Part shown: positions 1 to 64,000 of the stretch, one piece after another
Layout: every line of letters starts with the position of its first letter
How positions within the stretch are numbered: position 1 is the first letter of the stretch
Source of the DNA: Octopus sinensis
Lineage: Eukaryota
Assembly: GCF_006345805.1 (NCBI RefSeq)
Contig: NC_043003.1
Span: forward strand, 19,096,001 to 19,160,000
Reading direction: 5' to 3'
Length of the DNA stretch: 64,000 bases
Notes under the pieces: generated by a model
What the model saw: only the letters and a program-made list of their open reading frames with translations
What the model was told of the DNA's origin: nothing
Database searches by the model: none
Program-made: the position numbers and the translations under genes

Positions 1-299
1 CTCTTGTTCATAACTTCTGCAAATAAACAGTTTCCTGATTCATGCTGATATTTACCAACCAATAATAAATCCTCTTTTGCATGGTGAACAGCAAGAATGG
101 AAACAATAACTTGCATTTTTATTTTTAATAAATTCTGGCATGTTCAAGTGTGAAGACGCTAATTGCCATTGTGTTCATAATGCTAATGGGTCGAGTGTGT
201 TTTGATCACACATTTGTTACAAAGTACTTATTCTCTTATGATGAAACACAACAGTGATTAGCATATTCACAGTTGAATTTGCCAGAGCATATTAAGAAT

Positions 300-552
300 A
301 AATATGTAGGCACGTAAAAAACACCATTTGAGCATGGCCATTCCCAGTACCGCCTGACTGGTCCTCGTGCCGGTGGTATGTAAAAGCACCCACTACACTC
401 TCGAAGTGGTTGGCGTTAGGAAGGGTGTCCAGCTGTAGAAACTTTGCCAGATCAAGATTGGAGCCTGATGCAGCCATCTGGTTCGCCAGTCTTCAGTCAA
501 ATTGTCCAACCCTTGCTAGCATGGAAAGCAGACGTTAAACGATGATGATGAT
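300..552 (+). mobile_element. SINE-like family B with (GAT)n tail (representative copy)
   Basis: Core GAGTGGTTGGCGTTAGGAAGGGCATCCAGC, tail CCCATGCTAGCATGGAAAGCGGACGTTAAAC(GAT)n. Other copies about 6738-7075(-), 16165-16497(-), 19900-20165(+), 20745-21118(+), 23575-24140(+), 26100-26500(-), 49735-49925(-), 60504-60680(-). Source of many spurious ORFs in the track. Confidence 0.85.
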
Positions 553-937
553 CATCATCATCATCATTTTGATTCTTGCACATGACAATTTATTACCAAT
601 TAAAGGCGGCGAGCTGACAGAATCATTAGCATGCCGGGCAAAATACTTAGCAGTATTTAATTTGCCGTTACAGTCTGAGTTCAAATTCTGCTGAGGTCAG
701 CTTTGCCTTTCATCCTTTTGGGGTTGATTAAATAAGTACCAGATGCGCACTGGGATTGATGTAATCGATTTAATCTGTTTGTCTGTCTTGTTTGTCCCCT
801 TTACATTTAGCCCCCTGTGGGCAATAAAGAAATTTATTACCAATTAGCAGTTATCAGCATGAATCAACAAATAATTTGCTTGCTGAAATTATAAACAAGA
901 GCCACAAATTCTTGTTAAATTCATTAGTCCAGGATGC

Positions 938-985
938 CTTTAGCTGACGAGACGCCACAATGTTGAAACACTGAGTGTCCCAGAG
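938..985 (+). ncRNA. type I hammerhead ribozyme motif (partly decayed)
   Basis: CTTTAG-CTGACGA-GACG/ccacaa/TGTT-GAA-ACAC/tga/GTGT-C^-CCAGAG. Core intact; stem I has 5 of 6 pairs; stem II has two G.U pairs. Confidence 0.6.
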
Positions 986-1427
986 TCCATTTATGCTAAG
1001 GAATCAAATATGTTATGAGCACATTCATTATAAAGAAGTTGTTCTGTGATGAAACAGCAGGGATTAGTATATTAACATTTGAATCTGTTGGATTGTATTA
1101 AGAATAAATATGAAAGTCATTATTTTGGTTCTTGCTCTTCACTGAACAGGTGATGATCTTTTAAGAATTATCTATTATAATGTTATTGTCCACTAAGAAC
1201 TTGGGTATTTCATCAATTGTCTGTTGAAGTAAGCAATGTGTTTGCTTTGTCTTGGAGCATGTATACCAAAGTTTTAATTCATCTTGATGTTTAGCAAGCT
1301 TCTTAATGCACCTACATCTGTGACTATATAGTAATTTATGTAACAATAAATATTAGGTTAACAGTACAAAGTGTTCTTCTACATGTTTTATATTATTTTC
1401 CTTTTTATTTTTTCCACCCACTTTTAG

Positions 1428-1542
1428 ATGAACCTGAGACGAGAGATGCTTGGTGGATTGAAATCCGTACCGAGATCCGTTCTCATTGTCGTTCAATGGG
1501 ATGTCATGCTGTGATAGGTTACAGTGAAATGTCTTCCATATG
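1428..1542 (+). CDS. C2CD5: C2CD5 coding exon (1st in window)
   Basis: ttttag|AT...TG|gtgag. Translates DEPETRDAWWIEIRTEIRSHCRSMGCHAVIGYSEMSSI, recognisably the C2CD5 DEPETRDAWW motif. Phase 1 in, 2 out. Confidence 0.95.
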
Positions 1543-1780
1543 GTGAGCTTCTTATAATCTGCATGTCTCTGCATTCTTTATCCTTCTCATATGCTCTCAC
1601 TCTCCATATTTCCCTGCCTATATATAAATCATCATCATCATCATCGTTTAACGTCCGTTCTCCATGCTAGCTTGTAAATAGTAAGTGATTACTCCAAACA
1701 TTTACCAGTTTGTTCTTGGTTAGGTATATATAAAAAGAATTAAAGGTAATGCTATGCCACTTCATAATAATCCTTATTAT

Positions 1781-2136
1781 AGTTCTATATTTAAGAGATG
1801 AGGAATTATGTACATTATTTACATTTGACGGATATTTGTCCTCATCTTGTTTGTTGTTAACACGTTTCGGCTGATGTATCCTCCAGCTTTCATTAGATAT
1901 CTTGGGGGAAATTTCAAACCTGGGTTCTCATTTCTAAGGTATTTTTTTATTGTTGTTCACTGCCTGGAATCGAACTCGGAATCTTGGGGTTAGTAGCGTG
2001 TGCTTTTAACCACTACGACATATGCCCGGGCATATGGCATAATGGTTAAGAGCATGGGCTACCAACCCCAAGATTCCAAGCAGTGACCTGAATAATAATA
2101 ATAATATCAAAAAATACCTTAGGAATGAGAACCCAG
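1781..2136. mobile_element. head-to-head tRNA-derived element with PLE-like/hammerhead-derived tail
   Basis: Inverted arms 1920-2027 / 2028-2136 centred on the 18-bp palindrome CATATGCCCGGGCATATG (2019-2036). The arms carry A-box- and B-box-like motifs. Decayed HHR on minus at about 1858-1901. Confidence 0.6.
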
Positions 2137-2681
2137 ATTGATGAAATCATAAGGTAGAGCTGTTGAGGGAGAACCATAAGTATGGTTTTTTCCATCTATG
2201 GTTGTAGTCAGATTTAATTTTGTATCATAAAATTAAGACTAACTTTTCATTGTTGGTAGATACCTAAGCATACCAAGTTTCATATTTTGGAGAAAACTGT
2301 TTTAATTGATTTTACTATTCCATTCTTCAATTGACATTTTATTTCCTTTTTATCTGTCTGTGTGTGCATGTATGTGTGTATGTATGTATATATACATGCA
2401 CACACACACACACACATGTTTTGTGTGTGTGTGTGTGTGTGTGTAAAATAACTTTTTAAAGAAATTGTATTCATCTATTTTTGTTTGGTTTTTGAATTTA
2501 TTAGGTTTCCCTTCTTCAAGTGACAAATTATTTTATTTATTTTTAATTCATTCAGTTTTTTGGCTTTTTCTTTTTTACATTACACCAAGTTCCTTTACTT
2601 TTCCATTAAAAAAATTTTTTTTTCTTTTATTTATCACTTTCTTTTTTTTTTTTTTCCTTCTCCTCCTTCTTTTCATTTCAG

Positions 2682-2867
2682 TGATGAAGTAATTATTCTG
2701 TCAGCTATTGGCACAGCTGCTGTCATCAGCAGCAACATGGATGTACTGCTGCCTGTTGTCACACAGAAAGATACTGCTCCACTCTATCAGTCCACTGATA
2801 AGGTACCAGTGGAGAAGGAGAAGCTTTATGTTGATGTGAACTTGGCAAATCAAATGTCACAGAATAG
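2682..2867 (+). CDS. C2CD5: C2CD5 exon 2 in window
   Basis: tttcag|T...AG|gtaagg. (C)DEVIILSAIGTAAVISS...NLANQMSQN. Phase 2/2. Confidence 0.9.
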
Positions 2868-3307
2868 GTAAGGCTTCCTCACTCCCACACACACTTGCAT
2901 TACAACTTATTTATCTATTTTTGCTAATTACTCTATCATTTGTGCCAAGTTGCCTACGTTAGAGTGGCGTACTCTCTTTTACTCTTTTACTTGTTTCAGT
3001 CATTTGACTGTGGCCATGCTGGAGCACCGCCTTTAGTTGAGCAAATCGACCCCAGGACTTATTCTTTCTAAGCCTAGTACTTATTCTTTTGGTCTCTTTT
3101 GCCAAACTGCTAAGTTACGGGGACGTAAACACACCAGCATTGGTTGTCAAGCGATGTTGGGGGGAGAAACACAGGCACACAAACACACACATATACGACC
3201 GGCTTCTTTCAGTTTCACTCACAAGGCTTTGGTCGGCCCGAGGCTATAGTAGAAGACACTTGCCCAAGATGCCACGCAGTGGGACTGAACCTGGAACCAT
3301 GTGGTGT

Positions 3308-3338
<31 letters not shown>

Positions 3339-3339
3339 T

Positions 3340-3925
3340 GATTTCATTTATTTGCCAGAAGGCAAAGGATGAGGGGGCAATACAAAGACAGACATAAAGT
3401 GTGGAAGTTTACATATAATGAAATTATAAAAAAAAAAAAAGGAAAGAGAAAGAAATTAAGTAGACATGGTATACCCTGAAAAAGGGACATATGCATAGCA
3501 TACAATGGTTAAAAAAAATGGTGGGGGAGGATGATAGAGATATGGTCCTCCTGATACCGAAATGCTTCTTGGGATAATCGAGGAACCCCACTGTCTGAGA
3601 TTTCCCTGAAACCTTAAGAGCAAGTACCTTCTCCAATTCCTTCTCTCCGACTCACAGGTCTACCAGCCACTCTTGCCATTTTCACAACTTTCACCCCACC
3701 TTTCAGTAAGCTCACTCGAGGACAGCACTTTGCTCTCCACTCTTGACTTCCTTTCCAAGTGAAACTTGAAGAAGTCAATGAGGCCTCTACCAAAGAGGAA
3801 TGTATCTGTCCTCATGCCTTTCAGCCTTGTTCACCAAACAACCTCTTTCGCCACAGCCACCAAGCAAAGGAAAACTGCCTTGCCTGCCTGATTGAAAGAG
3901 AGCGGCAGTGCGATCATCACTACAA
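3340..3925 (-). mobile_element. Tx1/L1-clade LINE 3' remnant
   Basis: Minus-strand translation with stops: AVFLCLVAVAKEVVW*TRLK...LIDFFKFHLERKSRVESKVLS...ERW, resembling a Tx1-type ORF2 C-terminus from memory. Flanked by (AAT)n on both sides. Confidence 0.55.
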
Positions 3926-4152
3926 ATAATAATAATAATACTTTCTAGTATAGGCACAAGGCCTGAAATTTTGGTGGAGGGGACTAGTTGATTACGTTGA
4001 CCCCCGTGTTTCACTGATATTTATTTTACTGACTCCGAAAGGATGAAAGGCAAAGTCATCCTTGACAGAATTTGAACTCAGAACATAGCGACAGGCAAAA
4101 TACCGCTAAGCATTTCATCCAACATGCTAACAATTCTGCCAGCTCACCACCC

Positions 4153-4197
<45 letters not shown>

Positions 4198-4844
4198 TAA
4201 TAATGATGATGGCTCCATATTTTGGCACAAAGCCAGCAATTTTTGTAGAGGATGTAAGTCGATTACACAGACCTCTGTCCTGAAATGGTACTTATTTTAT
4301 TGAAAAGGTTGAAAAACCAATTTAATCTCGGCAGAATTTGAATTCAGAATGAAAAGACAGACAGAATGCCATTAAGCATTTTACTTACTGTGCTAATGAT
4401 TCTGCCAGCTCACTGCCTTAATAATAATATTAATAATAATAATAATAATAATCGTTTCTACTATAGGCTCAAGGCCTGACATTTTGGGAGAGGGGTTGAG
4501 TCGATTACATTGACTCCAGTACACAACTGTTACTTATTTTATTGATCCCAAAAGGATGAAAAGCAAAGTCAACCTCAGCAGCATTTAGACTTAGAACATA
4601 AGGATGGATGAAATGCCGCTAAGCATTTTGCCCAGCATTTTAACGATTCTGCCAACTCACCTTGACAGGTTTAGTATAGTTTTCATTTACCAAACTCTTT
4701 CACAAGGCATTAGTTGGCCTGGAGTGGTGGAAGAAGACTTGTGCCCAAGGTGCAGCACAGTGGGATTGATCCTGAAACCATGTTGTTGGGAAGCCAACTT
4801 CTTAACCACACAGCCATGTCTGTACCATTTGTCAAATTATTTTC

Positions 4845-4917
4845 CATAGCATAGCTCAGTCGGTAGAGCATCAGACTTTTAATCTGAGGGTCGTGGGTTC
4901 ATGTCCCTCTGCAGGTG
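4845..4917 (+). pseudogene. tRNA-Lys(UUU)-like sequence with defective acceptor stem
   Basis: D arm TAGCTCAGTCGGTAGAGCA, perfect anticodon arm TCAGA-CTTTTAA-TCTGA (anticodon 4878-4880), T arm GTGGG-TTCATGT-CCCTC. The acceptor CATAGCA/TGCAGGT has only 3 WC pairs plus one G.U. Confidence 0.8.
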
Positions 4918-4931
4918 ACAATTTTTCTTAT

Positions 4932-5094
4932 AGGCATAGGAGTGGCTGTGTAGTAAGTAGCTTGCTTACCAACCACATGGTTCTGGGTTCAGTTCCACTG
5001 CATGGCACCTTGGGCAAGTGTCTTCTACTATAGTCTCTGGCCAACCAAAGCCTTGTGAGTGGATTTGGTAGACAGAAACTGAAAGAAGCCCGTC

Positions 5095-5151
<57 letters not shown>

Positions 5152-5365
5152 TGTATATGTTTGTGTGTCTGTGTTTGTCCCCCCAACATCGCTTGACAAC
5201 TAATGCTGGTGTGTTTATGACCCCGTAACTTAGCGGTTTGGCAAAAGAGACCAATAGAATAAATACTAGGCTTACAAAGAGTAAGTCCTAGGGTCGATTT
5301 GCTTGACTAAAGGCGGTGTTCCAGCATGGCCACAGTCAAATGACTGAAACAAGTAAAAGAGTAAC
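4932..5365 (+). mobile_element. tRNA-headed SINE family A (representative copy)
   Basis: Head GGCTGTGTGGTAAG..GGTTCAGTCCC, core CCTTGGGCAAGTGTC, internal (TA)(TG) microsatellite, tail GACTGAAACAAGTAAAAGAG. Other copies about 2971-3305(-), 5385-5772(-), 15548-15903(+), 22993-23352(+), 34860-35253(-), 38145-38765(-), 47033-47403(+), 52567-52962(+), 53055-53453(+). Confidence 0.85.
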
Positions 5366-5925
5366 CCAAATTTATAATCTTGTATCTTTTATCTTTTACT
5401 TGATTCAGTCATTAGTCTATGGCCACACTGGAGCATTGCCTTGTAGAATTTTTAGTTGAATGAATCAACTCCAGTAATTTTTGTTTTCTTTTCTTTTAAG
5501 CCTGGTACTTATTCTGTCAGTTTAGGACATAAACACAAACAGTGGTTGTCAAGCGGGGGCTGGGGATAAACACTGACACACACATACACACACACACACA
5601 TGCATATATATGACAGGCTTCTTTCAGTGTTTGTCTACTGAATCCACTCACAGGCTTTGGTCAGCCTGAGGCTATAATAGAAGACACTTGCCCAAGGTGC
5701 CGCACAGTAGAACTGAACCTGGAACCATGTAGTTGGAAAGCAAGCTTCTTACCACACAGCCATGCCTGCGACTGTGACAACATTATCTTACTAAATCCTA
5801 TAAAATTCTTGACTATTATCAAAGCTAATTTCTAATATGGCCATGAAAGGGTTAAAGAAGTCACTGATTTCATAAGAACAATTCCTTATTTATTTTTGTT
5901 TCTTTTTTTTTTCTTTACTTTCCAG

Positions 5926-6030
5926 TATTGAAGAGGGTTTTACACCTGCAAACTGTGTACTTTGTCACATTCCCTACAAAACTGCCTCTATGCCATTTAA
6001 GGTAACACTGGATACCTGCACTGTATGTCA
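5926..6030 (+). CDS. C2CD5: C2CD5 exon 3 in window
   Basis: ttccag|T...CA|gtaagt. IEEGFTPANCVLCHIPYKTASMPFKVTLDTCTVC (CxxCHIPY motif). Phase 2/2. Confidence 0.93.
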
Positions 6031-6613
6031 GTAAGTATATAGTTTATGTATGTTTCAAGATATCAGTAAACTTTTGACTTCTTCTAACCAAAGAGTTTTT
6101 TTTTTTAACTTATTACTTACACACTCTTATCTTCAACTTTATTTACTTTGAGCTTCTCTTTCAAAAACAATTAATTTTATTAAAATGATACATTCCCAAA
6201 CTTTTAAATTCTCACATGCACCACCCACTTTTCAAATTCTACAAAATTAAGTCTAAAATGACTGGACGGTTTTTAAGTTTAAGATAATTCATCATCATCA
6301 TACATCCATCTTTCATTCTGGCATGGGTTGAGGGATTTGACTGGAGCTGGCAAGCCAAAAGGACTGTCCCAAGCTCCACTGCTTGTTTTGGCATAGTTTT
6401 TATAGCTGGATGCCTTTCATAAAGCCAACCATTTTACAGAGTATTCTGGGTGCTTTTTAAGTGGCACCAGATAAATTAATTAAATTGTTACAGTTTGATG
6501 GTTGCCAGGGGGAAAAAGGCAGTTCCAAAAAATTTTATTTGGTTACAATTATTTTCTAAAAAAATACACTTCATCTCCGTTATTAATTTCTTGTTTGTTT
6601 GTTTGTTTTGCAG

Positions 6614-6703
6614 TAAACATCCAGTTCCAGATGTGCTTTTTACTACAATCAACCCCCCTGAAGAAATACAGACAATAGGAAAAGGAACTCTTATACAAGC
6701 GCG
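6614..6703 (+). CDS. C2CD5: C2CD5 exon 4 in window
   Basis: ttgcag|T...CG|gtaagg. KHPVPDVLFTTINPPEEIQTIGKGTLIQAR. Phase 2/2. Confidence 0.95.
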
Positions 6704-7584
6704 GTAAGGATCTTGTAGAGGAATGAGATGACTGGACATCATCATCATTATCATCGTTTAACATCTGCTTTCCATGTTAGCATGGGTTGGACGATTTGAC
6801 TGAGGGCTGGCAAACCAGATGGCTGCACCAGGCTCCAATCTTGATCTGGCATAGTTTCTACAGCTGGATGCCCTTCCTAATGCCAACCACTCCGAGGGTG
6901 TAGTGGGTGCTTTTACGTGCCACCGACACAGAGGCTAGTCAGGTGGTACTGGCAACGACCTTGCTCAAATGTTTTTACACATGCCTCCGGCACAAGTGCC
7001 AGTAAAGCGACGCTGGTAATGATCACGCTCAAATGGTGCCCTTTCCATGCTACCAGCACGGAAGCCTTGACATGATGCTGACAATTTGGCACAGTTGACT
7101 GGACATTCAACATGCTTTGGTGACAGTATATTTGGTGCTGGAGGCAAAGACACATGCACACACACACACACACACATATGCACACAAACACACATGCAGA
7201 TAGAAAGAGACACACACACATTACACATGCAAACATCACTAGCTTCCTGAAACATCTGCTTTTCCATGTTTGTGTGGACCAAACCAAATTTGTTGAGACA
7301 GATTTTCTACAGCGAGATGCCTTTCCTTTTGCCAACCTTGTTTCCAAGTAAGGTAATAATTCCCCATTACCAAACATTGTTCTCACAGATGATTGGAAAT
7401 GAAGGAAACTGCTTGTATGACGGTGACACTCACAACTACCATGTGATGTCAAAGTAAGGAGACAGTGACATACAGATGTACACATATACACACACACGCA
7501 CACACAGTTACATAAAATTTTATATTTGCATAATTCTAAATGTTATCAAGATTTCTGCTCATAATTAATCTTGGTTTGTTGCAG

Positions 7585-7642
7585 GATATATCGTGCGAAA
7601 AAGGAAGGTAAAGGAGAAGCCTGTGCTAAAGAAATTAGTGAT
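7585..7642 (+). CDS. C2CD5: C2CD5 exon 5 in window
   Basis: ttgcag|G...GAT|gtgagc. IYRAKKEGKGEACAKEISD. Phase 2/0. Confidence 0.9.
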
Positions 7643-7688
7643 GTGAGCATTTCATATTTGTTATTGTTGTTGCTTCAATGATATTTGT

Positions 7689-7862
7689 GGAGGCGCAATG
7701 GCCCAGTGGTTAGGACAGCGGACTCGCGGTCGGAGGATCGCGGTTTCGATTCCCAGACCGGGCGTTGTGTGTGTTTCTTGAGCGAAAACACCTAAAAGCT
7801 CCATGAGGCTCCAGGAGGGGGTGGTGGTGACCCCTGTTGCACTCTTTCACCACTACTTTCTC
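7689..7862 (+). mobile_element. tRNA(Arg)-like-headed SINE family D
   Basis: Head GGCGCAATGGCCCAGTGGTTAGGACAGCGGACTCGCGG..GTTTCGATTCCC. Other copies 36375-36668(-), 51105-51345(-), 59501-59780(+, TSD CCGCAAAGG). Possibly one of the Octopus OR1/OR2 SINEs (unverified). Confidence 0.75.
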
Positions 7863-7934
7863 TCACTGGTACAGGTGCTGGTGTTGATATATATATAATA
7901 TATAATTTAAAATATGTTATTATTTTGATTGCCT

Positions 7935-7994
7935 CGATAACTGATGAGATGCTGGTTTCTGCCCTGACATCCGAAACTCAGAGTCTTATTATCG
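7935..7994 (+). ncRNA. type I hammerhead ribozyme motif, sense in C2CD5 intron
   Basis: CGATAA-CTGATGA-GATG..CATC(C)-GAA-ACT/cag/AGT-C^-TTATT(ATCG). Predicted cleavage after 7985. Confidence 0.75.
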
Positions 7995-8363
7995 CAACCG
8001 AATAATTGTCACATATTATTTTACAAATAAATTCCTCTATTTTACATAATATTGAGGTCTCTTTCATTCTTTTGTTGTCTTACCATTACTATTAACATAA
8101 TATATAATTTAGATATGCTATAAAATTTATAACTGCTATAAAATTCATCTATGCTGTAATTTTAATATACTATAAATTTTATAATTCATATATATATAAT
8201 ATAATTCAAATATATAACTTAGTAACAAATATTCAAGTTACATTAGATGTTATCATATTTTAAATGTGAAAACTGTAAAACATTGAATAGTTTTGATATG
8301 CTTCAAATCTTTCCCCTTCTTTGAGATCATCTAACTTGAATCTTTTATCCCATCTGTTGATAG

Positions 8364-8417
8364 TGTTTACCATTTATGGAATATGAACTTCATAATCAAC
8401 TTATAAATAAATTAAAG
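8364..8417 (+). CDS. C2CD5: C2CD5 exon 6 in window
   Basis: tgatag|TGT...AAG|gtgagt. CLPFMEYELHNQLINKLK. Phase 0/0. Confidence 0.95.
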
Positions 8418-8483
8418 GTGAGTTAAAAGTTTCCCTTCTTTTTTTTTTGGCCTGTGTAATTACTACTACTACTACTACTGTTA

Positions 8484-8514
<31 letters not shown>

Positions 8515-8722
8515 CATTATTATTAAGGCAGCGAGCTGGCAGAATTGTTACTTGTGCAGGGTAAAATGCTGAGTGGCATTTCTGAGTTCAAATTTCATCA
8601 AATTCAATTTTGCCTTTCTTCCTTTCAGGGTTGATAAAATAAGTACCAGTTGTATACTGAGGTCAATGTAATTGACTTACCCCTCCCCAGAAATTTCAGG
8701 CCTTGTGCCTATTATAGAAAGG

Positions 8723-8773
<51 letters not shown>

Positions 8774-8954
8774 TGGGTGGCGAGCTGGCAGAATTGTTAG
8801 CACTTTGAGCAAAATGCTAAGAGGTATTTCGTCCACCTTTACATTCTGAGCTCAAATTCCATGTACCAATGGAGTGCAGGGGTTGATGTAATTGACTAGC
8901 CCCCTTTCCCAAATTCCAGGCCTTGTGCCTATAGTAGAAAGAATTATTATTATT

Positions 8955-9558
8955 ATTATTCTATGTTTGACTTTTGCTTTATATTTGTACAAGTTGGCTC
9001 CAAGTCTCACCCAGAGACTTCAAGAGACAACAGGTTGGAAGTTCACGTTATGCCTAGTGTGCCATATATTTGGGGGGTTTTTTAGTGTTGTACTAGTGAA
9101 TATCTAATAAAAAAAAAATTGTTTGTTTTAAACCTTGAGATTACGTAGAAAGTATTTTGCGTAGGATATAAGCAGTTCCATGAGCACTATTTTTTGAATT
9201 TCTGCCATTTTGGGGTTTCCTGGTATCTGAGTTAGGTAGCAATCAGACCCTTTTGCTATCATTCCCAGGGCACCTATGACAACAGGTATTGTTTTAGTCT
9301 TCAGGTTCCACATTTTGCTGATTTCTATTTCGAGATCTTCATATTTGCTCAGTTTTTGGTAGGTCTTGACAGATACGTTTATATCGATTGGGACAGTCAT
9401 ATCAATGAGGAGGCATGTTTGAAGTCTTTCAATATGATGTCTGGCCTATTTGCATCTATCTTTCTGTCAGTTTGAATGGTGAAGTTCCAGAGGAGTGAGA
9501 TGTGGTCATTTTCAAGCACTGAAGGTGGTTTGTGTTCCCACCAGTGTTTTTTGGGTGG

Positions 9559-9560
<2 letters not shown>
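8955..9560 (-). mobile_element. R4/Dong-clade non-LTR retrotransposon 3' remnant (restriction-like endonuclease)
   Basis: WWEHKPPSVLENDHISLLWNFTIQTDRKIDANRPDII..LIDMTVPIDINV..KYEDLEIEISKMW..PVVIGALG..IQKIVL: the RPD..D..K..KY motif of the RLE. Bounded by (TTA)n on both sides. Confidence 0.85.
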
Positions 9561-9609
<49 letters not shown>

Positions 9610-10255
9610 GGCAGCGAGCTGGCAGAAACATTAACATGCTGGTTGGAATGCTTAACAGTATTTCATTCATCTCCACATTCTGAGTTCAAATTCTGCCAAG
9701 GTCGACTTTGCCTTTCATCCTTTCAGGGTTGATAAATTAAACACCAGTTGAGTACTGGGGTCGATGTAATTGACTAGTCCTCTCCCCCAAAAACTTCAGG
9801 CCTTGTGCCTATAGTAGAAAGGATTATTATTATTATTATTATTATTATTCCTCTTCTTATCCTTTTTATCCCTCTATTTCTCAAGATATTATTATTAAAT
9901 TCTCTGCGCTATAAATTGCAATTTCATTCAAGTATTATTTTTGAATTTTTGTTTGAGGAATTCTGCAAAGGAGGTCCCATACATGTTTACTATATGTGTA
10001 TACCTGTTTTGAATTTATTATATTTTTGATATTAATATTTATATTCATAATGTATTTCCTATTCTGTAATCAAACACATGCAGCATGGAATTAAAAATAT
10101 ACCAAACTTTTCACTTTTGTAATACATACATGTGTGTATGTATATATTTTTATTTTCATTGAAAATGCTTTCACTGTTCTCATTTTGTTAACGGCTAGGC
10201 GTTCAGGCGAGTATACTGGCATTGATGTGGCAACATTTGAAATACTGTCTAGGTA

Positions 10256-10328
10256 AATGCAGCTGATGAAGACTGATCAAATTTACGTTGTCAAACGTAT
10301 TTGAAGAGTCAGAAACCAGTCCTGCATT
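10256..10328 (+). ncRNA. type I hammerhead ribozyme motif, sense in C2CD5 intron
   Basis: AATGCAG-CTGATGA-(A)GACT..long stem..AGTC(A)-GAA-AC/ca/GT-C^-CTGCATT. Perfect 7-bp stem I; predicted cleavage after 10321. Confidence 0.8.
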
Positions 10329-10510
10329 ATCCGATTCTAGGTTGTCCATTTATCAAATGTTCTTCCTAGAGGTAAGGCAAATTTTTCATGTTTGTTGCAC
10401 ACACACGTCTTTGCTAGTAAATACGCAGTGAAGCTATACAATAGTGTCGTATTTGTATCAATTGCTATTTTCCAGTAAATATTGGTGCCTTGTTGTACCA
10501 CTCATCTGTT

Positions 10511-10568
<58 letters not shown>

Positions 10569-10627
10569 ATTTAAGCTAGCACTTACCATTTTCTGGTAAT
10601 ATATATGACATTTTTTTTGCATTTCAG

Positions 10628-10702
10628 ATGCGTGGTATGAATGGTCTTTTTGGACTTGTAGTCCATATCACAGTTGGAGAAACAATGTTAGCTGGAATAG
10701 CT
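10628..10702 (+). CDS. C2CD5: C2CD5 exon 7 in window
   Basis: tttcag|ATG...GCT|gtgagt. MRGMNGLFGLVVHITVGETMLAGIA. Confidence 0.95.
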
Positions 10703-11920
10703 GTGAGTATCTTTAAAACTTATTAATTCAGTACATTCCTAATATTTCATTTTAATTTACCTTCTACAAGGCAGTGTGCAAGTGTGTGAAGCATGGTTTT
10801 GTTGCTGTTATTTTTACATGTAAAATAAAGTAAGTTCTCCGTATACACATGCAAAGAGTCTGGATTTAACTGTTGTTACATCCATATCACAAATATATAT
10901 TTTGCTTGACTTTTCGTAGGGTATGTATTGATGGGTAATCAGTCTTGTTGACTTTCTAATAGGATTTAGTACTTATCATTAACTCTTAGGTGCAGTGAGG
11001 CAGCTTGAGATTAGATGTATTTTCTAGAAAGACAACAAAATACCGGCAGTAGATTTGAACTTATTACTCTTGAGCAGGCTGTTGAAATACCTTATCCACT
11101 TTGCCATTTCATTTGTAGCTCTGCAGCATCAGACATCCCCTACTTCCCCATTCACTCCTGGCCCCACTGCTTCAGTTATTCCTAACCACCTTCATACCTT
11201 GAAGGTCCACCCTGACACCTCATCACCACTCTTTTCTTATCACTTTCCAGCTTCACCTCATCGCTCTCCCCTCTCTTCTAAAATGTGTAGTCATGTAGCT
11301 CCTCCATGGCTAGAAACCTGTTCTCCTCTGGCCCTTTTCTCTTACATTTTAATCCCCTCTACTCCCTTATCTCCCAGCATAAAGCTTCCTGCATCTGGGT
11401 TTGTACTCTTGCAGGTTGCATGGCAATCTCGCTAGTGCTTGTGGCATGGGGGGAAAAAAAAAGCACCCAGTACTCACAGAAAAGTGGTTGGCATTAGGGA
11501 GGGCATCAAGCTGTAGAAACCATGTTGAAGCATACACTGGAACATAGTGCAGTTCTTTGCACCTACTGGATCCTGTCAAACCATCCAACCCATGTCAACA
11601 TGGAAGTTAAATGATGACAATGACGATACACTGATACACTGTGATTTAGGTTAAAGTACTTGCATAAACTTGATGATGATGATGATGCTGCTGCACACAC
11701 CACACACCTACACCAGCCTTCCACATAGTTCTTAGTCAATTCATTTGATCAACTTCTCTTGTTCCACTCTACAAAGTATTGTCTTTGCACTTTGACGAAA
11801 TAAATAACTTTCTAGTTGTTGTTGTCTAATTTTCTTTTTTTTTCTTTTCTTTTCTTCTTTATTGCTCTAACTATTGTTTATGAAACCCTTCTGCTATTCT
11901 CTTCATTGTTCTATTTTCAG

Positions 11921-11983
11921 ACAGCAACTGCTGCCTATCTGAATGCACTACCTGCTCCATCAGTTCCACGTATCTCAGGACAG
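11921..11983 (+). CDS. C2CD5: C2CD5 exon 8 in window
   Basis: tttcag|ACA...CAG|gtaata. TATAAYLNALPAPSVPRISGQ. Confidence 0.93.
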
Positions 11984-12768
11984 GTAATAATAATATTTAA
12001 TTTTATTATTAAATGACCCAAACTAATCTTTCTTTTTTTTTTTCTTTTTTTCATCACACTTTCCTTTCCTTTAGTGATGAGTGAGAAGATCTGCAGCTCA
12101 TTTCCATATCAGGATATAAATCCTAAAAAAAAAAAAATGTTTTAGCCCGAAGGCCGCGGCCATGCTGGGGCACCACTGCTGGATCATATAATCATATGAT
12201 CATGTTTTTTAACCAAGATCAGTTCTAATCAAGTAGACTTATGATCGAAAGTATTCTAGGCATGACCATTCCATCTGTTTTTCTATGAAGGACCACATTG
12301 TCCAGTGTGTACTTTGAGTTTGTTTACATCTCTGTAACTTGACAGTTTGGCAGAAGAGGCCAATAGGATAAGTACCAGACTTTAAAAAAATAAGTACGAG
12401 GGTCAATTTGTTGAACTAAATTCTTCAAGATGGTACTCCAGCATGACCACAGTCCAACAACTGAAGCATGTGAAATATAAAAGATTTAACACCATACATC
12501 TTTTATAATACAACAGAGATGCAGCACGGAATTTTGTCAGTGAACAGATCGCGGTCTCAAAGCAACGAAAATATTTTGACAAATTAAATTTAAATGTTGA
12601 AGTGAATCTAACAGTTTTTGTGTGTTTCTTAAATGGTTTATAAACACCTTCCACGCTGCAATTGTTTTCGTTCCAGCACACGATCTCAGATCAGGTCACT
12701 TGCTATGCAAGTACATTTCCGTAATCTTTTATAATGTCTTCTTTAAACCTTTATTTTTTTCTTTTTAG

Positions 12769-12867
12769 GTGATGCCAGCAAGTGACAATAATGATTTGGA
12801 GAAACTACAGCAACGCTTAACCACTACTGTACAGAACTTAAAAGAGCAATATGAAATATTTGTGCCT
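12769..12867 (+). CDS. C2CD5: C2CD5 exon 9 in window
   Basis: ttttag|GTG...CCT|gtaagt. VMPASDNNDLEKLQQRLTTTVQNLKEQYEIFVP. Phase 0/0. Confidence 0.85.
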
Positions 12868-13124
12868 GTAAGTTAATAATACTGTCTTTGAGAGTTCCCG
12901 GTGGCTTGACTTACATATACTGACCTAACCCTAAATGATAACCCCATGATCTCTTTCTTCCTCACTCTCAGATAAAACATGATTCCCCAAAATGAGTTTA
13001 TCAAACTCTCTTATAAACTTTACTCTTGACTAATTGTTGCTCCCACAAACCACCAGTTTCTTTAGATTTCAGGTTTGATCTTATCAGACTATGATACTTG
13101 TGTGGTAAAATCTCGTTTGATTAA

Positions 13125-13740
13125 TTCCTTTGTTCCCTGTGAAGCATAGGCCATCGATGATGTTTCCCCACTGTTCCTGACTCTAGGCTATCTTTTCTGC
13201 TTCTCTCTGGTTGAATCCCAGCTTTTTCAGTTCTTCCTCAGTATCTTACCTCCAGCTATTTCTAGGATGTGTGTCCTCTCTTCCACATCTTTTGTTGGTT
13301 CCAGGTCAGAGCCTGACATGTAATGCAGGATGTTGGTTCCCCAAAGGTATAGTCTATCCATCCCCTCTTGCTCTTCAGGGTCTGTTCTTCCACTGGCATC
13401 AGCTCCTTCCTTTCTGAAACATCTATTCCACATTACACAGTTTTTGAGGAAGTCAGCTTTGCAACTTCCTTTCAAATTCTTCTACATTGTCATATGTTTC
13501 TCTGAAGGAAGTCCTTTCTTTTCTACGTCTTGTTGTTATCAATGCTTCTGTTACTTTGCTTTTTTCCAGGTAGGGACATTATCCTATGCAAACCCATTTT
13601 TACCTCTGAGAAGAGGTGGTCCATATTTGCTTGGCCTCTATCCTTTGATACCTTGCCCAGCCCAAGAGGTTCCACCAGAAGCTTGCCCTTCACTGGCTTA
13701 GCTCTCAGGGTCATTGAAGGCACAGAAGCCACCACGATGC
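13125..13740 (-). mobile_element. RTE-clade LINE 3' remnant (decayed)
   Basis: Frameshifted remnants of RWIGHTL..CITCQALTWN..KRG..TEEELKKLGF..WGNIIDGLCFTG on minus. Confidence 0.65.
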
Positions 13741-14395
13741 AACAAGAAATAAACCTTGTGATGACTGGTGAAATTATGGTTCTTTATCTATTGATAAAGA
13801 TACATTATTGATACATTAGCCTTATCTATTGACAGGGCTAATGTACAGTAGAATTTGTGTTTCAGAGTACAACTCTTTGTTTCATATTATGAAAACCATT
13901 TCCATATCAGGATATGATCATGCTTTTTAACCAAGAGCAGTTCTAATCAAGTAGACTTATGATCGAAAGTATTCTAGGCATGACCATTCCATCTGTTTGT
14001 CTATGAAGGACCACATTGTCCAGTGTGTACTTTGAGTTTTAAAAAGAAACTCGGTCAGTGTCTGTGAAGAAAATAAAGGTCAAAGTGGAATGTTGTTCTA
14101 AAGAGAAAGGACTGCAAAATGTTTAGTGCAGGATTTCAATAAGATACAATAGGAATGATGAGAAGAGCAGTGGGCTTCAACTGTAGGAAATTTCTGACTC
14201 TCTCTCTCTCCCTCTCTCCCTTTCTTTCTCTTCCTCTGTCTCTCACTCAACGAGACAAAATATGTGTGATCAGATTTGCTTAAATATCAATCAACATTAT
14301 GAATACAAAATCCTAAATAGTATTGTATTGGTACATGCAGGATTGTGTGGTTAATCACATGCTTTCATATCCAATCCCACTGCATAGCACCTTAA

Positions 14396-14617
14396 CCCTT
14401 TCGTTACCGTATTTATTTTGAGATGCTCTGTGTTTCTTTCAATTACTTTAAATATAACAAAGAATTTAGTAAAATAACTTAGTTATCATTCAGCTAGTGT
14501 TAGGAACATAAATTGTGACTAAGGTTTGGTGGAAGATTTTAATTCAAAACTTATGAAAACAAGACATTTGTACTATAGAGCCAGGGCCGGGTTTCAGCCG
14601 GGTTGGTAATGAAAAGG
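14396..14617. mobile_element. piggyBac-like MITE (TTAA TSD)
   Basis: TTAA|CCCTTTCGTTACC...GGTAATGAAAAGG|TTAA. Related copy 45494-46120; truncated copy near 39610. Confidence 0.75.
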
Positions 14618-14676
14618 TTAAGCTAGTTTCTCTCTCTCTCTTTCTTTTTTTCACCTTTTCATTCAATTTATTCCAG

Positions 14677-14793
14677 GAAATTACCCCAGGCCAGTCTAGT
14701 CTTCGTTGCAGTGCTGATAATACAGACGACAGCGATGAAGATCAGAGTGATTTAGAACTGTCATTTGGAAACAAAGATACGTTTGTGTTAGAG
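14677..14793 (+). CDS. C2CD5: C2CD5 exon 10 in window
   Basis: ttccag|GAA...GAG|gtaagt. EITPGQ...DDSDEDQSDLELSFGNKDTFVLE. Confidence 0.92.
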
Positions 14794-16495
14794 GTAAGTA
14801 AGGATTTTGGCTGGTTCCAGAGCATGAAGGGTCTCATCATCATTGTCATCATCATTGATTTTTATGTCCACCTTTCCATGCTTCCATGGGTTGAACTGAG
14901 TGGCTCCCTGTCGCCAATCCACATCAGTTTCCAAACAAATTAATATTTTCTTGTGGCCAGACTAGAGGGATGGTCAGAGATAAATATCAATTTAATACAT
15001 GTACTGAAAGAGCTACCAATACTTTCATGCTTTTATGATGCTTTAACCTGACATGTTTATAAAATACATTACATATCTCCAAGTAATCTCTCAGGTTTCA
15101 ACATATTTTCCGTTATTTTGTTCTATACCAGCTGCATCAATTGTGGTTTCTTATTTCTTTATTACCCACAAGGGGCTAAACATAGAGGGGACAAACAAGG
15201 ACAGACAAAGGGATTAAGTCGATTATATTGACCCCAGCGCATAACTGGTACTTAATTTATCGACCCTGAAAGGATAAAAGGCAAAGTCAACCATGGTGGA
15301 ATTTGAACTCAGAACGTAAAGTCAGGCGAAATACCGCTAAGCATTTCGCCTGGCATGCTAATGTTTCTGCCAGCTCACCGCCTTATATATCAGCTACATT
15401 AATTGTGGTTTCTGCAATCAGGGAGGACAGGGATCTTGGTTTTCTTAATTTCATTTCTTTCTTCTCATTCCATTCTTCGCATTTTTCTTGTTTTTTCTCA
15501 TTTTGTCATTGTGTAGCATTCTTGTTTTTTAAAAAATATCTAACACAGGCATGACTGTCTGGTAAGAAGCTTGCTTCCCAACCACATGGTTCCAGGTTCA
15601 GTCCTACTGTGGGTAAAGTGTCTTTTACTATAGCTTTGGGCTGAGTGGATTTGGTAGATGGAAACTGAAAGAAGCCTGTCGTGTGTGTGTGTGTGCATGT
15701 GTGTTTCTATGTCTGCGTTTGTCCCCCACCACCACTGATGCTGGTGTATTTACGTCCCCGTAACTTAGTAGTTCAGCAAAAGAGGCCAATAGAATAAGTA
15801 CCAGGCGTAAAAAATTTTAAAAAATATTAGAGTCAATTTATTCAACTAAAAATTCTTCAAGATAGTGTCCCAGCATGGCCACAGTCTAATGACTGAAAGA
15901 AGTAATTCTTTTGGTATATGTATTAAATTTATATATATTGCCTCCGTGAGGCCCAACACTCAAAAGGAGCTTAGCATGCCACTGGCATCAGCCACTTTGC
16001 CCCCATGAGGCCCAATGCTCAGAAGGTGCTTTTTACATGTCACTGGCATGGGTGCCAGGTATGTGGCACCACCATCAGCCATGACTACAATTTCACTTGG
16101 CTTGATGGGTCTTCTCAAGCACAGCATATCACCAAAGGTCTCAGTCACTAGTGTGTATATCATCATCATCATCATTTAACGTCCGCTTTCTATGCTAGCA
16201 TGGGTTGGACGATTTGACTGAGGTCTGGCGAACCAGATGGCTGCACCAGGCTCTAATCTGATCTGGCAGAGTTTCTACAGCTGGATGCCCTTCCTAACGC
16301 CAACCACTCTGAGAGTGTAGTGAGTGCTTTTACATGCCACCAGCACGAGGGCCAGTCAGGTGGTACTGGCAACAGCCACGCTCAAATGGTGTTTTTTACG
16401 TGCCACAGCACAGGAGTCAGTCCAGCGGCACTGGCAACGACCACGCTCGAATGTTTTGTTCATGTGCCAGTAAGGTGGCGCTGGTAACGATCACG

Positions 16496-16539
<44 letters not shown>

Positions 16540-17450
16540 TGTATGTATGTATGTATAGACATACATACATCTTATCTTCATAAATATGTATGTACATGCT
16601 TATGTGAAAAGTCACAGCTGAAGGAATTGTTGTGTTTATTAACCAAAAGCATATCATTTGATATATGCCATCAGGGAAAGTTGCATTTTGTTCCTGATTG
16701 AGGTTGTTAACCCTTGTCAAAGCAAATTGCTAATCATGGTGATGCAGCTTGCTACTGTAGACAGTAGGAGCACTACATAATTAACGAGTATTTTGTTCAT
16801 TTAGTCCAACTCTATACTCTTCATGCTAATTCCACAGCTGTCATAATCATCGTTGCTTCCAACCATTTGACCTCTGGTTCAATCCCATTGTATGGTACCT
16901 TTAGCAAATGTCTTCTGCTTTTGCCCTGGGTCAGCCAAAACCTTGTGAGTGGTAGATGGAAACAGGAAGAAGCTTCTCGTGTGTGTGTGTGTATGAATAT
17001 GTATGTGTATGTGTGTGTGTATTTGTGTATACCTTGTCTTGACATCCTGTAATGGTTGTAAATGAGCAGCCTGTCATACAAGTGAGGTTGTTTGTTTCCA
17101 GTCTGGCATATAAAAAAAAAAAAAAACATGTCTGGCCATGGGGATATATTATCTTACCTAGAAATAGGTGAGGGCAGGCAACAGGAAAGGTAGCCAGCCA
17201 TAGAACAAAAACAAGCCTCAATAAATTTTGTTTGACCCATACAAATGTGAAAAAGTGGACATTAAATGATGATGATGGTGATAAACCCCTTTTATCATTA
17301 ATCTCTTTACATGCCATTATATTTATATGGGATTCAAGGTAATTCTTTCAAACTTTTGTATCAATCCATTGAAAGACAATGCTGTACTGCTGCCTCTTTT
17401 TCTTTTATGCCATCATTCTGTAAATCATTTCAAAATTTTATCTTCTTCAG

Positions 17451-17573
17451 GTTGATGATGCAAAAGATGAAACTGTATCCTTGATTTTAGATGACTTCAC
17501 AGCTCCAGAAGGATTTGAAATATGCAATACAGAAGTACTTCCAGGAGTGACCAACATTGTTTGTAATCTACAG
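17451..17573 (+). CDS. C2CD5: C2CD5 exon 11 in window
   Basis: cttcag|GTT...CAG|gtaagc. VDDAKDETVSLILDDFTAPEGFEICNTEVLPGVTNIVCNLQ. Confidence 0.93.
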
Positions 17574-17706
17574 GTAAGCTCACAGTTTTTTGGGGTTTTT
17601 TTTTGCTATTTTGGGTATTCTATCACTTTCTTCAATTTACAGATCTTTTTATTTTATCAGCTAAATGTCCCAAATTACACATTTTCCTCTTGTTTTTCCT
17701 CTTTAG

Positions 17707-17793
17707 ATGTTTACACATGTGTGGCGTGGCAAATGCCAGAAAATACCAATGACTGTAAAAGATTTCTCTGATTTATTTAACCATTTGATTAGG
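17707..17793 (+). CDS. C2CD5: C2CD5 exon 12 in window
   Basis: ctttag|ATG...AGG|gtaagt. MFTHVWRGKCQKIPMTVKDFSDLFNHLIR. Confidence 0.9.
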
Positions 17794-18129
17794 GTAAGTA
17801 TTATTTCAGCCTCTTCATCTGTCAGTCCATTTTTGACACTTACTATTCCTGGGAGGTTCATTACGGTTGAGTTCTCGGATCTGTCCTCTATAGGGTCCTA
17901 TTAGAAACATCCATCATTAAGCTTTCTGGTTGGATTCCCAGGTGTGATCAACTGAGACCATGGATATTATCCAATCACCTTGTTCTCCTTTGTGAAATCT
18001 ATCCTGAAATGACATCTCACTATTTCTTTCCCAACTCCTTGGTCTCCTTTGTGAAATCTTGAAATGACACCTCACCAAATTTCTATCTTGAAATGACACC
18101 TCACTAAATTTCTTTCTGTGTCTTTTTCA

Positions 18130-18430
18130 GCCTTCCTCTTCTTCAAGCTCATTTCACATGCATTGTTTGACACTTTTCCCTCAACCATGATACTCCATAC
18201 ACCACACGTGCTCATACCAGTAATCTTCTCTATTACAAACTACAAATGAAGCTTCTTATACCCAGATTCTTCCTCAACACACTTGGTTTCTGTCCTTTGT
18301 GCAGACTAACATTTCACATTCAGTAGAGCATGCTTGCTTCATTTGATTCCAGCCTTTGCAAATCCTTCACATTCAGCATCCGTGTTTCAATCTATCATAA
18401 TATTTATTCTCCGTATACAAGCACCATACT
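18130..18430 (-). mobile_element. RTE-clade LINE fragment (decayed)
   Basis: Remnants of ..LNVKDLQRLESNEASML..LRKNLGIRS..VEG on minus. A similar decayed piece lies at about 11170-11410. Confidence 0.5.
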
Positions 18431-18572
18431 ATCTCTCCTTCACTTGAAAAAAGAGAGAAATAATTATTGTTGCCAACAGAGGTAATAGTTCCCTGAATGT
18501 TCCCTAATCTGTTATTATACTGGCTACAGTGGCTTCCCAACACACATCTCCAGTACTGATTATGTTACCTAG

Positions 18573-18910
18573 GTGTTTGAGAAGACTTCTATAGATTCCA
18601 TAGGCAGCGAGGCTCACCAATGGAGAAGTTCTTAACTAGATCAAGCTGAAACTGTCGCTAGAAGCTAGGATCACCAAGTATAGATTGACATATTTTGGTC
18701 ATATTATGCAGAGAAAATCCCTGGAGAAGGACATCATGCTCAGTGGCAAGAGAGCAAGAGGCCAACCAAGAACTCGCTGGCTTGACACCATCAAGAGTGA
18801 CACAGGAATGGACATAGCCAATTTGAAAGAAGTGACCCAGGATAGAACTGATCCATCAAGTAACCAAGAGTTGACTTTGATTGAGCGAATAGATAGATAG
18901 ATAGACAGAA
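18573..18910 (+). mobile_element. RTE LINE 3' end, same family as 58325-59400
   Basis: YFGHIMQRKSLEKDIML..RGQPRTRWLDTIKSDTGM; ends in (ATAG)n; highly similar to the reverse complement of 58330-58670. Confidence 0.85.
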
Positions 18911-19303
18911 GTTATTAGCTGTTTCTAGCAAACTTTCTGGGCAGTTAAACGACTTCATTTCTTGTATGTCCTAACTGCTGACTGTTCCTGTATTCCTTTT
19001 ACATGAGATCCTTCTTCTCTTCCAACCTACCTATGTTCTCTCTGCACCTTTTAAGTTTGAAGTGGGTATACAGTATAATGTTCTTATTCCCTCCACTTCT
19101 AAATATCCAGCATTGCCACTTTGAAAACAGTACCAGTATTTTGTTTTCTTTCAAGACTTTATTATCTTGGCCTTTGTCTTCTCAATTCTAGATTCTGTTT
19201 CCATGACTGGAACTTTTCCTGTATGTAATCAATATTTAAGCTTTATTTATCCATGATACAAAAACAATTGTCATTGATCTGTTATTTTTCTTCTAATTTA
19301 CAG

Positions 19304-19393
19304 AAAATTTGCTTTAAATTAAGGAAGATGGCACCATGCTGTTTAAGTTGCCTTGATTTCAATTTAGAGCTGGCTGATGAAGACGAAGTGCAG
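19304..19393 (+). CDS. C2CD5: C2CD5 exon 13 in window
   Basis: ttacag|AAA...CAG|gtatag. KICFKLRKMAPCCLSCLDFNLELADEDEVQ. Confidence 0.93.
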
Positions 19394-20578
19394 GTATAGT
19401 TTACATTCATTATTTTCAGCATTTAGATATGTTTCCATGCATTATTGATGAATGCTTGATAACATCTCCCTAGTGGTTGTACAGTTGTCAAAATAGTTAA
19501 TAGGGAAAAGCAACATGTTGATTGATGCAGCAAAGACTGGATCTTATGATGGTTCTGAGTAACTGTAGCACTAGGAAATTGCCAGCTCACCCTCTTTTTT
19601 TTTTTTTGTTAGATTTCTGTACTTAGTTCAACTCCTCATGTGGATTTGCGAAAATTACCTGGGTATTCAACCTCAAGCCTGACTTCTTAGTTATTTCTGT
19701 TTTCCTTACCACTGGATCCAGACCCTGCTTGTGTTGTCAGACTGCATGTAGTAAGTTGATAGTGTGCAGCAATTTGTTCCTCATCAATCTGATCAAAATT
19801 CAGAGACTTCATCTTGGTGAACAACTTTCCCAGTGACAAGGGATTCTTCTATTACCATCACTACTTCTACTAAAAAGTACCAACGAACATGTCCCCGGGC
19901 CGTTGCCAGCACCACCCCAACTGGCCTCCGTGCTGGTGGCACGTAAAAAGCACCATCAGATCGTGGCCGTTTGCCAGCCTCGTCTGGCACCTAAAAAGCA
20001 CCCACTACACTCTCGGAATGGTTGGCATTAGGAAGGGCATCCAGCCATAGAAACATTGCCAAATCAGACTGGGCCTGGTGCAGCCTTCTGGCTTCCCAGA
20101 CTCCAGTTGAACCGTCCAACCCATGCTAACATGGAAAACGGACGCTAAACGATGATGATGATGATGCTACCAGATTATTTGCAAATGAGTTAGACTAGGT
20201 AGCATGTACATGCTTTCACTAATTGTTTTAGGTGCTTATGTAGTCCTAGGTAGACATAGACATCCTCTTGACTTTCCTACATTTAAACCTAATGGAACAT
20301 TGAGGACATGACAGCTGGATGGAGAGAGAGAGAAAGAGCTGCACCAGCACTTGGTTAGTACTCATTTTCAGCTGAGTGGACTTAAACAATGTAAAATGAA
20401 GTAACCTGCTCAAGAGCACAACATGCTACCTGGTTCAATATTTGAACCCAAAATCTTACAGCACAAGCCCAGCGCCCTAACCACTAGGCCACTGAATAGT
20501 AATGTATTAAAATATATATACATATATATATTTTTTTTAATGTCTTTAATGTGTTTCATTGAATATTTTTATTGGCAG

Positions 20579-20654
20579 ATAACCTTGACCGGGATGTGCA
20601 CAGGACTTGGAGAAGTACAACCTCAAGCATCTAAAAACTTAGTGTATAAAACAA
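20579..20654 (+). CDS. C2CD5: C2CD5 exon 14 in window
   Basis: tggcag|ATA...A|gtaagt. ITLTGMCTGLGEVQPQASKNLVYKT. Phase 0/1. Confidence 0.88.
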
Positions 20655-21507
20655 GTAAGTTTCCTAAGGCAATTAATGTGTATATTCTTAGGTTTCTCTC
20701 ATTCTGTTTATATATTTCTGTTACATGTTTTTGCATGAATATCTTTGCCTGTGCCAGTACCACGTAAAATACACCCGTGCTTGTACCACATAAAATGCAC
20801 CTTTGCCAGTACCATGTAAAATGCACCCACGCCAGTGCCATGTAAAATACACCATGCTTGTACCACAAAATCCACCCATGCCAGTGCCATGTAAAGATCA
20901 CCTGTGCCAGTGCCATGTAAGGACCACCTGTGCTGGTGCCACATAAAAAGTACCTAGTACACTCTGTACAGTGGTTGGTGTTAGAAAGGGCATCCAACCA
21001 TAGAGACCATGCCAAAACAGACAATTAGAGCCTGGTACAGCCATCTGGTTTGCCAGCTCCTGTCAAACTGTCCAACCCATGCCAGCATGGAAAACAGATA
21101 TTAAATGTTGATGATGATGGTTCACCTTTCATTCTGTTTCCATTCCATATTTTTGCATGAATATCCATAGCTCTTAGTTGGTCCTGCTTGGGGACCTACC
21201 CTTATCAGTTGCTGACAGTTGCTTCTGATAGGAACCTCTGGAAGTTGTGTCTAAGGACTTCTCCCCCACTCCAATGGCCCTCACAAGGCGGCAAGCTAGC
21301 AGAAACATGAGCATGCCGGGCAAAATGCTTAGTGGTATTTCGTCTGCCACTACGTTCTGAGTTCAAATTCCGCTGAGGTTGACCTTGCCTTTCATTCTTT
21401 TTGGAGTCGATTAAATAAATACCAGTTATGCACTGGGGGTTGATATATTATTTGAAATAATAATTTTTTTCTCCATATAATAATGGTGTTTTTTCTTCAC
21501 ATTTTAA

Positions 21508-21756
21508 CCATTTAGCATTTAAACCAGCCATACCTGGCTCAATTATTCTACCTGTTTCCTGTTCAGGCGGGCCTCTCACACCAATCCTACCATGTCATTC
21601 TAAGAATAAACAATCATATCATCAGACTCTCAAAGCTGCAAAATAATACATCATCATCATCGTTTAACGTCCGTTTTCTGCGCTAGCAGGTTAATTCAAA
21701 ACAATGTGAATAAATAAGCAGTACTCTTTAGACAGAATAATGTGAATGCTAAATGG
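21508..21756. mobile_element. piggyBac-like MITE, second family (TTAA TSD)
   Basis: TTAA|CCATTTAGCATT...AATGCTAAATGG|TTAA, with a short family-B tail fragment inside. Other copies 39960-40163 (TTAA 39956-39959 / 40164-40167) and about 31934-32156. Confidence 0.75.
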
Positions 21757-21831
21757 TTAAGGAATGGCATCCACACTGAAAAAGAAATTTGAAATGCTTA
21801 ATCATTTTCTTTTTTTTTTTTTTTTCTCCAG

Positions 21832-21954
21832 ACAATGGTTCTAACCTCCTTTTGAGTGTGCCGTCCAACAGTAGCTGTGATCAAGACCATGACTTAATGT
21901 TTCAGATGGAAGAGGTACAAGAAAGCCCTGTTACATCAAAGACATCTCAGCAAG
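21832..21954 (+). CDS. C2CD5: C2CD5 exon 15 in window
   Basis: ctccag|AC...G|gtaaca. NGSNLLLSVPSNSSCDQDHDLMFQMEEVQESPVTSKTSQQ. Phase 1/1. Confidence 0.85.
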
Positions 21955-22392
21955 GTAACACCATTTCTGTTGTTTCGTTGACATGTGACAACACATAACA
22001 CTCTTGGAGGTGGCTCATCCGCTTTGGATGAGCTCTCACCTGTGGCTCCAAGTAACTGTTTGAATGCAACAGCAGCCACATCCCCAGTAAACCACTTCAA
22101 CTTGTGGGCTAAACCAGGTGATATTAGCTAACAGATATGTAACTCTTGGTGAGTTAAGGCTTGCCTACCTGTGCCTATGAAGAACTAGATCTGATAGACT
22201 CTGTGAGGTTGATTCATTCAATTAAAAATTCTTCAGGGCACTGCCCTAGCATGGCCACAGTCAAATGACTGAAACAAGATGAAAGATACCAGTTTTTAAT
22301 CATGGTTTAAGTGTTCTGTACTGTTCCTATCTCTACATGATATATATGTATTCTTTTTTATAATTATATTCTTCTTTTTGGTTCCCTTTCAG

Positions 22393-22433
22393 CACAAAAA
22401 ACTGGCAAAACAGAAAGTGGTCTCAAGTACCAT
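22393..22433 (+). CDS. C2CD5: C2CD5 exon 16 in window (41 nt)
   Basis: tttcag|CA...CAT|gtaagt. QKTGKTESGLKYH. Converts phase 1 to 0, which is required to join the flanking exons in frame. Confidence 0.8.
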
Positions 22434-24564
22434 GTAAGTATGGCAATGATTATTATTATGAAGCTCATGGCTTTTCTTGTAATTTACAGAAGTGCTCGCG
22501 TCCTGTAGATGCTGGATCTGCTGGTGTCTATGCTATTAAGGGTTGTCCTGTACTTTAACCAAATCTGTAAAGCATGTCTTTGAATCATACTCAAAACAGA
22601 TACTGCAGTTTTCTAGATCAAAACACTTTACAATCAGTTTTTCAAAAAGAGAAAAGCTGTGCTCTCTCTCTGGTCACTTGACCTGCTGGAAATTGTAGCT
22701 ATATCTCCTTCAAGTCAAACTCTGCCATCTTAAAAAAGAAAATAACCTAATGAGCTATTCAATAATGTTCTAAAATGATGGAAGTGTCATAGGTGTAATG
22801 CCTTTGATGACAAGACTGCTTGTTTAAGGCATACTACAGGGAGACCAAACATTACTCCAATCTTGAGTGGCTTTTGTCCTGTTGTACCTATTTACAGCTA
22901 GGTGAGTTGGGCTATTTGAGGGTAAAATGTATTTGGTCAATAGTAGACAGGTTGTATTAGGGGTAGGATATGAACAACTGACATAACTCAGTGCAGGCAT
23001 GGATGGATGGTTAAGAAGTTTGCTTTACAACCATGTGGTTTTGGGTTCAGTTCCACTATGCTGCACCTCAGATAAATGTCTTAGCTCTGGGCTGACCAAT
23101 GCCCATGGCTATAAAAGATCTTGGTAGAAAGAAACTGTCAGGAAGCTTACCATGTGTGTGTGTGTATTTATTCCCCTGCCACTTGGCAACCAGTGTTGGT
23201 TCTTTACATCCCCATAGCTTAGCAGTTTGGCAAAAGAGACTGATAGAATAAGCACCAGACATGAAAATAAGCCCTGGGGTCAATTTGTTTGACCTAAACT
23301 CTTTAAGACTGCTCTAGCATGGCTGCGGTCCAATGATTGAAACAATTAAAAGGTATATAAAAAAAATCAATAATTTGTTTGATTGTCCCTAATCAATATG
23401 ATGGACATCAGACAACTCTGTATTCAAAATGCAAGGCATTTTGTGTTAGTTAGAGAGCAACCTTTAAGTGTTGTACCATAACATTTAACTAGTTAACTTT
23501 TTGTCAATGACAAGAGACTAAGACCTTTGAAAATATGCTGTGATTGAGAAGACCCGCAAGTAAAGCGAGATCACAGCCGTGGCCGATGCCAGTGTTGCGT
23601 AACCAGCTCATTTAAAAGTAGCTTTGAAGCGTCGGGCAATATGATGTGTTTGAGAAGACCTGTTGACTCAAGTAAAATTGAAATTGTGGTCATTGCCAGT
23701 GCCACCTGACTGGCATTGAGCGTGGGTTGATGCCAGTATCACCTGACTGGGTTCCCGTGCCAGTGGCACGTAAAAAGCACCATGCAAACATGGTTGATGC
23801 CAGTGCTCCCTGACTGGGTCCTGTGCTGGTGATACATAAAAAGCACCATGCAAACTTAGTTGATGCCAGTGCCCCTTGACTGCCTCCCATGCCAGTGGTA
23901 CATAAAAAGCACCATGCAAACATGGTTAATACCAGTATCACCTGACTCGCTCCCATGCTGGTGGCACGTAAAAAGCATCCACTAAACTCTTGGAATGGTT
24001 GGCATTAGGAAGGGCAACCAGCTGTAGAAACCTTGCCAGATCAGATTGGAGCCTGGTGCAGCCTCCTGGTTTGCCAGTCCTCTGTCAAACCGTCCAACCC
24101 ATGCCAGCATGGAAAGTGGACGTTAAATGATAACAATGATGCCTCTGTGTATATTTTAATATGAGAGCCATAATATTCTCACCTGCCATAAGGCGACTGG
24201 CTGACAGAATCATTAGCATTTCAAACAAAATGCTTAGTGGCATTTTGTTTTTTTTCGCATTCTGAGTTTAAATTCTGCCAAGGTCAAATCAGCCTTTCAC
24301 ACTTTCAAGGGTCAATAAAAGAAGTACTAGTTGATCTCTGAGGTTGAGTTAATCGACTAGCCCCCCCCCCCACTGCAAGATTGGAAACCAATATTCACAC
24401 CTCTTTTCTATCTCTGTCCCTTCACTCTGTTTTTTACACACATAAACATACATGCACACACACACACTCTTTCTCTCTCTCTCTCTCTCTGCTTGTGTTT
24501 ATTGTGGCTATGTCCCTCCTGTAACACCATCCTATCATCACATTGTTTGTATTTCTCTACACAG

Positions 24565-24690
24565 ACACTTCCTCGGCACCGTCTTGGAGTCGAATTGATA
24601 CCCATGTCATATGTACCAGGTGGAAAGATAGATCATTATCTTGGAAGTTATAACTTCTTCTTTATCAGGGAAAGCACATCAGTTCGAGAG
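24565..24690 (+). CDS. C2CD5: C2CD5 exon 17 in window
   Basis: acacag|ACA...GAG|gtgagt. ...GVELIPMSYVPGGKIDHYLGSYNFFFIRESTSVRE. Confidence 0.95.
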
Positions 24691-25407
24691 GTGAGTTTTC
24701 CTTTCCTTTTTGACAAATGCTTTTTTTTTTTTTTAAATCTTCCTACTAAAATACCATATGTGGTGACATAAAAGATGCATGGGCATCTTAGACATAATCC
24801 AATTTCAGCAGAACAGATTCAGGAAAAAAGAGTGTCAGGGACAAAATTAGCTTATGGCAGGCTCAACATCACATATAAGAACCAGGGTGACCTTTTGAGA
24901 CGTGGGGTGAAGGGAGTGCATCTTATATGCCATCAAATGTGGTAGGTTTTTTTTTTTTTGTTAAAGCTTTCTGAAGATGTCATTTATGTTCACCCTGGTC
25001 TTCTAGGCAAGGTACATTAATTCTAATTGTCTCAGTTGATTTCGTTGACAAACGAATTCCACTCATAATTTGTGCATGCTTTTCTAGGATGAACAAACTG
25101 CACCAAAGAAATTGGTCCATTAAAATCTATCACTGTGCAAAATGACCAAAAACAGTGATTCTTTATTTAACTATATCAATCATTTTGTTTGGTTCACATG
25201 GTTGATACCTTCACTTGTAATCCTCATTATCATCATCATCCGTATTCTATGCTGGCATGGTAACTTGACAGGATCCAACAGGTCAGACAACTGTGTTGTT
25301 GAGCTCCAATGTCTACTTTGGCATGGTTTCTGCAGCAGGATGTCCTTCTTATTGCCAACTACTTTATGGACTGTATTGAGTGTTTTTTTATGGTAGCAGT
25401 ACCAGCA

Positions 25408-25742
25408 AGGCGCATGGCTCAGTGGTTAGAGCGTCGAGCTTACAATCATGAGGTTGTGAGTTCGAATCCTGGACCAGGCTGTGTGTTGTGTTCTTGAGCA
25501 AGACACTTTATTTCACATTACTCCAGTTCACTCAGCTGTAGAAACAAGTTGCAACATCGCAGGTGCGAAGCTGTATCGACCCCTTTGCCTTTCCCTTGGA
25601 TAACACTTGTGGTGTGGAGAGGGGAGGCCGTTATGCATAGGCGACTGCTGGTCTTCCATAACCAACCTTGCCTGGACATGTGCCTTGGAGGGTAACTTTC
25701 TAGGTGCAATCCTACAGTCAGTCATGACTGAAGGGTTTCTCA
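25408..25742 (+). mobile_element. tRNA-headed SINE family E
   Basis: Head GGCGCATGGCTCAGTGGTTAGAGCG..GAGTTCGAATCC then TTCTTGAGCAAGACACTTTATTTCAC. Second full copy 27668-27995; fragments about 28030-28145, 32790-32920, 51470-51600, 54420-54545. Confidence 0.8.
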
Positions 25743-26704
25743 ACTCAACCAGCAAGGTCACCAAACACTCACAAAAAAAACTATATTTTTCATATAGTCT
25801 AAATCAATTTTCTTAAAGAACGTTAACTAAATCTAATATATTCTAACAGTAAAAATATCGAAATATTCATAGACTTTAGAGTGCTCACACTATCTACAAC
25901 AACAATAACAATTTGTACCTTGCCTTGAAATTCTGTTTCAGAAATAAGAGGAAGGCAAGTTGATCTGTTTTGTATTCAGAGGATGCTTGCCAGTCATTGA
26001 GCACGCAGTATTTGGTCAAACATACATGCAGAGTGTAATCACTGAGGTTGATAGGTTTTTTTATTTTTATATGCACATCTTATTTGTCCTTGGCCTTATC
26101 ATCATTATCGTTTAATGTCCGCTTTCCATGCTAGCATGGGTTGGATGATTTGACTGAGGTCTGGCGAACCAGGCTCCAATCTAATCTGGTAGATTTTCTA
26201 CTGCTAGATGCCCTTCCTGACGTCAACCACTCCGAGAGTATAGTGGGTGATTTTATGTGCCACCGGCACGAGGGCCAGTCAGGCGGTACTGGTAACGGCC
26301 ATGTTCAAATGGTGCTTTTTATGTGCCACCTGCACAGGAGCCAGTCCAGCAGCACTGGCAACGACCTCACTCAAATGTTTTTTCACATGCCACCAGCACA
26401 AGTGCCAGTAAGGTAACGCAGGTAACGATCACGCTCAAATGGTGCTTTTTATATGTCACTGGCACAGAAGCCAGTTTGTTGCTCTGGCAACGATCATGCT
26501 CAGATGGTGACCTTGCCCTGAAGACAAATCACCCATGAAAGCTGTTTTGATCCTAACCTTAACTCTGACCAGATCCCAGTGAGACAGTAAACGTCGGTGG
26601 CAGCAGTGGCGATATTGCTTTAGTTGTGCTAAAGGGAACCTGATAATAATAATAATAATACAAATGATGATGATCTGTAAAAAGAAAATTATTTCTGTTT
26701 TCAG

Positions 26705-26851
26705 ATGGGAGGAGCCTGTGGTTTTATGCAAAGCTTTGTGTCAGAGGTGAAAGCTATTGTACGAGCTCATGTTGGAGCTTTAGGTGGTAATGCCATGGTT
26801 GCCTACAAAATGAATGAATGTATTCTTCTCAACAATCCCCATAAAAACCAG
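26705..26851 (+). CDS. C2CD5: C2CD5 exon 18 in window
   Basis: tttcag|ATG...CAG|gtattt. MGGACGFMQSFVSEVKAIVRAHVGALGGNAMVAYKMNECILLNNPHKNQ (YbjQ-like AxxLGGNA motif). Confidence 0.95.
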
Positions 26852-26942
26852 GTATTTAAATTTAATTATTCTTTTACCACTTGCTAATTCCATTTACACT
26901 AATTGCACCTGAACTAACAAATAGACAAGTATTGCATCTCTG

Positions 26943-26977
<35 letters not shown>

Positions 26978-27318
26978 TGGTAAAAATTCTAACGTCAATG
27001 ATATATGCACTATTTTCTGAGAATTTTGTTAAAATATTTTTTCTTATAAATGTACTAAAATTAAATTTAATCAACTTCGGCACAGACATAGTTGTGTGTT
27101 TACCTTGCATATTTGGTTGCCCTTGGGAAAAGAAATATCTGTATTGATATTTCTTACCTGTGCAGACTACCTCGGTATCGGCATGTAATAACAATGATGG
27201 CAGAGGTTTAATGTTTGTAAAGGAAGACAACTCTATTGCGTAACTGTTTGCTTTTCATTTCAATAGGTTTTAAGATTTGTACGTCTCTTATAAGGCAGCT
27301 GACAGAACTGTGAGCTCA

Positions 27319-27553
27319 TAGAGGCAGCAAGCTGGCAGAAACGTTAGCACGACAGGCAAAATGTTTAGCAGTATTTCGTCTGCCTCTAAGTTCTGAGTTC
27401 AAATTCCGCCAAGGTCGACTTTGCCTTTCATCCTTTCAGGGTCGATAAATTAAGTACCAGTTATGCACTGGGGTCGATGTAATCGACTTAATACCTATGT
27501 CTGTCCTTGTTTGTCCCCTCTCTGTGTAGCCCCTTGTGGGCAGTAAAGAAATA
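27319..27553 (+). mobile_element. SINE family C (representative copy with 15-bp TSD)
   Basis: AGGCGGCGAGCTGGCAGAA..GAGTTCAAATTC..GGGGTCGAT consensus. TSD AGAACTGTGAGCTCA at 27304-27318 and 27554-27568. Other copies about 603-835, 3940-4150(-), 4455-4665(-), 8525-8720, 8776-8945, 9608-9822, 15152-15390(-), 34237-34449, 46320-46502, 54612-55030 (partial tandem). Confidence 0.85.
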
Positions 27554-28355
27554 AGAACTGTGAGCTCACTGGGTAAAACGGTTAGCTGCATTTCATTTGT
27601 CTTTACGATCTGAGTTCAAATTCTGCCAATATATATGGTTTATTTAAAGTGTGGTATGGAAGGGTGAAGGCACATAGCTCAGTGGTTAGAGCATCAGGCT
27701 CACAATCTTGAGGTAGTGTGTTCAATTCCCAGACTGTGTGTTGTGTTCTTGAGCAAGACACTATATTTCACGTTACTCCAGTTCACTCAGCTGTAGAAAT
27801 GGGTTGCGACGTCACTGGTGCCAAGCCTTATCGGGCTTTGCCTTTCCTTTGCATAACATCAGTGGTGTGGAGAGGGGAGGCTGGTATGCATGGGCAACTG
27901 CTGGTCTTCTATAAACAACCTTGCCCGGACTTGTGCCTGGGAGGGTAACATTCTAGGTGCAATCCCATGGTCAGTCATGACCGAAGGGGGTCTCAGGTCC
28001 TTTGAAATACAAGTACAACTCATTTTTGCCATCTGAGTGGCGTGGATCAATGTGAAATAAAGTGTCTTGCTCAAGAACTCAATGTGCCACCATGTATCAA
28101 ACTCACAACCTTACAATCCTGAGCCGAACACCTTAGCCACGTGCCTGATTGACATAACGAGTAATAAAACAATTGATTATTTATTTGGTTAACTAATTGA
28201 CAAATAATAAAATAAAGAAGTAAAAAAAAACCCCAGTGTTTCTGTTTATTAATTGGTATAATGACCATCCCAAGATACAGCAAAACAGTATTTATGTATT
28301 TTAAAAGCCTTCTGTTGTAATTTATCTTATGTCTTGTAATATTGGTTAATTTCAG

Positions 28356-28556
28356 TGCCAGTGTCTTATCAATGTCAGTGGCGATGCTGTCAGTGTGTTA
28401 TATGGCTTGGAGCTGCCTTTCGAATTAGCCAACGTGGCCAGCGGCACGCTAAGTGTCAGTCGCGGCGACGTGTCTCAAGCTCAACCCAGCGGCAGTGGTA
28501 ACAACACCCTCTCTACAAACTCAAGACCCGTGTCAGATTCGCCTGTCATCTCATGA
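28356..28556 (+). CDS. C2CD5: C2CD5 terminal coding exon
   Basis: tttcag|TGC CAG TGT CTT ATC AAT GTC AGT GGC GAT GCT (CQCLINVSGDAV)... TGA at 28554-28556. Confidence 0.93.
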   Translation, partial: CQCLINVSGDAVSVLYGLELPFELANVASGTLSVSRGDVSQAQPSGSGNNTLSTNSRPVSDSPVIS

Positions 28557-28793
28557 CACACAGGAAAATGCTAGGATTATAACTAACACACACACACACA
28601 CACACACACAAGAAAAAGGAAAAAAAAAAAGACTAAGGAAATTAACAAAATCATACGATGAAATCACCAGTCTAGCCTTGATAAGCATATATATGCGTAT
28701 GTATGTGTATATACATTATATATATATACACATATATATATATATATACACATATATATATATATATATCTATATATATATATATAATATATA

Positions 28794-28824
<31 letters not shown>

Positions 28825-28852
28825 ACACATATATATATATATATATATACAC

Positions 28853-28888
<36 letters not shown>

Positions 28889-28932
28889 CATACATATATA
28901 TATATATACATATATATGCATATATGTAAATC

Positions 28933-28964
<32 letters not shown>

Positions 28965-29012
28965 ATATATAATATATATATATATACACATATACATATA
29001 TATACATATATA

Positions 29013-29066
<54 letters not shown>

Positions 29067-29067
29067 C

Positions 29068-29104
<37 letters not shown>

Positions 29105-29122
29105 ATATGCACATATATATAC

Positions 29123-29164
<42 letters not shown>

Positions 29165-29520
29165 CCATACATACATACCTAACACAAAGTTGCATCATAT
29201 TGGAGTCAACAATTGCAGCTGCATCTTACAAGCTGCTGTTTAACTTCATTGTTTTTTTTTTGTGAAAATTTAACTTTTTTTTAACCTGCTTTTTTTTTTA
29301 TCTCATTGTGAAAAATGGATAATTATGTCTCACTAAATTTTTTTTATTGAAATTTTCATTTCCTTTGTGTTTTGTTTTATTTTAGTTTTTGTTTTGTTTT
29401 AATTTTATTTTTGTTTGCTTTATTTTATTTTGATTTTTTAGAAAGAAGACTTTATTTATTTATTTATTTATTATTATTAATTTAATTTTCTTTCATTTTG
29501 TTCAGTTTTAAGTTAGATTT
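28557..29520 (+). other. probable C2CD5 3' UTR with about 480 nt interrupted (TA)n tract (28686-29165)
   Basis: Directly follows the stop; TA microsatellite then a U-rich stretch. The 3' end is not determinable; no clear AATAAA found. Confidence 0.5.
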
Positions 29521-29740
29521 TTGTCTTCATATCTAAAACACCACAAAGTTGCTCTTTTCTGTCTACTTACCCCTGCAAATGATGTTTACACTGGTTCAAC
29601 TCCCATTTCCATCTGCTGTGTGTAATATCAAAGTAGTTTGTGTTTGTCTCACCATGTTCTGGGTTCAAACCCAGCTTGGATCCCTTTTGACTTTTATTCC
29701 CCAGAGAGTCAAAATAAGTACTACTCTTGATCTAAGAGTA

Positions 29741-29845
29741 GTATATACTCCACTCATATATACTCCACTCATATATGCTCCACTCATATATACTCCACTC
29801 ATATATGCTCCACTCATATGTACTCCACTCATATATGCTCCATTC
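29741..29845. repeat. 15-bp minisatellite (ATATACTCCACTCAT) x about 7
   Basis: Direct tandem units visible; explains the YTPLI / MSGAY repeat ORFs. Confidence 0.9.
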
Positions 29846-31182
29846 CCTTTATTCTCTAAGATGTACAACCAATATAGGAGATACTTAGTGACATTATTAA
29901 TGCGATGATGGTGGTGGTGATGATGATGGTGATGGTAGTGATGGTGGTGGGGGAAGATCTTTAATGGACCAAATCTATAATCAGTTCTTTAATCCCTATT
30001 AGACCCCTCCCCTTCATTTACATCTTTAATACCTTTAAAAGTATTAACGGGACAACTTCATCTTTCTTTATGTTACTGTATGTTTATTATTGTTATTATT
30101 GTTGCTATTGACATCATCATCATCGTTGATGCTGTTGATGTTGTTATTGATGTTATCACTGAGTTGGTGACTTATGGGCAGTGGACGGGCAGAACCACGA
30201 GAGTGTCGGACAAAATGCTTCGTCTCTTTGGGTTCTGAGTTCATATTTCACCAAGGTCAGCTTTGCCTTTCATCCTTCCAGGGGCTGACAAAATATAAAC
30301 TGAGGTTGATTTAAATTGTCTGCACCCTTCCCCCCAAAATTGTGGCCCTTGTGCCAATCTTAGAATTTGTTCTAAGCATTTCTGTTTCCTCAGTTTTCCT
30401 CTGGTGTTTACAGACAAGCATCACTTAACAGATTTTGTGTCCCCCCTCCCTGCCATTTCTTGATAACACTAACTGGCTTAATGGCAACAATAATTCATAC
30501 ACTGATGATTAGAAAGCTCTGAAATGCTTGCATTCAACAGTCTGGTTGGGGGACATTGCAAACTGGCTTGGTGTGTTTACACCTTTCTGTCTACAGTGAG
30601 AAATTTTCTCCTTGACAAAATACAGCAAATGGATTTTTCTTGTGGGTCTGGATATCCCACAGGCATATTTGAACTGGTAACAAGTTTGTACCTTGGCTGT
30701 GGTTGGCTGCTGGTTCTGACAGATGGCAGTATCAATCATGGACGTTTTCTTTTAGTTTTTTTTTTATTATTATTGTTTCATTTCATTGATTTCCTCAATG
30801 TCGTTATCCCTTTTGTTACCATATAGTAGAAGACACTTAAGCAAGTGTCTTCTACTATAGCTCTGGGCTGACCGAAGCCCTAACGAGTGGATTTGGTAGA
30901 CAGAAACTGAAACAAGCTTAGGTGCACATGCGGTTATGTGGTTTAGAAACTTGCTTCCCAACCATGTGGTCTCAGGTTCAGTCCCAATTTGTAGACAAGA
31001 GTCTTCTGCTATAACCCTGGGCAAATGTCTTCTGGCTATAACTCTGGGCCAACCAAAACCTTGTGAATTGATTTGTTAGATAGCAACTGAAAAAAGCCTA
31101 TTGTATGTATGTATGTGTGTGTGTGTGTGTGTGTGCATACAATAGGCATTTTCAGTTGCTATCTAACAAATCAGTCACAAGG

Positions 31183-31250
<68 letters not shown>

Positions 31251-31298
31251 GTACTGATCCATTCAACAAAAAAAGTACGCCATCTGGTGAGAGATAAA

Positions 31299-31396
31299 TA
31301 TTTATTTAAAGGTCACAATGCATGTATTAAAGCACTACTAATAGTTTCATATTAGTAGCATTTTAATACATGTGTATTGTGACCTTTAAATAAATA
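31299..31396. repeat. 98-nt fold-back inverted repeat
   Basis: Arms of 45 and 47 nt (a 21-nt perfect outer stem TATTTATTTAAAGGTCACAAT) with a 6-nt loop GTTTCA. Confidence 0.9.
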
Positions 31397-31424
31397 ATGT
31401 GAGTGTATGTGTGTGTGTTTGTGC

Positions 31425-31654
31425 ATCTTTGTTTTGACATCACATGATTGTTGTAAATGAGCATCACTGTTTTACAAGCGACGTTGTTTGTTTCCAATTT
31501 TCCATGTAAAACATGTCTAGCCACGGGGAAGTATTACCTTGCTTGGAAACGAGTAAGGGTTAGGGACAGCAAGGGCATCTGGCCATAGAAAATTTGCCGT
31601 CAACAAATTCTTTCTTATTCTTATCAACACAAAAGAGGTGAATGTTAAAATGAA

Positions 31655-31686
<32 letters not shown>

Positions 31687-31690
31687 CTTC
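31425..31690 (+). mobile_element. SINE-like family F with (GAT)n tail
   Basis: TTGACATCAC..GGAAACAGGTGAGGGTTGGCGACAGGAAGGGCATC..CCCATGCAAGCATGGAAAAGTGGAC. Copies about 7205-7470(-), 17030-17285, 50005-50220, 50390-50620, 51620-51855. Confidence 0.75.
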
Positions 31691-32320
31691 TGTTGGAATA
31701 TGCTGTCTGTTTCAGTTAATTAAAAAAAAAAACCAATGAAAAATTTAATGAAATACCTTTTGGCGGTTATTAAACTGATGTTTGGAACATAAATTAACAT
31801 AAATTAATTATTTCAGGTTTTAATTTAGATCAGTTACTTTAAAACAGAAAGTTTGTGCCATAGAATTAGGAGTGATCTTGGGTGGGTGGGTGGAATGGTC
31901 AAAATGGTTAATATCTAACGTTATAATGATGATATTAGCATTCAGATTACTTGGTCAAATGTAATGTTTATTTATTCACTTTGCTTTGAATTAATCATGC
32001 ATTATCTTGTGGCTTTAAGATTTCAACGATGTGATTGTTTATTTTTAGAATGACATTGTTGGTTAGGCGTGAGAGGCCAAAATGTGGTCAGTTTAAACAT
32101 ACAATAGATAGAATATTTAGGCCTTTTGTGGCTGATTTAAATGCTAAAAGGTTAATGATATAACCTCACTATTATGTGAAACATGTTTCTTTAGCATTAT
32201 TTGAACCAGTGTAAATCATTTAAGCACAACCTTTATCCCTATTCTCTCTCCTGCTGAGGAAGCCATGTATTCACCTCTTCCCATCTCTTCCTATATATAT
32301 ATATATATATATACATATAT

Positions 32321-32508
32321 AATAAAAAGACAACAAACAGAAAATTTGACCTATATATATATAAAAAAAACATGTAGTAAATAAACAAATGAACATATAC
32401 GAAATACCACCTGTGTATTTAGTCCATGTTCTTTTGTTTATTTACTACATGTTTTTTTAATTTTATATATATAGGTATGTCAAATTTTCCATTTGTTGTC
32501 TTTTTATT
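32321..32508. repeat. about 190-nt fold-back inverted repeat beside (TA)n
   Basis: AATAAAAAGACAACAAA..AAAATTTGAC..ACATGTAGTAAATAAACAAA mirrored by TTTGTTTATTTACTACATGT..GTCAAATTTT..TTTGTTGTCTTTTTATT. Confidence 0.85.
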
Positions 32509-32580
32509 TAATTCTGAAAATAATTATTTTATTTATGTAACGCACTCACTCTAATTGTTTTTACCTATATATATGTATAT

Positions 32581-32613
<33 letters not shown>

Positions 32614-35600
32614 TACGTACATATGTATGTATATCATGTGATGACATGATTGGCCTGACTGTCAGATGCTGTTATACATCACTGGCCACAATGCACTTTG
32701 CCTTGTTTTAGCTTTCAAATGATGCCACCTCGCTGGCTAGGCGAGCAGGCTAATCTCCCTGATTGGAAGGTTAGTCCATCACAGGGTTACCCAATTACAG
32801 CCAAGTGGACTGGAGCAACATGAAATGAAGTGTTTTGCTCAAGAACACAACACATCACTCAATCCAGGAATCAAACCCACGATTACTAGATTGTCAGTGC
32901 AACACCCTGATTACTAGGCCATGCTCTTTCACATATATTATAGCATATCATATATCACATCATATTCTCTGCTCAGTTGATATCTCTATGACTGTTGCCG
33001 TGAGAAAAAGCACCCAGTACACTTTTGTAAAGTGGTTTGTGTTGGAAGAACATCCAGACATTGAAACCATGCCAAAGCAGACATTGGAACTCGGCACAGC
33101 TCTCTGGCTTTTTGGTTCCATTTGAACTGTTCAACTCATGACAACATGGAAAGAGGGACAGTAAATAGAAACAATATTATTGTATTAGTTTCTCCTCCCT
33201 CCCCCTCTCCCCTCTTACTTCTCTCTACCCATGCGCATCAGCCATTAGCTATTCTAGATATGAAAGTGTCAACGTTATGTGGTTGTTACTGCTGCAACCA
33301 AAAATGTTACACATGCCATATAGGAATAGAAAGTTGTGGGTGTTGAGGAATTCCTTCTCTCTTTGTAATAATATTTGTGACAGATCTTCATCAGGTTTTG
33401 AAAATTGACTGGCAAAATTACTTTCAGAGGATTAGAATAGATATTCACCGAAGTGGTTATGTCTCCTTGCTTCTATTTGGAAATATATTCTATATGCAGG
33501 GCAGGGGTAGATTTAATCCCTTGCTCAGTTTAACACCATCACCTGTCCCTTGACTTTCTTTTGTGATGTATCCTCTATTGCAGGCATTCAGGAACAGTTC
33601 TCCAGAATTAGTCGAAGCCTTGAATGGTGATTTCTTCTTCCATTTCTCCTCTTGGAAGTCCTGCATAAAAATCATGGGTGCTACCCTTCATTCTGATTAA
33701 GTCATTAAAACAATGTGTGTGTATCTTTTGATTGCAAGTTTAAATTTTCATTGGGAGTGTGTAGGTTCAACATGATTTATTCACAATAATTTATCACATT
33801 GTAATTTATAACTTGTGTGTGTGTGTGTATATTCACGTCACTTTATTGTTTATTACATAAATGTGAAATTCCATTGTGGAGTATAGTAAAAAAAAAATTG
33901 TTGAAACTCTTCAACAAATGCAAAAATACATACACAAGGCATAAAGGCCATGAGATAACTGTCTGTGAATGACGGAAGGAGAGACAAAACTCACAACAAT
34001 TCAGTTTTTCTCTGTGACATTCCATGTGGTCACAGTAACCTGATATTGTATATGACCCTCTATCTTTATTTTCTTTTGCCTTGAGCCTGTGGGTTTATTA
34101 GGCCAGAGCTTATCTAGATTTTCATGGTGTTTAGGTTGGGAATACAAGACTCTTGCCTCCACCTCCATCCTGAACCGGACACCAATTTGTCACAGGGCTG
34201 ACCTCCAAATATTACTGGTACTCATTTTTAGCTGAAATAGGCAGAATCGTTAGCACACTGGGCGAAATGCCTAGCGGCATTTCATCTGCCGCTACGTTCT
34301 GAGTTCAAATTTCACCGAGGTCGACTTTGCTTTTCATCCTTTCAGGGTCGATAAATTAAGTACCAGTTACGCACTGGGGTCAATGTAATCGACTTAATCC
34401 GTTTGTTTGTCTCCTCTGTGTTTAGCCCCTTGTGTGTAGTAAAGAAATAGGTACTCATTTTTAGCTGAATGTACTGGATCAATAGGAAAGTGTTTTGTTC
34501 AGAGACACAACTAACCACTTGATCTGCGGATCAAACCAACAAACTAAGGTCAATAATGGTTGTGAGCTCAGCCCCCTAAACTGTAAATCTCTACTAAAAT
34601 ATGTATGTACATTGAAAGAAGCACAAAACTTATTATTCATAATCATATAATCATGTGTATAAATAATTGACAAAACTGTATATACTTGTGTCAAAGTTAA
34701 ATTTTTAGACTTTTTTAAAGCTAAATTTCAGGGGTTGATTGGAAACTACTTTTGAGGTGCTGAAATTCCAGGTTCAATCCCAAGTATTGCACCAGCAGCA
34801 GAACTTCAAATGATTCCTTAAATGAATAAAGGTAAAAGAACTAAAGCAATAAAGCATACTCTTTTACTTATTTCAGTCATTTGACTGCGGCCATGCTGGA
34901 GCACCGCCTTTAGTCAAGCAAGTCAACGCTGGGACTTATTCTTTGTAAGCCCAGTGCTTATTCTATCGGTTTCTTTTGCCGAACCATTAAGTGACAGGGA
35001 TATAAACCCACCAGCATCAGTTGTCAAGTGATGTTGGGGGGGACAAACACAGATACACAAACATACACACACACATATATATACATATATATGATGGGCT
35101 TCTTTGAGTTTCCATCTAAATCCACTCACAAGGCTTTGGTCGGCCCGAGGCTATAGAAATAGACACTTGCCCAAGGTGCCACGCAGTGGGACTGAACCCA
35201 GAACCATGTAGTTGGTAAGCAAGCTACTTACCACACAGCCACTCCTGTGCCTATAGTGAATAAAAGTAGGAAATTCATGTGCCTAGCTTCTGTACGGATT
35301 AATGTTGCAGTGTTGTTATATGACACTAATTGCACTACTTCAATAACGAACTTGAGAAATCTGTAACTTAGTATTTATATGAATTGCATATGAGAGTATA
35401 TAATAATGTGGAAGGAATGGAATTCATTCCCTTCCTGCAGCATTTATACACAGGATAATCCTTCAGTTAGCTAATATTGTTTAGTTACCTGTGCTTGGCT
35501 TTCACAAGTGTTACATGGAAAATTCCAAATTTTTAAAGCCCCTACCAAAAAGGGAGTTGGCATTTTCAAGTATTATAGGGTACTTGGATATATGTTTTCC

Positions 35601-37111
35601 TTGCTATTTGTTATTAATTCTTTGAAATCTTTCATGTTAGTTTTATAACATTCAATTTCCTCTTGCTAGATTTGTCTTTCATCCTACTTGAATTGATAAC
35701 TTATGTACCAGTAATACACTTAAGACAAGAACAGTGGACTGTACCAGAATTGAAATTTTTTGACTAATCAAAGGAAATCACTAATTATTAGCCCTGTTGT
35801 GTTGTGACAATCTGAGTTTCTGAATCATATTTGTTCCACATTTATGTGGTAATAACATCTGTTAATTTCCTTTCCTTTAACTTCATTTAGTCCCTGCAGG
35901 TAGCTATATACTCAGGCCTTCTTCTCATCTCACTTTGTACTATCTCCACTCATATCTTGTCATCTTCACTGTCCCACGTACAAGACTCTGCACTAAAACA
36001 CTTCACTTAGTCCTTCCTTCTCTGGACTGCAAACTCAGGAATTAGCTCCTCATCAGTTGTAATCTTCCTTGCAGTATCAACTTACAAATGTTGAAGCTGA
36101 ATATCAACCATATGGACATTAATAGTTCAAAAGAGTCTGCAAAAGTTGAGGCCATTGCCCCTGCTCCTCAAGTTAACTTTATAAAAATTTGAAAATAGAA
36201 GTGAATGAAATCTGTCATAAAAAAATAGGAAGAAAAAGGAAATGGATGTTGTTTCCATATCTGGAGAACACAAGACTAAATACTTCACCATTTCTTTCAC
36301 ATTTGGCATGCCACTATTCTGATTTTGAACCCCACGAGAATCAACTTGGCACTTCTTCCTAATTATTTTATTTATTTATGCGCCCTTTTCAAGCCTAGCC
36401 AGGCTCATGGGCCCGGTTTCTCGGTTTCTGTGGCGTATGTGTTCCCCCCAGCTGGACGGGACTCCAGTCCATTGCAGCATTACTCAAGGAACAGGAAGAA
36501 AGAGTGAGAGAAAGTTGGGGCAAAATAGTACAATAGGGGTTGCTACCACCCACTGCCAGAGCCTCATGGTGCTTTAGATGTTTTTGCTCAATAAGCACAC
36601 ACAATGCCTGGTCTGGGAATCGAAACCGTGAGTCTGCTGCCCTAACCACTGGGCCATTGCGCCTCCATTTCTTCCTAATAGAATAAATAAAATAGATATC
36701 CATAAAGTATAGAGGAGATGTGGACATGGGGTTCACTTGAATCAACCCTAATCCTACAAAATAAGGAGCTCATCAAAATAAATATCAATTAAAACAGATA
36801 TGCTCGTATATTTAATATTGTATGTTCCATCAGTAAAGTAGCATTTAACATGTTATTAATGTTTAAATGATGGCTCATTTCTGGGACACACCAGGTCTAT
36901 ATTTCACTAAACACATTGTTGTTTAGCCCTAGGTTAACTAGACATATGATCAAAAGAGTACTAACCATGACCATCCTTTCATGGGAAGTTGGGTGTGTAT
37001 AGTATTGGGTTTTGCTTTCATAGGACATGAAATTCAGATTCAACACTGGCATTTTGCAGTGTTTCTAAGCAGATGGTTATATTCTCTATTGTCTCATATT
37101 ACCTACCTATT

Positions 37112-37510
37112 GATACAAGGCCAGATCATCTGGTAATGTTATTGGAAATAAACTAAAAATCAGTATATGTTACTTTTTTATTAGAGCAAGATATCAGATC
37201 ATCTGGCAGTGCTACAAGTGATCAAGATCGCTTATTTATCGAGACTAGGTGTCAAATCATCTGGTAGTGTAACTGGAAATAAATTACAAACCTCATTGTG
37301 TCACCTATGTATTGAGACAAGGTATCAAATCCTCTGGCAGTGCTACTGGAGATAAACTAGTAATGTTGATCACCTGATTATTGAGACTAGGTATCATCTC
37401 ATCTGGAAGTGTTTTTGGAAAGAAACTAGAACCTTCTTTGTCATCTGCCTATAGAGACTAGACATTAGATCATTTGGCAGTGTTACTGGAAATTAGCTTG
37501 TCACCTATCA
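37112..37510. repeat. degenerate about 65-70 bp tandem repeat x6
   Basis: Recurring GAGACTAGGT..ATCATCTGGCAGTGTTACTGGAAA motif. Confidence 0.75.
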
Positions 37511-38330
37511 GTAATCTACTTATGCCATGAGGCTGGAGCTAATCTCTGTCTTCCAGAGGGCTTCCTCAAGCCACTGTGTATGTTTAGATATTATGGTTTG
37601 GAAATAACCTTATGAACTCTTTGGAACAGTTCGCAGATCTATGATCCCATTCTTGTTACTGCTGTGTTTACATTACGATTTTTTTCCATAAGCACAAGGT
37701 ACCAGATTCGTGAAAAAGAGAGAGGATATAAGAAACTGTGATGTTCATGGCTTTCCCCCAAGCAGTAGTATATGTGATGTGAAGTATCTATGAATATGAA
37801 TTAAAAGTGTGTATTTGACTGGCCAGAAGTTTGCTTGTGCTCTAGTTCATGGTAGTCTAGACATATTTTAATATAAAAAACAATGTTGATTATTGAGCTA
37901 CTAAGGGGAGGCCTTTGTATATTTGCTTGGCATTCAAGAAATAGCAGCCAAATCTCTCTTAAATGGCCCCCTACATTGGATGCATTAAATAATGCTGATC
38001 AAGTAGCTCTATTCTGGAATAAAAGGCTGAATGATCACATCATAAATCTTTTTTTTATCACAGGTTTGTTCAGTCAGGGGTAGCTAGGGCCGTAGACAAC
38101 AACAGTAGGAATTATTCATTAGATAATGTAGACCAATCTTTTATCCTTCACTTGTTTCAGTCATTAGACTGCGGCCATGCTGGGGCATTGCCATGAAGGG
38201 TTTAGTCAAAACAAATCTACCCCCAGTACTTTATTTTTAAAAGTCTTGTGCTTATTCTATCAATCTCTTTTTGCTGAAGTTGTCAAGCAGTTGTGGAGGA
38301 TAAACACAAAGGTACACATGCTCAGGTGGC

Positions 38331-38538
38331 CCCAAAAGTAGGTTTACAGTTATCACGTAGGCACTTTAAATTTCTCTTAAAACATTTTATTACATTTAAA
38401 TTTCTATCTTACAAACTGAAAAGGGAACTTGACAAAATTAAGTAAATTAGCATAGAATAATGGTTTCATATTTTTATATAATTAAGATCTAAACTGTTAA
38501 TATATGAATGGGAAAGAGATAGTTGAATAACTGTAAAC

Positions 38539-38541
<3 letters not shown>
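38331..38541. mobile_element. Tc1/mariner-type MITE (right TIR truncated) inside a family A SINE
   Basis: CAGGTGGCCCCAAAAGTAGGTTTACAGTTAT ... ATAACTGTAAACCT. Confidence 0.55.
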
Positions 38542-38605
<64 letters not shown>

Positions 38606-41095
38606 CTGGCTTCTTGTTTCCATCTACTAAATCCACCCACAAGGCTTTGGTTAGCTTGGGGTTATAATAGAAGACAATTGCTCAAGGTGCCTTGCAGTGG
38701 GACTGAACCCAGATCCATGTGGTAGGAGGCATTCTTCTCACCACCACAGCTGCACCTGCACCTATGTACACTATTTCTGAAAAAGAGACTGCAGTGTCAC
38801 TGCATGAATGCTTAGCTGGGAACCTGGGCCCATAAACAGCAACAATGACAAATTGTAAGGTATCATTGCTATAAAAACATTTTAAATAAATGAAAACCCA
38901 TCCAAAATGTATTTAGACACAGTGTGTTCAGGACTACTACATTATGCAATATGCATTTCCTTTTCTAATACAGAATGGTGCAATTTGAGGGAAATTTGAC
39001 TACTATTTCTACAAGGTTGTGCAAGCACATTATTTCTTCTCATTAACTTCCTGTCTCTTGGCTTCTCTCTCTCTCTCACATACACACTCACACACACACA
39101 CACACATATAGGAAAGAAAAAAGACCTATTCATTGCAAAATTGTTGTTTAACCCAGGTCAACCCTGAGTGAGCAGACATAGGCTCATAGGTATTCCAGTC
39201 GTGACCACCCCTTTTACTTTTCTTGGATATTAAGTATACATAAGAATACGCTATCAAATATGTTTGTCCATTTTCAAAATAACAGAGTGCCATTAGAGGG
39301 AGACTTAGTTGTTATTTCTATTTGATCAAGTAACACCATCAGAACTCTTTCAGCTGCTTGTAGGTTACGAAATTGTTCTTACAATCTGAATGATCCTCTA
39401 TGTATTTGCTTGACCTGCTGGATATTGCAGCAAAATCTTCCTCAAATCAAACCTTACAGGCTTAAAAAAAAAAGATGTTGAGCACAACAAAAAACAGCGA
39501 TAAAACATGGTCATAACTGGAGTGCATTTGATCATAGCTCTACCTAATCAAAGATTACCTAGGGCTAAACAATAACATGTCTTTTTTCAGATTCCTCAGG
39601 TGTGGCTTAACCATTTTTGTTACCATATTTCTGTTGAAATACCCTGCCTTTGTGGCAATAAATTTTTAAAATAATGAAGAATTCAGTAAAATAATTGTCA
39701 TTATTAAGTTTTGTTGAGGAGATGAGAAAACATGTTAAAAACATGCTCCAACCAGGACGTCCTGTCATACATTTTTTTAGACATTGTTTATATGCAAATG
39801 AAGGAAAGATGGTTAGATACTTCTGTCATTGGATTCTGTTATTGTTTAGCCCTAGACTGAGCAGACTTATGATCAAAGACGTTCCAACTATGCCCACATT
39901 GTCATATATAAATATGAAATACTGATGGAAGGTTTATTTGTAATTTCAATCACCATTAACCCTTTAGTGTTTAAACCAGCTATATCAACCCAAAATTATC
40001 TTCCTGTTTTATGCTCAAAGCAGCCAGCTCTGACCTCTCACACCTACCCTACAAAGTCATTCTAAAAATAAACAGGGACATCATCAAAATCTCAGAGTTA
40101 CAAGATGCTGTACAATTAATTTAAAACAATGTAATTAAACAGAGTAATCTGAATGCTAAAGGGTTAAAATGGGAAGTTTCTATCATAGAACCAAGGGCTG
40201 CCTCTGGTGAGTTGGTATCAGAAGAGTTAAGGAAGAATTAACTGCCATTTTTAGCAGGTTGAGTAACTACTAAACAACGACAAAATCAAATGAAGGAAGG
40301 ATAAATGCTTCCTTTCATTGGCTTATGTTTTTGTTGAGCCCTAGGCTGAGGATATGAGGAGACATGTTAAAAACATGCTCCAACCAGGACGTCCTGTCGT
40401 ACATTTTTTTAGACATTGTTTATATGCAAATGAAGGAAAGATGGTTAGATACTTCTGTCATTGGATTCTGTTATTGTTCAGCCCTAGACTGAGCAGACTT
40501 ATGATCAAAGACGTTCCAACAATGCCCACATTGTCATATGTATATATTTTTTAATGGTATAGCCTATATAGCACCAGATGGCAAACTCACAAAATGCTCC
40601 TGAAATGACCATTATTTTATTAATTCGTTCTTTTGTTCTTTTGCTTGTTCCAATCATTGGACCACATCCATGCTGGGATATCACTTTTGAAGGGTTTAGT
40701 CAAACAAATTGACCCCAATACTTTTCACTTTGCGCCTTTGAAGATGTGTGAAATAAAAGATCCCTTCCTTGGCAAACAGGAAGGGCACCTGGCCGTAAAA
40801 CAATGCTTTGGTAATATATATAAATATCCATCTAACCCATGCTAGCACGAAAAAAAAAAGCAGATGAAAAATTGAAATAAAAGATATTTATTTTATCAGT
40901 CTCTATCTACTGAACTGCTAGGTTATGGGGGAATGTAAACAATTCAACACAGGTTGTCAGATGATGAATAAATGCCAAGATGAGAATACACACACACACG
41001 TGTGTGTGTGTGTGTGTATATATATATATTTATATATACATACATAACATGCACACACATACATATATATGCATATGTATGTATGTATGTATGTG

Positions 41096-41127
<32 letters not shown>

Positions 41128-42796
41128 CGTGTGTGTGACCGGTTCCTATGCAGTTCAGTCTGACCAAATTTGCTCACAAGACTGGTTGATTTGGGACAAC
41201 AGCAGCAAACACTTGCCCAAGGCGCAGTGCAGTGAGAGTGAACTTAAAACCATGGGATTGGGAAGCAAACCTCTTAACCACATAACCATCCTTGCACATT
41301 TATTTATTTCATTGTTTTTAGTTTTACTTTCCAGGAATTACTTCGTTATCCTTTTAACCTGTTGTTTTTTTTGTGTTTTGATTTGATTTTTGTTTTTTGT
41401 ATTCCTCAGCATATGTATGTATGTATGTATGTGTGTGTGTGTAAAGACGTTTCTTAATTTTCATATTTTTTACTCTCCAAGAAACTTTTGGTATGTAATC
41501 ATGGAATTTTAAGATTATTCTGAAGAACCAGAAGAGGAATTTTTTTTTTTTGTTAAATCTTGAAAATGTCTGGCCTTTATCATGGACTAAGGCTGCTGCT
41601 GCTGCTGCTTGATATTCAGAATGACAGACAATGGAACCAACAAATTCTGTATAGCTTTTTTGAACTTTTATATCTCTTTTCTCTCTCTCTCTCACTCTCT
41701 CTCTTTTCTTTTAAAAACCCACAATCATGAAAACAATACATATTCATACATTCACACATTTACATAATTTTTGCTTATTTGTAAACAAATACACACAAAA
41801 ACAAACATCAATTTTTTTGTTTTGTTTTTGCTTAATTTTTTAAAGAATAATCAACATTTTCTAAAATTATAATTTTTTTTCAAGAATTGTCAATTTTTTA
41901 AAAATGAATTATTGATTTCTTTTTTAAAGAATTCTTTCTTTTTTTTTAAATAATTACCAATTTTCTTTCAAGAATATTAATTTTTTTTTTTTTTGTAACA
42001 GTTTATCACAGTTTTTAAAAAAATTCAATTTATACATGACAATTATTGATGTTCACCCTACTTCTCTAGTGAACCAAATTTCCCATTCAACGACTATCTT
42101 TTATTGAAGTGGAAGACTTTCTTCAGAAGTTAGCCACTATTCACAAACAGTTTACAATACAATGACCACACAACCTGTATTATATTTAAAAGAAAAAAAC
42201 CCAACTAACACTGCAGTTATGTGATATAAAACATGCAATCACATTTTTTTTACCGTGATTCTGCAAAAGTAAAAAAAAAAGCAACAAAAAACTGCACCCC
42301 TTTGCACCAATATCATTATTTATTTAATACTATGTTCTGTTTTTTTTCTTGCTATTTTATCAATGAAATTTTTATTATCTATTCTTCCCTCTCTCTCTCT
42401 CTGTCTCTTTTATACCACACTCTCATTTTTATTTTTCTGTCTTTTTTCCCCCCATTAACTAATGTTGTGATTAAAAAAAAAAATAGCAGTGAAACTTCAT
42501 TAGTCTGGTTTTGGAAAGTGGTGTTAGGGTTTATTGTAATATAATAAGCTGATTTGAAGGAAGAGGACTCGAGTGTTTTCTGCATGATCATTCTAGTTTT
42601 GGATAGTTAAACACACAACCCAGACTTCTATTTAACATAATGTAGTTGGTAATATGGAAATATTACTGGAATCAGATAATCTGTCTCTCTTTTTTTTTAA
42701 CAAAAACTAATATTTATACATACAAAGTACAAAAACCACAAACCTGATACACTAATTTCTGAGAAAGAAAAAGCGGATCTGACAGTGTCTTCTTTG

Positions 42797-42919
42797 TCAC
42801 AGTTTTGAGTAGAAAGTTGGGTTTACAATATTATTAGACTCAGCGTCCGACTCGTCTCTCATTCCAGCTTTGTCACTTTTACTATACTGCATATATGCTT
42901 GGTGGAACTCAGATTGAAT
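42797..42919 (-). CDS. candidate terminal coding exon of an unidentified minus-strand gene
   Basis: gtttag|IQSEFHQAYMQYSKSDKAGMRDESDAESNNIVNPTFYSKL*. Phase 0, 40 open codons, CpGs retained, UTR-like U-rich sequence downstream. No upstream exon found. Confidence 0.35.
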   Translation of the reverse strand: MQSEFHQAYMQYSKSDKAGMRDESDAESNNIVNPTFYSKL

Positions 42920-43069
42920 CTAAACATGACTACTTCTTGGACATTTGATAGCTGTTCTTAAAAAAGCAGTCACAATGGAAGATATAAAGGTACATGGGCA
43001 ACTGAGGCATCATAACTGCTTCTACCTAGGTTACATATTCTACATGTCCCCTTATAAATCAGAAAATAA

Positions 43070-43565
43070 AGTGGTAGTATTTCATCATCACATACACATT
43101 GCCTGTTCATGGTTTGAAATTAATTATAGTGAATGAAATGAACACAGAACTGCTTTCACTTTTCAGTTAGAACAATTTTCCTCCTGGCAGTGAAGTGATG
43201 GTATTTCATTGTCACATACACAAGTACCACTTTGCCTGTTAAACTAACAACGACCACCTTTAATAGGTCCATTGTTTATGGTTTCATAATGTTCTTATCT
43301 TTGGAATTAGTTTTAGTGAATGAAGTGTACACAGAGTTGCATTCATATTTTTTTTAGAGACAACACAATCATCCTCCAGCAGCCAAGTAGTGGTACTTCA
43401 TCATCTCATACACAGATACAACCTTGTTGTCATAGTAACAATGATCACTTTTAAAAGGTTTGTTGTCTGTGATTTGAAAATGTTCTTATCCATGAAATTA
43501 ACTAAGAAGTCTACACAGAACTAGATTCATTCTTCAGGTAGAACAATTTTTCTCCTAGCAGCCAA
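43070..43565. repeat. degenerate about 130-190 bp tandem repeat x3
   Basis: Recurring GTGGTA(T/C)TTCAT..CATACACA ... ACACAGAA..TTCA..TAGAACAATT..CTCC..GCAG units. Confidence 0.6.
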
Positions 43566-44853
43566 ACATTGGTTAGTATAACAAGAAACTGAATGCTCTT
43601 TAGGTTTTACATCAGAGTATCCTTCTCTTTGATGTTTTAACAAGAACCAGGGGTTCGTCATTAACAAAAATGTCTTATAATAAATTGATTCACTCTCTTA
43701 GGTAGTTGTTGACACTATGTTTGGTTCATCTGTTATTTGGAGATTTTATTTATGCCTTGCTGAGTTTCTTGTAACCTTCCTGAACAAGCTTGGCCTGGTA
43801 AAGGTGTCAGTTTAATTGCAGATGACCTGAGGATGTAACAGATGACACTGGATTACAGGAGACTAGTTGCACTCAGAGCAACCTAACATATGTGTACACA
43901 GAGACACTCTTCTGCCTCTCTTTCTCTCTTATGCTCTCTTTACATATACACACACAAACAAATGCATTTCTACCTCTCTAGACACACACTCTCTTCTATC
44001 TCTTTACAAATATACATTGGCATACTCAAACACGCTTCTATTTTTACATATAGACACACACACACACACACACACACATTCTTTTTCCTCTCTACAAATT
44101 TATATACATGCCCTCTCTCTATTTCTAGTTGCACATACATGCTCTCTTTCTTTCAGCTACCTCTCTCTCCTCACATACACTTTTTTCTGCTTTTCTAGAT
44201 ACACACACACACACTCTCCCCCACTCTCTTTCTTTTCTACCTCTCTACAGATACACACACACATGCACACACACTCTTACCATGTCATATATCCCTATAT
44301 GGCTTTCAATAATTAAACTGAACAACACAAAATTTAACAGACAGTTTTTGCTTAAGCACCATATCTAGTGCTTAGGTTTTTCTTTCCAGTAATTGAAACC
44401 TTATTTTTTAAATACTTTAGATATATTTGAAATATCCTTTTATTTCTTCCATAATTCTTGCTCTTTGTTTTCTGTTTAAACATTATATATATATATATAT
44501 CCACTTTCTTTTTAATTCCTAATTCTTAGTAACAAAATCTACTAAACCATTTTGTTAATGCTCACCTCCCATGACTAGCAGTGGTACAAAACAATATAGT
44601 TTCTTGTCATTTTTTTAATTATTGGTGGGGATTGGCAGAATTGTTAGAGCATTGATAAAATGCCTTGTGCATTTGTTTCAGCTCTTTGCACACTAAGTTC
44701 AAATCCCACCAAAGTCACCTTTACATTTCATCTTTTCAGGGTCGATAAAATAAAGTACCAGTCAAGTACTGGGAGTGATGGTATCGACTAATCCCTTCCC
44801 CGCTCAAAACTGCTGGCCTTGTGCCTAAATCGGAAAACATTATTATTATTATC

Positions 44854-44885
<32 letters not shown>

Positions 44886-45543
44886 TATTATTATTATTAT
44901 TACCTGTTGTAAATTACATTTATAAGAGTCTATTCATAAAATCTGGTTATTAATTATAATTATATTGTTAATATTTATTATATTTTATTTCTTTGAGGAT
45001 GTTTGAAGATGTCATGTAATCAATGGCCGTTTTTCATGTCTGAAGAATCCCGTGGAAGAGTGGCACACCTTCAAGTAGCTATGTAAACCGATCCTTGACG
45101 CTGCAGGATTTTTCTTCCTGTCTGTGTGGTGCTTAGTAGTTTTAAAGAGAGAATCAGTCCACTCGTGTCATATAATTTTTCTGGGTTTATCTGAAGTTGA
45201 GAACCATAATGGGCTATGTCCAACATGATGTAGCCTTGTATAACCCATCACCATCGCTGTATTGTGTCATCTTCGCCAAGACACTTAACTGCCAAATGGC
45301 TCAGTTGACCAAGCTGTAAATAAATGGGTAAACATCATCCTACTGTGCTAAACAACCAACACACTTTACAATTGATCTCTGTTTCATTACTGTGCAATGC
45401 TAACTTAAAATTCTTCCGTGGGATGAATTTTGAGATTGAGTTATGGTATTAACCATGTCATGCTGTGTTCCTACCATAGTGGGAATAGATTAACCTTTTG
45501 TTACCATATTTCTGTTGAGATGCTCTGTGTTTCTTTCAGTTAA

Positions 45544-45969
45544 TCTATATCTATAAAAGGCAGGATGTGTGTGTGTGTGCGTACGTGAATGTACTTTATG
45601 CACATCCACAAATTAGCACGCATGTCACTCCAATTTTAGGAGGACATTGGTCATGACCATGGCTGTGCTTTTGTCAACTTATTTTTCCTGAGGCACCCCT
45701 GGATAGTGGTAAAAATAGCCTTTCAACCATAACTTTTACCAATTTTCACGTTGGTGAAATTCGTAAGTTTGCTAACATGAGTTAAGTCCCCTGTCTTATA
45801 GCAGACCCATTAGTAAAATATAACTTTTTGGGCCAAAACTTGACAATAAGAGCTTGCGGATATTCCGCTACAAAACATTCAATAATATCAAAGCAGTAAC
45901 TTTCATAAATCAGGGTATAATTTTTGAAGACTCTTTCTAAACCCAGTCAACGACAGGCATTTCTGCTAG
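45544..45969 (+). mobile_element. non-autonomous Helitron nested in a piggyBac-like MITE (45494-46120)
   Basis: 5' TC(TATATCTATAAAAG), 3' CTAG preceded by the imperfect hairpin CCAGTC-AAC-GACAGG. Inserted between A and T with no TSD, judged against the empty MITE at 14396. Confidence 0.8.
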
Positions 45970-47479
45970 TTTTAAATATAACAAAGAACTTAGTAATTAT
46001 CATTAAGCTAGTGTTAGGAACATAAATAGTAACTAAAGTTTGGTGGAAGATTTTAATTCAGAACTTGTGAAAACAAGACATTTGTGCTATAGAGCCAGAG
46101 ATGGGTAGGTATCAAAATGGTTAAACATCATCTTTACCAGATTTCTGGTAAAGTGGTAATGAACACATAGATTAAAGAAAAAAAAAAAGCTGCAGCCAAT
46201 TCTGTTCAATAGTTTGCCTGCAATCATTACCTTTGAGCTGTATTTACAACTATTTATTTCCTTGCTCAGGAGCCCAAGAGGGTTAAAGGGAAAATTTGAT
46301 AGGCAGGTATAGCAAATAGTGAGCTGGCAGAAACGTTAACGCACCAGGCGAAATGCTTAGCAGTATTTCATCTGCTTTCATCCTTTTGGGGTCGATTAAA
46401 TAAGTACCAGTTACGCACTGAGGTCGATATAATTGAGTTAGTCTGTTTGTGTGTCCTTGTTCGTCCCCTCTGTGTTTAACACCTTGTGGGTAGTAAAGAA
46501 ATAGGTATAGCAAATAGCTTTAAGAATAACTAAAATAATTCCTAACAGAAATAGTTACTGAAGTAAGAATTTTGTGAAAAATTTTGCTTAATGAACAAAC
46601 CACATGTATTTTCAAGAACAAGTAGCATCTACAGTGGCAGTGTTGGTGGTATTACCATTTGTTTTTTATTTGAACTATTCAACCATTTCTTGTTTCTTCT
46701 CAAATGTTGCTGAATAAGGCCTCACATTTGCAGGGTATCATTTGGAAATTGTCTGGTGTCAGCTGCAAAATTTGATCTTGACTTAAAATATGAGTTCTGC
46801 AGTATTTGCTACATTTGGGCTTTTCCTTGTTACACAGTTTCCTATGAATGTATGCCCTAGCCAGCTTGAAATCTTTCTATCTTTTCTCCTCTAGGCATAT
46901 ACAAGTTGATGAGGAATAGCAGTTTTAAGCTTAGTTCATACAGGGTGTGAGAGGTATTTGAGGATATATTTAATAAAACAACTCTAATCCAGCAAAAACT
47001 AAATGTATTTTAATAAATCTATGCATAATTATAGGTGCAGGAGTGGCTGTGTGGTAAGTAGCTTGTGTACCAACCACATGGTTTCGGGTTCAGTCCCACT
47101 GCGTGGCACCTTGGGCAAGTGTCTTCTACTATGGCCTCAGGCTGACCAAAGCCTTGTGAGTGGATTTGGTAGATGGAAACTGAAAGAAGCCTGTCGTGTA
47201 TATGTGTGTCTGTGTTTGTACCCCCAACATTGCTCGACAACTGATGGTGGTGTGTTTACATCCCCGTAACTTAGCGGTTCGGCAAAAGAGACCGATAGAA
47301 TAAGTACTGGGCTTACAAAGAATAAGTCCTAGGGTCGATTTGCTGGACTAAACATGGTGCTCCAGCATGGCCACAGTCAAATGACTGAGACAAGTAAAAG
47401 AGTATATTCTATGAAACTGCATTCAGATTTGATCACTGATTCAAAGTGAAATCATTGACATGTTTATAGTAAATCGTCC

Positions 47480-48420
47480 TTATTCATGTCAGGCATCACC
47501 TAGACACTGACAGCCTCCATTGAAGCTATGGTATTGTGAGGATGTCAATTAATCTCCCTTTCAACAAGGCTCCAAACATAGTAGTCCATGGGGTTTAAAT
47601 CTGGCAAGTTTGGCAACCACAAGTTTCAGGTTGCATGATTGTAAAGATGGCCCGATCTTCATTCTTGGATTACCTAGGCTTTGCAAGATGGTGTTGACCT
47701 GTTGAAATATGTATGGCCTTCCACTGTGTACATCTGCTATCCAAAGCTTAACAACTGTCTCCAGCACCTCCTTGTATCCAGCAGCATTAACTCTAAGACC
47801 CTGTTGAAAGATTTGAGATGGCACAACATGACCTTCAATACTCACTACCCCTAAAACCATCACAGTTGCTGGAAACTTAGTGTACATTACTATGTGGACA
47901 TCAGAAGGATCTATACATAACTATTTGTCATTTCCCCTGTTAAACTTATGATGGGTTTTTGGTTGAAGTTTTTTCCATCAGTGAAGAACCGAAGCATGCC
48001 ATGTTCATGAGGGTTTTTAACCTTAAGTAGTTATTTGGCATGAATCAAATGGTTTTCCTGAGTCTTTGGAGATATGAATTGATATCTCCTCTGTACATAT
48101 GGCTTGTATTTCAATATTCTTGTGCACCACAGTTCTGGTAGTCCACTCCAACACCTGAAGTACTTTGGCGATGGCCCCCATTGATTTTCTGAGATGATAA
48201 GTTGATGACTTGTGGTGTCCTTACAATGTCCAAACGTTCAGAATGATTTTTGTCCTTTGATGCTGTTGAAACATTCTTATCAGAGGCTTTATATTGCATC
48301 TGAAACTTTGTGTACAAAAGATTTTGCAGCATTTAGAAATTTATCAGTTTCTAAATCGCAGTGTTATGCACATATGGCAATAATGACTGCATGTCTTTCC
48401 ATTTCTTGTGTTAGCATTTT
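47480..48420 (-). mobile_element. Tc1/mariner transposase pseudogene (DD37D/maT-like)
   Basis: FFTDGKNF..TKFPATVMVLGVVSIEG..GLRVNAAGYKEVLETVVK..RPYIFQQ, with decayed WPxxSPDLNP remnants; many stops and frameshifts. Confidence 0.85.
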
Positions 48421-48570
48421 ATCTGCCATAGTGGTGGAGTCTGAAAGAAAGAAAAACCTTTTAGTTGGTTTCAAGAGAGTAAGAAATTATTAATAATGTG
48501 TCCTCAAGCACCCCTCATAGTTGGTAGACTACAGACAATTCGGTCATAAGTTCAATTCATATAACTAGTA

Positions 48571-48809
48571 CATGTCTGGACAAAACACAGATAACTCTGT
48601 TTATCTTAGTAGCAAAACAAATTCCAATCATAATTTTGTAAGTAATGGGTTAAGCATTCAACTGATAAAAACAAGGAAAATATGTCAAAGTTTTAGCTTT
48701 TCAGACCATAAACTTCGTGTTTAGAGAGGAAAGGTTTTTCATATTTACATCTACACGACATGTACAGTTTGATCCTTAATTATCACCAGGTGTTTTATTC
48801 CTGGACATG
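48571..48809. mobile_element. TA-flanked MITE-like element
   Basis: TA|CATGTCTGGACAAAACAC ... GTGTTTTATTCCTGGACATG|TA. Confidence 0.5.
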
Positions 48810-48833
48810 TACATTTGTACCAAACTGAATTCA

Positions 48834-49325
48834 TACTTGTACTTGTAACGGCGTTCATCCAGGGCGGGTTGAGCCAGCTTCTTCTCTGGTCCTGACAGCA
48901 TCACGAATCATGGCGGCCTATGCTTGACTGTCTTGTGCGAGGTCACTGGAGATAGTGAGCCATTCGTGGTTCCATCTGCGCAGACCGACCACCTACGGAC
49001 CCGAGAGTTCGGAGAGGTCCTCCTTTATTGTCGTTGATCAGGTCTTCAGCTGCCCACCCATGCGTTTGCGCCAGTTGGGAAGTGGAGGTAGGAAGAGGAC
49101 ATCGTGAATCAGCTCTCCCTCTGGACGCCAGGGTGCATGACCGAACCACCTTAAGCGCCGTTGTAGAAGCACCGGAGATTCAGGCAATGATGAAGACTGG
49201 CTGTAGGAACCCGATCAATGCGTCGGCAGCGAAGAATGCGGCGGAGACAGTCATTGTCGAACACCTCCAGCCTTTGCTGATCGGCTACCCTCATAGGCCA
49301 TGTTTCACAACCATACAGGAGGATA
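48834..49325 (-). mobile_element. RTE-clade LINE 3' end (distinct family)
   Basis: ILLYGCETWPMRVADQQRLEVFDNDCLRRILRCRRIDRV..LRWFGHA..GGQLKTWSTTIKEDL; tail ACAAGTACAAGTA. Confidence 0.85.
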
Positions 49326-49704
49326 GTTTGGTACAAATTAGTTTAATGGACCCCTTATTAATTTTATCATGGAACACATAAGATTTTCAAAGGAAAAAAA
49401 AATTGTAGACCCTATGCTTATATTTTATGGAAAAGTCTTGCAAACCTGAATTTGAATGACATTAAATGAAACAAAACTTGTGTTAGGGAGAGAATTTATT
49501 CATATAAAAATTGTAAACTCATATATTTTGAAGATGGTGCAAGCATGAACTGTGTAGTTAAGAAGTTCACTTCTCAACCACATAGTTTTGGATTCAATCC
49601 TACTGCATGGCACCTTTGACATGTGTTTTTTACTATAGCCCTGGGACAATCAAATCCTTATCAATGCATTTGGTAGATAGAAACTGAAAGAAGCCTATCA
49701 TGCA

Positions 49705-49736
<32 letters not shown>

Positions 49737-49953
49737 TCATCATCATCGTTTAACGTCCGCTTTCCATGCTAGCATGGGTTGGACGATTTGACTGAGGACT
49801 GGCAAACCAGATGGCTGCACCAGGCTCCAATCTTGATCTGGCAGATTTTCTACAGCTGGATGCCCTTCCTAATGACAACCACTCCGAGAGTGTAGTGGGT
49901 GCTTTTTATGTGCCAGTAGCACGAGGGCCAATTATATATTTATATACACACAC

Positions 49954-49984
<31 letters not shown>

Positions 49985-52741
49985 CATACATACACGTGTG
50001 TGTATCCTTTTCTTGACATTGTGTGAGAGTTGTAAACGTTTGTTAATGTCATACAAGCAGTATCATTCATTTCTAATATTCTGTGGAAACTTGTCTAGTC
50101 ATGGAGGAAATATTACCTTAGTTGGAAATAGGTGAGGGTTGGCAACTAAAAGGGCATCTGGCCATCGAAAATCTGCCAATCAATGTAAGCATGGACAAGT
50201 GGACATAAAATGATGATGATAAATACACACACACAGTGGACCAAAAGTCACAAAGTCTGACTGCATATTGTTAAGTGTGCATAAAACCCAGTGGCTTCAG
50301 CAGTTGCATCAACTGCGTTTTTAAATTTCATGGCTTTTGATTCATTGTGTGTGTGTGTGTGTGCGTGCGCATGCGTGTGTATTTATATCTCTTTGTCTTG
50401 ACATAAGATAGATGTAAACAAGTGTCACTGTCAAGCAAGCAGTGTTATTTATTTTCAGTCTTCCATGAAAATGAGCCCAATCAAGGGGAGATATTAGCTC
50501 GTTTGGAAATAGGTGAGGCTTGGTGACAGGAAGGGCATCCAGCTGCAGAAAAACCTGCCCTAAGGAATACTGATTGACCCATGCAAGCATTGAAAGGTGG
50601 ATGTTAAGGTGGTGGTGGTAGTTGTGGTGGATATCGGTTTGTATAAAATACAGTTTTTAAAAGACAAATTTCTTTGAGGAGCCCCAGAATTTTTGCACAG
50701 AATGTAGTTTGAGAAAATTTGGCCTTGTGGTTAAGAAATAAAGGGTCTTTGATTAAATCCAATTTCATATTATGTAAATATGCAGCAATTAGATATTTGA
50801 TGGCCATCAGAGAGTAAACCTTTTAAATCATGTTGATATATAAGCATCCTCGCATAAGGCTTTGGTTGACCTGGGGCTATAATAGAACATACTTGCTCAT
50901 GTGACACCTTGGACAAGAGTCTTCTACTATAGTGCTGGACCAACCAAAGCCTTGTGAGGGGATTTGATAGATGGAAACTGAAAGAAGCCTATGTGTGTGT
51001 GTGTATATACATATATATATATATATGTGTGAGTGTGTGTGCCTGTGTATGTATATGTGTGTGTGTGTATATATATTTATATATATATATTTTTTTTATT
51101 TATTTATTTATGCGCCCTTTTCAAGCCTAGCCAGGCTCACAGGCCCAGTTTCTGTGGCATATGTGTTCCCCCCTAACTGGACGGGACGCCAGTCCATCGC
51201 AGTGTTACTCAAGAAACAGGAAGAGAGAGTGAGAGAAAGAGTACAACAGGGGTTGCCACCACCCCCTGCAGGAGCCTCGTGGAGCTTTAGGTGTTTTCGC
51301 TCAATAAACACACACAACGCCTAACCACTGGGCCATTGTACCTCCACAGAAAATAAATGCGCCCTTTTAAAGCCTAGCCAGGCTCATGGGCCCGATTTTC
51401 CAGTTTCTATGGTGCATGTGTTCCCCAGCTGGAAGGGACGCCAGTCCATCGCAGCGTTACTCATTTTTGCCAGCTGAGTGGATTGGAGCAACGTGAAATG
51501 AAGTGTTTGCTCCAGAATACAACACGTCACCCGGTCCAGGAATCGAAACCACAATCTTACGATCATGAGTCCAACACCCTAACCACTAAGCCACATGCCT
51601 CCACATATATATATGAGTGTGTGTGTTTCCTTGTTTTGTCTTCACGTGATAGAAGTAAAATTATTGCCACTGTCATACGAGCAGTGTTATTTATTTCCAA
51701 TATCCTGTGAGGACGTTTGACCGTGAGGGGAAATATTTACTTTGTTGGAAACAGATAAGGGTTGGTAACAGGAAGGGCATTTGGCCTTAGGAAAATCTGC
51801 CTCGATAAGTTAATTCTGATCCATACAAGCATTGAAAAATGGGCGATAAGGATGATTTGTATATCTATATTCTTGCATTAAGGTTAATGGTCAGGAGATA
51901 TTGTAATATTAACAATTCATTTTGAATAGTTAATATTCAGGATAAATTTCAGAATTCTAAAAAACAGTCAGCTTTGATAACAATAAATCAAAAGAAAAGT
52001 TTGTTGAATATCAAATAAATTTAACTGTTGCACAGCTATTAAATTTATTCAACTTGCTTTCCTTTAACATTTAGGTGGAGAAGGCTAGCCACTGGATTTG
52101 GTTAAAAAGAGACGATGAGCAATGGCTAGAAGAATATTGAGCTTTATTTGATAACCAGTTGATCTAGCAAGCAGGGCTTCATATCAGTGAGGGGGGCCGG
52201 TGCGCATTGATGCCGTCGAGAGGTAGGCCCCGAAACAGCGCGCATTCTCTCCTGATGACCCCATACACTTGCTGGCTTCCGGTATGCAGAGTTTTTGACT
52301 GGTAGCACTTGCATGTGCAAGTTGTTTGCAGGACATGCTAACCATAAAATACACTATTCATTGTTAAAACATTCCCTGCAGATTCAAATGTAAATCTCTT
52401 TGCTGGTAGTCTTTGTCCAGAGAGCACTATCTCCCTTTACATGGAATATGTTCATAATACACATTTCAGTGGTTCACCAGTGTAAGGAGACTTTGAGAAA
52501 CAAAAGTGTTTTGGCCTTGTTGTGTGTTTCTTCAGCAAATAATTTGTTTGCTGATTCCTATAATCAAGGCGTAGGAGTGGCTGTGTGGTAAGTAGCTTGC
52601 TTACCAACCACATGGTTCCGGGTTCAGTCCCACCGTGTGACACCTTGGGCAAGTGTCTTCTACTATAGCCTTGGGCCGAGCAAAGCCTTGTGAGTGGGTT
52701 TGGTAGACAGAAACTGAAAGAAGCCTGTCATATACATGTAA

Positions 52742-52775
<34 letters not shown>

Positions 52776-55700
52776 ATGTTTGTGTGTCTGTATTTGTCCC
52801 CCCAACATCGCTTGACAACTGATACTGGCGTGTTTATTTCCCCGTAACTTAGCGGTTCGGCAAAAGAGACCGATAGAATAAGTACTAGTCTTACAAGGAA
52901 TAAGTCCTGGGGTCGATTTGCTTGACTAAAGGCAGTGCTCCAGCATGGCCACAGTCAAATGAGATCATACTCTTGTTAAATTCATTGATCCAGAGGAGTA
53001 GCTTTGACCAAAGGGATATGCAATGAGATCAAAATACTATAATGTTTTCAAGTACGAGTGGCTGTGTGGTAAGTAGCTTGCTTACCAACCGCATGGTTCT
53101 GGGTTCAGTCCCACTGCATGGCACCTTGGGCAAGTGTCTTCTACTAAAGCCTCAGGCCGACCAAAGCCTTGTGAATGGATTTGGTAGACGAAAACTGAAA
53201 GAAACCTGTTGTATATATATATATATATATGTGTGTATGTGTATATGTTTGTGTGTCTGTGTTTGTCCCTCCCAACATTGCTTGACGACCGATACTGGTG
53301 TGTTTACATCCTCGTAGCTTAGCACTTCGGCAAAAGAGACCAATAGAATAAGTACTAGGCTTACAAAGAATAAGTTCTAGTGTCGATTTGCTCAACTAAA
53401 GTCGGTGCTCCAGCATGGCCGCAGTCACATGACTGAAACAAGTAAAAGAGTAAGTCCACTTGTGTGTTATTTTGAACACAATACATTGTCTGAAGATTGG
53501 AGGTGTCCTGCATTGACATAAAACACCAGTGATTAAATATTCATGTTCAAATCTGCCAAAACATATTAAGAATGAATAGGTATCTTGTTACTTAGATCTT
53601 GCTTGCACCTATTGCTTACTCCAGCCCTGGAAAGATTTGAACTCAACACTGCAAGCTTTTATATAAATTCCTGAGTTGTCTCTCCTACCATTCTTGCAAA
53701 GAATCAAAAAGTTTTTTGTTTTTTTTACCTCATTATTATGAGTGTAATTTTAATTAATTAAACTAGAAATTTCTTGGCTCACTTTATTGACATATTTAAA
53801 GGTGACAAACTGGTAGAATTGTCAAGGCATCAGACAAAATGCTTAGTCACATTGCTTGTGGCTCTTCACATCTGAGCTCAAATTCCACTGAGGTTAACTT
53901 TGCTTTTCATCCTTTTGGCGGTCAGTAAAATAAGTACCAGTCGAACATTGATTGGGAGGATGGGGGGGGGGGTCGATGTACTCTCACAAATTTGCTGGCC
54001 TTGTGTCAAATTTAGAAAGAATATTACTATATTTAATATAGCCAATACTAAAATATTTTTAAATATTAAAAAATATTAGGAATAATTAAGTGATGAGAAA
54101 AAGATAAAATTAATCATTAGCAATTAATACTATTTTAATTAGGCATCTTATTAGACATCTATGGCAAACCATAAACATCACCGTACTTGCCAAAGTAGAG
54201 ATAAGAGAATTCCTATGTAGAAGCACAATGTGGTAGACAGTAGAAGCAGAGGCCCTCTGTCAGTTATAATGACAAGTGTTACAGGTGACACAAACAACTG
54301 AACCACCTGTTCATGAAATTAACATGCAACTAGCTGAGCACTCCACAGTCACATGTACTCTTAACGCTGTCTCAGGGAGATTCAGTGTGACAAGGCTGGC
54401 CCTTTCAACTACTGGTACATTTCACTTTTGCCAACAGAGTGAACTGGAGCAATGAGAAATAAAGTGTTTTGCTCAAGAACATAATGTGCTGCTGGAAATC
54501 AAACTCACTATCTTACAATCATGAGCTGAATACTCTAACCAACTAAAAAACTACATTTCTTCTCAAGTAGGAGCAGAGATTTTGCATATTTTATAGAATA
54601 GCCACTAAGTAGAAAGGCGGCGAGCTGGCAGAAATGTTAACACGCTGAGCGAAATACTCAGTGGTATTTTGTCTGCCGCTACGTTCTGAGTTCAAATTCT
54701 GCCAAGGTCGACTTCGCCTATCATCCTTTCGAGGTTGATTAAATAAGTACGAGTTACGCACTGGGGTCGATATAATAGACTTAATCCATTTGTCTGTCTT
54801 GTTTGTCCTTTCTGTATTTGGCCCCTTGTGGGTAATAAAGAAATAGGTATTTTGTCTGCTACTACATTCTGAGTTCAAATTCCACCGAGGCCAACTTTGC
54901 CTTTCATCCTTTTGGGGTCGATAAATTAAGTACCAGTTACGCACTGGGGTCGATATAATCGACTTAACCTGTTTGTCGGTCCTTGTTTGTCCTCTCTGTA
55001 TTTAGCCCCTTGTGGGTAGTAAAGAAATAGATATGGCAACTGAAACTGGCTCAAGGTGGCTGGGGATGACAAGATTTCAGATAGAACCCTTCTGTTGGTG
55101 AGAACTAATTCAGTCTTTGCTACCTCAGTTAGGCAAAATGAAGAGGCTAAGGGATGAAGTGTTTGTGAGCCTGAGATACTTGGTTAAACATAGGGGTTTC
55201 TGACATTACGATGAATTCAGAAGAAACACTTGTAATACCTCTGAAGAGCTCCTGCAATTTCTGTGTGGAGCAAAGCAACTCTGATGTTTATTTTGCTTGA
55301 GAGTAATGACTATTGAATAAAGATTTATTGCTGTTGTTGAATGTTGATTGAGCAGACCCATAACCAAAGGCATTTTAGCCATGTTTCTCCCATCTTTGTT
55401 TTCATTTTTCCTTCTCTTTCTCAGACATTGTATTCAGCCACTGATGCTGAAAAGTGTCAGAAATGGTGCAGTGCTCAATTAGATTCTCAAAAGGATTTGG
55501 CTTTCCTTTGTTTCTGTCCTAGTTCAAACCCTGCCTTAGTCAACTTTGTCTTTTACCCCCTCAGGGATCTATGAAATAGGTTACTAATCTTGAAATACAT
55601 TTTATTTGATATACATCAACTGTATCCCACCCACCTCCAAGTTTATAAAGGGGAGGTCTTACAGTAGTCCTAGTGCATGCATACAGTCGAATAGATAGGT

Positions 55701-55780
55701 GTATCCCATTGTGGACTTAGCCAGCAAGAGTTAAGCGACATGGTCATAGATAGAACACAAAGCTCATAACTTATCGACTA

Positions 55781-56151
55781 TTGACCATTCAATTTGACCA
55801 TTCAATTTGACCATCAATTTGACCATTCAATTTGACCATTCAATTTGACCATTATTTGACCATTCAATTTGACCATTCAATTTGACCATTCAATTTGACC
55901 ATTCAATTTGACATTCAATTTGACCATCAATTGACCATTCAATTTGACCATTCAATTTGACCATTCAATTGGACCATTCAATTTGACCATTCAATTTGAC
56001 CATTCAATTTGACCATTCAATTTGACCATTCAATTTGACCATTCAATTTGACCATTCAATTTGACCATTCAATTTGACCATTCATTTGACCATTCAATTG
56101 ACCATTCAATTTGACCATTCAATTTGACCATTCAATTTGACCATTCAATTT
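55781..56151. repeat. 13-bp minisatellite (TTGACCATTCAAT) x about 28
   Basis: Near-perfect tandem units, several with single-base deletions. Confidence 0.95.
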
Positions 56152-56439
56152 GGCTTGGACACCTGCAAATAAAAAATACAAGTTTGTAAAGGAAAATGAT
56201 TTATATGATGTGAAAGAAATAATGATGAAGTCTCTAGACTTTTGAAGGATCTACATAAAATATTACTTCTGTTTTGTTTAATCTCTTGTTCCATTTTCCA
56301 TAAACAACGAATGCCTATCTTACTCTATTTTCCAGTATACAAGTCAATGTAGTATTTAGTATAAACACGTAGTGTAAACATTGAAACATCATTACTATCT
56401 TTTCAAATCCCTCTGAATTTCATAAGGAATTTTTGGTCC

Positions 56440-56533
56440 TCCAAAGTCATCTTGATATATAACTCGATCTACCTTTTTTTGACCCCAAATTTTGGTCTGA
56501 AAAATTCAGCTTATATGTGGGGTAAATATGGCC
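56440..56533 (-). mobile_element. pogo/Tigger-like DNA transposon terminus
   Basis: Minus strand CCATATTTACCCCACATATAAGCTGAATTTTT..GGGGTC, resembling pogo-type TIR starts from memory. No partner TIR found. Confidence 0.4.
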
Positions 56534-56928
56534 GTTTCAAAGTGTCATGAAGTGGAATTTAACAATGCAGACTCAACTAGTTTTCTCAGATTCTACTATT
56601 TTACTATGTTGATCAGTTTGAGCAATATTATATTTCAACAAGGGATTTACTCAAAAGATTAAAAAGCAAAAAATAAAGTAATAATTTTGTATCTTAATAA
56701 TAAAACACATAATCACTTTTTTTTCTCAAACCAAATTAACTAAAATGTTTTTGGTTGTGTTTTTTTTCTTTTTTCAAGTGGGGTCAACATTTTTTATTGA
56801 AATATTTTGTGTGTCAATTCTCTTCTTGCATTTGTTTTCTGTTACATATTCTGATGAATTTCACATTTTATTGATATATCCATTCAATAACACTGCTGCA
56901 CATTTTTATCTAATATAGAGTATAATAG

Positions 56929-56961
<33 letters not shown>

Positions 56962-56989
56962 GAGAAAGAAGCAACAAGAATGGATTAGT

Positions 56990-57080
56990 TTTTAGTACAA
57001 TTGTTTCATACAAAGACAGGCTTTATTACAAGTTGCAAAAATTGCAGCAGATAAAAGTGTCCCGTACTCATCAGCTAAAA
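56990..57080 (-). ncRNA. type I hammerhead ribozyme, apparently intact
   Basis: Minus: TTTTAG-CTGATGA-GTACGGGACA..TGTCTTTGTAT-GAA-AC/AATT/GT-A^-CTAAAA. All core nucleotides present; stem III is the 8-nt palindrome ACAATTGT. Sits in an about 190-nt element between two (TA)n tracts. Confidence 0.85.
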
Positions 57081-57194
57081 TACATTTGAGTTCTCTAGAC
57101 ATCTTAGTGGGTGAGGTTATACTCATGAAATATTGGAGATAGTTCCATTAGAGGCAGATATATATATATATATATGCATAAACATATAACATAA

Positions 57195-57228
<34 letters not shown>

Positions 57229-57267
57229 CACACACATGCATACCTACATATATATGTATGTTTTTGT

Positions 57268-57318
<51 letters not shown>

Positions 57319-57399
57319 CGGGAGGCTATTTTCATTCTGATTTATTACTAATTTACTCATTTTTATGATAAACCATATCACATAGCTGCACTGACAAAT

Positions 57400-57900
57400 C
57401 ACCATTCCTAATGTCACCCTTCAGGGTATCTTTAGATTTTTAGATATACATTTTAGACAATACGAAGGTCTCGCAGAAAATACAAGCACTTGCGATGTTA
57501 CAAGTTTGCAGCAGCAGATGGACTGAATTTACAGATGGGCTGAGGACAATAATATGCAGTTTAATGCTAGAAGTTCCAAGCCCTGCACTACAAGCACCCA
57601 AAACTGAATGTAATACTCACAGGATACACTGGCCCATGGTGATTACAATTCCAGAACCTAATTCATTGCAGGACCTGAGTATCAACATGAGTGATGATAC
57701 CTCTTGCCAAGTGCACATTACCAAAATGTGCAGACTGCTGGCTGGTTGGCTGGATCCAGAGAACCGTCAGTACCAGAGAGAAGGAAACCATGATGGTCCT
57801 CTAGAGAAAATTCATCCTCAGCCACCTGGACTACTGCTCCCAGTTATGGCCATCCCACTGTAAAATTAACAGCAGACCATGAAGCATTCCAGTATTCCAA
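57400..57900 (+). mobile_element. CR1-like LINE RT C-terminal remnant
   Basis: SLQDLSINMSDD..VHITKM..AGW and, in a shifted frame, ETMMVL*RKFILSHLDYCSQLWP. Confidence 0.7.
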
Positions 57901-58324
57901 TAAAAAAATAACCCAAATACTAAACGAAAAATGATGGACCATCCCACTTGCACTGTGTGCGCACACACACACACAATCACACACATTCATATACCCCCTT
58001 TTACATACACACACATATATTCACACAGATTTGAAATGCTGTTTGATTTATTTTTTTCAGCGTAAAATTTTCATCATCCCACTACCAAGTGTGACATCAC
58101 TCCTTCCTTATTCATCTATCACCCTTCCTTTCTCATTCATAAACACAAGAGTATTATTATAGTAGATTATCTTGGTAACCATGGGAGCTATGGAAAAATA
58201 CAAAGCACAGCAACACCACCAGATCGTTCTACACATCTATGTAATTTTTACATGCAATTCCACCCTGTCCTTTGGCTGTGAATCCCAAGACAAGAAAGAA
58301 TCACCCATTTCAAATTTATATGTA

Positions 58325-59400
58325 TAGATGTATCTATCTATCCGCTCAGTCGATGTTGACTCTCGGTTACTCGATGGATCAGTGTCCTCCAATCAGTTCT
58401 ATCCTGGGCCGCTTCTTTCAGATTGGCTATGCCCATTCCGGTATCACTCTTGATGGTGTCAAGCCAACAGGTTCTTGGTCGGCCTCTTCCTCTCTTGCCA
58501 CTGACCATTCAGAGCATGATGTCCTTCTCCAGGGATTTTCTCCGCATAATATGACCAAAATATGCTAATCTATGCTTGGTGATCCTAGCTTCTAGTGACA
58601 TTTTCGGCCTGATCTGCTTAAGAACTTCTCCATTGGTGAGCCTCGCTGTCCATGGAATCCGTAGAAGTCTTCTCCAACATCAAAGCTCGAATGCATTAAG
58701 TCTCTTCTGGTCAGCTTTCTTTAGTGTCCAGGTCTTGCATCCATATGTTGCTATTGGGAAGACAATTGCATTCACCAATCTGCATTTGGTAGCGAGTCTG
58801 ATGTCTCTACTCTTCCAGACCCTGCTCATGCTGACCATTGCCTCTCTGCCTAGTACTATCCGCTGTCTTATTTCTGGAGTGCAGTCACCATCTCGATTTA
58901 TTCTGGAGCCAAGGAAGATGAAATCATCAACCACTTCGATCTCTTCATTATCGATCTTGATACTGATGTTTGTTGTGGCTGCTGTTGACATGATCTTCGT
59001 TTTCTTAACATTGAGGTACAGCCCAAATTTCTCACTCTCTTTCTTGACCAGCAGGACAAGATCCTCCAGATCTTTACCACTCTCCGCCAGCAGGGTTGTA
59101 TCATCTGCATAGCGAAGGTTATTGATATTTCTTCCTCCAATCCTCACTCCAATGCTGCTATCCTCCAGGCCTGCATTCCTCATGACCTTTTCAGCGTACA
59201 TGTCGAAGGCTGCTGGTGACAGGATGCAACCTTGCCGAGTGCCTTTTCCAATCTCAAACTAATCAGTGTCACCATATGGTGTCCGTACTGTAGCCTCTTG
59301 GTTTTGATAGAGTGATCTAATAAGCTGGATAAGGTGTTAAGGTGTTCCCATTTCCTCCAGATATTTCCATAACTTGTCATGATCAATTGTTGAAAGTGCA
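58325..59400 (-). mobile_element. 5'-truncated RTE (BovB-like) LINE: RT domain to 3' end
   Basis: IDHDKLWKYLEEMG..RQGCILSP..NNLRYADDTTLLAES..FLG..YGCKTWTLKKADQKRLNAFEL..YFGHIMRR. A few stops and frameshifts; (ATAG)n tail. Confidence 0.95.
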
Positions 59401-59500
59401 CTCCTGGTGCAGTGAATGGGGAAAGCTTTGTCTGCAATGTTTGCAGTTGTATATGCTTCTCAAGAGCAGGGCTCATTAGCCACCAACGGAGCCGCAAAGG
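59400..59500 (+). mobile_element. LINE C-terminal C2H2-like finger fragment
   Basis: ESFVCNVCSCICFSRAGLISHQRS. A similar decayed SRIGLHS piece lies on minus at about 45000-45130. Confidence 0.6.
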
Positions 59501-59780
59501 TACATGGCCTAGTGCTTAGAGCAGTGGACTCACGGTCGAGGGATCGCGGATTTGAATCTCAGACCGGGCAATGTGTGCATTTATGAGTGAAACACCTAAG
59601 CTCCACACAGCTCTGGCGAACTTCTGCTGACTCTTTTGCCACAACTTTCTCTCACTCTTTCCTCTTGCAGCTCACCTGCAACGGACCGGCGTCCAGTCCA
59701 GGTGGGAAACCTATATGTCAAGGAAACTGGGAAACCAACCCTTATGAGCCAGGCATGGCTTGAGAAGGAACAAACAACAA

Positions 59781-61290
59781 CCGCAAAGGCATTCAAAGAA
59801 GCAGGATACAACTCTAATATAAAATTCTTTAACTGTTATGAACACAATTATAATAATGATAATATAACAAGTGTTCCTAATAAAACTAATAATAAATCTG
59901 ACAGTGAAAATATGAATAATAATAATAAAAGACAATATAACAAACTAAATAAAGATAAAAACAATATAGTTTTTATTAATGATTACAATAATAATAGTAA
60001 TATTGATAATAAGAATATGAGCAATAGTAAAAAACATTGTAAAGTATACAAGAAGAGATATAATATACCTAAGAATAACAATTTAATACCAATGATATCT
60101 ACTAATAATGATAATATAAAAAACATAAAAAATAAAAGGGGTATTATATGGTTAATTATTCCATATGTGGCTCAAGTGATAACTAATAATATTAAGGAGA
60201 CACTTAAAATTGTAAAAATGTTTTTTTTAAAAAGGACAATAGTTATTCAAATATATTTTCCAGTAAAACCATAAGAGTAGGATACTCATCATTAAGAAAT
60301 GTAGGCAATATCATTTCCTCTATAAGTAATAAGAAATTAAATAATTATTATAATAGCATGATAAATGATAGCTCTAGCCATAATATAACCGATAGTGATA
60401 GAAGTCTTAATCAACATATAGAAAAATGTTCATGTTGTGATAAGACTAAATGTAAGCTCTCTAATAATTGTAATACCGATAATGTAATTTATAAATGTAA
60501 GAACATCATCATCGTTTAACGGCCGTTTTCCATGCTAGCATGGGTTGGACGGTTTGACCGGGTCTGGGAAGCCAGGAGGCTTCACCAGGTTCCAGTCTGA
60601 TCTGGCAGTGTTTCTACCGTGAGTGTAGTGGGTGCTTTTTATGTGCCACCGACACAGGTGCCAGGGGAGGCTGGCATCAGCCAATATATAAGGTTTATAT
60701 TGGATCAGCAGCTAATGAAATGAAAAAAAGAATATCCCAACACTACCAGACCTTTAAAAATTCCAATTTAAGTAAGTCCACAGGCTTAAGTAAATATATA
60801 TGGGAATTTAAATCTAGAAAAAGAGAGTACACCCTTAATTGGAGTATTATAGGTAGAGCCCACTCCTATAATATTGGGAATAAAATGTGTTTATTATGCA
60901 TAACAGAATTTATGAAACTACTACAGCCTACATTCAAAAACTGCAGCACCAATCCTAATGAAATTTGAAACACAAAATCCAAGCCTAAGGAGAAGGGTAA
61001 TGCTTGTGTGTTTCATATAATTTCATAGACCAAAATTACTGAATGGATCCTTATGATATTTGGAACTTAGATTCAATGCATAAGGGCGGGTATAATGCAT
61101 TATGTATGGTTTGAATTTCAGATGACTTATAGGTGCAGAATCCTATGAAAATTCATAAATTTTCGATGTTGATGAAATTTCAACCATGGGTTGACACATG
61201 TCAAGAAGTATTCTCAAAGTTTCCACTTCTCATGAGGATTCTAAGACACCCTGATGGGGGCCTTAACTCCCAAATTTTACTCACACAGCT
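59781..61290 (+). mobile_element. Penelope-like element remnant (RT thumb/linker, Cys-rich linker, GIY-YIG endonuclease, pLTR-like tail)
   Basis: AFKEAGY..KRGIIWLIIPY..IRVGYSSLRN..CSCCDKTKC..NVIYKCK[family B SINE 60504-60680]IYKVYIGS..KKRISQH..LSKYIWE..NWSII..CLLCITE. Confidence 0.85.
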
Positions 61291-63542
61291 ATACATATAC
61301 ATGTATACATATGCATCTATAATATATACATATATATATATATATACATCTTTATATATATACATTTGTGCAGATGTATACATACATATATATATATATA
61401 TATACACATAATATTTCTATCTGTTCCACACTTTTAGCACTAATTAAAAATATAGAATACTGTCATTTTAATCTCTTAGCATTTATTCTACAAAACAAGT
61501 TTTAACATAAGATTATCTTATAATTTCATATCATATTTTTAATATATATCATAATTAAGTTGGCAAGCTAGTATAATTGTTAGGATGCTGGGCAAAATAT
61601 TTTGTGGCATCACATCTGAGTTCAAGTTCTTCTAATGTTAACTTTTTTTTTCTTCCATTCAGGGTCAATAAAATATGTACCAGTTGAGGATTGGAACCAA
61701 TGTAATCAACCTAGCCCCACATTCAAATTTGACCTTGTGCTAAAATTTGAGAGCAGCATTATATATTACAATGTTATATAATATTTATAGAGTGGTTGGC
61801 GTTAGGAAGGGCATCCAGCCGTAGAAACACTGCCAGATCTGACTGGGCCTGACGAAGCCTTCCAGCTTCACAGACCCCAGTTGAAAGCTTCCTTTTAATT
61901 TGACATATTAAAATTCTTGTTAATGATTGTTGGAGAATATGTCAGTGGAAAATGACTTTATAGAAAGATGCAAAAATGAGGCAAAAATGTGCGCGTGACA
62001 TCTTAGGAAAGTTTTTCTGCTTTTAATTAAGCTCTAGCTTTTATCATCTTATTATTGAGTCATTTTTTCAAATTTATCTTCCCTGCCATGCAGTTTTTAA
62101 AAAATCCACTTGCATTATTGCAAAGGCTGGTTTCTTTATATATGAACATGAACATAGGAAAATTTTGAGTATTTGAATGCAGAAGGATTTTTGCTTTTCT
62201 CATTTAACAAAGAATAGCAAAATGTTTATTTGCTCTTTATTATTCTTTTTTATTTTTTGTACAATATGCAGCCCACATCAACTCAGTAATGTTACAAACT
62301 ATGCACACTTTATTGTCTAAGATTATCTCATTATAGGATCATGGCATTAAAAAAAATTTCTGTGAGGGACTGAAGCTTTATTGGCAATGGTCTTTATCTC
62401 ATGAATCTGGTAAGATATTTTGGATTGGGAAGCTTGACCTTTCTGTAATATCTATACTGGTATTTGAACCTATCAAACCCAAACCTGCTATATATATGCA
62501 ATACATTTTTTTTTTTTTTTTTGGCATCAAATGTTACATTTGTTATTTTAGGACATAAACTCAGTTGACAATGACCTACAAATCCACTTACAAATGACCT
62601 ACAAATCCACCATATTTCTGTATGCTAGAGTCTATTTATGTTGTCAAGTATCGAGTAGCTGCAGTCAGCTGAATATAGAATGAATTTTCACTAATCAAGG
62701 ACTTGAGAGCAAGCCATTAATTATGCATAGGCAACCTCTTACAGGAAGCAGGCCACTTGAAATATGATTCAGCATCAAGCAGGCCACATTACTAAACAAT
62801 ATTCAAGGTAATTTTCTGTTAGGTTTATCATTCAGAATGTCCTGCAGGCCACAGGACGCCCATGAGTGACATTAAACATGCAGCAAAACTGTGTCACATT
62901 TCACACTTCAGTGTTTGGTTTTGTGGTCACAGGATCACAATTACGTTGCACCTGTTTTATTGCTCGTTCTATTCACATACGATTATAAGATTACATATCT
63001 CATAAGTTGTTATCTGTTGGTGGCAACAGGACTAAGCAATAGCAAATTCAACTTAACCTTTAGTATGTTTAGGTGCATCAAGTCACTGTATAAGTTCCCT
63101 CCTCTGTAGCTACAGGTGCATTGTATTGCAGTGAGAGGGGAGAAAACTCATACAACAACATGGTGTGCCTACAGTGTACTAAAGGTTAATATTTTGTTTC
63201 GTTGGCAGTTCTGACAATCTTAGGATTATATGAGATGTATGCAGTTTTACTCGTTAGAATCCTGAAATAACAAACGAAGACAACTTTTTTTTTCTTGTAT
63301 GTGTGTGTGATTATTTACGACTCCTTGATATAACAATACAATATCTGATGCAACTAAACATCAAGTGGCTCTTGTAATGTTTAATAGAATTGGTTAGAAT
63401 CTATATAATATGAAGAGAAGGGAACAGTAAACTAACCAACTGAGATCTCTATTGTAAATATGTCTTTTATTATTATTATTTGTTTTTTCTTGACATAATG
63501 TCCAACATTGAAGAGATGATTAGCAGGCTGTGATATAATATA

Positions 63543-63773
63543 CAGGGTGGACCAAAAGTCATGCACCAAAATGTCATTTACATTACATTATTATTATTAT
63601 TATTATTATTTTTATTTTTATTAGTCATTCCATTCATCATGTACAAGTATGTGTGTATTCATCATTATTTTATTTATTTCGTTCAATTTTTTGCAAAAAA
63701 ATTGAAGCATGTTTTTGATAATTCCTGAGTGGCATATTGAACTTATTTTGTGCATGACTTTTGGCCTACACTG
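63543..63773. mobile_element. Tc1/mariner-type MITE (TA TSD)
   Basis: TA|CAGGGTGGACCAAAAGTCATGCAC ... GTGCATGACTTTTGGCCTACACTG|TA. A shorter relative lies at about 50234-50347. Confidence 0.8.
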
Positions 63774-64000
63774 TATAACAGCTTATCTTTATCCAAGAGG
63801 CTGAGAAATTGCTCTCAAAAGTAGTTTCTTGTAAATGGATAATCAGCAAAACAATTTTCTTTTTTAAAAAGTTAAACATTTTTCGTTCAACCTCAAATCT
63901 TTTCTTTCTCAAACAGACACAATTTTTATGACATATCTACTTTCTATTTCACTTATGTTTTTAACTTCAACCCTGTCTTCTCATTCCAACAAAAAGTTTA

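What the first reader, a model, noticed from the sequence alone, without database searches (positions are those of the whole stretch)
10256..10328. Sense-strand hammerhead in the C2CD5 intron before exon 10628
Perfect 7-bp stem I (AAUGCAG/CUGCAUU), intact core and a long stem II (GACU/AGUC, UCAAA/UUUGA, UACG/CGUA). GUC site after 10321. Stem III ACCAGU is one base from the palindrome ACUAGU, and an A.A apposition sits next to the core. It is transcribed within the pre-mRNA about 300 nt upstream of an acceptor, so cleavage could affect splicing or RNA turnover (inference). The two imperfections may be decay, attenuation or family features.
Basis: partly seen in the sequence, partly recalled or inferred. 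Interest (0 to 1): 0.7.

Follow-up and report, generated by a model that had tools for sequence, protein, structure and literature searches.

The report
Decayed transposon hammerhead in C2CD5 intron
The hammerhead ribozyme motif is really there, but it is one worn, solitary copy of a ~430-bp mobile element present in hundreds to thousands of copies in this genome, and this copy has lost the small palindrome the family's ribozyme needs to pair up and cut, so it is most likely an inert passenger in the intron.

Summary
Every coordinate of the motif checks out. It is a type-I hammerhead on the sense strand of a C2CD5-like gene, with its GUC site 306 nt before the acceptor of exon 10628-10704. A descriptor scan expects 0.03 such motifs per window.

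It is not a gene-specific element. It is position 164-236 of a ~430-bp, 35% GC, non-coding dispersed repeat. The genome holds at least 331 near-intact hammerheads of this family and at least 1,910 candidate matches to its 3' half.

The copies show variable 5' truncation and fixed TA-rich 3' ends. Many are longer than one unit, sit beside partial tandem or inverted copies, or end in (TA)n. At least 18 are true tandem dimers or trimers. These are Penelope-like-element insertion signatures, so the family is a retrozyme-like non-autonomous element.

The family's helix III is A-CCGG-U, a perfect palindrome, not ACUAGU. The consensus folds into the classical double hammerhead, 5.9 kcal/mol below two monomers. 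The window copy carries CCGG>CCAG, one of five CpG transitions in it, which puts that dimer 5.6 kcal/mol above two monomers. No partner copy lies in the window.

The A.A next to the core is a family trait.

Verdict: an ordinary decayed transposon relic. A role in splicing is unsupported.

The parts
10126..10507 (+). One 5'-truncated or diverged monomer copy of a ~430-bp non-coding retroelement unit (consensus positions c38-c415). The 3' end runs on into a TA-rich spacer up to about 10520.
   Evidence: BLAST of the family consensus against the window gives 361/382 identities (94.5%). Five of the 17 substitutions are CpG transitions. It is the only copy of this family in the window.
10256..10328 (+). 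Type-I hammerhead motif (c164-c236 of the element), on the element's sense strand and the gene's sense strand.
   Evidence: The same motif is present in all family copies.
10256..10262 (+). Stem I, 5' strand AAUGCAG. It pairs with 10322-10328. GG 10252-10253 could pair with CC 10331-10332 beyond a 2x2 internal loop.
   Evidence: 96% of cells paired in helix 1.
10263..10270 (+). Core CUGAUGA (C3-A9) plus an extra A between A9 and the G-C pair of helix II.
   Evidence: CUGAUGA is near-invariant (41 of 42 aligned copies) and the extra A is present in 39 of 42. [quoted passage not shown]
10271..10310 (+). Long helix II: GACU/AGUC, internal loop GA/AG, UCAAA/UUUGA, UU bulge, UACGUU/AACGUA, loop GUCA.
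   Evidence: 95% of cells paired in helix 2.
10311..10315 (+). An extra A facing A10270, followed by core GAAA (G12-A15.1).
   Evidence: The extra base is U in subfamily A, giving an A-U pair.
10315..10320 (+). Helix III region ACCAGU. The family consensus is ACCGGU: one A-U pair capped by the palindromic tetraloop CCGG. G>A at 10318 is a CpG transition that breaks the palindrome.
   Evidence: The same change is seen in 10 of 49 other sampled copies, on differing haplotypes, so it is recurrent decay.
10321..10322 (+). Predicted scissile bond, after C17 of GUC.
   Evidence: Position follows from the hammerhead consensus applied. Cleavage was not tested.
10322..10328 (+). Stem I, 3' strand CUGCAUU.
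10515..10570 (.). (TA)n microsatellite abutting the element's 3' end. It is the likely insertion target or priming site.
   Evidence: Most family copies end in TA repeats, and 3' ends cluster at c425-430 (49 of 78 fragments). A (TA)n insertion bias of PLEs is described in PMC8557442.
10628..10704 (+). Downstream C2CD5-like exon (MRGMNGLFGLVVHITVGETMLAGIA), with acceptor ...tttcag| and donor |gtgagt.
   Evidence: Weak Pfam PF23025 hit (16.3 bits, below the 29.1 cut-off). Neighbouring + strand exons hit PF23025 (44.3 bits) and PF23028 (29.4 bits), both above their cut-offs.

Best explanation
The motif is the hammerhead of a short (~430 bp, 35% GC, non-coding) non-autonomous retroelement family. 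The family spread through this genome using the machinery of Penelope-like elements (PLEs). It is a cephalopod counterpart of the metazoan 'non-LTR retrozymes'.

How the family most likely works (inferred from the anatomy and from published retrozyme and PLE work):
1. Transcripts containing two or more units fold two hammerheads into a double hammerhead. The palindromic loop 3 (A-CCGG-U) forms a 6-bp intermolecular helix III, and the stem I strands swap between the two copies.
2. Each site is cut after GUC, releasing unit-length RNA.
3. A host tRNA ligase can circularise that RNA.
4. A PLE reverse transcriptase and GIY-YIG endonuclease copy it into TA-rich DNA. This gives fixed 3' ends, variable 5' truncation and copies longer than one unit.

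What is shown: the window copy is a solitary, 5'-truncated, roughly 5% diverged insertion that happens to lie in sense orientation in a C2CD5-like intron. A CpG>CpA transition has destroyed its loop-3 palindrome.

What is predicted: this copy is a poor or inactive ribozyme, and a neutral passenger in the pre-mRNA.
For: Repeat membership:
- The hammerhead region has at least 655 candidate matches genome-wide, and the best 40 are 95-98% identical.
- The element's 3' half has at least 1,910 candidates.
- 331 hammerheads match both flanking blocks with at most 2 mismatches. The reversed-pattern control gives 0.

Retroelement behaviour:
- Of 78 fragments in 62 loci, 49 end at c425-430 and 17 end at c56-71, while 5' ends are scattered.
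- 30 fragments are longer than one unit, up to 892 nt.

PLE-type architecture:
- 24 of 52 loci carry an upstream partial tandem copy, an inverted 5'-truncated neighbour, or a c1-57 'tail'. TA microsatellites sit at the ends.
- This matches the PLE insertion description in PMC8557442.

Tandem copies:
- 18 direct hammerhead pairs lie 346-376 nt apart, including trimers. The control gives 0.

PLE machinery is present:
- At least 147 GIY-YIG matches, several inside open frames of 780-883 aa.

Dimer design:
- For the consensus, the cofold MFE is exactly the double hammerhead, at -49.1 kcal/mol against -43.2 for two monomers.
- The window homodimer in that structure is -39.0 against -44.6 for two monomers.
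- The heterodimer with a consensus copy is -42.9 against -43.9.

Decay:
- 5 of the 14 consensus CpGs are mutated in the window copy, including the one in loop 3.
- In copies selected by their 3' half, the hammerhead differs from consensus by 6.7%, against 4-11% in the other regions.

Master-level constraint:
- The five hammerhead differences between subfamily consensuses spare the core, the GUC site and loop 3, and keep a 4-bp proximal helix II.

Published parallels:
- Metazoan type-I hammerheads with a 1-2 bp helix III and a palindromic loop act as dimers and sit in PLEs and retrozymes (PMC4209133; PMC7229834; preprint 10.64898/2026.07.22.740005).
Against: - No cleavage, circular RNA or expression data could be obtained here.
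- The family core is non-canonical. An A.A layer (A-U in subfamily A) lies between the core and the G-C pair of helix II.
- No copy reaches an Rfam gathering score. The best is 28.4 bits to HH9, against 52.
- PLE minimal hammerheads cleave poorly in vitro (PMC4209133).
- No covariation supports the stems, because the family is too young: the observed score equals the shuffled score.
- The hammerhead is not significantly better conserved than the rest of the element between subfamily consensuses (5/73 against 40/357 differences, p = 0.40).
- 5' ends do not pile up at the cleavage site, so cleavage of the templates is not visible in the DNA record.
- The autonomous partner was not found. Two sampled PLE ORF loci share no sequence with the element.
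- A heterodimer with an intact family transcript is only about 1 kcal/mol unfavourable, so residual cutting in trans cannot be excluded.
Confidence: 0.78

Rival explanations
1. The intronic copy is an active ribozyme that cuts the C2CD5 pre-mRNA about 300 nt upstream of the acceptor. It would act either alone or as a heterodimer with abundant family transcripts, and so would influence splicing or turnover.
For: - All 13 core nucleotides, a perfect 7-bp stem I and a stable stem II are intact.
- The motif is in sense orientation within the transcription unit.
- A heterodimer with a consensus copy keeps 5 of 6 helix III pairs and costs only about 1 kcal/mol relative to monomers.
- Amniote intronic hammerheads (HH9, HH10) are thought to be domesticated retroelement ribozymes (PMC6155905). 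The family's stem I and helix III bases resemble HH9.
Against: - It is one of hundreds of near-identical transposon copies.
- The loop-3 palindrome is lost by ordinary CpG decay, alongside four other CpG decays in the same copy.
- There is no partner copy in the window.
- The monomer MFE pairs core C3-U4-G5 with CAG of loop 3, which is an inactive fold. The G>A change strengthens that fold, from -21.6 to -22.3 kcal/mol.
- Monomeric hammerheads with a 1-bp helix III cleave poorly: 6% in 1 h for axolotl HHR_Amex1 (PMC7229834).
- From memory, not checked here: published reporter work found that slow intronic hammerheads do not disturb co-transcriptional splicing.
Confidence: 0.06
2. The family's hammerhead-like fold no longer cleaves at all, or never did. 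It would be kept as a structural module, for example for reverse-transcriptase recognition or RNA stability, and the extra A.A layer would mark loss of catalysis.
For: - The layer between the core and G10.1-C11.1 is non-canonical in every copy.
- All copies score below the Rfam gathering threshold.
- There is no excess of 5' ends at the cleavage site.
- PLE minimal hammerheads have low in vitro activity (PMC4209133).
- Naiad PLEs proliferate without hammerheads (PMC8557442).
Against: - The core CUGAUGA / GAAA / GUC and the CCGG palindrome are identical in both subfamily consensuses, which differ by 10.5% overall.
- The consensus dimer MFE is exactly the catalytic double-hammerhead topology.
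- An axolotl retrozyme hammerhead with a U.U mismatch at the base of helix II still cleaves, and cleaves better as a dimer (PMC7229834).
- A nucleotide between A9 and 10.1 is normal in PLE hammerheads.
Confidence: 0.2
3. The repeat is an ordinary LINE-mobilised SINE or a satellite, and the hammerhead resemblance is incidental to how it moves.
For: - Variable 5' truncation with a fixed 3' end and a simple-repeat tail is also typical of LINE-dependent SINEs.
- Octopus genomes hold very many unclassified SINE families (PMC13282606).
- No autonomous PLE sharing its sequence was found.
Against: - No tRNA, 5S or 7SL-like head: Rfam finds only HH9 within 10150-10450.
- Copies longer than one unit, partial tandems, inverted 5'-truncated neighbours and a detachable ~57-nt tail are PLE signatures, not SINE signatures (PMC8557442).
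- Three unrelated hammerhead-bearing repeats with palindromic or near-palindromic helix III regions occur in this one window; the two with sampled copies or flanks (7941 and 56990) also show PLE-style inverted pairs or (TA)n flanks.
Confidence: 0.05

Closest known systems
Metazoan non-LTR retrozymes (Cervera & de la Pena 2020, PMC7229834; Li, Clavereau & Pollet 2026 preprint 10.64898/2026.07.22.740005)
   Same: - Small, non-coding, low-GC units carrying one type-I hammerhead each.
- Occurs as tandem dimers and multimers plus many dispersed monomers.
- Helix III is too weak for monomeric cleavage.
- Proposed dependence on Penelope-like elements.
   Different: - The unit (~430 bp) is at or just above the 170-400 nt range first described.
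- Monomers and copies of one-to-two units dominate; only 18 clean tandems were found against 331 hammerheads.
- Helix II is a 40-nt extended arm, not a 4-6 bp hairpin.
- An extra A.A or A-U layer sits next to the core.
- Circular RNA is not shown here.
- No cephalopod family was found described in the searched literature.
Hammerheads of Penelope-like element pseudo-LTRs (Cervera & de la Pena 2014, PMC4209133)
   Same: - An extra nucleotide between A9 and 10.1, and a larger-than-usual helix II.
- Palindromic 15.2-16.2 / loop 3, implying action as a dimer.
- Massive genomic copy number.
- Insertion architecture of partial tandems, inverted truncated copies and a TA-rich target.
   Different: - This family keeps a long (6-7 bp) helix I with an internal loop, more like 'canonical' metazoan type-I motifs.
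- It has an additional unpaired or paired base on the 3' side of helix II.
- No RT/GIY-YIG ORF is attached, and no sequence link to an autonomous PLE was found.
Newt satellite 2 and axolotl HHR_Amex1/Amex2 hammerheads
   Same: - One base pair plus a palindromic tetraloop as helix III.
- Poor cleavage as a monomer and efficient cleavage as a double hammerhead in tandem transcripts.
- Amex2 tolerates a mismatch (U.U) at the base of helix II.
   Different: - Amphibian units form long satellite-like arrays; here the copies are mostly dispersed.
- The sequence is unrelated outside the core.
Rfam Hammerhead_HH9 (RF02275), the ultraconserved intronic hammerhead of amniote RECK
   Same: - Best-scoring Rfam family.
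- Shares UGCAG-CUGAUGA...GAAACC..GGUC-CUGCA.
- Also intronic and in sense orientation.
- HH9 is thought to be a domesticated retroelement hammerhead (PMC6155905).
   Different: - The score is 17.5 bits (window copy) or 28.4 bits (best family copy) against a gathering score of 52.
- HH9 is single-copy and conserved across amniotes, with a stable hairpin helix III.
- This motif is a multicopy transposon relic that has decayed.

Membership tests
Hammerhead ribozyme, type I | Conserved core C3-U4-G5-A6-N7-G8-A9, G12-A13-A14, A15.1-U16.1 and H17. | tested here: met
   CUGAUGA 10263-10269, GAAA 10312-15, U10320 and C10321. Of 42 aligned copies, CUGAUGA is intact in 41 (one has UUGAUGA) and GAAA in 40 (one GGAA, one GACA).
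Hammerhead ribozyme, type I | Three helices around the core, with helix I open and helices II and III closed. | tested here: met
   Helix I is 7 bp and helix II is about 15 bp with loops. Helix III is 1 bp plus a tetraloop, so it is only stable as a dimer.
Hammerhead ribozyme, type I | G10.1-C11.1 pair directly adjoining the core. | tested here: not met
   The G-C pair is separated from A9 and G12 by an A.A apposition, which is A-U in subfamily A. The 5' extra base has precedent in PLE hammerheads. For the 3' extra base, the papers read here gave no precedent.
Hammerhead ribozyme, type I | Reaches an Rfam hammerhead gathering score. | tested here: not met
   17.5 bits for the window copy and 28.4 bits for a subfamily A copy, against 52 for HH9. 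There is no hit to RF00163 at this locus.
Hammerhead ribozyme, type I | Site-specific self-cleavage giving 2',3'-cyclic phosphate and 5'-OH ends. | not testable with these tools
   Needs in vitro transcription or end-specific RNA sequencing.
Metazoan non-LTR retrozyme | Short non-coding unit of low GC with one type-I hammerhead per unit. | tested here: met
   The unit is 430 bp and 35.3% GC, with the hammerhead at c164-236. The stop-to-stop listing at a 55-aa floor shows only two short frames overlapping the window copy, 61 aa on the minus strand and 55 aa on the plus strand.
Metazoan non-LTR retrozyme | Occurs as head-to-tail tandem repeats, so that two hammerheads flank a unit. | tested here: met
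   Met for the family: 18 direct pairs about 430 bp apart, including trimers, with a control of 0. Not met for the window copy, which is a lone monomer.
Metazoan non-LTR retrozyme | Expressed as unit-length linear and circular RNA. | not testable with these tools
   No transcriptome data were accessible. Genomic copies longer than one unit are compatible with multimeric or circular templates but do not prove them.
Penelope-like-element-dependent (PLE-derived) sequence | PLE insertion architecture: partial tandems or pseudo-LTRs, an inverted 5'-truncated neighbour, a short tail, and a microsatellite (TA)n target. | tested here: met
   24 of 52 loci are complex in exactly these ways, and TA repeats lie at the 3' ends. 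Compared with PMC8557442.
Penelope-like-element-dependent (PLE-derived) sequence | Sequence homology to the pLTR or 3' end of an autonomous RT + GIY-YIG element in the same genome. | tested here: inconclusive
   GIY-YIG ORFs are abundant. The only two ORF-bearing loci examined (L091, L092, one family) share nothing with the element and show no hammerhead within the sampled flanks. Other PLE families were not examined.
Domesticated intronic hammerhead (HH9/HH10-like) | Single-copy, orthologous intronic position conserved across species under purifying selection. | tested here: not met
   The motif is multicopy. Its divergence matches the rest of the element, and this copy shows CpG decay. Orthologous introns of other octopods could not be reached with these tools.

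The most novel reading that the evidence does not exclude
The family is an active cephalopod retrozyme whose hammerhead works with an unusual extra A.A or A-U layer between the core and G10.1-C11.1 and a 40-nt helix II. The sense-oriented intronic copy at 10256-10328, although it has lost its own palindrome, would still be cut in trans as a heterodimer with abundant intact family transcripts. That would couple the fate of the C2CD5 pre-mRNA to retrozyme expression.
Probability: 0.04. Interest if true: 0.65.

Novelty: new member of a known kind. Interest (0 to 1): 0.28.

Why it matters
For this locus it matters little. The motif is best treated as transposon annotation, not as a regulatory ribozyme of C2CD5.

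At genome level there are three points of interest.
- This octopus-sized genome carries several distinct, abundant hammerhead-bearing repeat families. At least one of them is extremely young.
- No description of hammerhead or retrozyme families in cephalopods was found in the searched literature.
- The family's core variant (an extra layer next to helix II, plus a very long helix II) is a cheap test case for how far the hammerhead consensus can stretch.

Sense-oriented intronic copies like this one are also the raw material from which amniote intronic hammerheads (HH9, HH10) are thought to have been domesticated.

Practically, any scan for 'intronic ribozymes' in cephalopods must first mask these families, or it will report hundreds of such hits.

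Tried and rejected
1. Covariation test on 42 distinct copies. The observed score equals the shuffled score because the family is too young, so the stems rest on thermodynamics and motif only.
2. Conservation test. In copies chosen by their 3' half, the hammerhead is not better conserved than the rest of the element (an earlier version was contaminated by flanks of truncated copies and was discarded). Between subfamily consensuses the difference is 5/73 against 40/357, p = 0.40.
3. A covariance model (R1) was built to count family members genome-wide, but the own genome cannot be searched with a model. IUPAC patterns were used instead.
4. Search for the autonomous partner. Pfam GIY-YIG on the genome gave at least 147 hits. 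Two ORF-bearing loci were fetched; they show no similarity to the element and no hammerhead. None of the GIY-YIG hits listed lies beside the family copies listed. The partner remains unidentified.
5. Test for run-off at the cleavage site. The 5' ends of 78 fragments show no spike at c230.
6. Whether ACCAGU marks a propagating sub-subfamily. Rejected, because the copies sharing it do not share the window copy's other variants.
7. Chance motif. Rejected.
8. tRNA- or 7SL-type SINE head. Nothing found in Rfam at a permissive E-value.
9. Orthologous intron in other octopods. No accessible collection holds cephalopod genomes, so this was not done.

Full report
**1. Observation**

The sequence at 10256-10328 (+) reads AAUGCAG | CUGAUGA | A | helix II (40 nt) | A | GAAA | CCAGUC | CUGCAUU.
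- Stem I is a perfect 7 bp.
- Helix II is GACU/AGUC, a 2x2 loop, UCAAA/UUUGA, a UU bulge, UACGUU/AACGUA, and a GUCA loop.

The RNA folds at -22.3 kcal/mol with z = -4.06. A descriptor I wrote (stem I at least 5 bp, CUGANGA, stem II at least 4 bp, GAAA, UH) finds three loci in the window, against 0.03 hits per dinucleotide shuffle. Rfam does not call it at gathering score. At a permissive threshold only HH9 (RF02275) matches, at 17.5 bits against 52.

**2. Gene context**

Open stretches on the + strand match Pfam families specific to C2CD5.
- PF23025 scores 44.3 bits (cut-off 29.1) near 1400-1540.
- PF23028 scores 29.4 bits (cut-off 27) near 17480-17560.
- The exon at 10628-10704 matches PF23025 weakly (16.3 bits).

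That exon has a clean acceptor (tttcag|) and donor (|gtgagt). So the motif lies on the sense strand of a C2CD5-like intron, 306 nt before the acceptor. I did not verify the species. The genome is 2.72 Gb in 13,516 contigs, which fits an octopus.

**3. It is a repeat**

- A 106-nt query around the motif has at least 655 candidate matches in the genome, and the 40 scored are 95-98% identical.
- The element's 3' half has at least 1,910 candidates.
- A two-block pattern (GCAGCTGATGAAGAC...CCGGTCCTGCATT, at most 2 mismatches) finds 331 hammerheads. The reversed control finds none.

Aligning 52 distinct loci gives a consensus of 415 nt plus a ~15-nt TA-rich spacer. The unit is 430 bp and 35% GC, with the hammerhead at c164-236. 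The window copy is c38-c415 at 10126-10507, 94.5% identical. It is the only copy of this family in the window.

**4. How the copies were made**

Of 78 fragments in 62 loci, 49 end at c425-430 and 17 end at c56-71. Their 5' ends are scattered, and 30 fragments exceed one unit, up to 892 nt. In 24 of 52 loci there is one of the following:
- an upstream 5'-truncated copy in direct tandem;
- an inverted 5'-truncated neighbour;
- a detached c1-57 'tail'.

TA microsatellites abut the ends. In the window this is (TA)n at 10515-10570. This is the insertion architecture described for Penelope-like elements: pseudo-LTRs, inverted truncated copies, a short tail and a microsatellite target (PMC8557442).

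True tandem dimers and trimers exist, with 18 direct pairs and a control of 0. GIY-YIG matches are abundant (at least 147), several inside 780-883-aa open frames, so PLE machinery is available. The two PLE loci I could examine are unrelated to the element, and the partner remains unknown.

The family therefore fits the published 'non-LTR retrozyme' kind: small non-coding type-I-hammerhead units related to PLE pLTRs (PMC7229834; 10.64898/2026.07.22.740005). I found no description of such families in cephalopods.

**5. The two 'imperfections'**

*(a) Helix III.* The family consensus is A-CCGG-U: one A-U pair capped by a palindromic tetraloop. This is the design that published work links to dimeric action.
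- Cofolding two consensus hammerheads gives, as the MFE, the classical double hammerhead. It has a 6-bp intermolecular helix III and swapped stem I strands, at -49.1 kcal/mol against -43.2 for two monomers.
- For the window copy (CCAG) the same structure costs -39.0 against -44.6 for two monomers.
- With a consensus partner it is -42.9 against -43.9.
- The monomer MFE pairs core C3-U4-G5 with loop 3, which is an inactive fold. The G>A change strengthens it slightly.

The change is a CpG>CpA transition. The copy has lost 5 of its 14 consensus CpGs. The same change occurs in 10 of 49 other copies on unrelated haplotypes. So it is ordinary recurrent decay, not attenuation, and the relevant palindrome is ACCGGU rather than ACUAGU.

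*(b) The A.A next to the core.* This is a family trait.
- Subfamilies B and C have A.A.
- Subfamily A, the commonest among intact copies and the one forming most tandems, has A-U there and shifts the 4-bp proximal helix by one register.
- An extra nucleotide between A9 and 10.1 is typical of PLE hammerheads.
- For the extra base on the 3' side, the papers read here gave no precedent. A second octopus family in this window also has one.
- An axolotl retrozyme hammerhead with a U.U at this position still cleaves.

**6. Selection**

- Copies chosen by their 3' half differ from consensus by 6.7% in the hammerhead, against 4-11% elsewhere. Individual copies therefore decay neutrally.
- The two subfamily consensuses differ at 45 of 430 positions, 5 of them in the hammerhead. 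None falls in the core, the GUC or loop 3, but the deficit is not significant (p = 0.40).
- Covariation is uninformative.

**7. Mechanism and verdict**

*Shown:* repeat membership, retroelement behaviour, PLE-type architecture, dimer-competent consensus, and decay of the window copy.

*Inferred from published retrozyme and PLE work:* multimeric transcripts cleave as double hammerheads, unit RNAs are circularised by a tRNA ligase, and a PLE RT/endonuclease copies them into TA-rich DNA.

*For this locus:* a lone, palindrome-less copy is expected to cleave poorly or not at all. I recall that slow intronic hammerheads do not disturb co-transcriptional splicing in reporter studies; this is from memory and was not checked. 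The 2026 preprint reports depletion of retrozymes from introns in Xenopus, so genic copies may be mildly deleterious in general. That says nothing specific about this one.

Using the O. vulgaris calibration (JC 0.065 to about 18 My), 3.7-5.5% divergence suggests an insertion roughly 10-16 My old. This is a rough estimate.

**8. What remains open**

- Cleavage activity of the family and of this copy.
- Existence of circular RNA.
- The autonomous partner.
- The state of the orthologous intron in other octopods.

None of these could be addressed with the tools at hand.

Noticed in passing
window 56990-57074 (-), insertion about 56966-57160 flanked by (TA)n on both sides: A third hammerhead-like motif, antisense to the gene: UUUUAG-CUGAUGA-GUAC...(about 60 nt)...GUAU-GAAAC-AAUU-GUA-CUAAAA. 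Its helix III is a perfect 8-nt palindrome, ACAAUUGU. It belongs to a very young repeat: at least 1,155 candidates, at least 21 copies 100% identical over 126 nt, the rest of those scored at 99%, and often in inverted pairs 0.5-5 kb apart. Rfam does not recognise it. This looks like a currently or very recently active PLE-type family.
   Followed up: partly
window 7941-7994 (+), repeat about 7921-8120: A second hammerhead-like motif: CUGAUGA-GAUG...CAUC-C-GAAAC-UCAGA-GUC. It sits in an older high-copy family (at least 1,284 candidates, 83-91% identity) whose copies often lie head-to-head as inverted pairs. The family consensus helix III, ACUCGGAGU, is near-palindromic. An unpaired C separates helix II from G12, the same oddity as the extra base in the 10256 family.
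   Followed up: partly
G000, e.g. C13:29988995-29989039, C16:25146363-25146408 and C16:25146794-25146839 (loci L081-L090): A fourth, unrelated hammerhead family passes the Rfam Hammerhead_1 gathering score (up to 48.2 bits): GUAC-CUGAAGAG-ACCC..GGGUC-GAAAC-AUGU-GUC-GUAC, with palindromic ACAUGU. One pair lies 431 bp apart. The first-look filter flagged 265,664 candidates but only 74 were scored.
   Followed up: partly
window 10370-10379 and 10464-10477 (c278-287 and c372-385 of the element): On its sense strand the element carries a strong 5' splice-site-like GAG|GUAAG(G/A) and, 104 nt downstream, a polypyrimidine-CAG acceptor-like site (cuauuuuccag|U). Both are kept in the two subfamily consensuses. 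PLEs are known to retain small introns (PMC4209133). In sense orientation inside the C2CD5 intron, these sites are a more conventional way than ribozyme cleavage for the insertion to perturb splicing. This was not tested.
   Followed up: no
G000 genome-wide, e.g. C6:12733272, C1:207477583, C3:65736423, C19:35627265, C10:27570372: There are many GIY-YIG endonuclease matches (at least 147 at E<=0.001 from 4,846 candidates). Several lie at the C-terminus of uninterrupted 780-883-aa frames that are nearly identical between loci. This indicates recently active canonical Penelope-like elements. The two loci examined have no hammerhead within about 2 kb downstream by a strict pattern.
   Followed up: partly
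window 4849-4912 (+) and 27671-27738 (+): Two tRNA-like matches to Rfam RF00005, at 52.5 and 29.5 bits, inside introns. These may be tRNA-derived SINE heads rather than tRNA genes, which I infer only from their intronic position. Not examined further.
   Followed up: no
window 58680-59258 (-), 18640-18900 (+), 9128-9445 (-): Open stretches with reverse-transcriptase-like sequence (for example ...NNLRYADDTTLLAES...) and LINE C-terminal-like sequence. They indicate LINE fragments in the same introns. I recognised these by eye and did not run them against a library.
   Followed up: no
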